DNA of 64,000 bases, from positions 2,068,657 through 2,132,656 of the forward strand of contig JAOSKM010000001.1 in the NCBI GenBank assembly GCA_027493625.1. Direction: 5' to 3'. Made by a program: the position numbers and the translations under genes. Under the pieces are notes generated by a model. The model was not told where the DNA came from. It did not search any database and saw only the letters and a program-made list of their open reading frames with translations. The number at the start of each line of letters is the position of its first letter. The stretch's first letter is position 1. The DNA comes from Planctomycetota bacterium (GTDB lineage: Bacteria > Planctomycetota > UBA8742 > UBA2392). Shown here in pieces: positions 1-64,000 of this stretch.

Positions 1-1
1 T

Positions 2-1459
2 ATAACTCACCTTAGGATCTGCCAAGCGCTTGACGATTATGAATTTCTTGGCCAGTTCCACCAACTTACACATCTGAACCTCAAGTCACCGCCGCGGGAG
101 CGGTTAAGCGTACTAGGAAACTGCAAGAACATTCGCGTCCTGAGCGTCGTGTTCATGGAAAATGACATAGTGGCAGAAATGCCGGTCATGGAATCTGTAG
201 AAGAAGTCTTCTTGAGTGGTGCTGGCGTTGCGGTGGCGTGCGCCATGTTGGCCACTAAGTTCCCCGTCGTTCAGAGAATCACGCTCGACATGACCGGCCT
301 GATTGCGTCAGAACATCTTGAAGCTTTCAGGAAACTGCCACGCTTGAGAGCATTATACATTTACAAATATACTACCACAGAACATGGGATGCAAAACATC
401 GCACAAGTAACGAGTGACGAGGTAGAAGCGTGCGCCAAATTGCCCAACCTTCAAGAACTCCGGCTGGAGGGGCGGGATGGGGATAGCCCCAGCGGATCGT
501 CTCTAGCTAAACTTGGAGCGTTAACAAGTCTCCGCGCCCTCCATCTAATCTTTGGTGGCAGAATCATAACAGAGGCTCTCAAGGGAATCCCGGTTGGGCT
601 TGACACGCTGAGCGTCATCGGTGAGGCAACAGAAGAAGATGTGACTGCACTATTGAAGCAAGTTGGGCGCTTCACAGATCTTCGAGATCTCTCATTTTCA
701 GGGGTCTCCATCAGCGCTCAGGCCCTCGAACAACTGTCTCGAAGCAATAGCAAGATTGAGCGACTCAGCTATAGCGGTAGGTGGCCAAGAAATGCAGCCC
801 AGAGTTTCAAGCGTTTTACCGCGCTAAAATGCTTGCGCATAGATGTAGGCAGGCCGGACTGTCAACTCTCACCATCAGCATTGCAGGTTGTTGCTGACAC
901 GCTAGAGGAGGTGTTTCTGTGGGGACGATACGCTGGCTCTGACTGGGTCGCCGCTTTGGCTGACGCAACACACCTTACTCGGCTGGCGCTCATCAATATC
1001 GCCTTTAAGCCTGAAGACAATGCGTCGGTAGAGAAAGTAATGCAGCGCCTGGAATATGCTACATTTCACATGTGCACGGGATTGCGGACTGCGGGATACC
1101 CGGTCCTATCCGCTTTGAAGAACGTTAAATATCTACAGTTGTTGCACTTCAATGAGTCGTACTCTGGCAGCTACGCTAAAACTGTGGCATCTCTCCCCAA
1201 GTTGACTCATCTTAATGTTGACTGCTCGGCCACCGATGAAGTCGCAATCGGAGCACTCGCTATGATGAGAAGGTTAACCAGTCTTACACTGAGTTACCAG
1301 TCCAGTATTACCACCCCTGCTCTATTCTCACGCTTGCGTGGTACTGAAAGTCTTGAACACCTCCAAATCTGGTCTTTCGCTGCTTGGACACGTAAGGAAT
1401 ACGACGCATTGCAGGAAGTGTTACCTGGGGTAAACTTGCAGATTCCTGCGATGAAATAG
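2..1459 (+). CDS. Leucine-rich repeat (RNI/AMN1-like) protein, 5'-partial (reading frame open to window edge)
   Basis: The frame of ORF 149..1459 stays open back to nt 2 (ITHLRICQALDDYEFLGQFHQLTHLNLKSPP...). Repeated LxxLxL units are present (LPNLQELRLEG, LTSLRALHL, LTHLNVDCS, LTSLTLSY). The region is visibly AT-richer than most of the window. Confidence 0.75.
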   Translation: MTHLRICQALDDYEFLGQFHQLTHLNLKSPPRERLSVLGNCKNIRVLSVVFMENDIVAEMPVMESVEEVFLSGAGVAVACAMLATKFPVVQRITLDMTGLIASEHLEAFRKLPRLRALYIYKYTTTEHGMQNIAQVTSDEVEACAKLPNLQELRLEGRDGDSPSGSSLAKLGALTSLRALHLIFGGRIITEALKGIPVGLDTLSVIGEATEEDVTALLKQVGRFTDLRDLSFSGVSISAQALEQLSRSNSKIERLSYSGRWPRNAAQSFKRFTALKCLRIDVGRPDCQLSPSALQVVADTLEEVFLWGRYAGSDWVAALADATHLTRLALINIAFKPEDNASVEKVMQRLEYATFHMCTGLRTAGYPVLSALKNVKYLQLLHFNESYSGSYAKTVASLPKLTHLNVDCSATDEVAIGALAMMRRLTSLTLSYQSSITTPALFSRLRGTESLEHLQIWSFAAWTRKEYDALQEVLPGVNLQIPAMK

Positions 1460-1548
1460 TGTGAGTGCCGGTATATAGGTCTAACTATTTATGAGAAGCG
1501 TACAGAGATGCTGGATGTTGCAGTGTCAATCAGCCAGAAGGTAGTGGT

Positions 1549-2745
1549 ATGGAAATAGACCGCTGCGGTAGTAATGGATTAACGCTCCGTTCTGGTGAAA
1601 CCGCTGGATTACTTGCGCCATGTGAATCTAGCGTGACCGGAGTGGCGCACAATCCTACCCGCGAGATGGCTCCTCCGTGGTCTGACGATCCCGAGTGCTC
1701 ACCTGCAGGCCGGAACTATTTCCCGCCCATGATTCTTGGCAGATATCTTACTGGCCCCACTCTTGAACCGAAAACCTGTGCTCGCTCTCAGGCGAATGAG
1801 CTCTCGGACTTCCTTCGCCTGGTGGCTCAGACGAGAGTCCCTGCCGCGGGCGGGGCGCCCGGGCCCGGAGCGGCCGAGGCGGCTGCGCTACAGTGTTACG
1901 GCGGCGGCATTTCCGGTACAGGGGATGTGGAAGGTCCAGCGTCCAGCACCGATAACGCCATCGCCCGCTTTGACGGTACTTCCGGCAAGCAGATTTCGAA
2001 CTCTTCGGCCACTCTGGACGATGCGGGGCGGATTTCGGCTACCGCTCTTTCCCTCACCGACGACTTGCCCGTTGCCCACGGCGGCACGGGGGCGAGTACG
2101 GCCGCGGATGCTCGTACCAACCTGGGTTTGGGCTCTCTGGCTGTCAAAAACACTGTGGCCACGGGCGACATTGACGCCAACGCCGTCACCGACGCCAAGC
2201 TGCGCGACTCGGCCGCTTTGTCCGTCATCGGCCGCGGCGCCAACTCCACGGGCGACCCGGCCGACATCTCGGCCGGCAGCGACCACCAGGTGCTGCGCCG
2301 CAGCGGCACCAGCATAGGCTTCGGCGCGCTGAACCTGGCGCAATCGGCGGCCGTGACGGGCGCCTTGCCTATCGCCAACGGCGGCACCGGGGCGACGCAG
2401 GCCCGCGACGCGCTGAGCAACCTGGGCACGCTGAAAAGCACTGTGATCGAGTACACCGGCAGCGGCGTGAGCGGCAAAACGGTGACACTGACCGGCATCA
2501 ACCGGGCGTACATGATCTACCAGTGCCGGGATGCCGCGGGCAGCGGCCCGAGTTCAAGCTGGCCGATGGGCAACACGGGTACGATCAACCTGAAGTACGA
2601 CGCCGACGGCTCGAATCACACGGCCTGGAGCCTCAGCGCGCCGGCAGCGGGCTCAGCGCAGGTGCTCACCATCAACAGCACCAACGGAGCCTGGAATGCC
2701 GGCGGCGTGGTGTTCCGGCTGCTGGTAATCGGCACTTCGACCTGA
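1549..2745 (+). CDS. Phage tail-fibre-like repeat protein (start codon uncertain)
   Basis: The motifs SSTDNAIARFDGTSGKQISNS, LPVAHGGTGASTAADARTNLGLG and LPIANGGTGATQARDALSNLG resemble conserved tail-fibre modules of tailed phages. GC rises sharply after ~1800, so the true start may be internal (for example M at 1666 or 1729). Confidence 0.55.
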   Translation: MEIDRCGSNGLTLRSGETAGLLAPCESSVTGVAHNPTREMAPPWSDDPECSPAGRNYFPPMILGRYLTGPTLEPKTCARSQANELSDFLRLVAQTRVPAAGGAPGPGAAEAAALQCYGGGISGTGDVEGPASSTDNAIARFDGTSGKQISNSSATLDDAGRISATALSLTDDLPVAHGGTGASTAADARTNLGLGSLAVKNTVATGDIDANAVTDAKLRDSAALSVIGRGANSTGDPADISAGSDHQVLRRSGTSIGFGALNLAQSAAVTGALPIANGGTGATQARDALSNLGTLKSTVIEYTGSGVSGKTVTLTGINRAYMIYQCRDAAGSGPSSSWPMGNTGTINLKYDADGSNHTAWSLSAPAAGSAQVLTINSTNGAWNAGGVVFRLLVIGTST

Positions 2746-2917
2746 TTCCCTTGCCGGTCACGGCCGGTTAACTGTGCGACCTCCCGCTGCCCCCGGGATC
2801 GATTATCGGACGTGCTTTCCACGGCGCCCCGGTTGCATTACGGGCCCTGGTCTGCGACAATTCCGGTCCTCTTTTCGGCCCCGGATTTGCAATTTGCCAC
2901 CCCGACGGAGTTGACGC

Positions 2918-4006
2918 ATGCGCAGGATGATTGTGGCCACTCTGGCCGTCGCGGTCCTTTTCGCGGCCGGCTGCCAGGACCAGGAAGCGCGGAACCAGAA
3001 CGCACGGCTGCAGGCCGAGCTTGACGCCATGAAGGCCAAGCAGGGCAGCGGCGGCAACGATGCACTGCTGGCGCTGCTGGCCAACCAGAACAAGAGCCAG
3101 GACAACGCCGCCCTCGAGCGCAAGCTCAACTCGTTCGGCGAAGACGTCTCGGCCGGGCTGGACAAGATCCAGAAGCAGATCCGGGACAACGACAGCGCCT
3201 CGGGCAAGCGCATGGACGACATCGAGGGCAAGCTGAAGCAGGTCAGCGACCTGCAGGCCACGATCACCACGCTGCGCGGCATGATCGAGTCGCTGGAAAG
3301 CAAGGTGAAGAGCGTCGACCCCAACGAAGTGCTCAACGTCCAGAAAGACCTGATCAACAAGGAAGCCGACCTGCGGCTCGAGAAGCAGCTCAAGGAAGCG
3401 GCGCTGGCCGAGGTGTCCGCCATGAAGGACCAGCTCGCGGCGGCGCAGGCCGAGGTCGAGAACCTCAAGGCCGAGATGGCCGGCCTGCAGGGCGCGGACA
3501 TCAGCAAGCACCCGATGTACCGCGAAAAGGAAGCCGAGAACCGCAAGCTGGCGGGAGATCTGAAGAAGTCCCAGTCCGACTACGAAAACCTGAAGCTGCG
3601 CTACGACGAGCTGGAGGCGCAGCTGCGCAAGGGCGCCAACCCGCCCGAAGAGCAGCCCAAGCCCAGCAACCCCGTGTACGACTTCTCGGGGACGGTCACC
3701 GAGGTCAGCAAGGGCTCCCGCCCGGACGGCCCCAGCTACCTGCTGGTGGGCAGCATCAAGGGCAGCGTGCCCGCCATCGGTACTGAGCTGGTGGTGCTGG
3801 ACGCCCGGAGCAACCTGCTGTGCAAGGTGAAAGTGGTGCGCCACTACCACTTCAACGACAACGACGACATGCCCGTCGAGGAAGTGGGCTGCCAGACCAT
3901 CGACGAGAAATCCAGCCGCCCGGTCGCCAAGGGCGACACCGTGGCCTGGATCAAGGCCAAGGAAGCCGGCGGCGGCGAAAGCAAGGGCGCCGCGGGCGGG
4001 GAATAA
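2918..4006 (+). CDS. Coiled-coil lipoprotein, function unknown
   Basis: Lipobox signal MRRMIVATLAVAVLFAAGC. A long heptad-like Q/E/K/L-rich region follows (KLKQVSDLQATITTLRGMIESLESKVK...), then a globular C-terminal domain. Confidence 0.7.
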   Translation: MRRMIVATLAVAVLFAAGCQDQEARNQNARLQAELDAMKAKQGSGGNDALLALLANQNKSQDNAALERKLNSFGEDVSAGLDKIQKQIRDNDSASGKRMDDIEGKLKQVSDLQATITTLRGMIESLESKVKSVDPNEVLNVQKDLINKEADLRLEKQLKEAALAEVSAMKDQLAAAQAEVENLKAEMAGLQGADISKHPMYREKEAENRKLAGDLKKSQSDYENLKLRYDELEAQLRKGANPPEEQPKPSNPVYDFSGTVTEVSKGSRPDGPSYLLVGSIKGSVPAIGTELVVLDARSNLLCKVKVVRHYHFNDNDDMPVEEVGCQTIDEKSSRPVAKGDTVAWIKAKEAGGGESKGAAGGE

Positions 4007-4043
4007 TCCCTCCCTGGCGGGGCTGAAATCCGTATCAGCAGCA

Positions 4044-4064
4044 GGGGGCGCCCCGCGCGCCCCC
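4044..4064 (+). terminator. GC hairpin downstream of the coiled-coil lipoprotein gene
   Basis: gggggcgc / cccgc / gcgccccc followed by ttgcta. The T-tract is weak. Confidence 0.4.
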
Positions 4065-4103
4065 TTGCTATGCTGTCGGGCGTCATCGTGTTAAGGAAGC
4101 CGC

Positions 4104-6236
4104 ATGAAATTCATCCGCCTCGTGGCCCTGCTGGCCTTGCTGCTGGCGCCGGCACTGCTCTCCGCCCAGGACGACAAGCTCGCTGAAGAAGCCGGCAAGC
4201 TGATCGAGCGCATCGCCAAGCGCCCCGAAAAGGCATGGGATTACGCCTTTGCCCTGCGCCGCCTGGCCGAGGCCGAAGAGGGCGGCGCACTCGTCGGCGA
4301 GTTCGAGAAGCAGCTCGAGCACGAATCCGAGGCCGTACGCATGGTGTGCAGCCAGCTGGTGCTGCTGTACGGCACCCCCGAACTGGCCTACGAAACCTGG
4401 GGCGAGCTGCTGGAAAGCGAAGACAGCGCGATCATCGAGGCCGTCGCCATGATGATCACCGGCGAAGGCCCCGAGGACGAAGAACTGCTGGAGCGCGTAA
4501 AGACGGCCTGGGAGGACTCGTCCGAGCTGTCGCCGGGCGCGCGCACCGCCCTGTGCGAAGCGCTGCTGGTCAATCAGAAGGATGAGCTGGCCCTGGAGCA
4601 GCTGCGTGAATTCCTGTCCTCGCCCGACCACGAGCTGGTGGGGCGCGCCTCGCTGGTGCTGTCCGAGCGCGGCCACCCGGCCGAGGTCGCGGCCCGCATC
4701 GACAACCTCAGCAAAGAGCCCGGCGACATCGGGCGGCTGGCCCGCATCGGGCGCGAGGTGGTGAAGATCGACCAGGCCGTGGAAGATCACAAGTCCGGCA
4801 AGTTCAAGCGCAAGGATTACCTGATCGAGACCGAGATCCGGGCCATCAAGAAGCATTACGTGGATGAGCAGTTCATCTACGCCGAGAAGCCCCAGGCCCT
4901 GAACAGCGAGAACCTGCTCGACAACGCCTGCCGCGCCATGGCCCTGGCCACCGACCGCTACGGCGCCTTCATGACGCGCAAAGAAATCGAGGAGATGAAC
5001 CAGGACCAGGAAGGCAACTACGTCGGCATCGGCGCGCACGTCGCGGTCGGCGACGACGGCCTGATCTACATCACCCAGCCGATCTACGAGGGCCCGGCCT
5101 ACGCCGCGGGCGTTCGCACCGGCGACAAGCTGCTGGGCATCCTGGGCCCCGACGGCAAGCGCATCGACCTCACGACGCTGAGCCTCGAGGAAGGCGTCAG
5201 CCACGTGCGCGGCCCGGAAGGCTCCACCGCAACCATCTTCGTGAAGCGCCGCGGCCATGAGGGCGAGCTGAAGTTCGAGATCCCGCGCAAGGTGGTGCAC
5301 GTGGACACCGCCCTCGAGGAAATGCTGCCCGGCCAGGTCGGTTACGTGCGGCTCACGCGCTTCGGCGGCAACAGCACCAACGACATGAAGGAATCGCTGG
5401 CCAACCTGCGCCGCCAGGGCATGAAGTCGCTGATCCTGGACATGCGCGACAACCCGGGCGGGCAGCTCTCGGCCGTGGTGGAAATCGCCGACATGTTCCT
5501 GCCCAAGGAAGCGCTGATCTCCAGCACCGGCGGGCGCTTCGACCAGTGGCGCAAGAAGCAGGTGTTCCGCAGCCGCGGCGGCGACTACAACGAGATCCCG
5601 ATGGTTTGCCTGATCGACGAAAACAGCGCCTCGGGCGCCGAGATGCTGTCGGGCGCGCTGAAAGACAACAACCGCGCGCAGATTCTCGGGCGCGCCAGCT
5701 TCGGCAAGGGCATCGGCCAGAGCTTCTTCACCGTCGAGAACAGCGGCGGCTCGCGCGTGCTGAAGTGCACGGTGTTCCGCTATTTCCTGCCCAGCGGCAT
5801 CAGCATCGACCGCTACGAGGGCGAGGGCGGCGTGACCCCGCAGATCGAGATCAAGCCCAGCCTGCTCAAGCCCTGGGAGGTCTACGCCATCGACAAGCTG
5901 CGCGCCTCGGGCAAGATCGCCGACTACCTCGACCGCCACTACGCCGGCGCGAAGAAAGCCGAGCTGATGAAGCTGGCCAGCTTCGACGGGCTGAACGCCG
6001 GGCTGTGGCCCGAGTTCGACCGGTTCTACAGCGAGCTGAACACCCAGCTCGCCAAGGACGACGTCCGCCGCGAACTGCGCTACGCCCTGCGCGCCCGCGT
6101 GCAGGACGACCGCGGCGCCGAGTTCACCCAGAACTACCAGGAAGACCCGGGCATCCTGCGCAGCGTGAAGGAACTGTTCGCCAAGACCGGCCAGGACACC
6201 GCAAGCATCCCGGAGTACAAGGCCGTCATGAAGTAA
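4104..6236 (+). CDS. S41 family C-terminal processing peptidase with N-terminal helical-repeat and PDZ domains
   Basis: Signal peptide MKFIRLVALLALLLAPALLSAQ. PDZ-like GIGAHVAVGDDGLIYITQPIYEGPAYAAGVRTGDKLLGI. S41 core LILDMRDNPGGQL, ENSASGAEMLSGALKDNNRAQILGRASFGKG (Ser/Lys dyad context). Confidence 0.9.
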   Translation: MKFIRLVALLALLLAPALLSAQDDKLAEEAGKLIERIAKRPEKAWDYAFALRRLAEAEEGGALVGEFEKQLEHESEAVRMVCSQLVLLYGTPELAYETWGELLESEDSAIIEAVAMMITGEGPEDEELLERVKTAWEDSSELSPGARTALCEALLVNQKDELALEQLREFLSSPDHELVGRASLVLSERGHPAEVAARIDNLSKEPGDIGRLARIGREVVKIDQAVEDHKSGKFKRKDYLIETEIRAIKKHYVDEQFIYAEKPQALNSENLLDNACRAMALATDRYGAFMTRKEIEEMNQDQEGNYVGIGAHVAVGDDGLIYITQPIYEGPAYAAGVRTGDKLLGILGPDGKRIDLTTLSLEEGVSHVRGPEGSTATIFVKRRGHEGELKFEIPRKVVHVDTALEEMLPGQVGYVRLTRFGGNSTNDMKESLANLRRQGMKSLILDMRDNPGGQLSAVVEIADMFLPKEALISSTGGRFDQWRKKQVFRSRGGDYNEIPMVCLIDENSASGAEMLSGALKDNNRAQILGRASFGKGIGQSFFTVENSGGSRVLKCTVFRYFLPSGISIDRYEGEGGVTPQIEIKPSLLKPWEVYAIDKLRASGKIADYLDRHYAGAKKAELMKLASFDGLNAGLWPEFDRFYSELNTQLAKDDVRRELRYALRARVQDDRGAEFTQNYQEDPGILRSVKELFAKTGQDTASIPEYKAVMK

Positions 6237-6260
6237 CGGAGCGCGGACGTCCCGTCCGCA

Positions 6261-6289
6261 CTCACGGCCGGCGCCTCGCCGGCCGTGAG
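6261..6289 (+). terminator. Rho-independent-type terminator hairpin after the S41 peptidase gene
   Basis: Perfect 13-bp stem ctcacggccggcg / cgccggccgtgag with a 3-nt loop, followed by cttt. Confidence 0.55.
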
Positions 6290-6343
6290 CTTTAACCCCC
6301 GGGGCATTGCGGGCAGGGCGCCCGCATCACATCCTCAGCGCCC

Positions 6344-7390
6344 ATGAAGCCGTTCCTCAAACAGGTCCGCCGTTTCCTGCCGCTGCTGCTCAGCCTGGCG
6401 GTGCTGGTGTACCTGTTCGGCTTCCGCACCGACCCCGTCGAGAACTGGAACACCGCAAAGAGCGTCCGGCCCTCCATGCTGTACCTCGCGCTGGGGCTGG
6501 GTTTGATCAGCTTCGTGTTCCAGGCCGTGCGCCTGAAAATCCTGGTCGAGGTGCTGGGCCACAAGGTCAGCCTCACGCGCATGCTGGTCTACACGCTGGT
6601 CGGCCAGTTCTACAACTCCGCCATCCCCGGCGGCTCCGTGGGCGGCGACGCCATCAAGGCCCTCTACCTGTCCAACGCCACGCGCAGCAAGCCCCAGGCC
6701 TTCGCGGCCGTGCTGGTGGACCGTCTTTGCGGCCTGTTCATGCTGGCGACGCTGGCGCTGCTGATGCTGCTGCCCAGCATCGCCGAGCCCACCATGCGCC
6801 AGGCCGCGGCGGTGATCGTCGTGTTCACCGGCGGCGCGACCGTGGCGATCGTGGGCATGACCAGCCGCCGCGTGCGCCGCCTGCTGCCCAAGGGGCTTTC
6901 GAGTCGGCTGCCCTTCCACGACACCATCCGCGCCTTTGACGAGGCGATGCAGATTTACCGCGGCCACAAGAAGGGGCTGCTGCTGGCGCTGCTGCTGAGC
7001 ATCCTGCCGCAGGCGGGCTGGATCGGCATGCACATCGCGGTCGGCCAGGGCATCGGCATCCAGCTGATCTGGACCGACTACGCCGTGCTGATCCCCGTGG
7101 CGGGCATGGTGGCCGCGCTGCCCATCAGCTTCGGCGGATGGGGCGTGGGCGAGGCCGCCAGCGTGCACTTCTTCGGCCTGCGCGGCATCGCGCGCGAGCC
7201 GGCCCAGGTGCTGTCCCTGATGGGGCGCCTGATCCAGCTGGCCTGGGCGCTCGTGGGCCTGCCCATGGCCTGGGCCCTGCCAAGGCCCAAAGACATCGAA
7301 GCGGCCGTGCAGGGCGACGCCGTGCTGGCCGACCCCGCCGTGGAAGCCGCCGCCCAGCCCCGGCCCGAAGGCCGGGGATTGCCAGAGTGA
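6344..7390 (+). CDS. Lysylphosphatidylglycerol-synthase-TM-like (flippase-like, UPF0104) membrane protein
   Basis: Multi-pass hydrophobic protein carrying the motif NSAIPGGSVGGDAIKALYL typical of this family. Confidence 0.75.
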   Translation: MKPFLKQVRRFLPLLLSLAVLVYLFGFRTDPVENWNTAKSVRPSMLYLALGLGLISFVFQAVRLKILVEVLGHKVSLTRMLVYTLVGQFYNSAIPGGSVGGDAIKALYLSNATRSKPQAFAAVLVDRLCGLFMLATLALLMLLPSIAEPTMRQAAAVIVVFTGGATVAIVGMTSRRVRRLLPKGLSSRLPFHDTIRAFDEAMQIYRGHKKGLLLALLLSILPQAGWIGMHIAVGQGIGIQLIWTDYAVLIPVAGMVAALPISFGGWGVGEAASVHFFGLRGIAREPAQVLSLMGRLIQLAWALVGLPMAWALPRPKDIEAAVQGDAVLADPAVEAAAQPRPEGRGLPE

Positions 7391-7412
7391 ACCGGCCGCG
7401 TAGCCTGATTCC

Positions 7413-8537
7413 ATGAGAATCGCGTACCTTGAGTTCGACATGCAGGAAGCCCTGCGGCGCATGGGGCTGAAGCAGCTCAAGAAGCTGTGGAACGAGCTGC
7501 TGTTGATGTCCGCGGGCGACGTGGACCAGGCCATGCAGTGGCTCGAGCAGCTCTGGGAACGCCACAACCTGATGCAGGGCCAGATGAGCTTCGAGGAGTT
7601 CATGCGCCTGCTCGAGCAAGAGGGGCTGATACGCCGACGCGACGGCCAGCCCGACGCCAACCCGGAAGGCCCGCCCGGCGGCTTCGAGCTCACCAGGCGC
7701 GGCGAGCGCGCCATCCGCAAGGATTCCCTCGAGCACATCTTCCGCGACCTGAAATCACTCGGCGACGGCGACCACCGCACGCCCCACGCGGGCGCCAGCA
7801 ACGAGCGCCTGTCGGAAACACGGCCGTTCAACTTCGGCGACCTAAGCAGCGACATCGACTTCAACGTCTCCATTCGCAACGCTCTAAAGCGCGGCATCGA
7901 CGACGTGGCGCTGACCGAGGAAGACCTGGAGGTGTTCGAGACCGAGCAGCACGCCAGTTGCGCCACGGTGCTGATGATCGACATCAGCCACAGCATGATC
8001 CTGTACGGCGAAGACCGCATCACGCCCGCCAAGAAGGTGGCGATCGCCCTGGCCGAGCTGATCAAGCAGAAGTACCCGAAAGACAGCGTGCAGGTGATCA
8101 CCTTCGGCAACGAGGCGCAGGAGGTGCCGGTGCATCGCCTGCCCTACCTGCAGGTGGGGCCGTTCCACACCAACACGCAGGCCGGCCTGCAACTGGCACA
8201 GCGCCTGCTGGGGCGCATGAAGCACACCAACAAGCAGATTTTCATGATCACCGACGGCAAGCCGACAGTGATCCATGAGCAGGGCCAGCTCTACCGCAAC
8301 GTGAGCTGGATGCTCGACCCGCTGATCGTGAACCGCACCCTGGAAGAGGCCGAGCTGTGCCGCCGCCGCGGCATCACCATCAGCACCTTCATGATCGCGC
8401 AGGATCCGCACCTGGTGGAGTTCGTGGACAAGCTGACCAAGGTGAACCGGGGCCGCGCCTACTTCAGCGCGCTCGACAAGCTGGGCGGCAACATCTTCGT
8501 AGACTACCTCAAGAACCGCCGCCGCCGCGTGCGCTAG
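7413..8537 (+). CDS. VWA domain-containing protein (CoxE-like)
   Basis: MIDAS-type motif VLMIDISHSM. Downstream TNTQAGL and FMITDGKPT. Helical N-terminal domain. Confidence 0.8.
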   Translation: MRIAYLEFDMQEALRRMGLKQLKKLWNELLLMSAGDVDQAMQWLEQLWERHNLMQGQMSFEEFMRLLEQEGLIRRRDGQPDANPEGPPGGFELTRRGERAIRKDSLEHIFRDLKSLGDGDHRTPHAGASNERLSETRPFNFGDLSSDIDFNVSIRNALKRGIDDVALTEEDLEVFETEQHASCATVLMIDISHSMILYGEDRITPAKKVAIALAELIKQKYPKDSVQVITFGNEAQEVPVHRLPYLQVGPFHTNTQAGLQLAQRLLGRMKHTNKQIFMITDGKPTVIHEQGQLYRNVSWMLDPLIVNRTLEEAELCRRRGITISTFMIAQDPHLVEFVDKLTKVNRGRAYFSALDKLGGNIFVDYLKNRRRRVR

Positions 8538-8622
8538 TGGACTAAGCCCGTGGCAAGCGCCAGTGGCATGCGCTTCCCGACTACGCCAAGGCTCCGTCGG
8601 GCAGGCCAGCGCATGAGTAGTT

Positions 8623-9023
8623 CCACGCGCTTCCAGCGCAATACTGCGGGGTTAAGGAGTTTCGCGGCAGACTCCGACGTGCAGATTGTATCGGCAGTCA
8701 GGCGCGGAGCGCCGTAACAATTGTTAGCCCCCGCCGGTTGGCGCCTAGCGCAGCGAGGCGCCAACAAGGCGGGGGTTACGGGCAAAAGAGGTTTGAGAGG
8801 CGCGGAGCGCCGGCACAACGGCCGCTTGCGGCCGATCGGCCCTCGCGGCAAGCGCCGCGAGTGTGTCGGCGCTCCGCGCCTTTGATCGTTCTTCCGCCGA
8901 TTACCCCCACCGAACGCCGGAGGCGTTCGGTGGGGGCTTCCACTGTGCAGGCGCTCCGCGCCAAAGAGCTAAACCGACGACTGTTTCGCCTTAACCCCGC
9001 AGTATTGCGCTTCCAGCGCGTGG
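8623..9023. repeat. Nested inverted-repeat cluster (multi-branch hairpin architecture)
   Basis: Outer 35-nt arms at 8623-8657 and 8989-9023. ggcgcggagcgcc (8701-8713) pairs with ggcgctccgcgcc (8950-8962). A second pair of the same 13-mer lies at 8799-8811 / 8868-8880. Hairpins at 8728-8775 and 8904-8936 (the latter a perfect 15-bp stem with a 3-nt loop). Palindrome ggccgatcggcc inside the inner pair. Confidence 0.75.
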
Positions 9024-9236
9024 CTTTCCATGGCCTGGAAGGCCATGGCACGAATCACGGCCTTGAAGGCCGTGCCACTTCGCGTCGCCAAAAATAATTT
9101 CTTCTGCCGTAAATCCAGTTCCTGCACAGCCTTGGGTTGCGGCGCTGGCTCAAACACTCCGAAAAATGTCGCACGCGTGGGTATGGTTTCCGGCGTCGGG
9201 CGCGACGGTTGCGCCGGTCTCTTCTGGAGTATTGAC

Positions 9237-9728
9237 ATGTCAAGGTATCCGTCAGTCAGGCCGAAGCCGGCCAAGCCCCAGCGCGCGGACGACCCCGCGG
9301 TGAAGGTCGAAAACACCATCCGCGACGCGGCCCACGAAATCTACCGCGAGCGGGACGGCGCCAGCATCGATGCCGCCATCGTGCGCTACCAGAACATGCT
9401 GGAGCTGCACGACGAGGAAGTGGCGAAGCTGAAGGGCAAGGAAGAAGCGCCCTACCGCTGGAAGGTTTCGCCCTCGGTGGTGATCCGCGTGCAGCGCGAG
9501 ATCGAGCGCCTGCAGCAGAAGCGCGAAGCCCTGCGCGCCGAGTGCTGGGCGCTGGCGCAGCAGCTGGTGGATGACTGGATGCGCAACCCGCCGGCGCAGG
9601 TTGCTGAAGCCCAGAAGGGACAGGCACCGAAGGTGCCTGTCCCTGGCGGCATGCCCGAAAGAGGACAGGCACCACAAGTGCCGGTCCCTGAAAGGAGCAC
9701 GGCTGAGCCCGCCACCAGCGCGGCGTAG
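9237..9728 (+). CDS. Hypothetical protein (163 aa)
   Basis: ORF 9030..9728 trimmed to M at 9237, after the repeat cluster. Coiled-coil-like middle (IERLQQKREALRAE). The C-terminal GQAPKVPVP / GQAPQVPVP is encoded by two palindromic DNA units (9618-9642, 9663-9687). No family recognised. Confidence 0.45.
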   Translation: MSRYPSVRPKPAKPQRADDPAVKVENTIRDAAHEIYRERDGASIDAAIVRYQNMLELHDEEVAKLKGKEEAPYRWKVSPSVVIRVQREIERLQQKREALRAECWALAQQLVDDWMRNPPAQVAEAQKGQAPKVPVPGGMPERGQAPQVPVPERSTAEPATSAA

Positions 9729-9733
9729 CTCTC

Positions 9734-9781
9734 GTGGGGCAGGCTTCCAGCCTGCCATGGCAGACAGGATGTCTGCCCCAC
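9734..9781. terminator. Double hairpin between convergent genes (candidate bidirectional terminator)
   Basis: Outer stem gtggggcag / ctgccccac encloses ggcaggc-ttcca-gcctgcc and ggcagac-aggat-gtctgcc. Confidence 0.5.
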
Positions 9782-9785
9782 GGGA

Positions 9786-10823
9786 CTACTCGCCCTCGAG
9801 TTCCTTCAACCAGGCTTCGTACTGGGCCTGGAAGTCGCGGGCGCTGGATGCGATGGCGCGCTCCTTGTTGTCCTCGGCGAACTTCTTCAGCTTCTCCGCG
9901 GCGTTGCGTGCGGCCTCGATGGTCTTCTTGCCGCCGTCGCCGGCGCTCTCGAAGGGCAGCCAGATCTGCAGGCGCAGCGCCACGTAGGCGCGGCGGGCCT
10001 TCATCTCGGGCTCGTAGTCATCGAGCGCCTTGATGCGGGCGATCTCCTTTGCTGCGTCCGGCTCGTCCTCGAAGCCCTTGAAATGGGCCGCGAGCTCGGA
10101 CCAGCAGGCGAGCGCCAGCTCGTAACGGCCGCAGATCTCGTGCACCTCGGCGCGTTTGCGCAGGGTGTCGCGCATGTCCTCAATGCGCGTCACCAGCTCG
10201 TCGGCCTGCTCGATGACCTTGTCGGCCGCGTCGCTGTCGGCCACGGCGCTTGCCAGCTTGTGGGCCTCGGCGTAGCGGGCGGCGCCGAAGGCCTCGGCGG
10301 CGGGCTCAAGGGGCGAATAGACGCGGCTGAGGCCAAGGCGCGGGTGCTTCACTTTCTTGAGCTCCTTGAGAGCCGCTTCTTCCCAGCCTTCCTGGGCGGC
10401 GTGGATGATCTTGCCGTCAACGCCGATCACCCACACGCAGCACAGCAGGGGCGCGGTGAAGCGGCTGTCAAAGAAGCCGTCGAGCGCGACCGGGTGCGTG
10501 AGCTTCAGGTCGGCGACGGACTTCTCGATGGTCTCGAGGCTCTGGAACTGGACGTAGGCGGACACGAAATGGATGCCCTTGCCGGCGTGCTCTTTCTCAA
10601 GCTCGTTGAAGCGGCGCAACTGCGCCAGGCAGGGCGGTCACGTGCAGCCCCACTTCTTGAACACGATCACGTCGCCGCGCAGCTCAGAGAAGCCGTCCCA
10701 GGCGGGCGGGTTGATCCAGTGCTGCACGGCGTGGTCAACGGGCTCGTCCCCCACCGCGTAGGGTTCCTGGGCCGTCAGCGCCACAGGCAGCAGCAGCAGA
10801 AGTGTCAGCAGCAATCGGGACAT
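9786..10823 (-). CDS. Secreted TlpA/redoxin-like thiol:disulfide oxidoreductase with helical C-terminal domain; candidate selenoprotein (in-frame TGA at 10638-10640 read as Sec)
   Basis: ORFs 10638..10823 and 9786..10619 are in the same frame (1038 nt = 346 codons). Joined sequence: ...GDVIVFKKWGCT-TGA-PPCLAQLRRFNELEKEHAGKGIHFVSAY. The TGA occupies the first Cys of the canonical thioredoxin-fold W-C-P-P-C motif. N-terminal signal peptide MSRLLLTLLLLLPVALTAQ. Confidence 0.7.
10612..10627 (-). promoter_or_regulatory. Candidate bacterial SECIS hairpin
   Basis: The mRNA reads UGA-CCGCCCUGCC-U GGCGC AGUU GCGCC G. This is a 5-bp GC stem (plus a U-G pair) with apical loop AGUU, starting ~11 nt after the UGA. 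Confidence 0.5.
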
Positions 10824-10850
10824 GCAGTTACTCCGTATGGGCGCGGACCG

Positions 10851-11008
10851 GGAACAGGAGCCGCAAGCGCAAGCGCGCGGCAGGAAGCAGGCGGCAGGCG
10901 GCAGGCGGCAGAAAAAGCAAACCTCCCCAAGCCCATAGCCCTAAGCCCCAAGCCCTAAGACCCTGACCCTAAGCCCTAAAACCTAACCCCTGAAACCTAA
11001 CCCCTATC
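10851..11008. repeat. Composite intergenic element: 31-mer + (GGCAGG)n + degenerate CCCTAAG/CCCCAAG heptamer array
   Basis: 10851-10881 ggaacaggagccgcaagcgcaagcgcgcggc is the exact reverse complement of 57073-57103. It is followed by ggcaggcggcaggcggcag and about 12 heptamer-like units (ccccaag, ccctaag, ...). Confidence 0.8.
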
Positions 11009-11078
11009 CAGCCCTATGCACCAAGACCTGAATTCAACCCTCTCAGGCTACGCGTGCCGAACGCGGCTGCAAGCTTCC

Positions 11079-11666
11079 TTATATACGCGCGCCCAGGTGC
11101 AGCAGGTGCCGCTCGCGCACCTTGCTAAAGAAGGCGTCGTAACGGCCGGAAGCGAAATCGGGAAAGGTGTAGTCGCGCTTGATCCATTCACTGTCGCGGA
11201 AGCTCATGGTGACCTCGGCCGAGATGCCCTGGCCGATGTACACGCGATGGGCGAGGCCCTTGACGCTGGCAAGCACCAGCTTGGCGCCGCTGAGATAGCC
11301 GGGGTCGAGGTTGATGGGGCGGGATTCGCCAAAGCGCGCGGCGCACTGTTCCTCGAGCTTATTGGTCTGCAGCTTCCATTCGCTGAGCATGCCGGGGTCG
11401 GACAGGCGGTCGAAGCTGAAGAAGCGGCGCTTGAGGCCGGTGCCCATTTCGCCTTCGTAGTGGTCGGTGAGGTCGAAGGGGAATTCCTCGGAGCTGAGCT
11501 CGACCTCGCCCATTAGGTGCTCGATCCACATCAGGGCGTCGTCCACCGCGGACGCGTCGCGGTAGATCACGCCCAGGATCGGCGTAACAGGCTGAGGCGG
11601 CACAACGCGGCCCATGGGCATCCGGTCAAGGTTCGTGAGCAACCGGCAAGTATACCGAATGCCCAC
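11079..11666 (-). CDS. DUF4416-like protein
   Basis: Sequence FPFDLTDHYEGEMGTGLKRRFFSF...INLDPGYLSGAKLVLASVKGLAHRVYIGQGISAEVT matches my recollection of the DUF4416 family. The start is probably at 11621 or 11615 (MPMGRVV). Confidence 0.6.
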   Translation of the reverse strand: MGIRYTCRLLTNLDRMPMGRVVPPQPVTPILGVIYRDASAVDDALMWIEHLMGEVELSSEEFPFDLTDHYEGEMGTGLKRRFFSFDRLSDPGMLSEWKLQTNKLEEQCAARFGESRPINLDPGYLSGAKLVLASVKGLAHRVYIGQGISAEVTMSFRDSEWIKRDYTFPDFASGRYDAFFSKVRERHLLHLGARI

Positions 11667-11687
11667 GGGCGCGGAAACGTGACTCGC

Positions 11688-12167
11688 CTAGATCACGCGG
11701 GGCTTGCCGACCAGGCGGCGCATCATGCCGACCTGGCCGAGGTGATAGACCTCATGGAAGGCCAGCGTGGCCAGCAGGCTGCCCACGGTTTCGTCCGGGT
11801 TGCCGGTGGGGCTGAAGGCGGCCTTCTGCGCGGCCTGCTCGGGAGTGATCGATGCTACCCGGCGCAGCAGCGCTTCCTGCACGCTGAAGAAGCGGCGCGA
11901 AAGCTCAGCCAGCGGCAGGGCCTGCGCGGGCTCAAGCGATCCCGAGCCGCGCTTGTAGGCCGCAAGCTCGGCGTCGGGCCATGCGGGCTCGCCGCCCAGC
12001 AGCGCCAGCGAGCCGTTGCGGGCGTCGGCCAGGTGGCCGACCAGCCAGTTGATGGTCTTGCCGGTGGCCGTGGGCCTGAGGCTGTCCTCTTGGCTGATGT
12101 CCTTGAGGGCCTGTTCGAGGAACCAGCCGCTCATGGCGAACTGGCTGCAGATTGCCTGGTTGTTCAT
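11688..12167 (-). CDS. DinB-family (DinB_2) protein
   Basis: Four-helix-bundle His triad context: WLVGHLAD...LAFHEVYHLGQVGMMRR. Confidence 0.8.
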   Translation of the reverse strand: MNNQAICSQFAMSGWFLEQALKDISQEDSLRPTATGKTINWLVGHLADARNGSLALLGGEPAWPDAELAAYKRGSGSLEPAQALPLAELSRRFFSVQEALLRRVASITPEQAAQKAAFSPTGNPDETVGSLLATLAFHEVYHLGQVGMMRRLVGKPRVI

Positions 12168-12610
12168 CTTGTTGCTCCTTGTCCGGCGGTCCGCACCTCG
12201 CGGATCGCATCAATCACCTTGAGGAAACCTTGGTAGTCCCGGTCCGAGACGCGCTCGCGCACGCCCGCTTCCAGCTTGATCACGTGCTCGCCGATGCGGC
12301 GCATCAGGCGCTCGCCCTTGGGCGTGACGGCCACCAGGAACGAGCGGCGGTCGGCCGGGTTGGGCTGGCGCTTGAGCAGGCCGCGCTTTTCCAGCTTGTC
12401 GAGCTGTCCGGTGAGCGTGGCGCCCTTGACGCCGAACACCTCGGAGAGCGTGCCCACGGTGCAGGGCCCGTAGCGGAGGGTGTATGAAAGCATGTGCCCC
12501 TCGGCGCCGTCCACGTCGGGCACAGCGACCTCGAGGTCGCGGGCCAGCACGCGGTAGGCGGCATGCAGCTGCGAAACAAACAGCGAGCGATAGTCCCGGC
12601 TGTACTTCAT
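12164..12610 (-). CDS. MarR family transcriptional regulator
   Basis: Winged HTH: CTVGTLSEVFGVKGATLTGQLDKLEKRGLLKRQPNPADRRSFLVAVTPKGERL. 4-nt overlap with the DinB gene. Confidence 0.9.
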   Translation of the reverse strand: MKYSRDYRSLFVSQLHAAYRVLARDLEVAVPDVDGAEGHMLSYTLRYGPCTVGTLSEVFGVKGATLTGQLDKLEKRGLLKRQPNPADRRSFLVAVTPKGERLMRRIGEHVIKLEAGVRERVSDRDYQGFLKVIDAIREVRTAGQGATR

Positions 12611-12691
12611 GTCCCGGATATTACGGTTTCCGAACTATCTGGCAAGGGCAAATTCACCGATGCCGCCGCGAGCCTGCACTTCACGGCATGG

Positions 12692-13053
12692 AACCGCAAA
12701 GCACCGCCAAGGACCGCGAAGTACACATGACTGGTGACGTTTACCGGGTTCCAGTTCGTTTCGGTTTCAAACGGCAGATGGGCCACGAAAACACAAAAGC
12801 ACGAAACAACGACACACGAAAACAGGCTGCCGTTTTTGTGGCAGTACCTTTTGTGCTTTGGTGTTTTTGTGGCCTGCTGCAGTTCCCGCGAAACGGTGTA
12901 AACCGCGAAGGACCGCAAAGGACCGCGAAGCACGGCAACTGCATGCTCACGCGGAGGCGCCAAGGCGCTAAGAACTGCCGTGCAATTCTTGGCGCCGTGG
13001 CGGCTTGGCGTGAGGCCGCTTTGCTTCGCGGTCCTTTGCGGTGCTTCGCGGTT
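12692..13053. repeat. MITE-like nested inverted-repeat element, family A copy 1
   Basis: 30-nt terminal inverted repeats of 10-mers: aaccgcaaag-caccgccaag-gaccgcgaag (12692-12721) versus cttcgcggtc-ctttgcggtg-cttcgcggtt (13024-13053). The central ~94-nt imperfect hairpin core at 12781-12874 (ggccacgaaaacacaaaagcacgaaac...gtgtttttgtggcc) is ~80-85% identical to 60750-60844. Confidence 0.8.
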
Positions 13054-13089
13054 GCGTGCGGCATCCGACTGCGGCCGTTGATTTCCGCG

Positions 13090-15053
13090 CTAGTCATCGC
13101 CGGGGAAGCCTTCGGGCAGGCCGGGGATCTCGCGCTCGCCCTGTTTGCCGAAGAACACCGCCTTGCCGCCGCCCTGCTTCGCGATCGGCTTCAGCCAGGC
13201 CATCTGCGCCTCGCCGATACCCACGCACTGGATGCGGCAGCGGCGCACCAGGTTCATGCGCTCGACCTCGTCCAGCAGGTTGGTCATCTCGAAGGCGCTG
13301 AAGCCGAAGTTCCGGGCGCAGGCGTAGGGGCCGTTGTCGTCGTGGTTCTCGAACTGGTAGCGATAGACCTCTTTCTTGCGCCACATGCGGCTGGCCGGTT
13401 GAGCGGGCTGGGCGGGGATCTTCGTCTTGGTGATCGCGCCGGTCTCCGGGTCGCGGGTCTGGATCTCGCGCTCGGGCTGCGCCGGGCGCGCGGGGAACTC
13501 CACCCACTCGCCCTCGCCAGGCTGCTTCGTCGCGTAGTAGGCCGAGCCGGTGTACTCGTAGTCGATCTTGGGCGTGTCGCCGCTGAAGCCGTCACGGATC
13601 GGCGAGCCGTCCGACAGCAGGAAGATCGCGTCCGCCCCTTCCGTCACCAGCTTCAGGTCCCAGTGCTCGCGCGGCTCGTTCACGATACCGCCCTTGCCCA
13701 TGCGGTACGCCGCCAGCAGCGCCTTGTAGTAGTTCGTCTCGCCCAGCAGCACGCCGTGCGGGCGGGTGTCCTTCCTGTCGGCGGGCGCCTCCCCGGCCGA
13801 ATGGCATCCAGCGCCGCGCCGATCTTGCGCGCGTTGCCGCTGCTGGCGGACACGAAGCTGCGCGTGACCGGCAGCGGCTCGGCGTCGTCACCGAACAGGA
13901 TCACGGCCACCTGCTTGTCCTTGCCCAGGCGCGAGAGCGTCCACTTCACGTGTTCGCGCGCGGCATCGAAGCGGTTGTGGACGCGCTTCCAGTCGATCTC
14001 GTACTCGTCGTCGCCGGCCTTGCGGCGCCCGCCGGTGACCGGGTTTTTGATCGCGTCGCGGTCGGCGTCGGACAGCGGGTTCAGCATCGAATCCGAGGCG
14101 TCGATCAGGAACACGATGCGTTCGCCCATCACATCGAGGCCCATGAAGCTGGCGAAGGTGGCGCCGTCGTCGTCGCCCAGGGGGTCGTGGCCGCTGTCGA
14201 ACAGCATCTTCCACATCGCGGGGAACTGGTACGGGTGCTTGGTGCCGAAGCAGAACTGCAGGGCCAGCGCGGCCTCGCGCTTGCTGCGGCCGAGCAGCGC
14301 CTTCTTGTCGTCCACCAGCGCGGTGATGCGGTCGAACAGCGGCCGCCAGTCGTCCAGCACCGGCTGGCCCACCTTGTGCAGCGGGCGGTAGGCGCGCGCG
14401 GCCGACCAGCAGATGGCCTCATAGATCACGGCGCTTTCGCCGCCGGCCTTGAAGTCCTCCTGCAGCATCAACTGCAGCGCCCGGCGCAGGTGCTCGAAGC
14501 CGCCGTGCTCGAGGGCGCAGAGCAGCGCCGCGCGGGTAGCGGCCGGGGCGCGCTTGTCGCCCACGATCTCGAGCAGCTCCAGCGCGATGTCGGCGTCGTC
14601 CTCGATGGCGAGGATGCAGGCGGCGCAGTAGACGCCCCAGACGTCGGGGGCGCTGCGGTAGTACCGTTTGACGAACTTGCGCAACGCCTTCAGGTCGGAC
14701 TCGCTGGGCTGCTGGCGCTGGGCGGCGAACTGCTCGGTGGTGATGTCGTGGCGCGCGCGCAGGTAGGATGCCGCCAGGTAGCGCATGTTGTCGGCGAAGG
14801 CGGCGGGCGGCTTGTCGTAGACCTGCAGCAGGCGGGGCAGCACGTCGTCGCCGCTGAAGCGCGAGTATTGCTGGAGCTGCTCGGCGTTCCAGCGCAGGGA
14901 GGTGGACTCGGCCATGCGGTCCAGGAACTCGGCCGTGACCTTCTTCTGGTCGTCCTGGTTGGCGGGCTTGCCCTGGGCGGCGGAGGGGACCCAGGCCGCA
15001 AGCAGCAGCGCGGCCAGGGCGAGGGGCAGCAGGGGGCGGGCGGTGTTTCGCAT
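13090..15053 (-). pseudogene. Secreted HEAT-like + VWA domain protein interrupted by a 1-nt frameshift (pseudogene or assembly indel)
   Basis: ORF 13680..15107 (signal MRNTARPLLPLALAALLLAAW; MIDAS IVFLIDASDSM) loses sense after ...GAALDAI. ORF 13090..13752 continues in another frame (GEAPADRKDTRPHGVLLGETNYYKALLAAYRM...IFLLSDGSP). The frames join if one extra C is added in the cccc run at 13791-13794. Paralog of 40274..41743. Confidence 0.7.
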
Positions 15054-15218
15054 CGGCGTCTCCAGTGCGACTGCCAGAAGTCTAACTGCCGACCGCGCCC
15101 ATCCCAAGTTCGCAATGCTGTCTCAGGCCCAAAGGTTCGCAGATCGGCACACAACGAAACACCCGCCGCAAATAGAAAAGGGGCCGGCGCGAGGCCGGCC
15201 CCCTGTGCGGGTTTGGGG

Positions 15219-16361
15219 CTATTCCTTGCCGTAGACGTTTACCGTGGCCTTGCCTTCCTTGCGGCCCTGGGTGCTGTACTTGAACACGATGCGCTCGACC
15301 GTGCGGGCGTCGCCGGGAAAGTCCACCTTGCGGCTGCGCGATCCTTCGTTGAACTCCAGGCGCGTCTTCACCTCGTGCTGCTTGCCGTTGCCGAAGGTCA
15401 CCACGATCTCGTGCATCTCGAGGTCCGCGTTCTCCACCTCGATCATGAACGCCGTGAACTTGCCCTTGCTGTCGCCCACGATGATCACGTCGGTGTCCTT
15501 GCCGAAATCCACTACGCGGCTCGCCAGGTGCTTGAAGTTCGGGTAGCGCACGTCCACGCCGGCCGGGCGGCCGAACAGCTTGACGGTGGCCTTGCCCTGG
15601 CCGATCTTGCTCTTGTAGGCGAAGGTGACCTTCTTGATGAAGCGGGCCTCGCCGGGCAGGTCGATCACGCGGCTGCGCGACTTCTGGTCGAAGCTGGCGC
15701 GCAGCTCGGGCGAGAAGCTCTCTTCGTTGCCGAACTCGACCTTGATGTTCCACATCTCGAGTTCACCTTCCACCACGCCGATCACGATGGCCGTGAACTT
15801 GCCTTCGCTGGCGGTTACCTCGATGGTGTCGCGGTCGGCGCCGAAATCGACCTTGCGCTCCCCGAGAAGCTGGTAGCCCTCGTCGCTCCTGGGCAGGTGG
15901 TCTTTCCACTCGCCCTTGTCGGGGCCGGGCTTGTCGCCGGCGTCGGCAGGCTTGCCGAACAGCTTGACGGTGGCCTTGCCGCGCTTCAGCTTGCTCTTGT
16001 ACTTGAAGGTGACTTCCTTGATCACTCGCGCCTCGCCCGGCAGGTCGATCTGCCGCGAACGCTCACCCTGCTTGAACTCCGCGCGGATCTCCGGCGAGTA
16101 GGTCTCGTCGTTGCCGAAGGTGACCTTGATGTCCCACATCTCGAGGTTGCCCTCGATCACGCCGATCATCAGGCTGACGTAGCGGCCTTCGCGCGCGCCC
16201 ACCTCGATGGTGTCCTTGTCGGCGCCGAAATCGACTTTCTTCTCGCCCAGCAGTTCGTAGTTGGGGAACTTCTCGGCCCAGTTGGGCTTGTCGTCCTGCG
16301 CGTTCACGCTGGTGAACGCGGCCAGCGAAATCAGCAATGCCGTCATCAATACAGTCTTCAT
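15219..16361 (-). CDS. Secreted protein with three tandem ~115-aa repeats of an uncharacterised beta-rich domain
   Basis: Signal peptide MKTVLMTALLISLAAFTSVNAQ (start 16361). There are three copies of VDFG(A/K)D.DTI.V....G.F....I.V....LEMW(D/N)IKV.FGN......E.R..F......SR.IDLPGEAR.IK.VTF.YKSK...GKATVKLFG. Confidence 0.75.
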   Translation of the reverse strand: MKTVLMTALLISLAAFTSVNAQDDKPNWAEKFPNYELLGEKKVDFGADKDTIEVGAREGRYVSLMIGVIEGNLEMWDIKVTFGNDETYSPEIRAEFKQGERSRQIDLPGEARVIKEVTFKYKSKLKRGKATVKLFGKPADAGDKPGPDKGEWKDHLPRSDEGYQLLGERKVDFGADRDTIEVTASEGKFTAIVIGVVEGELEMWNIKVEFGNEESFSPELRASFDQKSRSRVIDLPGEARFIKKVTFAYKSKIGQGKATVKLFGRPAGVDVRYPNFKHLASRVVDFGKDTDVIIVGDSKGKFTAFMIEVENADLEMHEIVVTFGNGKQHEVKTRLEFNEGSRSRKVDFPGDARTVERIVFKYSTQGRKEGKATVNVYGKE

Positions 16362-16551
16362 GGCTCTCCTTTGTCTAACCCCAGTGTGCGAGCGATGGTA
16401 AGTGCACCCCACGCGGGCGCCAGAGTGGCGCTGATTTTTACAAACACTTGCCACAGGAAGAGTTGCAGCCGTGTTTTCTGGAATTATCGCAACCTCAACG
16501 AAGGCCGCGGGTTACAATCCCGCGCTCACTTGCAACCATCGGGGGATTCAA

Positions 16552-16986
16552 ATGCACACCATGAAATTTTCTCTGCTTCTGCTGACCATCCTGGCGCTCG
16601 GCTTCACTGCCGGCTGCGGCGGGCGCGGCGCGCGGCCGATCAACACCCAGGACGGCGACGCCGACCGCGTCGAGCTGCTGGGCTCACGCAAGGTGGACTT
16701 CAAGGCCGACCACGACGTGATCCTGGTGACGTTGAAGGAAGGCACCTTCCACGCGCTGCGCGTCGAGGTGGAAGGCAGCGAGCTGGAGATGTGGGACATC
16801 GACGTGTTCTTCAGCAACGGCGGGCACCAGGACTTCAACACGCGGGTGCACTTCGCCGAGGGCAGCTGGAGCCGCAGGCTGGACCTGCGCGGCGGAGCCA
16901 GGGGCATCAAGAAGGTGACCTTCAAGTACAAGAGCAAGAAGCCCCGCACCGGCAAGGCCACCGTCAAGCTGTACGGCATCCACTAG
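16552..16986 (+). CDS. Lipoprotein with a single copy of the same uncharacterised domain
   Basis: Lipobox MHTMKFSLLLLTILALGFTAGC. Domain VDFKADHDVILVTLKEGTFHALRVEVEGSELEMWDIDVFFSNGGHQDFNTRVHFAEGSWSRRLDLRGGARGIKKVTFKYKSKKPRTGKATVKLYG. Divergent from 15219..16361. Confidence 0.75.
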   Translation: MHTMKFSLLLLTILALGFTAGCGGRGARPINTQDGDADRVELLGSRKVDFKADHDVILVTLKEGTFHALRVEVEGSELEMWDIDVFFSNGGHQDFNTRVHFAEGSWSRRLDLRGGARGIKKVTFKYKSKKPRTGKATVKLYGIH

Positions 16987-16999
16987 GGCTCAGGCGTCG

Positions 17000-17024
17000 A
17001 ACCAGCCCGCATTGCGGGCTGGTT
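17000..17024. terminator. Bidirectional terminator hairpin between convergent genes
   Basis: Perfect 11-bp stem aaccagcccgc / gcgggctggtt with loop att, followed by gcgttttc. Confidence 0.6.
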
Positions 17025-17030
17025 GCGTTT

Positions 17031-18911
17031 TCAGAACTCGTCTTCCTGCGGGCCGTCATCTTCCGGCTTGGGTGGCGGCGATTCGTTCGGGTCCTTGGGC
17101 CCCTCGTAGGGGCGCTCGTCCTTGGGCCAGATCGGCAAGAAGTCGCTGCTGCTACCCGTCTCTTCCGGCGGCATGCGATCCACCGTACAGCCCGGCAGCG
17201 CCTGGCGCAGGGCCTCCACGGCCGCGTCACTGACTTCCGCCTGTGCTTCGTAGCGCCTGCGCTCGCCGCTCTTCATGTCGTACACCACCCGGTACGCCGC
17301 GCTGAAGGTGACGGACTGGAGGCTCTTGATGCCGTGCAGCAGCTTCACGCCAGTATCGCTGACTTCGCGGCACATCCGCAGGTCCAGCACCTCCAGCGGC
17401 ATACCGGCCCTGGCGAGCGCCGCCAGGGCCCCGTCTCCGACGGACTTGCTGTTCGCGAGCGAAACCTCGCGCAGTTGCTTGCAGCCGGCCGCGCCTTCCA
17501 GGCCGTGACCCTGGATGCCGCTGCAGTATTCGATCCGCAGCACCCGCAGCGACGCCAGCGGCGCCAGACCCGCCTTCAATCCTTCATCCGTGAGTCCGTC
17601 GCAGAACGACAACTCCAGCTTCTCCAGCGGGCATTCCGCCAGCGCCGCCAGGCCGGAGCCCGTGAAGGGGCGGTAGTCCTCTTCCCAGCCCGGCCGCGCC
17701 TGGCTCAGTTTGAGATTCCTGAGCTGCTTCATGCCGGCCAGCGCAGCCAGCCCGGCATCGTCGGCGCCGCAGGCCGGGATCACCAGCTCCTCGATCCGCG
17801 ACAGCGCGCCGAGCGCCTGCATTCCTTCCTTGTTAATGCGCCCGTAGCTGCCGCCGCTGCTGCTCCAGCCCCAGCCGGAGCGAAGCCTGAGCACGCGCAG
17901 GGCGGGCGCTTGTCCGAGGTTCGCCCAGTCTTTCTCCTTGATCCCGGCGCTGCTGATCTCGAGCACCTCCAGCGCGGGCAGCCCGGCCAGCACCTTCAGC
18001 GCCAGGCCGGGAACGCCCTTCTGGCCCTGGAGGTCAAGCTCTTTCAGGTGCCGCAAGCCGGAAAGGAAATCGATGCCGATGTCGGAGATGCCTTCGGCGT
18101 CGTTCATGCTCGACAGGTCCAGCTTCTCGAGCGCCGCGAACGTGCCGATGAACTGCATGCCCCAGTCGGTCAGGGCGGTATTGGACAGGCCGAGCACCTT
18201 GAGCTGCTTCAGGGGCGCCAGCAGCTCAAGCCCGTCGTCGATGGGGCCTTTGACTTCATCCAGCACCAGCTCATGCAGGCTGGTCCAGCGCGCGATCGCC
18301 TTGCAGGCCTCGCCGGACAGCTCCCAGCCGGACAGGTCAAGCAGCTGGATCTCCGGCAGCGCGCCCAGCGCCCGCAGGCCGGCGACGCCCAGTGGCGCGA
18401 AACTCTGGAAGGTGCGCGGGATGCGCAGTTCCTGCAGACCCTGCAGCGGCGCGAGCTCGGCGATGCCGGCGTCCGTCACCTCCATGCAGAAGCGCAGGTT
18501 AAGGCGGCGCAGCCTGGTCATTGCGCCGATCGGCTTCATGCCGTCGTCAGTCAGGCCTTCTCCCCATACAATGTGCAGTTCCTCCAGCGCCGGCAGCCGC
18601 GCCGCACCCTTCAGCAGCGCCTCGTGCGCAGCCCCGAAATCCAGCGTCAGACGCCGCACGGTTTTCAGCCCTGCCAGCACGGCCGCGGCTTTTTCGGCGT
18701 CGGCCGGAGTCTCGAGTCGTGCGCCGAAGCGCAACTCTTCCACGCGGGTGAAGCGCTTGAGCGCCTCGAAGCCCCGCAGGTCAAGGCCGCCGCAGCGCAC
18801 CACTCCGGCGTCGTCCGGCAGCGCGGCGAGATCGTCTTTGGGCGCGTCCTGCGCGGAAAGGCTCGCCGCGCAGAGCAGCGCCAGCAGGATCAGGACGGTT
18901 CGATTCCGCAT
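17031..18911 (-). CDS. Secreted leucine-rich repeat (RNI-like) protein
   Basis: Signal MRNRTVLILLALLCAASLSAQ. About 20 LRR units (LRRLNLRFCMEVTDAGIAELAPLQGLQEL...). Pro/Glu-rich C-terminal tail. Confidence 0.8.
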   Translation of the reverse strand: MRNRTVLILLALLCAASLSAQDAPKDDLAALPDDAGVVRCGGLDLRGFEALKRFTRVEELRFGARLETPADAEKAAAVLAGLKTVRRLTLDFGAAHEALLKGAARLPALEELHIVWGEGLTDDGMKPIGAMTRLRRLNLRFCMEVTDAGIAELAPLQGLQELRIPRTFQSFAPLGVAGLRALGALPEIQLLDLSGWELSGEACKAIARWTSLHELVLDEVKGPIDDGLELLAPLKQLKVLGLSNTALTDWGMQFIGTFAALEKLDLSSMNDAEGISDIGIDFLSGLRHLKELDLQGQKGVPGLALKVLAGLPALEVLEISSAGIKEKDWANLGQAPALRVLRLRSGWGWSSSGGSYGRINKEGMQALGALSRIEELVIPACGADDAGLAALAGMKQLRNLKLSQARPGWEEDYRPFTGSGLAALAECPLEKLELSFCDGLTDEGLKAGLAPLASLRVLRIEYCSGIQGHGLEGAAGCKQLREVSLANSKSVGDGALAALARAGMPLEVLDLRMCREVSDTGVKLLHGIKSLQSVTFSAAYRVVYDMKSGERRRYEAQAEVSDAAVEALRQALPGCTVDRMPPEETGSSSDFLPIWPKDERPYEGPKDPNESPPPKPEDDGPQEDEF

Positions 18912-18913
18912 GT

Positions 18914-20857
18914 TCACCTCCGCTCGGGGCCGCCGTTGATGTCGCACCTGGGCAGCAGCGCCTTGAGTTCCTGCACGGCTTCGAGAGTCATGTTGGGCGG
19001 GCGGCCCAGGATGATCCGCCGCAGCGTCGTCATGTTGCCCAGCAGGTGCAGCGACTTGTCGGTCAGCAGCGCGCAGCTCCCTATGTTCAGCATCTCCAGC
19101 TTCATTCGGATGATCTCCGCGATGCCCCCGTCGGTGATGGCGTCGCAGCCGCAGATCTGCAGCTCGACCAGCGTCCCGAGCTTGCCGATGTGCGCCAGGG
19201 CCGCGTCGGTCAGGTCTTCACAGAAGTTCAAGTTCAGCTCACGCAGGCGTTTCAGGGCCGAGAGTCCGGCAAAGGCCTCCGCGGGGATGCCCTGCACGCT
19301 CCACAGTTCCAGGGTCTCCAGGCCGGTGAATCCGCAGATCACCGCCATCCCCTCGGCGCCGGGCTGGCTGGCACCCAGGCTCAGGTGCCGCAGCTTCTTC
19401 AGGCCTGCCAGTCCCTTCACGCCGGCGGCCGTGACCTTGCCGGTGCGCCCGAACTTCAGCGCTTCCAGGTTCTCCAGCGCGCCCAGGGCGGCGATGCCGG
19501 CGTCCCCCACCTTCGGCGCATCGTACAGGTCAAGTTCACGCAGCGAGGCGCACGCGGCCAGAGACTTCAGCCCTTCATCGGTGACCGGCAGGTGTTCGCG
19601 GCCGCGCGGGCTGAGCTGCAGCTTGCGCAGGCGAGGCAGTTTCGCGAGGGCGGCGAGCACGTCGTCGTCCACGATGTCGATGTCTTCAAGGTCGAGCTCT
19701 TCCAGGGTTGCCATGCCGGCCAGTTCCTTGAGCCCCCTGGTGGTGCAGGCGGCCTGGTCCCCTTCGCGCCACTCGCGAGATTGGCCCTGCCAGCTGAAGT
19801 ACATGCCCTGGGAGCCGCCCAGGCTGAGCACCCGCAGGGACGGCGACTTCGCCAGGCCAGCCAGCCCGGTGTCGTCCGCACCGGCGCAACGCCTGGCATG
19901 CAGAACCTTCAGACCGGGCAGTTTCCCCAGATGCGCGAAGCCGGCGCCCGTGCACTGTTCGCAGCCGCCCAGTTGCAGGGTTTCCAGCGTCTTGACCCCG
20001 GACAGATGCTCAAGCCCCGTGTCGCCGATTTTGCTGCCGGAAAGATCCAGTTCTTTCAGCTTGGGGCACCTGGTCAGCCAGCGGATCCCGGAGTCGGTGA
20101 AATTCTCGCAGCCGCCGACATCAAGCACCTCCAGCTCCGGCAGCCGCGACATGCGCGCCAGGAAAGAGTCCGTCACCGCCCTTCCCGTCCCGTCGCCGCT
20201 GATGCCGCTTACATGTATCTCGCGCAGCGTCTGGATCCGGCCCAGCCAGGCCATGCCGGCCGTGCTGACGCCGTCCAGCCACTCGCTGCTTCCGAACGGG
20301 CCGCGCGAGCCGCCGTCGGCGCTGAACCACAGAACGGCCAGGCTTGCGGTTTCCGACAGCGCCTCCAGACAGGCGTCATCGAAGGCGGCGCAGCCATACG
20401 CCACCAGCTCATGCAGCGCCGGCAGCGCCGCGATGCGCTTGAAGGTGGCCGGGCCGACCCAGTCCCGGCCGGAGATGTCGAGGAACTCGAGTTTCTTCAA
20501 GCCATCCAGGCAGGCGGCGGCTTCGTCAGTCAGGACGGCCTTGTTCTCGGAGTAGCTGCTGGAAACATCAAGCCATACCAGGTTGGTCAGCCCGGCCAGG
20601 TACTTCAGCCCGGCCGCCGTGTACGTGGGGTGGGGCGGGTCGCTGTGCGAGATATCGAGCCGCGTGAGTTGCGTGCGCTTCGCCAGCGCCTCCAGGGCCG
20701 CGTCGTCCAGACCGATGCAACGCAGCTCGGTGACGTCCTCCGGCAGCGCCCGGATCTCCGCGGCCGAGGCGACCGTGTGCCACGCCGACGTATCAATGCC
20801 GCGCGCGGCAAGAACGGGCAACAGAAAGGCAAGCGAGAGCAGTGCGAGGGCACGCAT
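18914..20857 (-). CDS. Secreted leucine-rich repeat (RNI-like) protein
   Basis: Signal MRALALLSLAFLLPVLAARG (start 20857). LRR units run throughout (LTRLDISHS, LKELDLSGSKIGDTGLEHL, LRELNLNFCEDLTDAAL). In tandem with the preceding LRR gene. Confidence 0.8.
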   Translation of the reverse strand: MRALALLSLAFLLPVLAARGIDTSAWHTVASAAEIRALPEDVTELRCIGLDDAALEALAKRTQLTRLDISHSDPPHPTYTAAGLKYLAGLTNLVWLDVSSSYSENKAVLTDEAAACLDGLKKLEFLDISGRDWVGPATFKRIAALPALHELVAYGCAAFDDACLEALSETASLAVLWFSADGGSRGPFGSSEWLDGVSTAGMAWLGRIQTLREIHVSGISGDGTGRAVTDSFLARMSRLPELEVLDVGGCENFTDSGIRWLTRCPKLKELDLSGSKIGDTGLEHLSGVKTLETLQLGGCEQCTGAGFAHLGKLPGLKVLHARRCAGADDTGLAGLAKSPSLRVLSLGGSQGMYFSWQGQSREWREGDQAACTTRGLKELAGMATLEELDLEDIDIVDDDVLAALAKLPRLRKLQLSPRGREHLPVTDEGLKSLAACASLRELDLYDAPKVGDAGIAALGALENLEALKFGRTGKVTAAGVKGLAGLKKLRHLSLGASQPGAEGMAVICGFTGLETLELWSVQGIPAEAFAGLSALKRLRELNLNFCEDLTDAALAHIGKLGTLVELQICGCDAITDGGIAEIIRMKLEMLNIGSCALLTDKSLHLLGNMTTLRRIILGRPPNMTLEAVQELKALLPRCDINGGPERR

Positions 20858-21071
20858 GGGCAGCTCCGGACTCCGGTTTCGCCCCGGGGAAGGCGCCATG
20901 AGTGTAGCATTTGAGACACAGGACCGGCGGCATTCCAGGCCGGAAATCGGTTGGCTGCAGGAACCTCGACAAGGCCGGCCCGGTTTATCCGGTGCGGATT
21001 CCGGGCCGCTTGCCATTTGCGCTGCTCGCCAACGGGTCTAGATTGCGGGCAGTGCAACGAAAGGGACAGCC

Positions 21072-23390
21072 TTGAAGATTGTCAGCATTGGCGGCGGGCC
21101 GGCCGGGCTTTACTTCTCGATCCTGATGAAGAAGCAGGACCCCGCGCACGACATCACGGTGATCGAGCGCAACCGGCCTTACGACACCTTCGGCTGGGGC
21201 GTGGTGTTCAGCGACGAAACCCTGGGCGGCTTCGAAGTTGCCGACAAGCCAAGCTACGACCGCATCGTCAACGAGTTCGCCTACTGGCCCGACATCGACA
21301 CCCACATCAAGGGCGAGGTGATCCGCAGCACCGGCCACGGCTTCGCCGGCATGAGCCGCAAGAAGCTGCTGAACATCTTCCAGGCACGCGCCGAGGAACT
21401 GGGCGTGAAGCTGGTGTTCGAAAAGGAAGTCCAGTCGCTGGAGCCCTACAAAGACGCCGACCTGATCCTGGGCGCCGACGGCGTCAACTCCTGGGTGCGC
21501 GAGCACCACAAGCAGTTCTTCCAGCCCGACATCGACTGGCGCAAGTGCAAGTTCTGCTGGCTCGGCGCCGACTTCAGGCTGCCCGCCTTCACCTTCATCT
21601 ACGAGGAAAACGAGCACGGCCTGTTCACCGTGCACGCCTACCCCTTCGAGCAAAACACCAGCACCTGGATCGTCGAGTGCCGCGAGGAAACCTGGAAGAA
21701 AGCCGGGCTCGACAAGGCCGACGAAGCCCAGACCATCGCCTACTGCGAGAAGCTGTTCGCCAAGTACCTGTCTGGCCACAAGCTGCTGGGCAACAAGAGC
21801 GTGTGGCGCACCTTCCCGACCATCCGCAACAAGACCTGGGTGCACGAGAACATCGTGCTGATGGGCGACGCCGCCCACACCGCGCACTTCAGCATCGGCA
21901 GCGGCACCAAGCTGGCGATGGAAGACGCCATCGAGCTCGCGCAGGCGTTTGCCGACAACGGCTGCGAAAACGTCAACGCCACGCTGAAGCTGTACGAGGC
22001 GCGCCGCTGGGTGGACGGCGCCAAGCTGCAGAAGACCGCGCAGACCAGCCTGGAGTGGTTCGAGAACGTCGCGCGCTACTACAAGACCCAGCACCCGGTG
22101 CGCTTCACCTTCAACCAGCTTTCCCGCAGCAAGCGCATCACCTACGACAACCTGAAAATGCGCGACCCGGCCTTCGTCGAGACCGCCACCAACTGGTTCG
22201 CCAAACAGAACCAGTTCCGGGACGTGCGCGTAAAGGCGCCCGCCTACGCCGCCGAAAGCGACGAGCAAACCATCCGCGAGCACTTCGAGCGCGCCGAGCA
22301 GCCCACGGCGCCGCCCGTGTTTCAGCCCTTTCAGCTGCGCGAGATGACACTGGCCAACCGCCTGGTGGTCAGCCCCATGTGCCAGTACAGCAGCGACGAC
22401 GGCTTCCCCAACGACTGGCACATGGTGCACCTGGGCTCGCGCGCGATCGGCGGCGCCGGCCTGCTGTACACCGAGGCCACACACGTCAGCCGCGAAGGCC
22501 GCATCACGCCCGGCTGCGCGGGCATGTACAAACCCGAGCACGCCGCGGCCTGGAAGCGCGTGGTGGACTTCGTGCACGGCTACAGCAAGGCGAAGATCTG
22601 CATGCAGCTCGCGCACGCCGGCCGCAAGGCCAGCACCGACCTGCCCTGGAAAGGCGGCAAGCCGCTGACACGCGAGCAAGGGGCCTGGCAGACCATCGCG
22701 CCCAGCGCCATCCCCTATAAGGAAGGCTGGCACACTCCGAGTGAGATGACCCAGGGCAACATGGACGCCGTGACCGCCCAGTTCGTGCAGTCGGCGAGGT
22801 GGGCCGACGAAGCCGGCTTCGACATGCTCGAGCTGCACTACGCCCACGGCTACCTGATGAGCACCTTCATCAGCCCGCTCACCAACAAGCGCACCGACGG
22901 CTACGGCGGCTCGCTGGAGGCGCGCATGCAGTACCCGCTGGAATGCTTCAAGGCCGTGCGCGCGGCGTGGCCCGCCGGCAAGCCCATGAGCGTGCGCATC
23001 TCGGCGACCGAGTGGCACGAGGATGGCCTGAAAGATGCGGACCTGCTGGAGATCGCGAAGATGCTCAAGGACGCCGGGCTGGACATCCTGGACGTCAGCG
23101 CCGGCCAGGTGGTGCACGAGCAGCAGCCGATTTACGGCCGCATGTTCCAGACGCCGTTCAGCGACCTGATCCGCAACGAGGCGCACATCGCGACCATGAC
23201 GGTGGGCAACGTGCAGACCGTGGACCAGGCCAATACCATATTGCTGGCCGGCCGCGCGGACCTGGTGGTGATGGCGCGCCCGCACCTGTTCGACCCGTAC
23301 ATGATGATCCACGCGGCGGCGGATTACGACTACGACCTGCAGTACTGGCCGCCCCAGTACCTCGCCGCCAAGCCGCGCCCGAAGGCATGA
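21072..23390 (+). CDS. Bifunctional FAD-dependent monooxygenase / Old-Yellow-Enzyme-like FMN oxidoreductase (salicylyl-CoA 5-hydroxylase-type architecture)
   Basis: N-terminal GxGxxG: [16 protein letters not shown] and [25 protein letters not shown]-terminal OYE-like: [14 protein letters not shown]...HAGRKAS...[28 protein letters not shown]. Confidence 0.85.
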
Positions 23391-23839
23391 ACATGAACGT
23401 CCCAGTAAAACTCAAACGCCTCCCCCACGGCGAAGGGCTGCCCCTGCCGGCTTACCAGACCGCGCACGCGGCCGGGGCCGACGTGCACGCGGCGCTGGAA
23501 GGGCCGGTGCTGCTGCAGCCGGGGCGGCACGCGCTGGTGCCGACTGGCTTCTGTTACGAGATTCCGCCCGCCTACGAGATGCAGGTGCGCCCGCGCAGCG
23601 GCCTGGCGGCCAAGCACGGGGTGACGGTGCTGAACGCGCCGGGCACGATCGACGCCGACTACCGCGGCGAGCTGAAGGTCTTGCTGATCAACCACGGTCC
23701 CGAGCCATTCGAAATCCAGCGCGGCGAGCGTATCGCCCAGATCATCATCGCCCCCGTCAGCGCGGCGAAGTTCACGGAAGTAAGCGAGCTATCCGACACC
23801 CAGCGCGGCACAGGCGGGTTTGGCAGCACGGGCAAGTAG
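23387..23839 (+). CDS. dut: dUTP diphosphatase
   Basis: [54 protein letters not shown]. The ATGA start overlaps the stop of the upstream gene. Confidence 0.95.
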
Positions 23840-23947
23840 CGCAGGCGCCTCGCCTGCACAGGCCGGGGGCGCCTCGCCCCCGGCACGAGTGGGGCAGGCG
23901 CTCCTGAAAGTCACGTGTGACTTTCAGGCACATCCGCTGCGCGAATC
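23836..23947. repeat. Left arm of a long inverted repeat bracketing the cysteine synthase gene
   Basis: The reverse complement matches 24901-25047 apart from one ~24-nt insertion and scattered mismatches. It contains the palindrome ctgaaagtcacgtgtgactttcag and the hairpin ggccgggggcgcctcgcccccggc. Confidence 0.85.
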
Positions 23948-23959
23948 CTGCGCTACGCT

Positions 23960-24889
23960 CTAGTCCCACAGGCCGGTTGAGTAGTAGCGTTCGCCGGTGT
24001 CGGCGAAGACGGTTACGATGCGGGCTCGCGGCTCGCGCAGGGCCACCTTGGCCGCTACCGCGAGGTTCGCGCCGCTGCTCTGGCCCACGAACACGCCGTT
24101 GCGGGCCAGCACCCGGCAGTAGTCCGCGGCCTCGTCGATGCTCACGTCCACCACCTCGTCCACCAGCGACTCGTCGAAGTTCTTCGGGCGCAGAGCATTG
24201 GGCGAGCGCAGCGGCTTCAAACCCTCGATGCCGGGGAAGTCGTCCGGCATGGCCTGCACCACGCGGATGCGCGGGTCGTATTCCTTCAGGCGCTTGGCGA
24301 TGCCGGTCAGCGTGCCGCCAGTGCCGACGCCCGCGATGAAGTGGGTGATGTCGCCGTGGCTCTGGCGCAGAATCTCCGCGCCCGTGCCGTAGTAGTGGGC
24401 GCGCCAGTTGGCGTCGTTGGAGTACTGGTCCACCAGCAGGTAACGCTCGGGGTGCTGATTCGCCAGCTCGTGGGCGTGGCGCACGGCCTCGTCGTAGCCG
24501 AGCACGGGGTCGGTGAGGATCAGCTCCGCGCCGTGGGCCTTGATGCGCCGCTGCCGCTCCTTGCTGGCGTTGCCGGGCACCACCAGCGTGACGGGGATGC
24601 CTAGGGCCGCGCCGATCATGGCGTAGGCGATGCCGCTGTTGCCGCTGGTGGAATCCAGCACGCGGCGGCCCTGCAGCGTTCCTTCCTCTATTAAGCGAGC
24701 GAGCATGCGCAGCACGGCGCGGTCCTTGATGCTGCCGCCCGGGTTCATCCACTCGGCCTTGGCCTTGATGCTGACGCCGGGGAAGCGGTGCTCCAGCGCG
24801 TTGATCTCAAGCAGCGGCGTGTTGCCGATCAAACCCAGCGCCGGGATGCGGCGGGTGATTTCATAGAGGGTGTCGGTTTTGGTTTTCAT
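23960..24889 (-). CDS. Cysteine synthase (PLP-dependent, CysK/CysM family)
   Basis: NPGGSIKDRA (PLP Lys), TSGNSGIAYA, GVGTGGTLTG. Confidence 0.9.
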   Translation of the reverse strand: MKTKTDTLYEITRRIPALGLIGNTPLLEINALEHRFPGVSIKAKAEWMNPGGSIKDRAVLRMLARLIEEGTLQGRRVLDSTSGNSGIAYAMIGAALGIPVTLVVPGNASKERQRRIKAHGAELILTDPVLGYDEAVRHAHELANQHPERYLLVDQYSNDANWRAHYYGTGAEILRQSHGDITHFIAGVGTGGTLTGIAKRLKEYDPRIRVVQAMPDDFPGIEGLKPLRSPNALRPKNFDESLVDEVVDVSIDEAADYCRVLARNGVFVGQSSGANLAVAAKVALREPRARIVTVFADTGERYYSTGLWD

Positions 24890-24900
24890 GGCGATTTCTC

Positions 24901-25047
24901 CGTAGCGCAGGATTCGCGCGGCGAATGGCCCTGAAAGTCACCTGTGACTTTCAGGAGGGCCTGCCCCGGGCGCGGGCACCTTGCCCGCGCCACTCGTGCC
25001 GGGGGCGAGGCGCCCCCGGCCTGTGCAGGCAAGGTGCCTGCGCTACG
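24901..25047. repeat. Right arm of the inverted repeat bracketing the cysteine synthase gene
   Basis: cgtagcgcaggattcgcgc...ctgaaagtcacctgtgactttcag...ccgggggcgaggcgcccccggcctgtgcaggc...cctgcgctacg. It lies in the 153-nt gap between the JAMM gene stop and the cysteine synthase start. Confidence 0.85.
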
Positions 25048-25459
25048 TCAAACATCGCACCTCTTCGGGTGCGAATTGCTCGCCCCATAGTTCAAACGAC
25101 AGGAAGTCGGCAACCTTTCCGGTTTTCACCGAGACGATCACGTAGCTGTAGCCTTCCCAGGCCTGCTGGCGGTCTGTTTCGCTGGGCTGGGCCGGGTGGT
25201 CCGGGTGGCTGTGGTAGATGCCGATGATGTCGAGGCCCTGTTCGCGCGCCTGCCGGTCGATGCGCATGTAGTCTTTGGGGTCCAGCGTGAAGCGGTCGTG
25301 GGCGCGCTCGGTGTTCAGGTTGCCCGTGCGGTGGGCCGAAACGCCCTCGCGCGTGCTGCCGTCGGCACGACCAACGATCACGCCGCAAGCCTCGTGCGGA
25401 TAGGCCTCAACAGCGTGGGCTTCAATGTGGGCCCGGATGGCGGGCGTAAGAGTCAGCAT
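25043..25459 (-). CDS. JAMM/MPN+ family metallopeptidase (Mec+-like)
   Basis: EACG...GIYHSHPDHPAQPSETD (JAMM motif E...HxHx7Sx2D). Located immediately upstream of the cysteine synthase gene on the same strand. Confidence 0.85.
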   Translation of the reverse strand: MLTLTPAIRAHIEAHAVEAYPHEACGVIVGRADGSTREGVSAHRTGNLNTERAHDRFTLDPKDYMRIDRQAREQGLDIIGIYHSHPDHPAQPSETDRQQAWEGYSYVIVSVKTGKVADFLSFELWGEQFAPEEVRCLT

Positions 25460-25663
25460 GGGAATCGTCCGAACAGAACCAACAACGTTGAGTCAACCAG
25501 CGCAGGCCGGTTAGCGACAACAACAGTTGCTCGGACGCATGAACATGGGCGGAAATCCTAACGGCCGTGACGGGCGCGTCAAGCAGTCATTCGATGTAAA
25601 ACGTACTGCAACTGCCTGTCTCACGCGAAGGCGCCAAGCCGCCAAGAAATGCAACTGCGTTTT

Positions 25664-25950
25664 GTCAGGATGGGCAGGAGTGAACGGGACGCTGAACAGC
25701 ATCTGACCCATTAACTGATCAGCTGCAAAAACATGTTAACCACGAAGAGCCACGAAGAACCACGAAGCAAAGCATGATCCGCCGTTCTTCGTGGCCCTTG
25801 GTGGCGCTTCGTGGTTCACCGCACTTGCTTTTGATCAGAAGTTTCTTTCAAGTTTCAGGGCTAATGCAGAGATCAGTGGCTGCCTCCGCCGGTATTGCTG
25901 GCGGACAATCCGCCACGAACAGCGTCCTTTTCATTCCTGTCCATCCTGAC
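25664..25950. repeat. MITE-like nested inverted repeat with CACGAAG-decamer hairpin core
   Basis: The 32-nt arms 25664-25695 and 25919-25950 match at 27/32 positions in inverted orientation. Inner hairpin at 25741-25817: ccacgaagagccacgaagaaccacgaag...cttcgtggcccttggtggcgcttcgtgg. Confidence 0.7.
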
Positions 25951-25990
25951 CAACTGCAGAGTTTGGTGGCTGGGCGCGAGGCCGCCATTC

Positions 25991-26737
25991 TTAGCCGCCG
26001 TTTGAGATTTCGCCCGGCACCCACTCGCCTTCGATCAGCAGCTCGTGGGGCTGGTACTGGCGCTTGTAGTCCATGGTGGGGCAGCCCTCGATCCAGTAAC
26101 CGAGATAGTACCAGGTGATCTTCTTTTCGCGGCACAGCTCGATCTCTTTCAGCACGCTGTAGACGCCCAGGCTGCGGCGGTGCTCGTCGGGGTCGAAGAA
26201 GTGGTACACGCTGCTGATGCTGCGCTTGCTCACGTCGCAGATGCTTACCGCCAGCAGCTTGTCGCGCGCGTCGCGGTACTCGATCTCCACGGTCGCCACG
26301 CAGCTCGAGTACAGGAATTCCCGCATGCTCTCCAGGTCTTCGCCCTGCGGGCTTTCCCGGTGCTGGGCGCGCAGGTAGCGCTTGTACACGTCGTGCTTCT
26401 CGGCCGTCAGCTCGGGCTCGTGCACGAACATGCGCACGTCCTGGTTGCGGCTCAGCGCGCGGCGCTGGCTGCGAGTCGGTTGAAAGCCTTCAACCGGCAC
26501 GCGGATCGGCACGCACTTGCGGCAACTGGCGCAGGCGGTGCGGTACAGGATGTTGCCGCTGCGGCGGAAGCCGCGGTCCATCAGCTCGTGGTACGCGGCC
26601 GGCGAGATCTGCCAGACCAGCCAGGCCTCTTCCGTGGCGGCGCGGCGCGGCAGGTAGGAACAGTCATGGCTGTGGCGCCCCAGGGGCACCGAGTGCGGGC
26701 CGATCAGCGCTTCGACACTCAGCCGGTGGCTGGTCAT
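25991..26737 (-). CDS. bpt: Arginyl/leucyl-tRNA--protein transferase (Bpt/ATE family)
   Basis: CSYLP...YHELMDRGFRRSGNILYRTACASCRKCVPIRV...FQPTRSQRR...YLGYWI. The ORF extends to 26788; the M at 26737 is the more likely start. Confidence 0.85.
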   Translation of the reverse strand: MTSHRLSVEALIGPHSVPLGRHSHDCSYLPRRAATEEAWLVWQISPAAYHELMDRGFRRSGNILYRTACASCRKCVPIRVPVEGFQPTRSQRRALSRNQDVRMFVHEPELTAEKHDVYKRYLRAQHRESPQGEDLESMREFLYSSCVATVEIEYRDARDKLLAVSICDVSKRSISSVYHFFDPDEHRRSLGVYSVLKEIELCREKKITWYYLGYWIEGCPTMDYKRQYQPHELLIEGEWVPGEISNGG

Positions 26738-26784
26738 ACAACCATTATACCCGCACGCCGCCGACCGCCAGATCGCGGCCGCGA

Positions 26785-27468
26785 TCAAACCAGGTAAACG
26801 TCAAAGCGCACGGTCTTGCCCTCCAGCGTGTGGTTCGGCCTGGCCAGCTCCGGCGCGTGCACGGGGCGCTTCACCACCACGCGCTGCCGGGCGCACTTGA
26901 GCGCCGCCGCAAACAGCGCCTGCGCGTCGTCGGGGCCCAGCAGTTCCTGCAGATACTGCAGCTCTTTCTTCACGGCGGCACTCTTGCGGCGCTCGGGAAA
27001 CATGGGGTCGAGGTAGACCACATCCGGCCGTGCGTCCTCGGCCAGGCCCGCCATGAACTCGCGGGCGTCCCCCACCACCAGCCTGAGTCTGCAGGCCGCG
27101 CGTTCCAGCCCGTCGCGCAGCAGGGCCGCGATGATCGGCGAGCGCTCCACGGCCGTGACGTCACAGCCCAGTGCCGCCAGTGTGAAGGCGTCGCGGCCGA
27201 GGCCGGCGGTGGCGTCCAGCACACTTGGGCGCGCGTCGCCCTTCACGCCGACCGCCCGCGCCAGCGCCAGTTGTCGGCCGGCGTCGCGGCGGCGTTCGGC
27301 GTCTGCGGATGCGAAGTCGACGTACAGCGGGCCGGGGGCGCCCTCGCGGGTGTCGCGCAACTGCAGGCGGCCATGGGCGTGCTCGAGCACGAACTCGGCG
27401 TGCGGATCTGGCGGCAGGTTCAGCGCGGCGGCCAGTGCGGGCTCGGCGGCGGCGACGCGGGCGTTCAT
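26785..27468 (-). CDS. rsmJ: 16S rRNA (guanine1516-N2)-methyltransferase
   Basis: VLDATAGLGRDAFTLAALGCDVTAVERSPIIAALLRDGLERA and DVVYLDPMFPERRKSAAVKKELQYLQ. The start at 27468 overlaps the stop of the upstream TPR gene (ATGA). Confidence 0.85.
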   Translation of the reverse strand: MNARVAAAEPALAAALNLPPDPHAEFVLEHAHGRLQLRDTREGAPGPLYVDFASADAERRRDAGRQLALARAVGVKGDARPSVLDATAGLGRDAFTLAALGCDVTAVERSPIIAALLRDGLERAACRLRLVVGDAREFMAGLAEDARPDVVYLDPMFPERRKSAAVKKELQYLQELLGPDDAQALFAAALKCARQRVVVKRPVHAPELARPNHTLEGKTVRFDVYLV

Positions 27469-28310
27469 CGCGACTCCGCGATGGCCTTCAGCGCGGCCTC
27501 GTACTCGGCGCGCTTCTCGCGGTCGGTGGTGCGCTGCAGGGCCTGCAGGAAGTCGCGCTCGGCGTCGTCTTTGCGCTCGAGCGCGAGGTTGGCATAGGCG
27601 CGCCAGCCATAAGCCTCGTATCCGAATGCACCCTCGTCGATCAGCGCGCTGAGCACCGCATGGGCGGTCTCGTTGTCGCCGGCATAGACCAGGGACTGGC
27701 CCTGGCGGCTCATGGCCAGGTAGCGCTGCTCGCCCAGCGCCACACCGGCCGCGCCGCCGAAAGCCTCGGCGGCTGCCGCGAACTCCTGGAGGTTCATGTG
27801 CGCCTCGCCCAGCAGCAGCCAGGAATCGACGGCCGCGGGGTTGTGCTCGAGCGCGGTGCGCAGGTGTCGGATCGCCTGCGGATTGTCGCCCTTCCTGAAG
27901 GCCGCGCTCGCCAGCATGTGGCAGTTGTACGAGACGTGGCTCAGGCAACGCGCGCGCGACAGCCCGCTCAGCAGCTCGGCCGCGCGCAGGTAGGCGTCAC
28001 GGGCGTCGTCGTGGCGCCCCAGCTTCTCGTAGGAGTAGCCCAGCTGCTCGTGGTACTCGCCGTTGCCGGGATCCAGTTGCACCGCCTGCTCCGCCAGCTC
28101 GGCGGCGCCGGTGTTGTCGTGGCCGTGGATCTTCGCGGTGGCCTGGTCGTATAGTTCGCGGGCGCGGCGCTTGTCGGCGGCGCTGGGCGCGCCGGCAGGC
28201 TGATTGACCGCCGGCTGGTTGCCGGGCGCGGGCTGGGGCGCGGGCGCGTTGTTGCCGCCACCGCAGGCGGCAAGGCAGAGGGGCAGCAGCAGGGCAAGTT
28301 TCTTCCACAT
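27465..28310 (-). CDS. TPR-repeat lipoprotein
   Basis: Lipobox MWKKLALLLPLCLAAC, followed by about six TPR-like units (AELAEQAVQLDPGNGEYHEQLGYSYEKLGRHDDARDAYLRA...). Confidence 0.8.
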   Translation of the reverse strand: MWKKLALLLPLCLAACGGGNNAPAPQPAPGNQPAVNQPAGAPSAADKRRARELYDQATAKIHGHDNTGAAELAEQAVQLDPGNGEYHEQLGYSYEKLGRHDDARDAYLRAAELLSGLSRARCLSHVSYNCHMLASAAFRKGDNPQAIRHLRTALEHNPAAVDSWLLLGEAHMNLQEFAAAAEAFGGAAGVALGEQRYLAMSRQGQSLVYAGDNETAHAVLSALIDEGAFGYEAYGWRAYANLALERKDDAERDFLQALQRTTDREKRAEYEAALKAIAESR

Positions 28311-28579
28311 AGAAGAAGCTTTAAACCACGAAGGACCGCGCAGGACCACGAAGAAAAGCGCAAGTTGCAGCGTCGGGCCCCGCGCGCGTCAACGCCGCTT
28401 CGGTGTTTCCGTGTTGTCGCGGCCCGACATTTTGGCGTGGACCCTGCTGCCGCGGTCGGGACTTTTCGTGCCCGCCGCGTTGTTCTTCCCATGCAGGCGC
28501 TTTCCGCAAATCGCGGGAACCGGCTGCAGACTCCGCGCGTCTAGGGGTGTGACGGGCAACGACCCGCGGGACGCAGACC

Positions 28580-29665
28580 ATGGCACTCACGGACGCACAA
28601 CAGGAACTGCTGCACGCCTTCGTGGATTGCGAAACCACGCCGGCCGAGACGCAGATCGCGCAACAACTGCTCGAGCGCGATGCAGCCGCCCGCCTCTATG
28701 TAGAAGAACTCAAACGCCTGCGCCGCCTGCTGCGCACGCACGGCTGCGTGAATGCTCCGGCAGGCTTGCGCGGGCGCGTGTGCGCCGCCCTCGAGAACGA
28801 CTTCAGCGGCCCGCCGGTACTGGCGCTGCCGCGTGTGGCGTTGCGCTCGGCGCTGTACGCCGCGGCGGCCGCTGCTGTGGTCAGCCTGGCGCTGGTGTTC
28901 GGCCCGCAGCTCGATAAGCGCGACGACGCGCCGACGCAGGGCATCGCGCACACGCCGGAATTCAGCGCCTCGGTGATTGAGCCCCCGGCGGCGACCGACA
29001 CCGTACCGCGCCAGCCCGCGCCGCCCGCACTTGAGCCGGATGAACAGGACGGCATCAACGCAGCCGGCAAACCCGCGACCGTGCTGCGCCTGGATCGCGG
29101 CATCGACCAGCCCTTTGAACTCAGCCTTGATCTCAACCGCGTGCGCGACGCCAGCGCCCTGCAGGTCTACAACGACATCCTGGTCGTCAGCAGCCTGTAC
29201 GGCCAGGCACGCCTCCAGGATGGCGGCCGCGAACTGGAAGAATTCACCGGCCGTGACTTCAGCGCCTACGACGGCGTAGAGGTTGAGCTCGAGTCCGCGC
29301 AGTTGCCGCGACTGCTCGCCGCCCTGGACCGCATGAATGCCGACCAGGCTTACGGGCGCATGATCGTGCCGGCTGATCTGCGGCAATCGATCAGCGAGAC
29401 GACCCGCGCGGTGGACAAGATCCAGCAGATCAGCCGCGACAGCGAGATCGCCCCCAAGGGCGGGCAACCGAATCATTCAGAGGGCGCCCGCGCCTACCTG
29501 CCTCCCGAGGTGCAGCGCGAGATACTGCGCCGTCACACGGAAGACGCACACACCGGCGGCCACGCGCCCGGGGAAACCAGGAACGCCCTCGAGATGGGCG
29601 GCGCCGATGGCGACTCAGCACCGGGACATTCGCGTAAGATCAGGCTGTTCATAAAGTTACGCTGA
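28580..29665 (+). CDS. Anti-sigma-factor-like membrane protein (paralog A)
   Basis: N-terminus LTDAQQELLHAFVDCETTPAETQIAQQLLERDAAARLYVEELKRL, one TM segment (ALYAAAAAAVVSLALVFG), and a C-terminal domain shared with 29810..31231. Confidence 0.6.
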   Translation: MALTDAQQELLHAFVDCETTPAETQIAQQLLERDAAARLYVEELKRLRRLLRTHGCVNAPAGLRGRVCAALENDFSGPPVLALPRVALRSALYAAAAAAVVSLALVFGPQLDKRDDAPTQGIAHTPEFSASVIEPPAATDTVPRQPAPPALEPDEQDGINAAGKPATVLRLDRGIDQPFELSLDLNRVRDASALQVYNDILVVSSLYGQARLQDGGRELEEFTGRDFSAYDGVEVELESAQLPRLLAALDRMNADQAYGRMIVPADLRQSISETTRAVDKIQQISRDSEIAPKGGQPNHSEGARAYLPPEVQREILRRHTEDAHTGGHAPGETRNALEMGGADGDSAPGHSRKIRLFIKLR

Positions 29666-29809
29666 CCCGTTGGCCGCGCTGAATCCTCCAAGATTTTCGG
29701 CGCAACAGGGAACCGGCGGCACCCGATTATCGTCTCAGGAACGTGGCGGGACCCTTACCCGCCTTCGCCGGCCGGTTGGGTCGACGTGCAGGGAAAGTAA
29801 GGTGAGGAA

Positions 29810-31231
29810 ATGAACACCCCTCTCACAGAGGAACAGCTTGAGCTGCTGTCGGCCTACGCCGACGGCGAGGTCACGCAGGCCGAGCGCCAGGCGGCGGAGT
29901 TGCTGCTGCAGCGCGCGGACGCCCGCGAGTACCTGGATTCTCTGCAGGCGACCATCACGCTGGTCAAGACGCACGCCCCGGTGCGCGCGCCGGTCGGGCT
30001 TTCCGGCCGTGTGCTGAACGCGCTGGAAGACGAATTCAAACCCAAGGCGATCGGCCCGGGCTCAGAGCCTTTCACGGGCGCGCCGGTGATCAGCTGGCGC
30101 ACGCCGCTGTATGCGGTCGCCGCGGCGGTGATCGTGAGCCTTGCCATCATGTTCGGCCCGTCGCTGGTAGGCCCGCGCGAGGGCACGCCGAGTGAGGTTG
30201 CGCGCACGGTGCTGGACGACCTGCCGGCGCCGAAGGCGGACAGCCGCATGCGTGAATCGGTCGACGAGCTGCCGGAAAAGCCCAGCGCGGATCCGGGCAA
30301 CCCGGCGGATCGTGCCGAGGAGATGGCACGCGACCAGGGCGGCACCTGGGGTGACACGCGCGAAGGCCTTGAAGACAACCTGCGTGAACTGGAGGCAGCC
30401 AAGACCAGTTCGCTGAAGAAGCCTGAGGAAAACGCGGGCAAGAAAGCCAAGGAAACCCAGAACATCGAGGGCGCGCCGGCCCCCAGCGAGTCCAAGGGTA
30501 CTGCACGCGGCGATGGGGCCGCTGACGACAAGAACGCGCTGAACGACGCCGAGGATGCCGTCGAGTCGGAGGCCGGACCCGGCAACGAGCTGAACGAAGA
30601 CGAAAACAAGAAGCTGGGCACCAAGTCTGACCACGAGAAGTACGACGGACGCGCAGGCGCGCCGGCCCTGGGAGGCGGCACGGGCGGCGGCGCGGGCGGC
30701 AAGGCGGCTCCGCGGCCTGAACGCCGCGCTGACGACGAGAAAGAAGAATCCGCGGACGGCGGCCCCGCTCAGGATGCCGACGAGGCCGAGGCCCAGCGCG
30801 TGAAGCGGGCCCGCTCCGCCCCGGACTCCGCCCCGTCCCCGCCGGAAGCAACCGAAGCGAACGAGGCCGAGACGCTGATCGAGATCAGCGACGCCGGAAC
30901 GCTCACGGCCCAGACCGACGTGCTGTGGGTCAGCAGCCTGTACGGCGACGCCGAGCTGGCGGACGAAGACAGCGACGTCGAGAGCGTGACCGTCGAGCTC
31001 GACCCCGACAAGCTGCCCGAGCTGCTGGCCGCGCTGCGCAAGCTGGCTGCCGACCAGGGGTACGGCAAGGTCGCCGGCGCCGGCGAAGAGGAAAAGCTCG
31101 CAGAGCGCAAGGCCGAGGCTGAGCCCCGCATCAGCGGCTACCTGCCCGCCAAGGAAGAGGCCGAGGAGCCGCAGGAAGAAGCCATGCTGCGCGCCCCCGC
31201 CAAGGTACGCGTGGTGATCCGCCTGAAGTAG
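29810..31231 (+). CDS. Anti-sigma-factor-like membrane protein (paralog B) with long acidic low-complexity linker
   Basis: N-terminus LTEEQLELLSAYADGEVTQAERQAAELLLQRADAREYLDSLQ, TM segment LYAVAAAVIVSLAIMFG, and a C-terminal DVLWVSSLYGD...LPELLAALRKLAADQGYGK...RVVIRLK that parallels paralog A. Confidence 0.6.
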   Translation: MNTPLTEEQLELLSAYADGEVTQAERQAAELLLQRADAREYLDSLQATITLVKTHAPVRAPVGLSGRVLNALEDEFKPKAIGPGSEPFTGAPVISWRTPLYAVAAAVIVSLAIMFGPSLVGPREGTPSEVARTVLDDLPAPKADSRMRESVDELPEKPSADPGNPADRAEEMARDQGGTWGDTREGLEDNLRELEAAKTSSLKKPEENAGKKAKETQNIEGAPAPSESKGTARGDGAADDKNALNDAEDAVESEAGPGNELNEDENKKLGTKSDHEKYDGRAGAPALGGGTGGGAGGKAAPRPERRADDEKEESADGGPAQDADEAEAQRVKRARSAPDSAPSPPEATEANEAETLIEISDAGTLTAQTDVLWVSSLYGDAELADEDSDVESVTVELDPDKLPELLAALRKLAADQGYGKVAGAGEEEKLAERKAEAEPRISGYLPAKEEAEEPQEEAMLRAPAKVRVVIRLK

Positions 31232-31242
31232 CAGACGAATAC

Positions 31243-31270
31243 CGAACCCGGCGCCCCCGCGCCGGGTTCG
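31243..31270 (+). terminator. Terminator hairpin after anti-sigma-like paralog B
   Basis: Perfect 12-bp stem cgaacccggcgc / gcgccgggttcg with loop cccc, followed by tctggtt. Confidence 0.6.
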
Positions 31271-31329
31271 TCTGGTTAACCCAGCCTCGCACGCTTCGCA
31301 AAAGCTGGCGCGCGCGCTACTCTCTGGCC

Positions 31330-34300
31330 GTGAGCGAGACCGACCCGCGCAAGTTCGACTGGCCGATTCCGGAGCCCGGCAGCCCCGAAGAAGAGGCGCT
31401 GCAGGAGACCCTGCAGTACGCCTCCGAGGGCATCCAGGAAGACCTGCGCGCGCTGCCCGGCAGCCAGGCCGCCGACTTCGTCGAGCTGCTGGCCCGCTGT
31501 TTCGACGACTCGCCGGCGCCCACGGAGTCCGTCTCGGCCCTTGAGCGCCTGTTCTTCCATGACGAAGGGGCCGTCGCGGAACTCGTCAGCGCCGCGCTGG
31601 CCGACCCGGCCGCCTTTCGCCGCCTGTTTCTGCTGCTGGGCCACTCCCGCCACCTGGGCGGCTTTCTTGTGCGCGGCGGCTGGCGCGACTTCATGGCCGC
31701 CGACGAGGCCGAGCTGCAGCGCCCCGTCACCCGGGCCGAGGCCGTCGCATCCGCACGCGCGCTGATCACGTCCGGGATTGAGCCCGCGGCCGCGCTGCGC
31801 CTGAACCATCACCGGCTGGCGGCCCGCGTGCTGCACCGCGAGGCCGTGCTGCAACGGCCGCTGGAGGAAGTCGCCCGCGAGATCAGCGAGCTGGCCGACG
31901 CTGCCCTGGAAGTCGCGCTGGAGCTGGCTTACGCGCAGCTTGAGCAGAAGCGCAAGCTGGTTCGCGCTGCCGACTTCCAGCTGTGCGTACTGGCCATGGG
32001 CAAACACGGCGCCCAGGAACTGAACTATTACTCCGACATCGACCTGATCTTCGTGTTCAGCGGCTCCGGCCCCGGCCGCATGGACGCCCAGGCCTACGCG
32101 GTCAAGCTGGTGGAGGCGCTGATCCCGCTGCTGGACGCAATCACCGAGCACGGCAACGTGTTCCGCGTGGACACCCGCCTGCGCCCGGAGGGCAGCCAGG
32201 GCCGCCTGGCCCGCGAGCTGGAAGCGACCGTCGAGTACTACTACAGCTTCGGCCGCACCTGGGAGCGCCAGGCGCTGATCAAGGCCCGCGCCTGCGCCGG
32301 CGACGCGGCGCTGGGCGAGAAGCTGCTGGAGCGCCTGCAGCCCTGGATCTATCGCAAGTACCTCACCATCGAGGAGATCAACCAGATCAAGGCCCTCAAG
32401 CGCCGCATCGAGCAGCGCACCGAGCAGCGCGACGAACACTACCTCGATGTGAAGACCGGCTTCGGAGGCATCCGCGACATCGAGTTCGTCACCCAGTTCC
32501 TGCAGCTGATGAACGGCGGGCGCATGGCCTCTGTGCGCGAGCGCGCGACCCTGCCCGCGCTGAAGCTGCTCGCCGAGGCAGGCGCTTTGAAGCCGGCCGA
32601 GGTCGAGACACTGGGCCAGGCCTACCGCTTCCTGCGCGGCGTTGAGCACCGCCTGCAGGTCTGGGACGGCGCGCAGACCCACATCCTGCCCACCGCGCCC
32701 CATGAGCTGCGGCGCCTCGGGCGCGCGATGGGTTATCGCGGGCCCGGCGCTATGGACCCCGCCCGCAAGCTGGTGCACGACCTGCGCCTGCACACCATGA
32801 AGGCGCGCGGGCTGATGCTGCGGCTGTTCGCGGACCTGTTCGAGAAGCAGGCCTCGACCGAGCCCGAACTGGTGCTCGACCCGGACATGACGGCCGAGCT
32901 GGCAGCGCCGACCCTTCAGCGCTACGGCTTCGCGGACACCACCGCGGCGTTTGGCGCGATCCGCGACCTCGCGCGCGAAACGCCGGGCCAGCAGATGTAC
33001 GCGGCGCGGGCGCGGAAATACCTGGCCTCGATGATGCCCGCGCTGCTTGAGTTCTGCGGCGATTCGCCGGACCCGGACTTCACCCTGCGCAACTTCGAGC
33101 GCATCACGGGCGCTTTGGGCGCCAAGGCCATCCTGTTCGAGCTGGTGGCCGAGGATCCGCGGGCGCTGCAGGTGTTCGGCTCGATCGCCGCGCATTCCGA
33201 CTGGTTGAGCGACATCCTGGTGCGGCGCCCGGGCCTGGTGGACGAGTTCATCGACGAGCTGCAGACTTTCGCGTCGCTCGACACAGGCGCGTTGCGCCGC
33301 CAGCTGGCCGAGCGCATGCAGTACGCCGAGAACATCACCGACGCCCTGTTCTGGGAGCGCGACGTCGAGCTGCTGCGTATCGCGCTGTTCGACCTGACCG
33401 GCCGCACGCCGTTGCCCGAGACTCTGCGCGAGCTGTGCGCGCTGAGCGAGGTGATGCTCGACGCCGTTCTTGACGTGTCAATTGCGGAAGCGGCCGAGAA
33501 GGAAACCGAGCCCCTGCAGGCCGACCCGCGCGAGCACCTGGCGGTGATCGGCATGGGCAAGCTGGGCTCGGGCGCGATGAACTACGCCAGCGACCTCGAC
33601 CTGGTGTTCGCCTTTGAGCCCACGGCATTCGCTGACCCCGCCCGCGCCCAGGCCTTTTACGCCCGCGTGGTGCGCCGCGTGCTGCAGCTGCTGGGCGCCA
33701 GCAACGAACGCGGCCGACTGTACGAAGTGGACCTGCGCCTGCGCCCGCGCGGCGGCGCGGGAACCCTGGCCGTCACGCTGGACGAGCTGCAGCGTTACCT
33801 GCAATCGGAAGCCGGTTTCTGGGAGCGCCTGGCCGGCTGCCGCGCCCGCGTGTTGAACCCGGACGCACCCGCCGGCGATCGCGCGCGGCGGATCTTCGAC
33901 GAGTTTGTTTACGGCCAGGGCGCCGACGCCGCCCAGACCCGTGCGATGCGCGAGCGCCTGGAACGCGAGTCGGCCCGCAATGCGCTCAAGCGCGGGCCGG
34001 GCGGGACGCTGGACATCGAGTTCCTGCTCGCGCACCTGCAGCTCAAGCACGCGGCGAGCGTCCCGGCGCTGAAGCAACCCGACCTGTGGGAAGTGCTGGC
34101 CGTTGCGCGCGAGCACGGGCTGATCGACCCACGCAGCATCGACACCATTTCGGGCGCGTATGCGTTTCTGCGCCAGGTGGTGAACCGCCTGCAGGTGCTG
34201 GACGGCGTCTCGCGCCACGAGCTGCCGGAAGGCGAAGCGCTGGAGGTGTTCGCCAGGCGCATGGGCTATCGCGCCGGCGGCGACATGAAAGCCACCGACC

Positions 34301-34368
34301 AGCTCATGGAAGAGCTCGACTGGCACAGGCACAACGCCCGCCGCATGTTCGACAAGTTCGTGCAGTGA
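31330..34368 (+). CDS. glnE: Bifunctional glutamine synthetase adenylyltransferase / adenylyl-removing enzyme
   Basis: Two nucleotidyltransferase modules: GKHGAQELNYYSDIDLIFVF...FRVDTRLRPEG and GMGKLGSGAMNYASDLDLVFAF...YEVDLRLRPRG. About 1010 aa. Confidence 0.9.
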   Translation: MSETDPRKFDWPIPEPGSPEEEALQETLQYASEGIQEDLRALPGSQAADFVELLARCFDDSPAPTESVSALERLFFHDEGAVAELVSAALADPAAFRRLFLLLGHSRHLGGFLVRGGWRDFMAADEAELQRPVTRAEAVASARALITSGIEPAAALRLNHHRLAARVLHREAVLQRPLEEVAREISELADAALEVALELAYAQLEQKRKLVRAADFQLCVLAMGKHGAQELNYYSDIDLIFVFSGSGPGRMDAQAYAVKLVEALIPLLDAITEHGNVFRVDTRLRPEGSQGRLARELEATVEYYYSFGRTWERQALIKARACAGDAALGEKLLERLQPWIYRKYLTIEEINQIKALKRRIEQRTEQRDEHYLDVKTGFGGIRDIEFVTQFLQLMNGGRMASVRERATLPALKLLAEAGALKPAEVETLGQAYRFLRGVEHRLQVWDGAQTHILPTAPHELRRLGRAMGYRGPGAMDPARKLVHDLRLHTMKARGLMLRLFADLFEKQASTEPELVLDPDMTAELAAPTLQRYGFADTTAAFGAIRDLARETPGQQMYAARARKYLASMMPALLEFCGDSPDPDFTLRNFERITGALGAKAILFELVAEDPRALQVFGSIAAHSDWLSDILVRRPGLVDEFIDELQTFASLDTGALRRQLAERMQYAENITDALFWERDVELLRIALFDLTGRTPLPETLRELCALSEVMLDAVLDVSIAEAAEKETEPLQADPREHLAVIGMGKLGSGAMNYASDLDLVFAFEPTAFADPARAQAFYARVVRRVLQLLGASNERGRLYEVDLRLRPRGGAGTLAVTLDELQRYLQSEAGFWERLAGCRARVLNPDAPAGDRARRIFDEFVYGQGADAAQTRAMRERLERESARNALKRGPGGTLDIEFLLAHLQLKHAASVPALKQPDLWEVLAVAREHGLIDPRSIDTISGAYAFLRQVVNRLQVLDGVSRHELPEGEALEVFARRMGYRAGGDMKATDQLMEELDWHRHNARRMFDKFVQ

Positions 34369-35703
34369 AAAACAGGGACATCTATGAGCGATTGGGTCAA
34401 GGGGGCTGAGGGTTGCTTGCGGGGTTGGTCCAAACATCTATTCGATGTCACCGCCTGAGCGGGCATCACTTGACGAGTTCGCGCCGGCCTCACTCAGGCA
34501 CTCGACCTCTCAGGGTCATGTCCCCAGTCCGAGGTCCGGCTTATCCAACCCGCAGCTCCCCCTGCCTCACGCCTTAGTTGTCCCTACTCTGCCTGCCGCC
34601 ACACCTCCCCGCTGCGCAGCATGCTCAGCATCACCCGTGCCAGCCAGTGCGCCGTGGCGACGATGGCCTTCTTGGTGCGCTCTTTGTCCCCGCGCCTGAA
34701 CTGTTCGTACTTGGCGCGGATCACGCCGCTGCGACGGATGCCCTGCCAGGCCGCCTCGACCAGCAACTGGCGGACGCAGCCCGGCCCGTCCTTGGTGATG
34801 TGCCCGAGGTGGTTGCGCCTTGCGCTGGCGTCCTGGCGTGGCACCAACCCGAAGTAGTCGCCGATCTGGCTGGTGCGCGCAAAGCGCCTGGCGTCATCCA
34901 CCCAGGCCACGAACGCCTCGGCCGTGCGGGTGCCGACGCCGGGAATCGTTCGCAGCAGCGCCACGCCCGGGTGACGGGCGGCAATCTGGTCGAGCTGGCG
35001 CGTGAAGCGCGACACCCGCTGCTTCAGCAACTCGAGGTCCTCCAGGTGCTCGTCCATCCGCCAACGTGTGGTCTCCGGCAGATCAAGCTGCGTCAGCCAC
35101 AGGATCCCCTTCTTCGTCCACAGCCCGCGTGGCGCCTTGATCGCCTGCTCACGCAGCAACGCGCGGATGCTGTTCTTCACCGCAGTGCACTTGGCAACCG
35201 TGCGGCCGCGGTGACGGATCAGCCCGCGCCACTCGCGGACCTGCACATTCGGGACGTAGACGGCGGGCACAGCGCCAACCGAGAGCAGCTTGGCCAGCTT
35301 GCTTGCGTCGACACGGTCGTTCTTGCGCTTGGAAGCGTAGATCAGCCGAAGGTGGCCGGGATGCGCGACGGTGACCGAACGAGCGACGCTTGAGAGGGTT
35401 TCAAACCACTTGCCGTAGCCGCAGCTGGCCTCGAAGCACAAGTCGAAGGGAGCTTCGATTCTTAAAAGCTGCTTTTTGACTTCCTCGGGGCCGCCGCGGA
35501 CCGTGATGATCGAGGGCTTGGGCTGGCCGGATGTGATGACTGCGATTGTGGATTGCGAGGAATGCACGTCGACACCAACATATGTAGTCATGTTTTGTCT
35601 CCTGGTTGGGGTAGACCTCGAACTGCCAAACGTGAGGCTACCCCTCCAGGATGACCCATCGCTACATAGTCTCAGGCACGAAGGCGCCTGTCCCTGCTGC
35701 TGC
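34369..35703 (-). mobile_element. IS110-family insertion sequence (exact ends not determinable; contained within this intergenic interval)
   Basis: A single transposase gene with 215-nt (3') and 112-nt (5') non-coding flanks, between the glnE stop and the stop of the PDZ protein gene. The flanks are AT-richer than their surroundings. No terminal inverted repeats, as expected for IS110-family elements. Confidence 0.6.
34584..35591 (-). CDS. IS110 family transposase (DEDD recombinase)
   Basis: N-terminal YVGVDVHSSQSTIAVI (DEDD_Tnp_IS110). C-terminal PGVGTRTAEAFVAWVDDARRFARTSQIGDYFGLVPRQDASARRNHLGHITKDGPGCVRQLLVEAAW (Transposase_20). Confidence 0.9.
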   Translation of the reverse strand: MTTYVGVDVHSSQSTIAVITSGQPKPSIITVRGGPEEVKKQLLRIEAPFDLCFEASCGYGKWFETLSSVARSVTVAHPGHLRLIYASKRKNDRVDASKLAKLLSVGAVPAVYVPNVQVREWRGLIRHRGRTVAKCTAVKNSIRALLREQAIKAPRGLWTKKGILWLTQLDLPETTRWRMDEHLEDLELLKQRVSRFTRQLDQIAARHPGVALLRTIPGVGTRTAEAFVAWVDDARRFARTSQIGDYFGLVPRQDASARRNHLGHITKDGPGCVRQLLVEAAWQGIRRSGVIRAKYEQFRRGDKERTKKAIVATAHWLARVMLSMLRSGEVWRQAE

Positions 35704-37158
35704 TTACTGCGCCGGGACGGTGATTTCCAGCTTCTCGCCGCCCTTGCGCACGATGCTCAGCTTCACGTCGCCGCTCTGCTCGCTGAGCAGCTTGTTGAAC
35801 TCCTGCAGCGTCATCTCGGCCGTGACTTCCTTGTCGCCCACCTTGTAGATCAGGTCACCGCTCTTGATGCCCGCATTGCGGCAGGGCGAGTCCTTCTGCG
35901 GGATCTGGCTGACGCTGAAGCCGCACTTGATGCCGCCGTAGTTGTCCTTCAGGGTTTCCTCGGTCATCTTGGTGAAACGCTCGATGCCCCGGAAGCCGTC
36001 GATCTTCGGCGCGGGCTCAGACTTCGCGGCCGGGATCACCACCTTCATGCCCTTCTCTAGCGCCAGCTTTTTCTCAGGGTCGGCGATAAAGCCGCCCACC
36101 TGCTCGATGCGCGAGTTTTCATCCAGCGGGTTGGCGCGGTAGCGGCGCGTGATCACCAGCTCGGCGAGCTGCTTGCCGTCGCCGCCCAGGATCTGCACCT
36201 TCGCGTTTTCCTCGGGCGCCTGCTGGCCCTCCGCCACGTTGATCAGCACGTACAGGTCTTTCTGCTGGTCGCGGTACTTCACACTGGCGATGGTGCCCTC
36301 GAACAGCGGGGCGTCCGTGGGCGGGGTCGGCTCGGTGGTCGGCGTCGCCTTGGCGCCGGCCTTGTGGAAGTCGGGCTTCAGCACCGCTTCCTGGGCCTTC
36401 TTCAATTCCTCGCCGAACACGCCGGCGGTCATCAGCACGCGGTTGCCCAGCGCCTTGCTGGGGTCGTTCAGACCGCCCAGGATACGGCCGAAACCGCCGC
36501 CGCCGGCCGCCTGCTCTTTGCCCTTCTTCTGGCCGAGAATGCCGAGCAGCTTGCCGTCCAGCGTCAGCACCACGCCGCCCAGGCAGTCACCCAGGGTGCC
36601 GTCGAGGCCGAAGACCTTGCCCTCCTCCACCACGCAGTTGATGCGGGCGGTGCGGAAGAAGCGCGCGTAGTTGAGGGTTTCGTCGTGGGCGCCGATGATC
36701 ACCACTTCTTCGCCCAGGGCCGGTACTTCGGCCTTTTCGGGAAAGCTGACGCCCTCCGTCTCACCAACCTGCGCGCCGTACCAGCGCAGGTTCTGCGCGT
36801 CCGAAATCAGCGCCTCGGTGGCGGCGAACTCCTTGCCCTCGGCGGTGTGCAGCTTGAAGCCTTCGGGGCCGGTGCTTTCGCCGCGGCCGAACATGCTGGC
36901 CATGCCGCCCACGTTGTTGCTGAGGGGCTGGTTGCTGACCACGAACAGGCCGCCCTTGCCGACCAGCAGGCCGGTGGTTGCGCCGGTGCTTTCGATGGTC
37001 TGGCCCATGGCGGAGGTGGTGGAGGTCCAGGTCAGCACCACGACCTTGTCGCTGAACTTGGCGTGCAGCGCGCGCAGCTTTTCGGCCTTTTCGTCGGCGT
37101 GCAGCAGGCCGGCGCACAATGCTGTGATGGCAACAAGCGGGATCAGGTAGCGGGTCAT
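35704..37158 (-). CDS. Secreted PDZ domain protein with degenerate trypsin-like (HtrA-like) N-terminal domain
   Basis: Signal MTRYLIPLVAITALCAGLLHA. C-terminal PDZ (NAGIKSGDLIYKVGDKEVTAEMTLQEFNKLL). The protease-like region has GDCLGG in place of GDSGG and no recognisable catalytic His. Confidence 0.65.
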   Translation of the reverse strand: MTRYLIPLVAITALCAGLLHADEKAEKLRALHAKFSDKVVVLTWTSTTSAMGQTIESTGATTGLLVGKGGLFVVSNQPLSNNVGGMASMFGRGESTGPEGFKLHTAEGKEFAATEALISDAQNLRWYGAQVGETEGVSFPEKAEVPALGEEVVIIGAHDETLNYARFFRTARINCVVEEGKVFGLDGTLGDCLGGVVLTLDGKLLGILGQKKGKEQAAGGGGFGRILGGLNDPSKALGNRVLMTAGVFGEELKKAQEAVLKPDFHKAGAKATPTTEPTPPTDAPLFEGTIASVKYRDQQKDLYVLINVAEGQQAPEENAKVQILGGDGKQLAELVITRRYRANPLDENSRIEQVGGFIADPEKKLALEKGMKVVIPAAKSEPAPKIDGFRGIERFTKMTEETLKDNYGGIKCGFSVSQIPQKDSPCRNAGIKSGDLIYKVGDKEVTAEMTLQEFNKLLSEQSGDVKLSIVRKGGEKLEITVPAQ

Positions 37159-37191
37159 GGTTCTCTCCGTTCGTCAGCTTTTTCTGAATCT

Positions 37192-38532
37192 CTAGTCTTC
37201 GCGACGCCTTGGCGGCCTGCCGCCGTCACGCCGGGGGCCACGCCCGCCAGGACGCGGGCCACGGGGGCCGCGCGGTCCACCTTCACGGCGGGGTCCACGT
37301 TCGCCGCGCGGTCCGCCTTCACGACGCGGTCCGCCTTCGCGACGCGGTCCGCCTTCGCGACGCGGTCCGCCTTCACGACGCGGTCCACCTTCACGACGCG
37401 GTCCGCCTTCACGACGCGGTCCGCCTTCGCGACGCGGTCCGCCTTCGCGGCGGGGTCCGCCTTCGCGGCGGGGTCCACCTTCACGACGGGGTCCGCCTTC
37501 ACGGCGGGGTCCGCCTTCGCGGCGGGGTCCACCTTCGCGGCGCGGTCCGCCTTCGCGGCGCGGGCCACGCTCGGGGCGCGGTCCGCCTTCCCGTCGCGGA
37601 CCACCCGGCCTGCGCTCCTCGCGCTCGCCGCGGCCAAAAGTCTTGCCGCGCGTCTGCACGCGGGCGCGAGTCTTCTTCTGGCCGACACTGCTTGTCCCGC
37701 GCGCGCCGGTTTTCTTTCGCCGAAATCCGGTGGCTTCGTCGTCGCGCTGGAAGCGCGCCGGGCTCACCAGCGGCTTCTCATAGTCAACCCGGCCGTTCTC
37801 GGCCTCGTCCACGTACTGCAGCACCATCTGGATTTCGTCGGCCCGCAGCTTGCGCAGGGCGCCGCCGGGCGCGCTGCCGAGCTCAATGGGCCCCAGCCTC
37901 ACGCGCTCGATCGACTTCACGCCGTGGCCGAACTTCAGGCAGATGTCGCGCAGGGCCTGGGGCAGGCCCTCGTAAACCGTCAGCGTCAGCGGCGTCTTGC
38001 CGCCGGCCGCGCGCCCGACCTCGAGCGGCTCAAAGCGCCCGTTGTTCATGGCATAGAACAGCGCGCGCTCGATGTTGCGCGCGGCCGTGTTGTCCACCGT
38101 GCCCTTCACGGTCACGCGGTAGACCTTCGGCACGCGGTAGCGCGGGTGGGTCAGCACGTTGGCGACGCGCCCGTCGTTGGTGATCAGCATCAGCCCGCGC
38201 GCCAGGCGGTCGAGGCGCCCGGCCGTGAACAGGCGGCCGAAGTCGCCCTCGACCAGGCCCTGCAACTCCTGCTCGGCCTCGGCGTCGTTGAAGCTGGAGC
38301 CTTCTTTCTTGTTCAGGATCCAGTAGGCGGGGCGCGGCAGGTGCACGCGCTCGCCGTCAACGGCGATCACGTCGCGCATGGGGTCGGCCCGCACGCCGAG
38401 CACGCTTACTGCCTGGTTGTTGATGGAGACGCGGCCTTCGACGATCAGCTCTTCGCAGGCGCGGCGCGAGCCGAAGCCGGCGCGCGCGAGAATCTTCTGC
38501 AGGCGTTCTTTGCCTGCTTCTTCAGTTGTCAT
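37192..38532 (-). CDS. rluB: 23S rRNA pseudouridine synthase (RluB/RsuA family) with long C-terminal (REGGPR)n tail
   Basis: S4 domain ERLQKILARAGFGSRRACEELIVEGRVSINNQ. Catalytic GRLDRLARGLMLITNDG. The ORF extends to 38583; the M at 38532 is the likely start. Confidence 0.85.
   Translation of the reverse strand: MTTEEAGKERLQKILARAGFGSRRACEELIVEGRVSINNQAVSVLGVRADPMRDVIAVDGERVHLPRPAYWILNKKEGSSFNDAEAEQELQGLVEGDFGRLFTAGRLDRLARGLMLITNDGRVANVLTHPRYRVPKVYRVTVKGTVDNTAARNIERALFYAMNNGRFEPLEVGRAAGGKTPLTLTVYEGLPQALRDICLKFGHGVKSIERVRLGPIELGSAPGGALRKLRADEIQMVLQYVDEAENGRVDYEKPLVSPARFQRDDEATGFRRKKTGARGTSSVGQKKTRARVQTRGKTFGRGEREERRPGGPRREGGPRPERGPRREGGPRREGGPRREGGPRREGGPRREGGPRREGGPRREGGPRREGGPRREGGPRREGGPRREGGPRREGGPRREGGPRREGGPRGERGPRREGGPRGPRGPRPGGRGPRRDGGRPPRRRED
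37215..37620. repeat. 18-bp tandem repeat array inside the rluB 3' region, encoding (R-E-G-G-P-R)n
   Basis: About 17 to 20 consecutive units of cgcggtccgccttcacga / cgcggtccgccttcgcga / cggggtccgccttcgcgg. Confidence 0.85.
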
Positions 38533-38691
38533 GTCTGTCTTTCCCGGTCGCGGGGCGACCGTCGTCGGGGTTTCCCCCATCACCGGCTCACGCCGGAAGT
38601 TTCAGGCCACGTAAATAGCCGCTGCGCCCGCGCGCGTGAAGGGGGTGGAAGCGGATTGCGCCTTGCGGCGTTGTGATGGTGAGGCTCGGGC

Positions 38692-39879
38692 ATGAACGAA
38701 AACGCGCCACAACGCAGGCAGGCGGCCGGGGGGGTTGGCATCGGGCGCCTGTTCGGCATCGAGATCCGGCTGCACTTCAGCGTGCTGCTGATCTTCGGCC
38801 TGGTGGCGTGGAGCCTCGCCGCGCACACCTTTCCAGGCTGGCACCCGGACTGGAGCCCGGCGTTGAGCTGGGGCCTGGGACTGGCCACGGCCGTGCTGTT
38901 TTTCGTGTCGCTGCTGGCGCACGAGTTCGCGCACTCGCTGGTGGCGAAGTGGAAGGGCCTGCAGATTGACCGCATCACGCTGTTCCTGTTCGGCGGCATG
39001 GCTGAGCTGAAGACGCAGCCGAAGACGGCCGGCGTCGAGTTCATGGTCGCGATCGCCGGCCCGCTCATGAGCGTGGCGATCGGCCTGGGCTCAATCGGCC
39101 TGGCGGCGGTGCTGGTGGACGGCGGCTTTGCGCAGCGGCTGGTCGAGAATCCCGAGGCCGCCATGGCGTCGCTGGGCCCGCTGCCCACGCTGCTGCTGTG
39201 GCTGGGGCCGATCAACCTGTTCCTGGCGGCGTTCAACATGATGCCCGGCTTCCCGCTCGATGGCGGGCGCGTGCTGCGCGCGATTCTGTGGGCGATCAGC
39301 GGCGACATGCAGAAGGCCACGCGCTGGGCGGCGTATTCGGGGCGCGTGGTGGCGTTCATGCTGATGGGCCTGGGCGGGCTGGAGATTTTCTTCGGCGGCT
39401 TCATCAACGGATTGTGGCTGCTGTTCATCGGCTGGTTCCTGTTCAGCGCCGCGCGCGCCGCCCAGGCGGAATCCGAGCTGCGCACCAGCCTGCAGGGTCA
39501 CCGGTTGTCAGAGCTGATGGACACCGGCTTCGAGTTCGCCGACGGCAGCGACGACGTCGAAAGCTTCGCGCGCGAACGCCTGATGCACCGCAGCCAGGCC
39601 GTGTGGCCGGTACTCGAGGGCGGGCAGCTGGTCGGCATCGTCACCATCGACGACATCGCGCAACTGCCGCCCGAGGCACGGCCGCACACGCGGCTGGCGC
39701 GGCTGGCCAAGCCGCTGCACGAGGTGGATTTCGTGGAGTACAACCTGCCCGGCCCGGAGATCCTGAAGCGCCTGGCCGAAAGCGACTACGGCGTGGTGCT
39801 GGTGGTGAAGGACAACCAGATAGTCGGGCTGCTGAAGCAGTCGGACGTGCTGCGCTGGTTGACCATTCACACAGCGTAG
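38692..39879 (+). CDS. Site-2 protease family (M50) zinc metalloprotease with C-terminal CBS pair
   Basis: HEFAHSLVA (HExxH), NLFLAAFNMMPGFPLDGGRVLRA, and C-terminal CBS-like WPVLEGGQLVGIVTIDD / VVLVVKDNQIVGLLKQSDV. Confidence 0.9.
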   Translation: MNENAPQRRQAAGGVGIGRLFGIEIRLHFSVLLIFGLVAWSLAAHTFPGWHPDWSPALSWGLGLATAVLFFVSLLAHEFAHSLVAKWKGLQIDRITLFLFGGMAELKTQPKTAGVEFMVAIAGPLMSVAIGLGSIGLAAVLVDGGFAQRLVENPEAAMASLGPLPTLLLWLGPINLFLAAFNMMPGFPLDGGRVLRAILWAISGDMQKATRWAAYSGRVVAFMLMGLGGLEIFFGGFINGLWLLFIGWFLFSAARAAQAESELRTSLQGHRLSELMDTGFEFADGSDDVESFARERLMHRSQAVWPVLEGGQLVGIVTIDDIAQLPPEARPHTRLARLAKPLHEVDFVEYNLPGPEILKRLAESDYGVVLVVKDNQIVGLLKQSDVLRWLTIHTA

Positions 39880-39945
39880 CCCGGCCGCGTAAGCGCCGGG
39901 CATAAGGCGGAATCGGGGACGAGGACGATTGGAGCGCCTTCGAAG

Positions 39946-40206
39946 CTGTTGAACAGCAAATTACCAATAACCAATTTTCAATTACCAATTGAGGCGACGT
40001 CGTTAACTGTGAGCAATACGGCCCTCGCTGATTGCAGTTCGTTCACGACTTGAAAGGCAACTGCGGGAACCACGAAGGGCCACGAAGAACCACGAAGGCA
40101 ATCAGCCAAGGACCAGCTCTTCGTGATTCTTCGTGACCTTCGTGGACAACCACATTTGCAGTCGCCGGTAATTGAAAATTGGTTATTGGTAATTTGCTGT
40201 TCAACA
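39946..40206. repeat. MITE-like element: perfect 40-bp AT-rich inverted repeats enclosing a CACGAAG-decamer hairpin
   Basis: 39946-39985 tgttgaacagcaaattaccaataaccaattttcaattacc is the exact reverse complement of 40167-40206. Inner hairpin: gaaccacgaagggccacgaagaaccacgaagg...ctcttcgtgattcttcgtgaccttcgtgg. Confidence 0.85.
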
Positions 40207-40273
40207 CCGCTTCGATGCAACCCCAACGCAGCGGCACGCGCACCAGCCTCATGCCCGACGCTTACGCATCGGG

Positions 40274-41743
40274 CTACCCTCGGTTCACATATCGGCCGTG
40301 GTTCTGTTCCGCGAGATCCTGCATCATCTGGTGCGCGGCATCTTTGCCTACCGCGATGGCGTGAATCACCACCTTGCGGAAAGTGTTGATGCGCGAGATG
40401 TCGGCCAATATCGCCTCCGGCTTCACGTAGCGCCCGTTGCCGATGCTGCCCCACTTCGGGTGCACGTAGCCTTCGCCGGTGCTGTCGTCGCTCCAGCTCG
40501 GCTCACCGTCGGTCATGAAGAAGATGGTGTCCACACCCTCCAGCATCGCCTTGGGGTCCAGCGCCGGGTCTTCCTTCACCTTGCCCTTGCGCACCACCGT
40601 GAAGGCCTGCGTCAGCGCGCCATGGATGTTGGTGCCGCCCTCGGCCTTCAGGCCGTAGACCGCGATGCTGAACTTGCGCTTGTTTTCGTCGGTCGCCGGC
40701 ACCAGCTCGGACTCGTCGGGCAGGATCAGCTGGTGCTCCTTGCTGTAGGTGATGATGTTGAAGTGGTAGTCCTCGGGCAGGTTCTTGAGCGTCCACAGCA
40801 ACTCCACCTTCGCGAGGTCCAGCTTGGTCTTCACCTGGCTGTAGTCCGGCCCGTTTTCCTTGCCTTTGCCCGTCACCGGGTTCTTGGCGAACTCCATGTC
40901 GGCCGGCCATTCCATGCTGCCGCTGACGTCGATCACGAACAGCACCCGCGTGCCCACAGCGATCGCGTCAAAGAACGCCACCGTCTTGCCCGCACCCGCG
41001 TCTTCGGCCACGTTGCCCGCCAGCCAGGCGCGCCACCACCCGGCGCTCAGGTAAGCCGGCTGGCCCGAGATGCGGCTGAGGCCCAGGGCCGCGAAGTACT
41101 TGATGCGCTCGTCGCCGCTGGCTTCAAGCACGTGGATCAGCGCTTCCAGATACGGCTTCTGCGCTTCGCGGTCTTCGCCCTGGGGGCACAGCTTGCGCAC
41201 GGCCGTGATGGCGGCCAGGTTCTCGAACACGTTGCCCTTGTCGTCCTCGGGCCTGTAGGCGTTGACGATGGCCAGGGCCAGGGGCGCCAGGTCGTCGCGC
41301 GCGGACTCGCCGATGGCTTCGAGGGCGCAGGCGCGCAGGGAGACGTTTTTCTTGTCGGCCTTGTCGAGGGCTTTTTTCAGCGTGCCGGTGCCCTCGGGCG
41401 TGTTGCCGAGCGCCAGGCCGCACAGGACCCAGCAGGCGGCGAACATCTCTTCGGTTTTCTTGCAGGCCAGCACCGAGCTGTCGGCCTGGTTGAGCCCCTC
41501 GGCGCCCTTGAGGTCGGAGAACGCGCGGCCCATTTCACGGCCGGCAAAGCCGTCGCGCTCGGCGACCAGGGCCTCCATGACGGCCTTGACGGATTTCTTG
41601 TCGCCGTCGGCCAGCAGGCGTTTAGCGCCTTCGACACGATTGTCGGGCGAGGCGTCCTTGAGCAGGGCCACATGCTCAGCCTTCTGGGCAAAGGCCAGGC
41701 AGGTCAACGAAACAACCACCCCAAGCGCAAGCAAAGCACGCAT
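40274..41743 (-). CDS. Secreted HEAT-like + VWA domain protein
   Basis: Signal MRALLALGVVVSLTCLAFAQ. MIDAS VLFVIDVSGSM, GGTNIHGALTQAF, FFMTDGEPS. Paralog of the frameshifted 13090..15053. Confidence 0.8.
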   Translation of the reverse strand: MRALLALGVVVSLTCLAFAQKAEHVALLKDASPDNRVEGAKRLLADGDKKSVKAVMEALVAERDGFAGREMGRAFSDLKGAEGLNQADSSVLACKKTEEMFAACWVLCGLALGNTPEGTGTLKKALDKADKKNVSLRACALEAIGESARDDLAPLALAIVNAYRPEDDKGNVFENLAAITAVRKLCPQGEDREAQKPYLEALIHVLEASGDERIKYFAALGLSRISGQPAYLSAGWWRAWLAGNVAEDAGAGKTVAFFDAIAVGTRVLFVIDVSGSMEWPADMEFAKNPVTGKGKENGPDYSQVKTKLDLAKVELLWTLKNLPEDYHFNIITYSKEHQLILPDESELVPATDENKRKFSIAVYGLKAEGGTNIHGALTQAFTVVRKGKVKEDPALDPKAMLEGVDTIFFMTDGEPSWSDDSTGEGYVHPKWGSIGNGRYVKPEAILADISRINTFRKVVIHAIAVGKDAAHQMMQDLAEQNHGRYVNRG

Positions 41744-41915
41744 AGCAGGTCCCCCGATCACCAGCCCAGTGCAAGCAGGTTAGCAAGCCAGGGGTGCGAA
41801 GTGTCACGACACCGTCAAATCCTTGGCATGGGCGAGGAAGCACAGCTGCAGCTGACCCGCCTTTTACTTTGAACGGCATCAGTTCTCGGGTTCAGCAACA
41901 GATAGGAACCGCTGG

Positions 41916-44900
41916 TCAGTCTCGGCGACCCTCATAGCCTGCTGGCGGAGTTTTTCGTCCCGTTTCAAGGGGTTTCTCCTTGAGATGTCTAAACGCCAAC
42001 ATATCTAACTCAAAGATGCTCACTCCGACCTGATTCGCACCATGTAGGTGCGTGATGAGCCGATTGTATTGCTCCGAGTACGGCGCTTGAGCAGTAGAGC
42101 CACCGTACTGGCCGCTGTTCACGAGCACTACTGGCTGATACATATGGTATTGTAGCGCTGTTGCCATGGTATCGAATGTATTCGTATCTCTGTTTAATGC
42201 TGAAATGACCATACAGTCGCTTTTATCTCGTAAGTCCGCTGCCAGCTTCAAGTCGGTCGCATCGTAACATATTGCGGCAGTGATCCGCGCTTTGGTTGTT
42301 CGGCGCTCACCCAACTCTACGAATATTTGACATGGTCGGTGCCCCTTTACCCCTGCCTTGGCCTCCCACGCTGTGACATGTTGCTTGCCTTGAAACAGTG
42401 GAACCAGTATCCGACCGGACCGAGTCTCTTGACGCACAATCCACATGCCGGTGTTCGCGACATCAGCGGAGTTGGGATGCTGGATAAAAGTGAGACCGGC
42501 GAAGATGGTCGCTCCCGTGGCGTCCGATAGGCGTGCCAAGTACTCCGAATCGCTCGGATGTATGGAGAGTTCGGGAAACACGATCAAATCCAAACCTGTT
42601 CGCTTGCGCGCGCCACGATCAAACACTGAGGAAGCAATCAGCTGTCGGTGGACCAGATGACACATGGACGCAACATGAGACGTGTGCTTGGCCCGCTCGT
42701 CTGGAGTGAAGTACAGTGGATTTTTTGAATTAAAGTCTGTATCACTAGGAAAGGCTGTCTGAACTAACGCAACTCGGAATTTGTCCTTCTCCTGTCGCTC
42801 CTTACCGTCGGATGAGAACAAGTAGCCTGGCATCTCCGACTGACGGCAGTATAGCTGCGCCTGCTTTGCCATACGGCGCCTTACAATGGCTAGCAAGTCG
42901 CTCGGCTTGTTCACTAACTCAATCCCCTCCATCTCCCGACTGGTCAACTCCAGACCCGGCCATTTCAAAAGATGCAACAGCAGCTCGTTGAACCACGAAG
43001 ATAGCGGGATAGGCTCCTTGCCAATTCCTCTCAATGCGCTTTGGAGTCCATGTTGCCGTTTGAAGACTACAGAACGTATTCCGCGATACGCCTGAGGCTC
43101 AGTCGGAAGTTCATAGCGTCCTGTGGACCAGTCATCTGCGCCAACGATCGCGGACCGCAGAAGTCGACCAAGCGCATATGCCCAATGCCAAGATGGTGCA
43201 GACCATACGGGGGGTTCGAAGGCTTTGTCCAAACCACCACGGGTACGGCGGATACGCTTTAGAATGACTCGAAGCGTCACCTTTGGATTCTGGACCCTAG
43301 CCCAAGACGAGCACTTCAGGTCTACATCTCTCATTCGGAGGTTTGTAAGCCGTTTTGGGTTTTCCAGCGATTCGGACAACAACCCGTCGCATAGCTTAAG
43401 GAGTGCGTTCTCCTGCATGAATGGATTGTCGGCTAGCCCACTAACGACGGACAGTCTCACATTTGCGTGTGAAGCGATCCCAGACTCTGCAAGCGTCGTG
43501 TCCTTGTCAAAGCCTGGTAAGTTGGCTGGTATCATACTCAAAAAGGCTGGCTTAGTCTTCTCCAAACACCGCCTTGCGGCTACCAGTAACTTGGCATCGA
43601 CATGCCATATGGTTTGGATCGCTGATCTTTGTTGTGCAGCACTGAGTGGATCGAGATACTCCTTCAGCCAAGCCGAAAACCCCTCTTCATCGCGACGCAG
43701 ACGCTGAACAACCAACGCAAGGGCGAGCCGGTCGTCGACAGTTGACTTGGTCGTCGACTCGTTTGCTAACACGGCGTGTAGGTGTCTGTATAGAGCAAGT
43801 TCAGAATCCTTGCCGACTTTCGCAACGGAATGCTGAACACCTAAGAACAGAGCCGCTTGCTGCAGCACATACCAAGGGACATCTGATCTCCGAAGTAGGC
43901 GTCTCGACCATTGCTCCAATACTTTACGATACCCCGGGATGTCTGCTGTATCTGGATAGACATTCGCGTCTGCATACCCCGTCTCTACTGACCCGGCCCG
44001 AAGAATATCCGCTGTGGCGTAACACGCTATCGCCTTGATCGCAGGTTCTGTCGCATTCAGTTCTAACTCCAATGCCTCAACCACGGGCTGCAGTATAGTT
44101 GGATCTGGAAAGAGATCGAAGGCCCGACGCAGCACAACGGTGAGCGCGGGATTCCTGGCCCAGCAATATACTAGCTTTCTAGCAACTGCCTCCATTTCGT
44201 GGTCTACCGCGTCTCTGGACTCTAGTTCTTGATTATTGGCTGTTTTAACGGCGACGGACACGTCCGGCGTGGTCATGGCGCGACGTGAGCGAAACACGCT
44301 AACCAATCGGTGGGCCGCATACCGCTTAATGGTGTCATCCCTAACGTCGACCTTCGGCGTCGCAATGCGAGACAACTCCAGATTGTTGACTTCATCCTCG
44401 TCCGATCCTAGTGCGTCTGCTAGCGATACAAGCTGACTCAGATTGGTGGTAACCTCCCGTAGCGTCTGATAGTCGGGAACAGTACTAATCTGACCCTGCA
44501 ACGACTTCATGTATTCGGAAGCTCGCCCTTGACGTGAAAAGTCTTGCCAAGCAGTCATTTCAGTCTTGCGCTCATTGATCTCAAGTTTCGAATGCTTCCC
44601 ATTGGGATAGGCATCCAAATGCGCCTTCATCCATCCCGTAACGCTGTCATGTAGTTCCTTTGGTGAGTGCCGCTCGAAGTATCTCTCAGGAACAGATACT
44701 ACAATCCGCATGTCGTCGACATAGCGCGCGTAGTCCAATAATCTGAATTGAGGAGTCCCCTGATCTGATCCGATCTGACGGCCGATCTGCCTGTCTAGCC
44801 GCCACAGATGGACGTTGGCAAAGAACCCACTCGCAACAAGCCCCTGAGGAAGGCCCTTCGGTGGATATCCCATGGCCAACTGCTCGAAGACATCCACGTC

Positions 44901-45740
44901 GTTCTTGTGCCACTCCCAGCCAAACACAGCATCCACGCGCTCCCAGAATTCCAGCGTGGATTTTGCCTTGGGGTCATACTCCCGATCGTGATGCACCGCA
45001 AATCTACGGTAAATCTCTTCCATCCGTTTGCATAAACGGCTCCGATCGATCTTGTCGTAGAACTTTGTAAGATCGAACTTGACAACGAACAGCTCAACGT
45101 CGGGTGTTCGCCGTGACCAATCACGACATACGTCGGCTGGGCGAGAGAGGAACCTCTGGTAGTCAACAAAGTACTGTGAGTATGTGTTTGTAGCACCCCA
45201 TCTGTGTTTCGCCCTCTTTCCTACTCCCGGCACGTCCTGCCAATCGCAGAACAGTCTATTGCCATAGCTATAGACCTTCTCCCGTTGTGCGTCGAGATAG
45301 CTGGCTTGATCTGTACACCCCTGCATTGTCTCTACAGCGTCTGCGAGACACAGCATCACGGCGGTGGCAACGGTTTGTTCTCGAATCTCGACATGCGCCA
45401 ATGGACGAAGCGAAACCGCATCTGTGCCTTCGGGCCGCCAAGAGGTTGTGGGGACACCGGGGACCCCCTCGGCCTCGAATCTCCAAGTACGGTTCTTTGG
45501 AGCCGGCACTAAACGCAACGGCGCCTGCCGAAACGTCGCTCTTCGGAGTGACTTGCTCCAGACTGGAATCAATTTGTGGGCGAAAACCTGAGTGCGATCC
45601 AACGCCAGCACGTCTGCATACCAGTTGTAGCGGCGGATGTAGTAATCGGACTTCTTCCATGCCTGCGCCAACACAGCCTCGTCCGACAAGAGGGTAATGT
45701 CTGGGCGAAGGTTTTCGTAGTTACGCGCAAAGTGTCCCAT
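41916..45740 (-). CDS. Reverse transcriptase / helical-repeat / nitrilase (carbon-nitrogen hydrolase) fusion, DRT type 1 (UG1-like) architecture
   Basis: The ORF runs to 45824 (1302 aa); the likely start is M29 at 45740. RT motif A FVVKFDLTKFYDKID (aa 246-260), motif B GLPQGLVASGFFANVHL (aa 324-340), and motif C YARYVDDMRIVV (YVDD = nt 44712-44723). The nitrilase region has FRVALVQTAF, LIVFPELS (Glu at nt 42570-42572), FQGKQH (Lys at 42384-42386) and AAICYDATD (Cys at 42267-42269). The gene is clearly AT-richer than its flanks. Confidence 0.85.
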   Translation of the reverse strand: MGHFARNYENLRPDITLLSDEAVLAQAWKKSDYYIRRYNWYADVLALDRTQVFAHKLIPVWSKSLRRATFRQAPLRLVPAPKNRTWRFEAEGVPGVPTTSWRPEGTDAVSLRPLAHVEIREQTVATAVMLCLADAVETMQGCTDQASYLDAQREKVYSYGNRLFCDWQDVPGVGKRAKHRWGATNTYSQYFVDYQRFLSRPADVCRDWSRRTPDVELFVVKFDLTKFYDKIDRSRLCKRMEEIYRRFAVHHDREYDPKAKSTLEFWERVDAVFGWEWHKNDVDVFEQLAMGYPPKGLPQGLVASGFFANVHLWRLDRQIGRQIGSDQGTPQFRLLDYARYVDDMRIVVSVPERYFERHSPKELHDSVTGWMKAHLDAYPNGKHSKLEINERKTEMTAWQDFSRQGRASEYMKSLQGQISTVPDYQTLREVTTNLSQLVSLADALGSDEDEVNNLELSRIATPKVDVRDDTIKRYAAHRLVSVFRSRRAMTTPDVSVAVKTANNQELESRDAVDHEMEAVARKLVYCWARNPALTVVLRRAFDLFPDPTILQPVVEALELELNATEPAIKAIACYATADILRAGSVETGYADANVYPDTADIPGYRKVLEQWSRRLLRRSDVPWYVLQQAALFLGVQHSVAKVGKDSELALYRHLHAVLANESTTKSTVDDRLALALVVQRLRRDEEGFSAWLKEYLDPLSAAQQRSAIQTIWHVDAKLLVAARRCLEKTKPAFLSMIPANLPGFDKDTTLAESGIASHANVRLSVVSGLADNPFMQENALLKLCDGLLSESLENPKRLTNLRMRDVDLKCSSWARVQNPKVTLRVILKRIRRTRGGLDKAFEPPVWSAPSWHWAYALGRLLRSAIVGADDWSTGRYELPTEPQAYRGIRSVVFKRQHGLQSALRGIGKEPIPLSSWFNELLLHLLKWPGLELTSREMEGIELVNKPSDLLAIVRRRMAKQAQLYCRQSEMPGYLFSSDGKERQEKDKFRVALVQTAFPSDTDFNSKNPLYFTPDERAKHTSHVASMCHLVHRQLIASSVFDRGARKRTGLDLIVFPELSIHPSDSEYLARLSDATGATIFAGLTFIQHPNSADVANTGMWIVRQETRSGRILVPLFQGKQHVTAWEAKAGVKGHRPCQIFVELGERRTTKARITAAICYDATDLKLAADLRDKSDCMVISALNRDTNTFDTMATALQYHMYQPVVLVNSGQYGGSTAQAPYSEQYNRLITHLHGANQVGVSIFELDMLAFRHLKEKPLETGRKTPPAGYEGRRD

Positions 45741-45888
45741 GCATCGGTTCCTTCCGTTGCAGACTGATCCGGCGCTGCCTTCGCTGCACCGATAGGAGTG
45801 AGCCCACGTCACCTTAGATGGCAATCTCTGTTATGAGAAGGCGGAATGTCTCGCTACCGATGCCCAAGCCGAATGCGCAAAGTCGCCG

Positions 45889-48092
<2,204 letters not shown>

Positions 48093-48192
48093 CCATAGCG
48101 GGGGGTGCCGGGGACAGGCGTTATGGTACCCTGCCGCGCGGCCGTTGCCAACGCATGCGGGATTCAGACGTTACACCGATCGGGAAACGACT

Positions 48193-48762
48193 ATGCGCCT
48201 GTTGTCGATCATCATAACCGCCTTCCTGCTGGCCGGCTGCGTGACGCAGACCGTGGACGACCGCGGCAACCCGGTTAAGCCCGCCGAGCTCGAGAAAGAC
48301 CTGGTGATCGACGACGCCGGGCGCATCATCGCGCGGCCGACGCACATCTACCCGCCGGACCGCATCGTGGTGAACGGCGACACGCCCACCGAGCGCGAGA
48401 TCAGGCTGCTGGGTGTAGAGGGCCTGCCGGAGAAAGAAGCCCCCACCACCTTCCGCATGAGCCAGGAGTGGCTGCACGACTACGTGGCCCAGCAGGATGA
48501 GATTTACGTGAAGCCTTCCAAGGATTCCGACATCAAGAGCGATGTCATTTACGGCATCGTGTACCTGCGCGCCGTGGACGAAGAGACCGGCCGCGAAATC
48601 CCCGGCGGCTACGTGAACGTCAACATGGCGATGCTGAGCCAGGGCCTGGTGCGCATCCGCGACCTGCGCGAGATCCCGGACCCGGACCTGCGCGACCGCA
48701 TGCAGCAGGCCCAGGACATGGCCAAGCGCGAAAAGCGCGGCCTGTGGTCCAAGCAGCCGTAG
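48193..48762 (+). CDS. Staphylococcal-nuclease-like (SNase/thermonuclease fold) lipoprotein
   Basis: Lipobox MRLLSIIITAFLLAGC. EIRLLGVEGLPE..., YGIVYL, NMAMLSQGLVRIRD, AQDMAKREKRGLWS. Confidence 0.75.
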   Translation: MRLLSIIITAFLLAGCVTQTVDDRGNPVKPAELEKDLVIDDAGRIIARPTHIYPPDRIVVNGDTPTEREIRLLGVEGLPEKEAPTTFRMSQEWLHDYVAQQDEIYVKPSKDSDIKSDVIYGIVYLRAVDEETGREIPGGYVNVNMAMLSQGLVRIRDLREIPDPDLRDRMQQAQDMAKREKRGLWSKQP

Positions 48763-48789
48763 CCGCATCGCCCGCTTCCCCGGCGCTTT

Positions 48790-49344
48790 TCAGGCGCAGG
48801 CGGGGCGCTCGCGTTCCGCGATCACCGCCTGCATGGCTTCAAGCCATGCGACCAGCGGCCGGCTGGACACGGCCGTACCGGCGGGCGCCGGCGCTGCCTG
48901 ATCCTGCCCCTGGCGCGCGGCGAACATGATGGGGATGCGCATTGCGCCGGGGCTGCCTGCCAGGCAGGTCAGGAACTCGGCGTATTGGTCCGGATCGATC
49001 GCCGAGGCAAACGCGACGACATCGAAGTGACAGCCGTTGAGGGCAAAGCGGGCCTCGTCGATGGACGCGACGGTCTCGACGTTAAAGCCCGCGTTTTCCA
49101 GTGCTTCCTCGAGGGCCAGGGCAATCTCGTCATCCGGCTCGACGATCAGGATGCCCTGCGTCTGCCGTTGCCGACGCCTGCGGTTGCCCGCACCCGCGTT
49201 CAGTGACAGCGCGGTTCCCGGCGCTTCCAGGGCCTCGTCGGGTGCCTGCTGATCTGAAATCTGCGGTTTCACGTTTCCCTCCACTTGCGTTGCGGGCGGA
49301 TCGCGCGGTCGGCATTTCAACCCAGCCGATGGAGCTTTCCCCAC
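48790..49344 (-). CDS. Receiver-domain-like protein (atypical; start uncertain)
   Basis: ILIVEPDDEIALALEEALENAGFNVETVASIDEARFALNGCHFDVVAFASAID...IPIMFAA resembles a CheY-like fold, but the phospho-acceptor position is not clearly conserved. Confidence 0.45.
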   Translation of the reverse strand: MGKAPSAGLKCRPRDPPATQVEGNVKPQISDQQAPDEALEAPGTALSLNAGAGNRRRRQRQTQGILIVEPDDEIALALEEALENAGFNVETVASIDEARFALNGCHFDVVAFASAIDPDQYAEFLTCLAGSPGAMRIPIMFAARQGQDQAAPAPAGTAVSSRPLVAWLEAMQAVIAERERPACA

Positions 49345-49542
49345 GGCCGATCCGCGGTGTGCCTGTCAGGAAATGTCCACGCAGGTAGCGACGGGTGCAT
49401 GTTTCGCGGAGAAATTCCGGAAAAGTCGTGGTGATGGCTGATTTCGGAAAGTTTTCTGCAACCTGGATCGAAAACGCGTACATTAATGGAAGTGCGTGCT
49501 GCTTCCCGGGCAAGGAAGCGTTGCGGCAAAAAGGGGCGAAAC

Positions 49543-49914
49543 ATGGGGTACAAGAAACTGGTGTTCGTCGCGCCGGCCTGGCGCGAGGAACTGGATGAAG
49601 AGACTGACACGCTGTACCTGCGTGCGGACCTCTCGAGCACGGGGGCCTGTGAGCTCACCGTAACGCCGGTCCCCGGGACCGATCCCTTGGAGTATGTGTA
49701 CTCCTGCAGTGTCGTGACCTGCGAGGGGACGTGCGACCTCAGGAGCCGCAAACTTCCCGACGGCACGCTCGTGTACGAATGCGTGTGTATGGAATCAGCA
49801 ACAATGAAGGCCTCAACTGCCACCAAGAGCAGTCGCGGCAAAACCGCAAAAAAACCGAAGGCGGCCGGTGGTAAAGGGAAGAAGCCGGCCGGGAAGCAGA
49901 AACGCAAGCGCTAG
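49543..49914 (+). CDS. Small Cys-rich protein with Lys-rich C-terminal tail, function unknown
   Basis: MGYKKLVFVAPAW... has six Cys (C.ELTV, YSCSVVTCEGTCD, YECVC) followed by KSSRGKTAKKPKAAGGKGKKPAGKQKRKR. It ends 35 nt upstream of the ECF sigma gene. No family recognised. Confidence 0.45.
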   Translation: MGYKKLVFVAPAWREELDEETDTLYLRADLSSTGACELTVTPVPGTDPLEYVYSCSVVTCEGTCDLRSRKLPDGTLVYECVCMESATMKASTATKSSRGKTAKKPKAAGGKGKKPAGKQKRKR

Positions 49915-49948
49915 TCGCGGTTTGTAGAGTTACCGGAAGCGCGCTAGA

Positions 49949-51435
49949 ATGCCCAGACTGCATGGGACGGGCACTGTGGGCGCTTTCGAACAGATCCTGA
50001 AGCACACGCCAGGCGCGCCTGGCACCTCGCGCGGGCGTCAACGTTTACCGCGGACGACGCGGACGACGTCATGCAGACGGCGTTCATCGTCGCCTGGCGG
50101 AGACAGAAGGATATTCCAGAGGACGTGTGGCCGTGGTTCGCCGCCGTGGTGGTGAATTGCGCGCGCAACCACCGGAAGAAAATGGCTCGCATGCGGTCCA
50201 GAGAAAGCAAGTGGCGGCCCGCGGTCACCGGCCCGGACAGGCCGATCGAGGCCGAGCTCGATGAGCTGCGGGAAGGGCTGCTGGATGCCCTGAACGAGCT
50301 GCCCGATGGCGAGCGCGAGGCCGTGATGCTGTGCCACATGGCCGGCCTGACCCAGCAGCAGGCGAGCGAGCAGCTGGGCATCGCGCATAACACGCTGAAG
50401 TCCCAGGTGAATCGCGGCCTGGAGCGCCTGCGCCGAAAGCTGGGGCCGCGGCCGCGCGGCCTGGAGGCGTACCTGGGCATCCTGGCGTTTCCGCCCCCCG
50501 CCGCGGGCTGGGAGGCGGCAGTCCAGCGCTGGCGCGACGGCGCCGTGTCGCCGCCTGTCGGGGTGCTGCACCTGGGCCAGTTCGCGCTGGCGGGCGCCGC
50601 GGCCGTCTGCGTTTCCGTCGTGGCGCTGCTGGCGGCGTTGAAGGTGCTGGACGGTGACCCTGCCCGGATTGTGGTCGCGCCGCCCGAGGCGGCGGCCGTG
50701 CTGCCGGTTCACGCCGCGGCGCCGGATGACAGCCCGGCGGCAGGCAAGGCCCTGTCCACGGACCCGGACCAGCCGGGAACGCATGCCGCTCCGCAAGACA
50801 CCGGGCAGCCCGCAGCGCCTTCTGCACCCGGCGTAGCGCCGCTGCCGCCCGAAAAGCGCGGCCGTTCCGAGATGGAGCCCCGCGGCGATATGCCGGTCGG
50901 CAGCACCCGCGTGCGCACCGACTACTACGCGAGCGGCCGGATCTACACGCAGTTCGTCGAACTGATGACCTCAAGCGGGCCGATCCTGCACGGTCCGTTC
51001 CGCATGTTCCATGAGGACGGCAAGTTGAAGGAGGCCAGCGAGTTCGTCCAGGGCGCGCGGGAGGGCATGCGGGAGACCTTCCACGAGAACGGCGCCACCG
51101 CCAGCCGGGGCGACTTCAAAGCCGGCAAGCCTCACGGCCAATGGGTTTTCTTTCACGACAACGGCATCAAGTCGGCCGAAGGCCTGATGGAGAATGGCGA
51201 TAAACACGGCCCCTGGCGGGTCTGGCACCCGAATGGGGAACTCGACTACGAAGAAACCCGCCTGCACGGCAAGCGTAACGGGGTCTCAACCTATTACGAT
51301 GAACAGGGGCGCAAGGTGCGCGAGACCACCTGGCGCGACGACGTCAGGCACGGCCCCGAAGTCGAATACGACGCGGAAGGCAACCCGCAGCCGCCAAAGA
51401 TCTACGAAAACGGCAAGCTGAAGCAGGCCGACTGA
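49949..51435 (+). pseudogene. ECF sigma-70 factor fused to a TM segment and YwqK/MORN-like repeats; N-terminus disrupted by an apparent 1-nt frameshift
   Basis: The frame from 49949 gives MPRLHGTGTVGAFEQILKHT. The frame of ORF 50071..51435 gives RRAWHLARASTFTADDADDVMQTAFIVAWRR (sigma region 2) when read upstream, with the shift near 50005-50012. Region 4 is LPDGEREAVMLCHMAGLTQQQASEQLGIAHNTLKSQVNRGLERLRRKL. The TM segment is LGQFALAGAAAVCVSVVALLAAL. C-terminal repeats follow (HGPFRMFHEDGKLKE, HGQWVFFHDNGIKS, HGPWRVWHPNGEL, NGVSTYYDEQGRK). Confidence 0.7.
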
Positions 51436-51521
51436 GCACGGCCCCGCAGGCCATCTCCAAAAACCGTGCATTCCCACCGGCAGCCTGCCAGAATGGGCGC
51501 TTCACCCAACGGAGCACGACC

Positions 51522-52835
51522 ATGGCTAAGCTGCTGCTCGCCGCCCTGTGCCTGCTTGGCGCCGGCGTCCTGTCCGCCCAGGACGAAAATTACCTCGAGG
51601 CCACCACCCAGCCGGCCGCCGGCAACGTCCAGCAGGGCGCTACCCAGCGCCATTGCCTGTCGTTCGCCATCATGCGGCTTTCCAACTTCGGCGACACCTT
51701 CCAGACCGTCACCGTGCGCAACAACGGCACGGCTCAGGCCGCCGATTTCAGCCAGCTCCAGATCTGGTTCGACGCCAACGACAGCGACACCTTCGAGCCC
51801 GCCGGCCCCGACCAGCTGGTCGCCAGCGCCGCCAGCTCGGCCTTTCCGGTCACCTTCCCGGCCTTCAACCACGGCATCGCGGCCTGGAGCGTGTTCAACT
51901 ACTTCATCTCTGTGGACGTCGCGGCAACCGCCACCGTGGGCGCCACCTTCCTGCTTGAGGTGACCGTCGCCGACGTCAGCATGCAGGTCTACCCGGTAGT
52001 GCTGTACGCCACGCTGCCGCAGGGCACCACCCAGACCGTGACCGCCGGCGCGCCCAACCAGATCGTCGTAACCACACAGCCGGCCGGCGCGCAGCCCGCC
52101 GCCGCCTTCACCACCCAGCCCGTGGTCGAGCTGCGCGACGGCAGCGGCGCCTTGCTCAGCGGCGACAATGCCACGCAGGTTACGGCCGCGATTACCACCG
52201 GCACGGGCGCGTCGGGCGCGGTGTTGGGGCCCGGCGGCTCCCTGACGGCGCAGGCCAGCGGCGGCGTGGTGAGTTTCAGCGGCCTGACGATCGACCTGCA
52301 GGGATCGGGTTACACGCTGACCTTCACGGCCACGGGTTTCACCAGCGCGACCTCAACGGCGTTCGACGTCGGCACGCCGCCCACGCCCACGCAACTGAGA
52401 ATCACCACCCCGCCGGGCGGGGCCGCGCCGGGTGTGGCGTTCACGAGCCAGCCGGTAGTGCAGATCCAGGACAGCACGGGCGCGCTGGTGACGAACGCCA
52501 GCCACTTCGTGGCGGTAAGCCTGAACGGCGGCAGCGGCGGGACGCTGGCGGGCACGCTGATCGTACAGGCGGTGAACGGGGTCGCGACGTTCACGGACCT
52601 GTCAGTGAACCAGGCAGGCACGGGCTACAGCCTGACGTTCAGCGCGGTGAACCTGACCAGCGCCACCAGCAACAGCTTCGACGTGGCAGCACCCGGAGGA
52701 GGCAGCACCAGCGGCGGCGGTGGTGGAGGAGGCGGAGGAGGCTGCAGCGCCAACACCCAAGGCAGCGCCCTGTGGCTGCTAGCCCTGCTGGCAGCCGCAG
52801 CAGCCACGTTACGCATCACCAGCCGCAGGACCTGA
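51522..52835 (+). CDS. Secreted surface protein with two Ig-like repeats and a Gly-rich/Cys/TM/Arg C-terminal sorting-signal-like tail
   Basis: Signal MAKLLLAALCLLGAGVLSAQ. Two ~100-aa repeats (FT(T/S)QPVV(E/Q)..D..GAL...V.F..L.....G.GY(T/S)LTF.A....SATS..FDV). C-terminus GGGGGGGGGCSANTQGSALWLLALLAAAAATLRITSRRT. Confidence 0.75.
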   Translation: MAKLLLAALCLLGAGVLSAQDENYLEATTQPAAGNVQQGATQRHCLSFAIMRLSNFGDTFQTVTVRNNGTAQAADFSQLQIWFDANDSDTFEPAGPDQLVASAASSAFPVTFPAFNHGIAAWSVFNYFISVDVAATATVGATFLLEVTVADVSMQVYPVVLYATLPQGTTQTVTAGAPNQIVVTTQPAGAQPAAAFTTQPVVELRDGSGALLSGDNATQVTAAITTGTGASGAVLGPGGSLTAQASGGVVSFSGLTIDLQGSGYTLTFTATGFTSATSTAFDVGTPPTPTQLRITTPPGGAAPGVAFTSQPVVQIQDSTGALVTNASHFVAVSLNGGSGGTLAGTLIVQAVNGVATFTDLSVNQAGTGYSLTFSAVNLTSATSNSFDVAAPGGGSTSGGGGGGGGGGCSANTQGSALWLLALLAAAAATLRITSRRT

Positions 52836-53083
52836 ATCAGTCAGCAGGCAAACAGTCCAAAGCGACACCTGAACCAGCCTGGAATGAAGCATCCACGAGG
52901 AGACAACAGGATAGAAGGACCACGAGCCGCTGAATTTAGGGCATCATAAAGGGCCCTGACACATGTGACTGCTGTTTCACGAATGGCGAAATGGACTCTT
53001 TTCCTCTTCTCCGTACTTCGGCACTCCGCTATTCTACGCCGCCCATGTTTTATTCAGAAGGCAACGTCTACGCGGAGCGAAAA

Positions 53084-55615
53084 ATGCGGGTTTGCGTACT
53101 GGTGGCATGTTTCATCTCGATCCTCATGGCTAGCTGTGCAGGTGAGGGGGATAGCGGAGGCGGAAGTTCGGGAGGTGGGGGCGGATCGCCGACTGGTTCT
53201 ATTTCGGGTACAATCACGCCCTTCTCAGAGTATCCGGTTGTCACCGGCTCTGAGGTAACTGACTCCACTGCTGCGAGTCCGCTGCAAGTCACTGGTCCAA
53301 AGGCTGGGGAACTTCTCTTCCTACTTGGAACTCTTTCCAGCAGTGACACCGCAGACCGCGTGACGTTCACCGAAGGCAACGCCGCGACTTACAATGTCAA
53401 GATCAGCTGGCTTGACGGAACAAACCAAGACGTGGACCTCACAGTCAGCAGATTCGATGGTGTAAGCACGACGAATCTGCTGAGCCTGAATGGCACTTCC
53501 AACCCGGAATTTGGAAACTTCGTCGTCGCCGGCGGTGCCGGAGCCACAATCATATTCGATCTCACGTTGTTCGCCGGTGCAGGCACGCAGTGGCGAATGG
53601 ACGTGACGGTGCTGAGCGGAAGCCCTCTGATGATGATGCAGCCAGGGCCTAGCTATCCAAAGAGCGAGTACGACGCTATGGAGGTTGCACTTGCGGGGTA
53701 TGAGGCTGTTCCGGACCGTTTGCTGGTAACCTTCAAAAAGAACGTCAGTCTGCAGGCCTGCTTTGACATCCTCGCCTCGGTCGGCTTTACCCCCGTTCGC
53801 ACGCTTTCCGGTGGAGCAATCGTCGCGCAGAGACTGCTTCCTAGATCGCTCGATCCGCTGCGTTCAACGAAGCCGCACCTAGTAGAGTTGGCAAATCTCT
53901 CCGCGCACCTCTCACTCCATCCCGACGTCGTAGTTGCTGAGCCCGACTTCATATGCGAGCACTCACTCACCCCGAATGACCCCCATTTCTCTGCGTACCA
54001 GTCGTGGCATTACAACGCTCTGAACCTTCCAGCAGCTTGGAACATCACAACCGGCTCCGCATCGGTGATTGTGGCTGTGATTGATACCGGCGTCGTGCTT
54101 GGACATCCGGACCTCGCTGGACGCCTCATCGGTGGCTACGACTTTATCTCCGATCCACACAACGCTCTCGACGGTAATGGAATTGACAGCAACCCGGATG
54201 ATCCGGGCGATAAGTCCGGACAAGGGTCCAGCTTTCATGGTACTCACGTGGCGGGGACCATTGGCGCCGCCTCGAACAATGGCGTTGGAGGTGCGGGTGT
54301 TGACTGGAATTGCAGAATCATGCCGCTTCGGGTGCTGGGCGCAGCTGGCGGCGCTCAAAGCGACATCGCCGAGGCTGTCCTGTATGCCGCTCGCCTAACT
54401 AACGTCAGCGGCACCTTGCCGCCTAATCGCGCACACGTGATAAACATGTCGCTTGGCGGTAAGGGCAGTACTTCCGTGTACCAGAACGCAATCACTGCAG
54501 CATACAACGCCGGCTGCACTATCATTGCCGCCGCAGGAAACGACGCCCAACAGGACAACACACCGAACTTCCCTGCGGCCTATGCCGAGGTGATCGCAGT
54601 TGGAGCGATCAACCGAAACTATGCGAGAGCCGTCTACAGCAACACCGCCAGCGGAACTACATTATGCGCACCAGGCGGCCAACAATCGTTCCCATTCTCG
54701 AATCAAGACGGCGTACTCAGCACTTGGCGAGACGACACCGCGACGCCAGCTGTTAACAAGTACCAATGGCTACAGGGTACGTCGATGGCGGCGCCACACG
54801 TGGCAGGTGTCGCAGCGCTGATGCTCGCCGTAAATGGCGCACTTACGCCATCGAACATTCGGACCATCCTGACCACGACCGCTCTTGACCTCGGTGCGTC
54901 AGGTCCCGACGCGGAGTACGGATTCGGACTCGTTAGGGCAGAAGCTGCGCTGGTGGCCGCAGGCGGAACGCTTCCCGCGAACCCGCCCACTGCGGCTGTC
55001 ACCAACAGTATCGTGCTCGTGCCTGCGGGAGCGACGACAGCGTACACCAGCGTCGTGAACGTCGGCGGAGGCACTTTAAACGTTACTAACCCCCAAGCCC
55101 TGCACTTTGGCACGGAGAACTGGTTAGGCGTGTCGCTACTGCAGAACGGCACCCAGGTCTTGGTCGTTTTGTCAATTAACCAAGCTCTCTTAGCGAACGG
55201 TAATCTGTACTACGCGCTCGCCGCAGTCTCCACAAACGACGCCAGCGCTCCTGTTGTCCTAATCGCGGTCCTTGTGAACAAACTGACACCCAAGGCCGCT
55301 ACGTATCAAATTCGGGTCCGCGCAATCAACGTAGTTACCGGTCAGGTCGATGGAGAAGTGTTCACCAGCGCGACTTCCTCATTCAATTACTCAATCCAAG
55401 GATTGAATCCGGACGACTATCTGGTAATCGGTTGGGTCGACCGGGACACAAGTGGCTCACTGACGCACGACGACTTGGTCGGCGCGTATCCGTCAATGAC
55501 CATCCCAACGCCAGTGACGGTGCTCAGTGGATCGACTACGTCGGCCGTCAACTTCCCGCTGGAGAGGCACACGGTCGGAATTACAGCAGTAGGGGCAGCT
55601 CAGGCTGTTCCATAG
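53084..55615 (+). CDS. S8 (subtilisin) family serine peptidase lipoprotein
   Basis: Lipobox MRVCVLVACFISILMASC. Asp VAVIDTGV, His HGTHVAGTIGA, Ser GTSMAAPHVAGVAAL. The ORF starts at 52991, and the M at 53084 fits the signal peptide. AT-richer than neighbouring genes. Confidence 0.9.
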   Translation: MRVCVLVACFISILMASCAGEGDSGGGSSGGGGGSPTGSISGTITPFSEYPVVTGSEVTDSTAASPLQVTGPKAGELLFLLGTLSSSDTADRVTFTEGNAATYNVKISWLDGTNQDVDLTVSRFDGVSTTNLLSLNGTSNPEFGNFVVAGGAGATIIFDLTLFAGAGTQWRMDVTVLSGSPLMMMQPGPSYPKSEYDAMEVALAGYEAVPDRLLVTFKKNVSLQACFDILASVGFTPVRTLSGGAIVAQRLLPRSLDPLRSTKPHLVELANLSAHLSLHPDVVVAEPDFICEHSLTPNDPHFSAYQSWHYNALNLPAAWNITTGSASVIVAVIDTGVVLGHPDLAGRLIGGYDFISDPHNALDGNGIDSNPDDPGDKSGQGSSFHGTHVAGTIGAASNNGVGGAGVDWNCRIMPLRVLGAAGGAQSDIAEAVLYAARLTNVSGTLPPNRAHVINMSLGGKGSTSVYQNAITAAYNAGCTIIAAAGNDAQQDNTPNFPAAYAEVIAVGAINRNYARAVYSNTASGTTLCAPGGQQSFPFSNQDGVLSTWRDDTATPAVNKYQWLQGTSMAAPHVAGVAALMLAVNGALTPSNIRTILTTTALDLGASGPDAEYGFGLVRAEAALVAAGGTLPANPPTAAVTNSIVLVPAGATTAYTSVVNVGGGTLNVTNPQALHFGTENWLGVSLLQNGTQVLVVLSINQALLANGNLYYALAAVSTNDASAPVVLIAVLVNKLTPKAATYQIRVRAINVVTGQVDGEVFTSATSSFNYSIQGLNPDDYLVIGWVDRDTSGSLTHDDLVGAYPSMTIPTPVTVLSGSTTSAVNFPLERHTVGITAVGAAQAVP

Positions 55616-55755
55616 TTCCGCGACGACGCGTTGGCGGGAACTGGAAACGACAGGTCAGGCCTTGTCGGTTGTTGAATCGGGCAAATCGATAACACTCGCT
55701 TGCTGGGGGCTTGGGAGGGGTTCCGGCCCTTGTCATCCGCGTGAGCATCCGCTCC

Positions 55756-55783
55756 GTAGGGACACGCTGCCGCGTGTCCCTAC
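55756..55783. terminator. Hairpin just downstream of the queG stop
   Basis: Perfect 12-bp stem gtagggacacgc / gcgtgtccctac with a 4-nt loop. Confidence 0.5.
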
Positions 55784-55796
55784 GCGCGTTCATGGT

Positions 55797-56912
55797 TCAC
55801 TGGCTTTGCAGCGCGTCGATGATCTGCTCTCGCAGCGCTTCGCTGGTTACGTACTTCTGGGCGCGGGCCAGCTGGCCTCTGGCCTTCGGGCCGTACTGGG
55901 TGAGGGCCCAGATTACGGCCTCCTGCACGGTTTCGTCTTCGGTCATCAGGGCCTGCTCCAGGGCGGGCAGCAGGCTTTCGTCCTTGAGGTTGCCTGCCAC
56001 TACGGCCGCGTTGCGTTTCAGGCGCGCTACGCCGGCGCGCTCGAGGGGCGTGCCTTTGAGGCGCTGTTCCAGGTGCTCGGGCTTGCCGGTGAAGATGCGC
56101 GCGAGCGTCAGGCCCGACAGCCCCTCCGGCACGTCGGGCGCGAGCGCCGGCGCCTTGCGGTTCCAGGGGCAGACCTCGTTGCAGATGTCGCAGCCGAACA
56201 GCCACTGGCCGATACCCGGGCGCAGGGCGGGCTCGATGGGCCCCTGGTGCTCGATGGTCAGGTAGCTGATGCAGCGCGAGGCATCCAGCTGGTAGGGCGC
56301 GGGGAACGCCTGCGTGGGGCAGGCCTCGAGGCAGCGGGTGCAGGTGCCGCAATGGTCGGTGACCGGCGCGTCGGGCGGCAGCTCGAGGCTTGTCACCACC
56401 AGGGCCAGCAGCGTCCAGCTTCCGCGCATGGGGTCGATCAGCATGGTGTTCTTGCCCACCCAGCCCAGGCCGGCGCGGGCGGCGTGTTCGCGCTCAAGGA
56501 ATGCGCCGGTGTCCTGGTACCACATGGCCTTGCACTCGGGGCCGCCGATGCGCTTGATTTCATCCTCGAGCTGCTTCAGTTTGCCGGCGTAGACCTCGTG
56601 GTAGTCGGCCGCGCGGGCGTAACGCGCGATGCCGGGCAGCATCGACTTGGCGGGCAGCTTGGCCGGCAGCTGGTGCGGGTAGTCGATGGTTAGCATGACG
56701 TACGAGCGCGCCCAGGCGTAGCGGTTGCGGATGTCCTTGCGCGTGGCGGCGTATTTGGCGAGCCAGTCCATGGTGCCGTGGCGGCCCTGGGCCAGCCAGG
56801 CGTCGAAGTAGTCGGCATGGGCCGTGGCCTCGGCGGCGCAGCACGCGACGTGCTGGAAGCCGAGCCGTTTGGCTGCTTTGCGGATGGCGGATTTGAGCGT
56901 GTCGTTAACCAT
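55797..56912 (-). CDS. queG: tRNA epoxyqueuosine(34) reductase
   Basis: CGTCTRCLEACPTQAF, CISYLTIEH, GCDICNEVCPWN (two 4Fe-4S motifs), N-terminal WLAQGRHGTMDWL, and a C-terminal HEAT-like tail. Confidence 0.9.
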   Translation of the reverse strand: MVNDTLKSAIRKAAKRLGFQHVACCAAEATAHADYFDAWLAQGRHGTMDWLAKYAATRKDIRNRYAWARSYVMLTIDYPHQLPAKLPAKSMLPGIARYARAADYHEVYAGKLKQLEDEIKRIGGPECKAMWYQDTGAFLEREHAARAGLGWVGKNTMLIDPMRGSWTLLALVVTSLELPPDAPVTDHCGTCTRCLEACPTQAFPAPYQLDASRCISYLTIEHQGPIEPALRPGIGQWLFGCDICNEVCPWNRKAPALAPDVPEGLSGLTLARIFTGKPEHLEQRLKGTPLERAGVARLKRNAAVVAGNLKDESLLPALEQALMTEDETVQEAVIWALTQYGPKARGQLARAQKYVTSEALREQIIDALQSQ

Positions 56913-56914
56913 GA

Positions 56915-57150
56915 CTGCTGATTGTGGTTGGGGCTTGGGGCTTGGGGCTTGGGGCTTGGGGAAGCGGCGGTGTTTTCCGGCCGCCCGCCTCCCGCCTCCT
57001 GCCTCTTCCCTGTCCTCGGCCGCGCGCTCGCGCTTGCGGCTCCTGTTCCCTGCCTCCTTTTCCCTGCCTTCGGCCGCGCGCTTGCGCTTGCGGCTCCTGT
57101 TCCTGCCCTCCTGCCTCGTGCCTCCTGCCTGCTGCCTCCTGTGATTCCTT
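56915..57150. repeat. Composite intergenic element: (TTGGGGC)x5 array + CCTCC/CTGCC repeats + two copies of the 31-mer
   Basis: Five GGGG tracts spaced by CTT at 56928-56961. 31-mer copies at 57019-57049 (one substitution) and 57073-57103 (the exact reverse complement of 10851-10881). Confidence 0.85.
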
Positions 57151-57219
57151 CCTCATCAAGCAAGGCGTTGCATCCGACGTTGCCCGCGCTAATGTAACCG
57201 CGCAATACACGGAGACGGC

Positions 57220-58344
57220 ATGTTTCTGGCGGAAGTATCCGAGACGGGTCGCACGGCCCTGGAGTACCTGTTCAGCGCGATCAAGGTGATCACGGTGTTC
57301 GCGGTCATCATGACCGTGGTGCCGGGCATGATCTGGCTCGAGCGCAAGATGGCCGCCTGGATCCAGCTGCGTGACGGCCCCACCAAGGTCGGCCTGCCCA
57401 ACTGGAAGATCCTGGGCCCGCTGGCGGGCTGGGGTATGTTCGGCCTGCTGCAGCCCCTGGCCGACATGTTCAAGCTGATCCTGAAGGAAGACTTCATGCC
57501 GCGGCGCGTCAGCAAGGCGCTGTTCTTTCTGGCGCCGGCCATGGTGTTCGTGCCGATTGCGCTGGCCTTTGCGGTGATCCCCTTCGGCCACGGCTTCACG
57601 TACACCTTCGAGGACGGCACCTCCTTCTTTGTTAACTACCAGATCGCCGACTTCGGCGTGGGCATCCTGTTCGCGCTGGCGTTCCTGAGCATGGCGGTGC
57701 ACGGTCTTTCGCTGGGCGGCTGGGCGAGCAACAACAAGTACAGTCTGTTCGGCGCCGTGCGCGCGGGCGCGCAGCTGATCAGCTACGAAGCCGCGATGTT
57801 CATGGTGATCCTGGCCATGGTGATGACCTACGGGACGCTGGACCTGGGCGAGATCGCCCTGAACCAGGCGGAGCACGGCTGGGGCATCATCCGCAACCTG
57901 CCGCTGGGCTTCGCGGGTTTCGTGATTTTCTGCGTGTGCGCCTACGCGGAGAGCAACCGCCTGCCGTTCGACTTCCCGGAAGCCGAGGCCGAGCTGATCG
58001 GCGGCTACCACACCGAGTTCGGCAGCATGAAGTTCGCGATGTTCTTCCTGGGCGAATACTACGGCATGGTGATCCAGAGCTGCCTGGTGGTGACGCTGTT
58101 CCTGGGCGGCTGGACTTTGCCCGGCATCGACCCGCGCGCCGACACCTTCCTGGCCAGCCTGGCCGGCCCGCTGATCTACTGCCTGAAGGTCGGCATCTTC
58201 CTGTGGCTGTACATCCAGGTGCGCTGGACGCTGCCGCGCTTCCGCTTTGACCAGCTGATGAACCTGGGCTGGAAGAAACTGATCCCGCTCAGCCTCGGCC
58301 TGGTGGTGCTGACCGCCATCGTGCTGAACCTGACCCACTCATAG
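57220..58344 (+). CDS. nuoH: NADH-quinone oxidoreductase subunit H
   Basis: LERKMAAWIQLRDGPTKVG, NNKYSLFGAVRAGAQLISYE, ESNRLPFDFPEAEAELIGGYHTEFGSMKFAMFFLGEY. Confidence 0.9.
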   Translation: MFLAEVSETGRTALEYLFSAIKVITVFAVIMTVVPGMIWLERKMAAWIQLRDGPTKVGLPNWKILGPLAGWGMFGLLQPLADMFKLILKEDFMPRRVSKALFFLAPAMVFVPIALAFAVIPFGHGFTYTFEDGTSFFVNYQIADFGVGILFALAFLSMAVHGLSLGGWASNNKYSLFGAVRAGAQLISYEAAMFMVILAMVMTYGTLDLGEIALNQAEHGWGIIRNLPLGFAGFVIFCVCAYAESNRLPFDFPEAEAELIGGYHTEFGSMKFAMFFLGEYYGMVIQSCLVVTLFLGGWTLPGIDPRADTFLASLAGPLIYCLKVGIFLWLYIQVRWTLPRFRFDQLMNLGWKKLIPLSLGLVVLTAIVLNLTHS

Positions 58345-58364
58345 GACTGACCGGCATTCCGACC

Positions 58365-58393
58365 GATGGCGCAGGCACGATGCCTGCGCCATC
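58365..58393. terminator. Bidirectional terminator hairpin between convergent nuoH and mgtE
   Basis: Perfect 13-bp stem gatggcgcaggca / tgcctgcgccatc with loop cga, followed by cagtttt. Confidence 0.6.
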
Positions 58394-58398
58394 CAGTT

Positions 58399-59772
58399 TT
58401 ACAGCACAATCGCCTGCGCGATGTTGAAGTACACCAGCACGGTCAGGATGTCCGCGGCCGTGGTGATGAACGGGCCGGCGGTCACGGCCGGGTCAACGCC
58501 GATCCTGCGTGTGATCAGGGGTATGGCGGCGCCCAGGGTGTTCGAGGTCATCACGGCCAGGAACATGGAGGCGCCCACGATCACGGCGACTTCCCACACC
58601 TCGTGTCCACCCAGCACCTGGGGCTCGGCGCCGCGGGTCAGGACCAGGCCGGTGCCGATGGCGGCGAGTGTCAGGGCCAGCGCCACGCCGATCAGCACCT
58701 CGCCCAGGAAGATGCGCAGCAGGGCGGGGCGGCTGGCCTCGTCGGTCGAGATCGCGCGGATCAGGATGCCCGCGCTCTGGGTGCCCACGTTGCCGCCGGA
58801 GGCCGTGAGCAGCGAGATGTAGGCGGCCAGCAGGCTGAGCTGCGCGATGATCGGGTTGTAGGCCTGCTGCACCAGCACGCTGCCGGTGCCCACCACGGCC
58901 AGCGCCACCAGCCAGATCACGCGGCTGCGGAACCGCTTGAACACGCCGGCCGTGAAGTAGTCGTCCTGGGCTGTGGCGACACCGTGCATCTTGAGGATGT
59001 CCTCGGTGGCTTCTTCCTCGGCGACGTCGGAGAGGTCGTCGAAGGTGACGATGCCGACCAGGCGCTCCTGCGAATCGACCACGGGCACGGCCAGCAGGTC
59101 GTAGTCGCGCATCCGGGCCAGCACGTCTTCGCGGTCGTCGCTGGTCTTCACCGCGACGACGTTGGCGGTCATGAACTCGTCGACCCGCTGCTCGGGGCGG
59201 GCGATCACCACGTCGCGCAGGCTGACGGTGCCGCTCAGGCGCTGGGCGCTGTCAATCACGTAGATGACGTAGACGGTCTCCACCTCGTCGGCCAGGCGGC
59301 GGACTTTCTCGAGCACGTCGTTGGCAGTGGCCGAGGCGCTGATGTGCAGGAACTGCGGCGTCATCAGGCGGCCGGCGCTCTCGGGCGGGTAGCCCAGCAG
59401 TTCCAGCGCGCGCTTGCGCTCGTCGGGGTCGAGCGACTCCAGCAGCCGGCGGGTGACCGGTCCCGGCAGCTCAACCAGCAGCTCGGTGCGCACGTCGTCA
59501 GACAGCTCGGTCAGGATGCGCGACAGCACGTCGGGCTTGAACTCGTGAAGCAGGCGAGTCTGCGCGTCCGGGGACAGGTACTCGAATACGTCCGGCTGGA
59601 AGTCGCGGCCCAGGGCGAGGAACGCCACCAGCAGGCGCTCTTCGGGCACCGACTCGATGATCTCGGCCATGTCCGCCGGGTGAAGTTCCTCGGAAAGCGT
59701 GCGGAAACCGGAGTATTCCCCGGTGCGGAGCATTTCCTCGATTTCCGGCTTGATCAGACGCGCCAGCGCCAT
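58399..59772 (-). CDS. mgtE: Magnesium transporter MgtE
   Basis: The 457-aa product begins at M at 59772 (the ORF extends spuriously to 60312). N-domain LHPADMAEIIE, a CBS pair, and TM domain ASGGNVGTQSA...GVDPAVTAGPFITTAADI. Confidence 0.9.
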   Translation of the reverse strand: MALARLIKPEIEEMLRTGEYSGFRTLSEELHPADMAEIIESVPEERLLVAFLALGRDFQPDVFEYLSPDAQTRLLHEFKPDVLSRILTELSDDVRTELLVELPGPVTRRLLESLDPDERKRALELLGYPPESAGRLMTPQFLHISASATANDVLEKVRRLADEVETVYVIYVIDSAQRLSGTVSLRDVVIARPEQRVDEFMTANVVAVKTSDDREDVLARMRDYDLLAVPVVDSQERLVGIVTFDDLSDVAEEEATEDILKMHGVATAQDDYFTAGVFKRFRSRVIWLVALAVVGTGSVLVQQAYNPIIAQLSLLAAYISLLTASGGNVGTQSAGILIRAISTDEASRPALLRIFLGEVLIGVALALTLAAIGTGLVLTRGAEPQVLGGHEVWEVAVIVGASMFLAVMTSNTLGAAIPLITRRIGVDPAVTAGPFITTAADILTVLVYFNIAQAIVL

Positions 59773-59844
59773 GCTTCTCCCCGCGATTGAGGACGCCGTG
59801 ATTTGGCATTCCCGGAGGCGCGTGCACAAGCCACAATCAGCTTC

Positions 59845-60609
59845 ATGGTCTGGCGATTCGCGATTTACCTTACCTTTGCAACGCTGGTCACGATTACCGG
59901 GCTGGTGATGTTCGGCGCCGACGCGCAGCAGCCGCTGCTGCCGAAACCCGACGCGCCGATCGCCCTGGCGGCCGGCGAAAGCGTCAGCCTGGCCTGGAGC
60001 CTGCCGCCGAAGCCAAAGCCCGACACGGTGGTGATCTACCGCGGCACCGGCGACGGCGCGCAGTTCATTGAGGTCGGGCGCGTGCCGGCGAGCGCCCTGC
60101 GTTTCACCGACAGCGAGGTCAGCCTCGGGCGCAGCTACCAGTATCGCGTGCAGACGCTCAAGGGCGCCGAGAAAAGTGAGCTGTCGGAGCCCGCGGAGGT
60201 GCTGGTCGGGGGCAGCGCGAAGATCACCTTCATGGGCGGCTCCACGGACCGCGCGCTGTTCGAGGTCGTGATGTTCCGCCGTGGCAGCCGCGTCACCGCC
60301 CAGTTCGTGCACAAGCCGGGCGATGCCATCGGCGACCTGGCCTGGGTGGCGGAACTCGAAGGAGTGGAGGATTTCCGCCTGGGGCCCAAGCTGCAGGCAC
60401 TGGCCATCAGCGTGGCCGAGTCGCGCGAAAACGTCAGCCAGCCGCTGCTCGGGCCCGACGGCCAGCCGCTAACCGACATTGCCGGCCGCACGGTAAAGGT
60501 CGAGTTCAGGCTGCCCGGCGCCACCCACGAAATCATGATCGCCACGCTGCTGGACGCGCAGGGCAAGCCTTTCCAGCTGAAGGAAGGCGAAAGCTACACG
60601 GCCGGGTAG
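59845..60609 (+). CDS. Membrane-anchored protein with fibronectin-type-III-like domain
   Basis: N-terminal TM MVWRFAIYLTFATLVTITGLVMF. FN3-like SVSLAWSLPPKPKPDTVVIYRGTGDGAQFIEVGRVPASALRFTDSEVSLGRSYQYRVQT. Confidence 0.55.
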   Translation: MVWRFAIYLTFATLVTITGLVMFGADAQQPLLPKPDAPIALAAGESVSLAWSLPPKPKPDTVVIYRGTGDGAQFIEVGRVPASALRFTDSEVSLGRSYQYRVQTLKGAEKSELSEPAEVLVGGSAKITFMGGSTDRALFEVVMFRRGSRVTAQFVHKPGDAIGDLAWVAELEGVEDFRLGPKLQALAISVAESRENVSQPLLGPDGQPLTDIAGRTVKVEFRLPGATHEIMIATLLDAQGKPFQLKEGESYTAG

Positions 60610-60657
60610 TACAGCTTCGGGCAGTTTCTACGCCAACTGCACCCTGTGCTGCAATGC

Positions 60658-61030
60658 AACCGCGAAGCACCGCAAAGGGCCGCAAAGTTACGGGTCTTGG
60701 CGGTCCTCAGCGGCTTCTCACGGTCACAACTCGTTTCCAACTGCAAACAGGCCACGAAAACACGAAAGCACGAAACAACGGCACACGAAAACTGCAGGCA
60801 GTTTTTTGTGGCAGTACCTTTTATGTTTTCGTGCTTTTGTGGCCCATTCACGCAAAGGCGCAAAGAACTGCGGGGCGAGGCAAGGATACTCCGTGTTCTC
60901 TTGATTTCGCCAACCGACTTCGCCAAGGCTTCGTCGGCCAGGCGGCTTCGTCGGTCAAGCGGCTTCAGCGCGCAGGTTGCGCGAAGCGGCAGTTGCAGTG
61001 CTTCGCGGTCCTTTGCGGCTCTTGGCGGTT
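60658..61030. repeat. MITE-like nested inverted-repeat element, family A copy 2
   Basis: Terminal inverted repeats aaccgcgaag-caccgcaaag-ggccgcaaag (60658-60687) versus cttcgcggtc-ctttgcggct-cttggcggtt (61001-61030). Core hairpin at 60750-60844, homologous to 12781-12874. Confidence 0.8.
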
Positions 61031-61084
61031 ACCGCATAGTTCGACACCGTCAACTGTTGCAAGACTTGGTTGACGGCGTACGAG

Positions 61085-62176
61085 TCAGTTGAACGGCCAG
61101 GGCCGCTGGCCGGAAATCAGCGTGATTTCGAACTCGCGCCCGGCGCGGTTGATCGTGAGCCGCACCTGCCGGCCGGGCAGCACGGTGTCTTCGAGCATCA
61201 GCACCTCATGGATGCCATACAGCTCGACGTCGTCCACCATGATGATCACGTCGCCGGGCTGTACGCCGGCCATCTGCGCGGGGCCGTTGGGCGTAACCGG
61301 GCCGAACACCGCGCGCAGCCGCCCGAAGCCCTGCGGGAAGATCTCCGTGGCCTGCTTGTAATCCTGGGCGCCGAACCAGCCGTGGTTGATGGGCCGGCCC
61401 TGCAGCAGGGCATCCGCCTTGGCCTTCAGCAGGTGCGTCGGAATAGCGAACGCAACGCCGCTGTCGCCCGGGGTTTCGCGTGTGGTGGTAATCAGCGCGT
61501 TGAGACCCAGCAGCTCGCCCCTGGTATTGAACACGCCGCCGCCGCTGTTGCCGGGGTTGGTGGGCGCGTCGTGCTGCAGGCTGTCGAGGTAGAGACGGCC
61601 GGTTTCGTCGTTCAGGTAGGTGCGGTTGGTGGCGCTGACCACGCCGTGGCCGACGCTGGGCTCGCCGCCGTAGCGCGAAGTCCCGAAGGGGTTGCCCAGG
61701 CTCCAGATGAATTCGCCGGGGCGCGGTTGCGCGGTGGCCAGCTTCGCGGGCTGCATGCGCTCGGGCAGGATGGCCTCGGCCTTCAGCAGGGCGAAGTCGG
61801 CGATGGGATCAACACCGACAACCTGGGCGCGCACGGTGTAGCCGCCGCCGATCAGCAGCAGGATGCGGTCGGCATCCTCGATCACGTGGTGTGCGGTCAG
61901 GATGTGCCCCTGCTCGTCGTAGATCACGCCCGCGCCGAAGGCATCGCCGGTGCCGCCGTGCTCGACCACGATGGCGACCACCGAACGCAGCGCCTGCTCA
62001 AGCGCGTCCGTCGCGGGCACGGGCTGCTCACCGGGTACGGGCTCAATCGGCCGCGATGTGGCACAGGCGGAAAGCAACAGGCAACCCAGGATCAGCAAAT
62101 TTTGGATTTTGGATTTTGGATTTCGGATTGAACGGCCGGGCGACCGCCGGTGGTGCGTGGGAGTTCCAGCGCTCAT
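61085..62176 (-). CDS. HtrA/DegP-family (S1C) serine protease lipoprotein with PDZ domain
   Basis: His LTAHHVIED, Asp DFALLK, Ser TNPGNSGGGVF, and PDZ GPAQMAGVQPGDVIIMVDD. Lipobox LLILGCLLLSAC. The start at 62176 overlaps the hemW stop (ATGA); an alternative TTG start lies at 62098. Confidence 0.85.
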   Translation of the reverse strand: MSAGTPTHHRRSPGRSIRNPKSKIQNLLILGCLLLSACATSRPIEPVPGEQPVPATDALEQALRSVVAIVVEHGGTGDAFGAGVIYDEQGHILTAHHVIEDADRILLLIGGGYTVRAQVVGVDPIADFALLKAEAILPERMQPAKLATAQPRPGEFIWSLGNPFGTSRYGGEPSVGHGVVSATNRTYLNDETGRLYLDSLQHDAPTNPGNSGGGVFNTRGELLGLNALITTTRETPGDSGVAFAIPTHLLKAKADALLQGRPINHGWFGAQDYKQATEIFPQGFGRLRAVFGPVTPNGPAQMAGVQPGDVIIMVDDVELYGIHEVLMLEDTVLPGRQVRLTINRAGREFEITLISGQRPWPFN

Positions 62177-63426
62177 ACGGCCGCCTCCAGGCTGCTTGCC
62201 AGCTCTACGATCAGGCTGTCCAGCAGCAGCAGGCCCTTGGGCGTGGCGCGCACGTGGGTGGGCGTGAGTTCGAGCAGGCCGAGATCCTGCAGGCGTCGGG
62301 CCGTCTCGCCGCACAGTTGATTGAAACCTGCGCCGGCGAAGCGCTCGAAGCGCGCGAGTTCAACGCCGCGGGTCAGGCGCAAGCCCATCAGCAGCAGGGT
62401 TTCCGCGCGGGCCAAGGGGCCTAGCTGTTCGCGTCGGGCGACCGGCAGCTTGCCTTCCTCCAGCAGCGCGGCCGTGTAGTACTTGAAGTCGGCGGCGTTG
62501 GCCGTGATCTCGCCGTCCAGCATGGCGTGGGCGCCCGCGCCGACGCCGTGCCAGTCGCCAAGCGTCCAGTAGACCAGGTTGTGGCGGCACTCGGCGCCGG
62601 GCCTGGCGAAGTTGCTGACCTCGTAGCGCAGCAGGCCGGCCCGCGCGCAGGTGTCGCCCACCAGCTCGAACATCTCGCTCTCGAGTTCTTCGGGGCAGGG
62701 CTCGACTTCGCCGTTCTGCAGTTGACGCGTCAAGGGTGTGTCGTCCTCGTAGGTCAGGGCGTAGAGGCTCAGGTGCTCGGTGCCGTGTTCCAGCGCGCGC
62801 TGCAGGTCGTGGCGCAGGTCGTCCAGGGTCTGGCCCGGCAGGGCGAACATCAAGTCCATGCTGACGCGCACAATGCCGGCCGCACGGGCCATCACTACGG
62901 CTGCGGTGGCGGTGCCGGCCTCGTAGGCGCGGCCCAGGGCCCTGAGAAAGCGGGGCTGAAACGACTGCACGCCGAAGCTGGCGCGGTTGACGCCCATGGC
63001 GGCCAGCGCGTCGGCCTTTTCCGGCGTGAGCGTGCCGGGGTTGATCTCGCAGGTGAACTCGGCCGCGCTGACATCCACGCGGGAGCGCAGCACCTCGCCC
63101 AGGCGAAACAGCTGCCGCGCCTCCAGCCGCGTGGGCGTGCCGCCGCCCATGAACACAGTGGCCGGCTTCAAACCTTGCGGGAAGCGCAGCTCAAGCTCGC
63201 GCTGCAGGGCGTCGATGTAGCGGTCAATGTCGGCGGCCGTGGCCACGCCGCTGTAGAAGTCGCAGTACTCGCACTTGCGCACGCAGAACGGGACATGGAT
63301 GTACAGCGAGGCGTTCACGCCGCCAGCATAGATTGCCCCGCAGCGGCCGTCGCGGGGAGGTCGCGCCCGGCCTTGCCGCTGGCGGAACTCACCCGTACAT
63401 TCGGGCCATGAGCGAGAAGCAGTCAT
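62173..63426 (-). CDS. hemW: Radical SAM heme chaperone HemW (HemN-like, oxygen-independent coproporphyrinogen oxidase family)
   Basis: LYIHVPFCVRKCEYCDFYS (CxxxCxxC) and GGGTPT. The start is uncertain: the ATG at 63426 overlaps lspA, and a GTG at 63318 gives the usual short N-terminus. Confidence 0.85.
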   Translation of the reverse strand: MTASRSWPECTGEFRQRQGRARPPRDGRCGAIYAGGVNASLYIHVPFCVRKCEYCDFYSGVATAADIDRYIDALQRELELRFPQGLKPATVFMGGGTPTRLEARQLFRLGEVLRSRVDVSAAEFTCEINPGTLTPEKADALAAMGVNRASFGVQSFQPRFLRALGRAYEAGTATAAVVMARAAGIVRVSMDLMFALPGQTLDDLRHDLQRALEHGTEHLSLYALTYEDDTPLTRQLQNGEVEPCPEELESEMFELVGDTCARAGLLRYEVSNFARPGAECRHNLVYWTLGDWHGVGAGAHAMLDGEITANAADFKYYTAALLEEGKLPVARREQLGPLARAETLLLMGLRLTRGVELARFERFAGAGFNQLCGETARRLQDLGLLELTPTHVRATPKGLLLLDSLIVELASSLEAAV

Positions 63427-64000
63427 TTCTGCAGGGCATGTTCACCCGCAAGGGCCTGTTCTGGATCGTGCTGCTGGTCTCGCTGGTGGCGGACATAGCC
63501 ACCAAGGCCTGGGCCGACGCGTACGTGCGCCCCACCGAGCCCAACGTCACCCCCATCATCGACGGCTTCATCGGCTGGAAATGGGCCGAAAACCAGGGCG
63601 CCGCATTCAGCATCATGCACGGCCGTCCGCTGCTGCTGGCGCTGATCGCGGGCGGCGTGCTGCTGGCGGTGTTCGGTTACGTGTACAAGGCCGAGCCAAA
63701 GCGCCGCTGGTTCCTGACCGCGCTGGCGCTGGTGGCCGCGGGGGCGATCGGCAACCTGTACGACCGCATCTTGCTGGGGCACGTGCGCGACTTCATGTTC
63801 TTCATCTTCGACCTGCCCTTCCACGGGTCCAGCATCCCGGTGCTGGACTGGACCATCCCGCTCAAGTACCCGGTGTTCAACGTGGCCGACATCGAGATCA
63901 TCGCCGGGGTGCTGATCCTGGTGGCGATGTCCTTCAAGCCCGAAAAGAAGAAGCCCGCGCCCGAAAGCGCCACGGACAAGAAGCCCGAGCCCGAGCCCGC
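63408..64000 (+). CDS. lspA: Lipoprotein signal peptidase (signal peptidase II), 3'-partial
   Basis: My translation from the ATG at 63408: MSEKQSFLQGMFTRKGLFWIVLLVSLVADIATKAW...WAENQGAAFS...GAIGNLYDRILLGHVRDF...FNVADI. The reading frame is open to the window end. Confidence 0.85.
   Translation, partial: MSEKQSFLQGMFTRKGLFWIVLLVSLVADIATKAWADAYVRPTEPNVTPIIDGFIGWKWAENQGAAFSIMHGRPLLLALIAGGVLLAVFGYVYKAEPKRRWFLTALALVAAGAIGNLYDRILLGHVRDFMFFIFDLPFHGSSIPVLDWTIPLKYPVFNVADIEIIAGVLILVAMSFKPEKKKPAPESATDKKPEPEP

Follow-up and report, generated by a model that had tools for sequence, protein, structure and literature searches.

Selenoproteins of the UxxC redoxin type are already a known predicted class, and the entry 'Redoxin family protein (UxxC)', with the exemplars HEU0032618.1, MBA3499694.1 and MGB1650493.1, was compared here by description only. 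This class and the family analyzed in this work have in common a Redoxin/TlpA-type fold, selenocysteine (Sec) instead of the N-terminal Cys of CxxC, and a SECIS element inside the open reading frame (ORF), and both are known from sequence alone. They differ in that our family was found in the genome scan only in Planctomycetota MAGs, has a fused helical domain of 180 aa and, in its subfamily 1, carries Cys at the place of cis-Pro. Two reviews that cover the UxxC redoxin class do not mention Planctomycetes, and no description of a WGCT-U-PPC Planctomycetota redoxin family was found in the literature. The gene reported here, located in a 64-kb stretch of DNA that was analyzed as a whole (hereafter, the window), extends the class and changes no concept.

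Among the Cys-based proteins, ResA, TlpA, CcmG (DsbE) and the C-terminal domain of DipZ, all exported or anchored outside the cytoplasm, gave the best structural matches to the model of a Cys-containing homolog of the family (P0017), and the position of the CxxC motif is shared. Unlike the window protein, they have Cys and not Sec, keep the cis-Pro, and show no C-terminal helical domain. The NCBIfam scores of the window protein were far below the cut-offs for these equivalogs, with 30 bits vs 170 for ResA and 14 vs 230 for TlpA, placing it outside both, and no ccm, res, ccdA/DsbD or cytochrome-maturation genes were detected among the window ORFs scanned around the gene. A ResA-like selenoprotein of similar length and also with Sec in the redox motif is represented by NF041054 ('ResA-like WAxxUGC motif-containing protein', WAxxUGC_long, a 354-position model); its motif is WAxxUGC, as compared with WGCT-U-PPC in the window, and the window protein falls outside this family because its score of 16.9 bits is far short of the 300 required. 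Finally, the CnoX/YbbN 'chaperedoxins' combine a thioredoxin domain with a TPR domain; CnoX itself is found in the cytoplasm and uses Cys or Ser. The window protein is built similarly, with a helical-repeat-like domain C-terminal to its thioredoxin fold, and the parallel hints at a redox activity linked to the binding of clients; however, its helical domain has no significant TPR structural match, and the resemblance is an analogy only.

Organization of the gene and the in-frame TGA

The frame of interest is opened by an ATG at 10823 on the minus strand and closed by a TAG at 9788-9786, with the TGA at 10640-10638 as its sole interruption:

9786..10823, minus strand: candidate selenoprotein gene, complete, single frame of 345 codons (Sec as codon 62) plus the TAG stop

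Around the TGA, the joined product reads GDVIVFKKWGCT-[TGA]-PPCLAQLRRFNELEKEH. The initial annotation had described two minus-strand ORFs in the same frame, parted solely by the TGA at 10638-10640, and we recovered the same coordinates and joined sequence. The GC content at codon positions (GC3) was of the coding type on either side of the TGA, and the orthologs aligned co-linearly with the window gene across its full length. Collectively, we estimate a probability of about 0.9 that 10823..9786 (minus) is one gene for an exported 345-residue UxxC selenoprotein, with the UGA predicted to be read as Sec. This reading, which is also the one offered by the initial annotation, is favored by the match to Redoxin, the orthologs that keep the TGA, the existence of Cys forms, and a covarying hairpin.

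A genome-wide reassignment of TGA to a sense codon (code 4 or 25-like) would also give an open frame, and nothing beyond the in-frame TGA itself speaks for it. Against this explanation, TGA was the stop codon of 21 of the 54 window ORFs with coding-type GC3, and the genes at 6344..7390 and 21072..23390, previously pointed out as ending with TGA, both do so. Moreover, when the window was scanned with strict thresholds for in-frame TGA codons with coding-type codon-position GC on both sides, the one at 10640-10638 was the only internal TGA in 64 kb with a long coding context at either side; relaxing the thresholds let through another three pairs of short ORFs, with 26-73 codons on each side. The DNA comes from a high-GC Planctomycetota relative that uses the standard code, and the probability that we assign to a reassigned TGA is negligible.

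In public databases, the locus is split into a 61-aa ORF and a protein of 277-284 aa, the latter named 'hypothetical' or 'thioredoxin domain-containing' protein. Recognition of the Sec codon would restore a full exported redox enzyme from these two pieces.

Conservation of the TGA and Cys forms of the family

The database entries for all 14 homologs with 44-98% identity are 277-284 aa long, and each begins just past the TGA. In the contigs encoding four of them (L001-L005, five contigs, two of which are the same sequence), the in-frame TGA, the signal peptide and the N-terminal strand were conserved. All subfamily-1 orthologs inspected, with 47-93% identity, had TGA as the active-site codon, and the GTDB genome scan showed it at this position in 27 out of 30 family loci. 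These loci span paralogous subfamilies with the motifs UPPC and UGPC, which are co-resident in some genomes (L006 with L015, and L009 with L018). The region downstream of the TGA was conserved in the ortholog alignment, and no close ortholog had TGC or TGT at this position. Cys was aligned to the TGA column in more distant members, i.e., P0017 (WGVNCPPC) and L030 (WGVNCGPC), and the pairing of Sec and Cys at one position is the classical signature of a selenoprotein. Among the 50%-identity clusters of a library with 1.84 billion representatives, about 31-37 begin immediately behind the motif, as compared with 11 that are full-length and carry Cys and 5 that are full-length but lack the motif. 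The family is restricted to Planctomycetota and comprises several paralogous subfamilies, most of whose members are predicted Sec forms.

These data bear on the possibility that the locus is a nonsense pseudogene, the result of a sequencing error, or two genes, one for a 61-aa secreted peptide and the other for a 277-aa protein starting at the TTG at 10619. Such a reading agrees with the output of gene callers and with the NCBI records, where 61 aa and a 277-284 aa 'hypothetical protein' are found. The TGA, however, persists across over 30 independent loci, to ~30% identity, and in paralogs of the same genome, and both halves show coding-type GC3 and amino-acid conservation. In addition, the thioredoxin fold would be cut between strand beta1 and the CxxC helix, and the TTG 'start' falls in the loop of a conserved hairpin. 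We consider this explanation very improbable, and the initial annotation had likewise argued against two ORFs or a nonsense pseudogene, both of which are contradicted by the comparative conservation of the TGA and the two halves.

A covarying hairpin downstream of the UGA

In the fdhF-type SECIS of E. coli, the minimal upper stem-loop is located about 11 nt after the UGA, and a G and a U in the loop contact SelB. A GGCGC-AGUU-GCGCC hairpin had been proposed about 11 nt past the TGA of the window gene, and it is present at those positions:

10612..10627, minus strand: putative bacterial-type SECIS hairpin, U GGCGC / AGUU / GCGCC G

The 5' arm covers 10627-10622, the AGUU loop 10621-10618, and the 3' arm 10617-10612. 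The stem is formed by five G-C pairs and a closing U.G, with the first G-C pair 11 nt past the UGA. Similar to the fdhF-type element, this hairpin lies inside the ORF, has an 11-nt spacer, and shows G followed by U in a small loop; however, it is much shorter (5-6 bp), is capped by a tetraloop and has no bulged U, and its binding to SelB is putative. Bacterial SECIS elements have been described as located immediately downstream of the UGA and with a small apical loop that contains G (PMC1088965), and the structure at 10612-10627, an intra-ORF stem-loop that closely follows the UGA and has a small G-containing loop, corresponds to this definition.

The hairpin is significant because of the comparative data and not because of the single-sequence folding energy, which was by itself unexceptional for the window hairpin (z = -0.56). 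In 24 sequences, the pattern NNNGC-AGUU-GCNNN was kept in register, starting 11 nt after the UGA. Within this alignment, 95.1% of the hairpin cells were paired, as compared with 21-71% in slid controls, and the covariation was 0.524 vs 0.154 in shuffles, with 0 of 500 shuffles reaching 0.524. Compensatory changes were observed at three pairs, 15-28 (GC/CG/UA), 16-27 (CG/AU/GC) and 17-26 (GC/CG), and RNAalifold independently predicted the same helix. The stem covariation partly follows Ala/Thr/Pro/Arg changes at the codon before Gln and, therefore, protein-level constraint contributes to it. The Leu codon of the loop was TTG in 24 out of 24 sequences, and TTG represents only 4.4% of the Leu codons in window genes. 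Among the Cys forms, the stem is gone in L026, which contains CTT at the loop Leu, and the hairpin is missing from L030.

The search of the window against Rfam at the gathering threshold gave no match, and a permissive search of 10450-10750 returned two chance-level matches on the opposite strand, none of them to the hairpin. A TGA followed by a hairpin with an AGTT loop and a stem of 5 bp or more was found twice in the window, with 0.145 expected from shuffles. The second occurrence, around 49450, was discarded as a chance event, as it lies in an AT-rich stretch with a weak stem and no coding frame. The SelD genes of the lineage have a different hairpin loop, GACC-UCGUGCA-GGUC. A Planctomycetota SelB recognition motif can be derived from the 24 aligned covarying hairpins and used to find further selenoproteins.

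Domains and active site of the predicted protein

The following features were assigned to the protein:

10770..10823, minus strand: predicted Sec-type signal peptide, residues 1-18, MSRLLLTLLLLLPVALTA, cleavage before QEP
10386..10688, minus strand: thioredoxin-fold (Redoxin/TlpA-like) domain, Pfam envelope of residues 46-146
10629..10640, minus strand: active-site motif U-P-P-C in the context WGCT-U-PPC, with the UGA at 10640-10638 and Cys65 at 10631-10629
10644..10646, minus strand: extra Cys60, two residues ahead of Sec, C-T-U-P-P-C
10440..10442, minus strand: Cys128 in place of the thioredoxin-fold cis-Pro, from the alignment
9789..10331, minus strand: C-terminal all-helical domain, residues 165-345, eight helices

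The signal peptide was called by inspection: the n-region is basic, the core is rich in Leu, and Q is preceded by an A-x-A-like site; its layout is alike in all orthologs. The Redoxin/TlpA-like oxidoreductases with a thioredoxin fold are catalogued as PF08534 and cd02966. With U replaced by C in the query, the protein passed the PF08534 Redoxin model with 30.2 bits (gathering cut-off 26.6, E = 4.6e-7). This match and the alignment with the Cys forms agree with the suggestion of the initial annotation that this is a TlpA/redoxin-type thioredoxin fold with the TGA at the N-terminal Cys of CPPC. P0017, the Cys homolog, was modeled by AF2 with a pLDDT of 80.9, and the model matched ResA, DsbE, CcmG and DipZ-C (Foldseek E 2e-8 to 1e-5, target TM ~0.7). 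The CxxC motif is placed in this model at the N-terminus of helix alpha1, and the window motif, which aligns with it, would occupy the same position. The N-terminal fold was thus seen via the P0017 model, and AF2 on the window protein covered the C-terminal domain, which was modeled with a pLDDT of 94.7 and a pTM of 0.80, in line with the helical domain of ~180 aa that had been anticipated. This domain had no Pfam family match, and when compared with the PDB by Foldseek the best E value was 0.11; the TPR-like proteins BamD, LapB and MamA were only vaguely similar, with TM below 0.3.

The two additional Cys residues are features of subfamily 1. Cys60 was found in 12 out of 13 subfamily-1 sequences and in none from other subfamilies. 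In the cis-Pro column, all 13 subfamily-1 sequences read LLC-CVWVIGVD, and the cis-Pro loop is not conserved in them; the remaining 20 aligned family sequences, be they Sec, Cys or degenerate forms, read xLP-xVWVIGVD. The absence of cis-Pro is an atypical feature and no ground for exclusion from the thioredoxin fold. The change from cis-Pro to Cys is found strictly together with UPPC in this subfamily and, for a fold studied as thoroughly as this one, is a concrete structural anomaly that can be tested.

Search for selenocysteine machinery in the window and in the lineage

No selA, selB, selD or tRNA-Sec was found within the 64-kb window. ARAGORN detected no tRNA-Sec in the window or in 35 loci, and NCBIfam showed no Sec machinery among 19 window ORFs that were either near the gene or of SelA/SelB-like size. 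The flanks of the 35 loci contained no selA, selB or selC, and selD was present only on L004; in the closest MAGs, HK-STAS-PLAN-35/36, of which HK-STAS-PLAN-36 (JACKIE01) has ~91% nucleotide identity, the flanks examined had no sel genes. When the window and all loci were searched by tblastn with the L004 SelD and an approximate E. coli SelB sequence, L004 alone was matched, and the negative result for SelB is a weak one.

On L004, which carries an ortholog with 50% identity, selD lies 3.4 kb away from the family gene, and its product scored 365 bits against TIGR00476 (cut-off 125). This SelD itself contains an in-frame TGA, SHGAG-TGA-GCK, to be read as SHGAG-U-GCK, and U is likewise present in three further SelDs from its clade, encoded on other contigs. 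One SelD with U (L043) and the family locus L026 belong to the same MAG assembly, CAZZBH01, and the three NCBI-sourced SelD matches that were looked up came from assemblies other than HK-STAS-PLAN-35/36. Other TGA-interrupted redox genes were observed in relatives, with the motif FWGFW-U-GPC in L018 and a rhodanese-like protein in L006. Full Sec-insertion gene sets have been reported in some Planctomycetes (PMC4807772). The Sec-containing selD on the contig of an ortholog indicates that this lineage can decode Sec.

The UGA could otherwise be read through by a near-cognate tRNA that inserts a standard residue (Trp, Cys or Arg), with the hairpin acting as a generic stimulator of read-through or pausing and not as a SelB-binding element. 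SelB, SelA and tRNA-Sec not being found in the window fits this proposal, as does a small hairpin of 5-6 bp with no Rfam family match. Nevertheless, the UGA sits at the catalytic Cys of CxxC and Cys forms exist, the spacing and the small G-containing loop match the bacterial SECIS description (PMC1088965), and the SelD of the lineage contains Sec, hence itself needs Sec decoding. Besides, a need for a standard residue would be satisfied more simply by the fixation of TGC or TGG. Read-through of this kind seems to us distinctly improbable, and insertion of Sec is the reading that we develop below.

Proposed mechanism

Based on the signatures described, the UGA at codon 62 would be read as selenocysteine during translation. 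The GGCGC-AGUU-GCGCC element, inside the coding sequence and 11 nt downstream, would recruit SelB loaded with Sec-tRNA(Sec), following the mechanism that is classical for bacteria. By homology, the signal peptide would then be cleaved and the mature protein would reside in the periplasm, where Sec62 is expected to be the attacking nucleophile of the U-P-P-C center in the TlpA/ResA-like fold. Cys65 would resolve the mixed selenenylsulfide, giving thiol-disulfide oxidoreductase chemistry, most likely the reduction of a presumed substrate. More speculatively, the fused eight-helix C-terminal domain probably binds a client or partner, and Cys60 and Cys128, which adjoin the redox center, may extend the redox relay.

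A further, tentative idea, which we regard as rather unlikely, is that subfamily 1 (C-x-U-P-P-C) constitutes a distinct and obligately Se-dependent periplasmic enzyme. Four chalcogens, one Se and three S, would surround one site, next to a helical client-binding domain, allowing an internal selenenylsulfide relay or the binding of a metal or metalloid, and the enzyme would be made with a compact, lineage-specific SECIS. We know of no description of a selenenylsulfide relay or metal/metalloid binding at such a center in thioredoxin-fold proteins. If true, the AGUU-tetraloop SECIS, with a 5-6 bp stem 11 nt after the UGA, would define a SelB recognition rule for Planctomycetota.

Gene neighborhood

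Directly 3' of the stop codon, the following element was found:

9730..9785, no strand: long inverted repeat with 28-nt arms, 82% complementary

Its function can be proposed from position and structure, and it is probably a transcript-end hairpin common to the gene and its convergent neighbor. The neighbors with an assignment were a MarR-type regulator, a flippase-like domain protein (MprF-related) and an S41 peptidase, and other neighbors had no family match; synteny with L001 pointed to two further neighbors as DUF4416 and DinB-like proteins.

Frame and conservation of the TGA codon

The minus-strand gene opens with ATG at 10823 and closes with TAG at 9788-9786, and its sole internal stop is the TGA at 10640-10638. 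Translation across it gave GDVIVFKKWGCT before the TGA and PPCLAQLRRFNELEKEH after it, exactly the joined sequence of the initial annotation, whose observation was confirmed for the frame, the TGA, and the hairpin. The G+C content of the window is 64.8%, and TGA was the terminator in 21 of 54 ORFs with coding-type codon-position GC, among them both genes previously named as using it as a normal stop. When the window was scanned under strict thresholds for in-frame TGA codons with coding-type GC3 on both sides, this gene provided the single site; relaxed thresholds added three further ORF pairs, all short, with 26-73 codons per side.

Searching 5.8 billion proteins yielded 17 relatives. Fourteen of them (44-98% identity) were 277-284 aa long and confined to the part after the TGA, and the three full-length ones were distant (31-35%). 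DNA was fetched for four truncated relatives (loci L001-L005, L002 repeating L001), and TGA was found in frame at the same codon in all of them, with a conserved signal peptide and VGD..HWINPPAW..FSDLRGDVxVFKKWG upstream. In a GTDB scan of one genome per species, 36 loci were detected, and the 30 convincing family members all came from Planctomycetota MAGs. The active-site codon was TGA in 27 of these 30, and the distant homolog P0017 and locus L030 carried Cys forms, CPPC and CGPC, respectively. Subfamily 1, to which the window gene belongs, has the motif WGC[TDG]-U-PPC (U, selenocysteine, Sec); the same genomes contain a paralog with WG[KI]N-U-GPC (e.g., L006 with L015, and L009 with L018), and more distant members have WGTR-U-GPC or WGVN-U-PPC. 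Proteins P0015 and P0016 and loci L025 and L026 are degenerate, probably redox-dead forms. A library of 1.84 billion representative sequences contained only 79 clusters of the family: at least 31 begin immediately after the motif and are thus taken as Sec forms, and the full-length clusters comprise 11 with CxPC and five lacking the motif. By these counts, the family is small and consists mostly of Sec forms. The gene could also be read as a pseudogene or as two separate genes split by the TGA; these comparative data contradict that reading, and we regard it as very improbable. A reassignment of TGA in the genetic code is likewise contradicted by them and is the least credible of the alternatives.

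In locus L026, a degenerate Cys copy (5291-6289, WGKN-C-KDS, hairpin decayed) is directly followed by a Sec copy with WGKN-U-GPC, TGA at 6539-6541, and an intact CCGGC-AGUU-GCCGG hairpin. Locus L029 (TGA at 10130-10132) reads U-G-P-S, and it keeps the TGA and a GGGGC-AGUU-GCCCC hairpin despite Ser at the resolving position.

The probable SECIS hairpin

The hairpin claimed downstream of the TGA was present: GGCGC-AGUU-GCGCC occupies 10626-10613, starting 11 nt after the TGA, with a U.G extension at 10627/10612. The folding energy of the window sequence alone was ordinary (z = -0.56). The window contained two hairpins of at least 5 bp with an AGTT loop after a TGA, where 0.145 would be expected; the second, near 49450, lies in an AT-rich, non-coding stretch and was treated as a chance match. 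The same register, NNNGC-AGUU-GCNNN, was common to 24 non-identical sequences, in which 95.1% of cells were paired on this structure, compared with 21-71% when partners were slid by 1-3 columns. Compensatory changes were observed at pairs 15-28 (GC, CG, or UA), 16-27 (CG, AU, or GC), and 17-26 (GC or CG), and the covariation score of 0.524 (0.154 in shuffles) was reached by none of 500 shuffles. RNAalifold independently returned the same five pairs. For some of the stem changes, one of the two arms keeps its amino acid; for instance, where Ala GCG becomes ACG (Thr) on one arm, the Arg codon CGC of the opposite arm becomes CGT. The loop Leu codon was TTG in 24/24 sequences, and TTG accounts for 4.4% of Leu codons in the window genes. 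The Cys form of L026 has CTT at this codon and has lost the stem, and no hairpin was found in the Cys form L030. Bacterial SECIS elements, as published, directly follow the UGA within the ORF and have a small loop that contains G (PMC1088965); the family hairpin agrees in both position and loop.

The UxxC selenoprotein reading was supported by the conserved TGA, the Cys forms, and the covarying hairpin, and we put at about 0.9 the probability that the gene truly encodes a selenoprotein and that its SECIS is functional. Read-through of the UGA with a residue other than Sec runs against the same data and is unlikely, if slightly less so than the other alternatives.

In three MAGs, tRNA-Leu(TAA) lies just upstream of the subfamily-2 gene, a member of another group in this family, on the opposite strand (L016 9683-9771, L023 9786-9875, L028 9732-9820). 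The codons read by this tRNA are UUA and UUG; its location next to genes with an invariant, otherwise rare UUG in the SECIS loop may be a coincidence.

Selenocysteine use in the lineage

No tRNA or Rfam match was found in the window, nor SelA, SelB, or SelD among the 19 ORFs scanned. Related genomes contained the following TGA-interrupted genes:

L004 14274-15323, minus strand: selD (selenophosphate synthetase) with in-frame TGA (SHGAG-TGA-GCK), truncated to 323 aa by gene callers
L006 18936-19331 (HK-STAS-PLAN-36): rhodanese-like ORF, 112 aa, with in-frame TGA (VFYCTDPG-U-KASS)
L018 3859-4995 (HK-STAS-PLAN-35 contig 1): secreted protein, 379 aa, with a C-terminal TlpA-like domain (FWGFW-U-GPC)

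Locus L004, which carries an ortholog with 50% identity, encodes its SelD 3.4 kb downstream (365 bits to TIGR00476, cut-off 125), and its motif indicates that this SelD is itself a selenoprotein. Its nearest database relatives are mostly N-terminally truncated (309-323 aa); three fetched ones (L043, L045, L048), likewise truncated by gene callers, all have U, and L043 comes from the MAG assembly that also contains family locus L026. These four selD genes share a conserved hairpin, GACC-UCGUGCA-GGUC, some 22 nt past the UGA. HK-STAS-PLAN-36 is the closest relative (about 91% nucleotide identity, syntenic); its rhodanese-like ORF matched NF041203 and TsoB, both models of rhodanese-related selenoproteins, below their cut-offs and has no counterpart in the window. 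The L018 gene has a GGCCG...CGGCC hairpin after its TGA, with a loop likewise containing AGUU. Some Planctomycetes are reported to have gene sets for Sec insertion (PMC4807772). Given this report, the Sec-containing SelDs, and the other TGA-interrupted redox genes, Sec use is well supported for the lineage, and by extension we infer it for the window's own genome.

A 41%-identical paralog (19368-19694) adjoins the rhodanese-like ORF of L006. Next to a Sec-containing selD, L048 3853-5832 encodes a protein of 659 aa that combines AhpC-TSA, Thioredoxin_8, and NHL-repeat domains.

Fold, active site, and proposed mechanism

When Cys was substituted for U, the product of 345 aa passed Pfam Redoxin PF08534 (30.2 bits against 26.6). 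Matches to ResA, StoA, and TlpA were sub-threshold, and the ResA-like selenoprotein model NF041054 gave 16.9 bits against 300, placing the product outside these families. Its N-terminus, MSRLLLTLLLLLPVALTA-QEP, looks by inspection like a Sec-type signal peptide, and the layout is the same in all orthologs. For P0017, the full-length Cys homolog, AF2 (pLDDT 80.9) gave a thioredoxin fold with a helical bundle after it. In the PDB, the best matches to this model, at E 2e-8 to 1e-5 and a target TM of about 0.7, were ResA, a Bacillus thiol-disulfide oxidoreductase, DsbE, CcmG, and the C-terminal domain of DipZ. The C-terminal 181 residues of the window protein were modeled as eight helices (AF2 pLDDT 94.7) without a significant PDB match (best E 0.11, a vague TPR-like resemblance).

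Besides the recoding signatures and fold established here, established bacterial Sec insertion and TlpA/ResA-type biology suggest a mechanism. SelB with Sec-tRNA(Sec) would bind the AGUU hairpin and insert Sec at codon 62; in the exported protein, Sec62 would be the nucleophile and Cys65 the resolving residue in periplasmic thiol-disulfide exchange, with the helical domain engaging a client or partner.

The cis-Pro position is Cys in 13/13 subfamily-1 sequences (LLC-CVWVIGVD; window Cys128, 10442-10440), and the other 20 aligned family sequences (Sec, Cys, and degenerate) keep Pro. Another Cys lies two residues before Sec in 12 of the 13. In thioredoxin folds the loop with the cis-Pro points toward the CxxC center, so these extra Cys residues may, speculatively, form an extended Se/S relay.

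UxxC selenoproteins of the Redoxin and TlpA-like types are already among the predicted prokaryotic selenoproteins in current compilations (PMC13188914 Table 1; PMC9312934). By description, the family of the window gene is of the same kind. None of the NCBIfam selenoprotein models captures the family, NCBI annotates it as truncated hypothetical or thioredoxin-domain proteins, and no description of it was found in the literature searched. The UxxC redoxin class is thus known, and this family adds to it, with subfamily-specific peculiarities.

Genomic surroundings

No ccm, res, ccdA, or dsbD was found among the scanned ORFs around the gene. The neighbors assigned were a regulator of the MarR type, a flippase-like protein related to MprF, and an S41 peptidase, with DUF4416 and DinB-like genes added through synteny with L001; the wider context varies across the family. 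The flanks contain these repeats:

10925-11006, 5' intergenic region: degenerate heptamer array, CCCTAAG (CTTAGGG as read on the gene strand) in about 11.7 copies
10877-10911, 5' intergenic region: degenerate heptamer array, 5 copies of GCGGCAG
9730-9785, directly 3' of the stop codon: inverted repeat with 28-nt arms
9616-9644 and 9663-9689, between convergent genes: perfect 13-bp hairpin, GGGACAGGCACC...GGTGCCTGTCCC, one copy in each interval

The 5' repeat region seems variable, since 10838-10924 did not align to locus L007, which is 89-94% identical elsewhere. The two 13-bp hairpins look REP-like or terminator-like and overlap the 3' end of ORF 9030-9728. Finally, two large ORFs without an NCBIfam match (17031-18947 and 18914-21016) lie on the minus strand of a segment of about 4 kb, 16986-20975. 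L007 has this segment and the syntenic loci L006, L001/L009, and L008 lack it; by this alignment it is an insertion/deletion polymorphism among close relatives.

Follow-up and report, generated by a model that had tools for sequence, protein, structure and literature searches.

A horizontally acquired drt1 gene of the DRT1 (UG1) family in a variable intergenic region of a Planctomycetota bacterium from activated sludge

Here, we report a drt1 gene in a 64,000-nucleotide stretch of DNA (the window) from a wastewater/activated sludge Planctomycetota bacterium. Judged by profile matches and alignment to a solved DRT1 structure, the predicted protein is a member of the DRT1 (UG1, Drt1a) family, of the single-polypeptide abortive-infection type. 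It is very probably a functional DRT1 with a homologous mechanism, gained horizontally by recent insertion into a hotspot between a Ser/Thr kinase gene and the gene of a VWA/HEAT protein; both neighbors, named earlier in a sequence-only reading of the window, were confirmed.

The mechanically called open reading frame (41916..45824, minus strand) has a TTG start and 1,302 aa. The translation start is likely the ATG at 45740, giving 1,274 aa; a Shine-Dalgarno-like GGAAGGA lies 8 to 9 nt 5′ of it, and residue 6 is where the alignment begins in both the drt1 product and its homologues/9YFD, which fits this start. The sequence-only reading had placed an unbroken minus-strand frame of ~1,274 aa at 41916..45740, as translation confirmed. 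All of its quoted motifs (FVVKFDLTKFYDKID, GLPQGLVASGFFANVHL, YARYVDDMRIVV, LIVFPELS, FQGKQH, and AAICYDATD) were found in the translation, and the position it gave for YVDD was exact. The nitrilase cysteine that it called C1186 is present but becomes C1158 by ATG numbering. The gene and its predicted domains and residues are as follows.

41916..45740, minus strand: drt1 (Drt1a) coding sequence, 1,274 aa plus stop
44541..45518, minus strand: RT (palm/fingers) domain, approximately residues 75-400 (Pfam RVT_1 over residues 218-397)
45072-45074, minus strand: RT motif A D223, invariant in 116/116 homologues
44712-44723, minus strand: RT motif C Y340-V-D342-D343 (Y340, V341, D342, and D343 invariant in 116/116)
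44226..44540, minus strand: flexible priming loop, approximately residues 401-505 (low pLDDT in parts)
44484-44486, minus strand: S419, predicted priming serine, invariant in 116/116, context I-S-x-x-P-D
42801..44243, minus strand: alpha-helical repeat domain, approximately residues 500-980 (nearly all helix in the AF2 model; aligns to the 9YFD counterpart)
41919..42788, minus strand: nitrilase-superfamily effector domain, residues 985-1274 (9YFD alignment and Foldseek)
42570-42572, 42384-42386, 42363-42365, and 42267-42269, minus strand: nitrilase E1057, K1119, E1126, and C1158, respectively, each invariant in 116/116
41937..41954, minus strand: C-terminal lid motif K1263-T-P-P-A1267-G1268 (9YFD alignment)

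The protein matched the PADLOC Drt1a profile over residues 10-1269 (1,314.7 bits; next different family, ≤132 bits) and the DRT1 (UG1, Drt1a) cryo-EM structure 9YFD (Neville et al., Nat Struct Mol Biol 2026, PMC13275509) over residues 6-1271 (E = 3.3e-160), with the nitrilase part aligning to 9YFD residues 947-1227 (E = 8.7e-68). All residues essential in DRT1 are kept and are invariant or nearly so across 116 homologues, and with the profile and 9YFD matches this assigns the protein to DRT1. The earlier DRT type 1/UG1-like call therefore stands, the RT scoring best by far against Drt1a in profile searches (Drt2, 33 bits); its "class 1 UG/Abi" label does not, since DRT1/UG1 is class 3 UG/Abi (PMC13275509) and class 1 is AbiK/AbiA/Abi-P2. 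Those class 1 systems share with DRT1 a protein-primed, template-independent DNA synthesis and a similar RT plus alpha-repeat fold (Foldseek probability 1.0 to 8OZ7, 7R07, and 7R08) but are without a nitrilase, form a separate clade, and score low by sequence (AbiA profiles, 23 to 35 bits). Among class 3 RT-nitrilase systems (UG5-large/DRT11, UG5, UG6, and UG29; PMC13436386), UG5-large/DRT11 and its kin have in common with DRT1 an RT plus nitrilase-superfamily effector, abortive infection, and related nitrilase lineages. UG5 membership was rejected: PADLOC RT_UG5-nitrilase matched the nitrilase part only (residues 1046-1270; 132 versus 1,315 bits for Drt1a), so the protein is not a UG5 member.

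A weak generic RT likeness (group II intron RT, 31.8 bits; retron [St85] RT, 27.6 bits; Pfam RVT_1, 31 bits) could point to a mobile retroelement or diversity-generator RT (group II intron, retron, or DGR). These retroelement scores, however, fall short of the curated cutoffs (300 and 235 bits), and of the Drt1a score, by a factor of 10 to 40, and they refute a group II intron, retron, or DGR RT identity. Across 39-49 kb of the window, Rfam gave neither a group II intron nor any other RNA family; DGR template/variable repeats and maturase or endonuclease domains are absent, and the C-terminal third of the protein is a nitrilase; the probability of a retroelement is negligible.

drt1 is intact and keeps every functionally tested DRT1 residue. 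In 9YFD, the residues aligned with D342/D343 are D324/D325, S419 is the counterpart of the serine S402 (G-T-S-S-I-P; PMC13275509), and C1158 aligns on C1116. In the lid, K1263 (conserved in 115/116) aligns with K1219 and A1267 (116/116) with A1223, both essential in DRT1 (PMC13275509), and P1266 is conserved in 116/116. In DRT1 filaments, this C-terminal tail is domain swapped over the nitrilase pocket of the neighboring protomer (PMC13275509).

An AF2 model of residues 75-1274 reached a pLDDT of 83.6 and a pTM of 0.85, and its low-confidence segments broadly coincide with parts unresolved in 9YFD or with the swapped tail. Low-pLDDT parts of the priming loop match unresolved 9YFD residues 382-478, model positions 818-832 (residues 892-906) fall in the same region as unresolved 837-846, and the low-confidence tail corresponds to the swapped lid, which 9YFD does resolve. 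With Foldseek, the modeled C-terminal domain matched amidases, beta-alanine synthase, and carbamoylputrescine amidohydrolase (probability 1.0), and for the RT and helical part, matches to AbiA, AbiK, DRT6, UG15, and DRT9 ranked above those to RTs of the group II, LINE, and telomerase types. The C-terminal nitrilase proposed earlier is borne out by its alignment to the DRT1 nitrilase, with an intact catalytic Glu-Lys-Glu-Cys, and by a predicted nitrilase-superfamily fold; the Pfam CN_hydrolase model gave no match in the protein at E ≤ 0.1.

Over its full length, the protein resembles 9YFD DRT1 in its succession of RT, alpha-helical repeats, and nitrilase, and in its catalytic Asp pair, priming Ser, nitrilase Glu-Lys-Glu-Cys, and K...PAG lid. 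As in 9YFD DRT1 and most family members, drt1 stands alone, without drt1b, which occurs in ~18% of drt1 loci (PMC13275509). DRT type 1 of Klebsiella pneumoniae NCTC9143, likewise of the Drt1a family and needing both RT and nitrilase for defense, has two genes, one of them for the membrane protein Drt1b (Gao et al. 2020, per PMC13436386); it requires that adjacent transmembrane gene, whereas our island fits one gene only, and no small open reading frame or neighbor matched any defense model. Our copy differs from 9YFD DRT1 in its Planctomycetota host and activated sludge source, in three small insertions (GVPG 92-95, AMGYP 289-293, and RRTRG 831-835), and in substitutions considered below.

In DRT1, short A-rich ssDNA adducts, synthesized from a Ser primer without any template, lead to the assembly of dormant filaments in which the nitrilase is the effector (PMC13275509, June 2026, from which mechanism, mutants, and class were taken); the earlier remark that template and product are not worked out is out of date. 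In our protein, the RT (D342/D343) would prime on the Ser419 hydroxyl in the flexible loop and polymerize short A-rich single-stranded DNA without a template, the product staying covalently bound to the protein. The adducts would drive nitrilase-mediated tetramers that stack into filaments, in which the tail (K1263...A1267) of one protomer would shut the nitrilase pocket (E1057/K1119/E1126/C1158) of another, leaving the effector assembled but dormant. A phage replication function (in T4, the Dda ssDNA helicase and other factors) is thought to free the lock, whereupon the nitrilase would act on some essential metabolite and the infected cell would die or arrest before phage release. By homology, the enzymatic activities would be expected in the Planctomycetota host, as would the formation of filaments and protection against phages.

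drt1 differs from its surroundings in composition (GC, 0.533; GC3, 0.572; adjoining genes, GC 0.65 to 0.69 and GC3 0.85 to 0.92; window mean, 0.648) and in a codon usage unlike the host's. The GC contrast noted earlier is very strong, far beyond chance, although the gene is at 53% and not ~50%. Four related contigs (L016, L012, L021, and L022), with flanks at ~90 to 97% nucleotide identity and VWA proteins at 96 to 99%, carry empty kinase|VWA junctions of 167 nt (L016), 220 nt (L012), and 284 nt (L021 and L022). The island ends were set against these empty sites and relatives with other cargo: one end, 45888, directly follows the kinase stop codon, and the other lies at ~41831, close to the composition switch points read earlier at ~41870-41915 and ~45740-45890. 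The GC3 contrast and the empty sites support a foreign origin of drt1 by horizontal acquisition into the kinase|VWA intergenic region, and these sites, found in near-conspecific as well as related contigs, are direct support for the single-gene island proposed earlier. The island and its borders are as follows.

41831..45888, minus strand: inserted island, 4,058 nt, GC 0.535, one gene plus short non-coding ends
45741..45888, minus strand: upstream non-coding island end, 148 nt, GC 0.58, carrying GGAAGGA
41831..41915, minus strand: downstream non-coding island end, 85 nt, GC 0.565 (empty-site comparison)
41744..41830, minus strand: native VWA leader/promoter region, right-hand hotspot border (window sequence compared with those of L011-L016)

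In the VWA leader, the motif GGATTTGA-N7-9-(C/G)GTGACACTT(C/T)GCACC is complete in five cargo-bearing genomes. Both empty sites compared keep the GTGACACTTCGCACC half; the GGATTT half is variant in L012 and absent in L016.

The flank sizes read earlier hold upstream (148 nt), but downstream the 154 nt reach only to the GTG of a mechanical open reading frame, and the VWA ATG at 41743 lies at 172 nt. Non-coding DNA (148 nt and 85 to 172 nt) beside or traveling with drt1 leaves room for a templated RT like class 2 DRT2, DRT9, and DRT10 or retrons, in which 45741-45888 or 41744-41915 would encode a structured ncRNA copied to cDNA; several other DRT families use an ncRNA. The flanks nevertheless fold no better than shuffled sequence (z-score, −0.51 for 45741-45888 and +0.04 for 41744-41915) and have no Rfam match even at E ≤ 1, and the 87 nt adjoining the VWA gene are native and outside the island. 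In the close relatives L019 and L020, moreover, the gene overlaps both neighbors by 4 nt, leaving no space for a flanking ncRNA. A templated RT is thus highly improbable and close to refuted. The proposed cognate ncRNA found no support in folding, Rfam, or these overlaps and is not expected for the class; flanks without signs of one are in line with the template-free synthesis of DRT1.

Identity to other family members is 36 to 46%, placing the protein among the more divergent ones, and "divergent member" was a fair description (best non-self match, 45% identical). Of the 291 positions with at least 90% conservation, 24 are altered in this protein (family median, 5), among them C338A beside YVDD and G1155A beside the catalytic Cys. 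The pseudoknot-stabilizing R1210, I1212, and Y1215 of 9YFD are H1252, K1254, and P1257 here, so the filament lock could differ in detail. Together with a codon usage poorly fitted to the host, these changes would suit a decaying or repurposed relic, a recognizable DRT1 with inactive defense, for example unexpressed after promoter loss or without regulated filaments. Scans found no sigma-70-like promoter in 45741..45888 and nothing terminator-like on the minus strand of 41831..41915, but in Planctomycetota a sigma-70 scan is uninformative, and the kinase terminator hairpin of the empty sites is missing from the upstream end, which makes read-through transcription plausible. A 3.8-kb frame without stop or frameshift would be unexpected in a relic, all proven-essential residues are kept, and 8/115 other family members have as many or more deviations. 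Copies on contigs of 10 different samples, furthermore, have an intact frame and differ at one residue, E450 (44391-44393), which is specific to the window (V in all other copies) and lies within the disordered priming loop. We consider a relic unlikely and a functional DRT1 the better reading.

Core-genome defense hotspots, with variable defense cargo between conserved core genes, are known from Pseudomonas aeruginosa, E. coli, and Vibrio. Comparative genomics added one new point, that the kinase|VWA region is such a variable hotspot in one Planctomycetota clade, so far in a handful of MAGs/contigs; the empty junctions and differing low-GC cargo in relatives place the island in a local defense hotspot. 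Besides DRT1, cargoes include a DS8 anti-phage protein (L015; 868 bits versus a cutoff of 790; PADLOC PDC-S60, 303 bits) and a TrlF/Ppl-like ATPase (L011; 596 bits), and 2/5 are without recognized defense function. The window, L011, and L015 hold one gene each, L014 holds two, and L013 holds several open reading frames. Like core-genome hotspots, the site has conserved flanks, is empty in some genomes, and has no mobility gene; unlike them, it is small (~3.2 to 4.1 kb of low-GC cargo per genome).

The island has no recombinase, flanking direct repeat, or target duplication, and no tRNA was found in the whole window. A 5.0-kb tract (41382-46389), comprising the island and arms of ~450 to 500 nt, is identical in the DRT1-bearing strains L001 and L005 despite 4 to 5% divergence in their flanks. 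This pattern, with an island lacking a recombinase, makes homologous recombination in the core genes on either side the most likely route of acquisition. The zero-divergence tract could also reflect a recent sweep or assembly of mixed strains. The nearest relatives are also located among restriction-modification genes.

The low-GC island at 41831-45888 (minus strand) carries a single gene, drt1. ORF calling confirmed the one long, uninterrupted minus-strand frame described in the sequence-only reading, as well as both of the neighbours named there.

40274-41743, minus strand: secreted VWA/HEAT protein gene, neighbour of drt1
41916-45740, minus strand: drt1, sole gene of the island
45889-48085, minus strand: Ser/Thr kinase gene with TPR repeats, upstream neighbour of the island

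The longest mechanical ORF (41916..45824, minus strand) encodes 1,302 aa from a TTG start. The ATG at 45740, giving 1,274 aa, is the likely start, because GGAAGGA lies upstream of it and alignments to homologues and to the cryo-EM DRT1 reference 9YFD (PMC13275509) open at residue 6 of both proteins. All peptide motifs quoted earlier were found in the translation, with YVDD at 44712-44723 as claimed. The gene has a GC content of 0.533 (GC3, 0.572), compared with 0.65-0.69 (GC3, 0.85-0.92) in neighbouring genes and a window mean of 0.648; the contrast first noticed by eye is thus real, at 53% rather than 50%. The downstream gap was corrected to 172 nt, measured to the VWA ATG, which is a cosmetic change. 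The kinase domain of the upstream gene matched many PD-T4-6 defence-kinase models (PADLOC, 67-116 bits); since every relative conserves the kinase as a core gene, whatever the cargo, we read these matches as generic similarity between kinase domains, and the kinase may still have a part in defence signalling. Single bases are missing from the window at 47707, 49520, 49997 and 51449 relative to otherwise near-identical contigs (L001, L002 and L003). The first gap cuts the 732-aa kinase ORF into pieces of 586 and 148 aa, and these gaps are probably homopolymer or assembly errors, not real pseudogenisation.

The protein is a divergent member of the known, mechanistically described DRT1 family. 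Among profiles for UG/Abi, group II intron and retron RTs, Drt1a was by far the best match (PADLOC PDLC03745, 1,314.7 bits, residues 10-1269, profile positions 5-1176 of 1176), and a second Drt1a model scored 584 bits. The DRT1/UG1 identification made from the sequence is borne out by this full-length score, which exceeds that of every other RT family; the "class 1" label attached to it was wrong, as DRT1 is a class 3 UG/Abi RT (PMC13275509). The best-scoring different RT family was UG5-nitrilase, with 132 bits over the nitrilase part only, and a UG5-large (DRT11-like) RT-nitrilase was rejected on this match, limited to residues 1046-1270. NCBIfam models for Drt2, group II intron RT, Drt3a, retron RT and AbiA reached 23-33 bits against cutoffs of 200-390. 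A group II intron RT/maturase (TIGR04416, 31.8 bits; cutoff, 300) was rejected, with no intron RNA family present in 39-49 kb, as was a retron RT (NF038233, 27.6 bits; cutoff, 235), the flanks being unstructured and without an Rfam match. A PDB sequence search returned one match only, 9YFD ("Defense-associated reverse transcriptase 1"; residues 6-1271; E, 3e-160), and the C-terminal 294 residues alone matched the same entry (E, 9e-68). Pfam gave a weak RVT_1 match.

An adjacent membrane-protein (transmembrane) gene, drt1b, is found in ~18% of drt1 loci (PMC13275509). A two-gene system (Drt1a plus Drt1b) was rejected here, as the island has one gene and the flanking genes are core genes, present with or without cargo. 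No PADLOC match was obtained for the VWA neighbour or for the small ORFs at 41676-41879 (minus strand) and 45846-46289 (plus strand). The window DRT1 is the stand-alone form, because there is no room for drt1b and defence models match neither a neighbouring nor a small ORF.

Residue conservation was assessed in a family alignment of the window protein and 115 full-length homologues (116 sequences). RT motif A (D223) and motif C (Y340-V-D342-D343) were present in 116/116, with D342/D343 aligned to D324/D325 of 9YFD. The predicted priming serine, S419, was likewise found in every sequence (116/116; context, I-S-x-x-P-D) and matches S402 of 9YFD when the alignment is anchored on the next Pro. Each residue of the nitrilase Glu-Lys-Glu-Cys tetrad (E1057, K1119, E1126 and C1158) was conserved in 116/116, C1158 being aligned with the catalytic C1116 of 9YFD. 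In the C-terminal lid, K1263 was conserved in 115/116 and both P1266 and A1267 in 116/116; K1263 and A1267 align to K1219 and A1223 of 9YFD. Mutants of 9YFD D324/D325, S402, C1116, K1219 and A1223 show that each is needed for defence (PMC13275509).

An AlphaFold2 monomer model covering residues 75-1274 (pLDDT, 83.6; pTM, 0.85) placed an alpha-helical repeat domain between RT and nitrilase, with residues ~500-980 nearly all helix and aligning to 9YFD. Three stretches had low confidence: parts of the priming loop, model residues 818-832 (residues 892-906) and the C-terminal tail; the first two roughly correspond to parts unresolved in 9YFD, and the tail to the part resolved there as the swapped lid. 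Foldseek searches of the PDB matched the C-terminal domain to nitrilase-superfamily amidases, beta-alanine synthase and N-carbamoylputrescine amidohydrolase, and the RT plus helical region to AbiA, AbiK, DRT6, UG15 and DRT9 ahead of group II, LINE and telomerase RTs. The PDB set used ends in April 2026, before the release of 9YFD, and the link to that entry is at sequence level. The nitrilase call made earlier therefore stands on conserved catalytic residues, fold and alignment to 9YFD; Pfam CN_hydrolase gave no match in the protein at E <= 0.1 and had no part in identifying the domain.

The reference DRT1 performs template-free DNA synthesis primed on Ser402 (PMC13275509; Neville et al. 2026), and its product is A-rich short ssDNA of about 17-30 nt, covalently bound to the protein (PMC13275509). 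RT-dead DRT1 is a monomer, and the DNA adducts drive formation of nitrilase-mediated tetramers that stack into filaments, in which a swapped C-terminal tail shuts the nitrilase pocket, leaving the effector assembled but dormant (PMC13275509). T4 escape mutations were mapped to the Dda helicase; activation requires Dda, which on its own does not suffice, and the result is abortive infection (PMC13275509). These findings supersede the earlier statement that template and product were not worked out. Because the residues probed in that study are conserved in the window DRT1, the same mechanism is assigned to it by homology. Its RT would make a template-free, A-rich ssDNA adduct primed on S419; the adducts would drive nitrilase-mediated tetramers and then filaments, with the K1263...A1267 tail closing the nitrilase pocket; and a phage trigger would free the dormant nitrilase, leading to abortive infection.

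The suggestion that the island flanks might hold a cognate ncRNA found no support. Folding of the two flanks was indistinguishable from that of shuffled controls (z, -0.51 and +0.04), and Rfam (E <= 1 over 39-49 kb) gave no match in them, the sole match in that interval being a sub-threshold sRNA outside the island (39759-39883). In two close relatives (L019 and L020), drt1 overlaps each neighbour by 4 nt, leaving zero non-coding flank, and the 87 nt adjoining the VWA gene are native and conserved across all relatives. A flank-encoded ncRNA was rejected because of these results and the template-free biochemistry. A promoter and terminator scan of the island ends found none, with counts not above those of shuffled sequences, and for this phylum such a scan is not informative.

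The protein shares 36-46% identity with other family members, and the next best homologue is only 45% identical (5.8 billion clusters searched). Of 291 positions with conservation of 90% or more, the window protein differs at 24 (family median, 5), and 8 of the 115 other members deviate at conserved positions as much or more. Examples are C338A, ahead of YVDD, and G1155A, ahead of the catalytic Cys; the protein further carries three small insertions relative to the family. In place of the 9YFD pseudoknot contacts (R1210, I1212 and Y1215) it has H1252, K1254 and P1257. All these changes leave the residues known to be essential untouched. Non-conserved loop residues are reported to be of little importance in DRT1 (PMC13275509); judged from the substitutions, the divergence could leave room for differences in filament locking. 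The copy extends DRT1 to Planctomycetota, a GC-rich and poorly studied phylum, and, as a divergent protein keeping every residue shown to be essential, helps to tell conserved mechanism from lineage-specific detail such as the pseudoknot contacts. It opens the main outstanding questions on DRT1, nitrilase substrate and full activation pathway, no further than existing model systems do.

The host belongs to a Planctomycetota lineage known from activated-sludge MAGs. A protein one residue different (cluster representative P0001) occurs on 12 contigs, and 10 retrieved contigs with near-identical drt1 come from 10 different samples, always with the gene between the same kinase and VWA genes. The sole island difference is T at 44392 in the window versus A in the others, making residue 450 E instead of V; E450 is private to the window and lies in the disordered priming loop. 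Horizontal acquisition of a single-gene island, as proposed from composition, holds up on both the GC contrast and the empty sites in relatives. A metagenome scan with the VWA protein yielded a single locus, L016, which is the key empty site. Occupancy of the kinase-VWA junction in retrieved relatives was as follows.

Kinase-VWA junction in related loci (locus; identity to the window; content)
L016; VWA 99% identical, flanks 96.6-97.7% nucleotide identity; empty, 167 nt of GC-rich hairpins
L012; VWA protein 96% identical; empty, 220 nt
L021 and L022; VWA protein 96% identical; empty, 284 nt
L011:6762-9851; VWA 96% identical; 1,029-aa TrlF-family, Ppl-like ATPase, 596 bits
L013:6742-9920; VWA 86% identical; four small ORFs without family match and a weakly transposase-like opposite-strand ORF
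L014:6372-9655; VWA 84% identical; 822-aa TPR protein and 272-aa protein without family match
L015:6444-9557; VWA 73% identical; 1,037-aa DS8 (PDC-S60) metallophosphatase-STAND anti-phage protein

The junctions fall directly after the stop codon of the kinase gene and a short way upstream of a GGATTTGA-N7-9-GTGACACTTCGCACC motif preceding the VWA gene; the motif is complete in the five genomes with cargo, and both empty sites compared retain at least its GTGACACTTCGCACC half. An integrative element was rejected in favour of homologous exchange: the window has no tRNA, the island encodes neither integrase nor transposase, and the junctions lack a target-site duplication. A 5.0-kb tract (41382-46389), comprising the island and arms of ~450-500 nt, is identical between the window and L001 and L005, whose flanking genes differ by 4-5%; cassette exchange by homologous recombination, or else a very recent sweep, would be expected to leave such a pattern. 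The nearest DRT1 relatives sit among restriction-modification genes; this setting and the defence cargos that relatives carry at the junction lend only indirect support to the predicted phage protection. DRT1 homologues were found on 7 of 72,556 plasmid records (30-34% identity over full-length matches and one short 54% fragment) and on none in the phage collection, and these plasmid and phage searches identified no donor.

At two empty junctions (L012:9717-9936 and L016:6770-6936), four short GC-rich hairpins lie between GTGGCAC...GTGCCAC, and the block is inverted in orientation between the two loci. The cluster resembles a palindromic unit of REP/BIME type sited at the hotspot. AGCCCAGCCCGCAAGGGCTGGG, the first of its hairpins and a likely terminator of the kinase gene, is retained in L013 and lost in the window.

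All junction cargos are GC-poor (0.51-0.59, versus 0.64-0.65 in the flanks). The L015 cargo was assigned with NCBIfam DS8 (868 bits; cutoff, 790) and PADLOC PDC-S60 (303 bits), and those of L014 and L013 are candidates for defence genes of unknown kind. In VWA orthologues at greater distance (62-73% identity), synteny with the kinase is lost, which makes them uninformative on the hotspot. At one locus where the kinase is not adjacent (L023:2928-6116; VWA 73% identical), the VWA gene is preceded upstream by a gene for a 1,062-aa SpoIIE/PP2C-NACHT/STAND-TPR protein and by a 195-aa ORF, which could be further defence-like cargo at a VWA-proximal position. The matched empty and occupied sites offer a clean natural case of a single defence gene in a core-genome hotspot without mobility genes, and through the hotspot a few unannotated genes of related MAGs emerge as defence candidates. 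This small hotspot is the only novelty added beyond divergent DRT1 membership. A broader joint reading, to which we give a low probability, is that the junction is a recombinase-free defence exchange site specific to this activated-sludge Planctomycetota clade, working by homologous recombination via the flanking core genes; that L014 and L013 carry anti-phage systems not recognised before; and, separately, that a DRT1 lineage without the 9YFD pseudoknot contacts could lock its nitrilase differently.

Nested inverted repeats form a block of low GC (~0.53) between the VWA gene and a convergent M50/CBS protease gene; the block could be a MITE-like or invertible element. Two further GC-poor genes were noted in the window.

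38692-39879, plus strand: M50/CBS protease gene
39887-40267: inverted-repeat block, with perfect 40-nt arms at 39947-39986 and 40167-40206 (180 nt apart) and outer 22-nt arms at 39887-39908 and 40246-40267
52991-55615, plus strand: 874-aa subtilase gene (GC, 0.576; GC3, 0.63)
149-1459, plus strand: 436-aa leucine-rich-repeat protein gene (GC, 0.507; GC3, 0.53)

Eight of the 10 retrieved metagenome contigs end at 40177 or 40241, inside the repeat block, and L012 matches part of the block in both orientations. The subtilase (Peptidase_S8, 192 bits; PADLOC "subtilase", 93 bits) is encoded within a second low-GC stretch (53000-56000), and that stretch shows zero divergence from L001, against several percent in adjacent native genes; the subtilase gene may be another recent acquisition. 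The leucine-rich-repeat protein had no PADLOC match; its gene lies in a GC-poor zone (1-2000) at the left window edge and is probably foreign.
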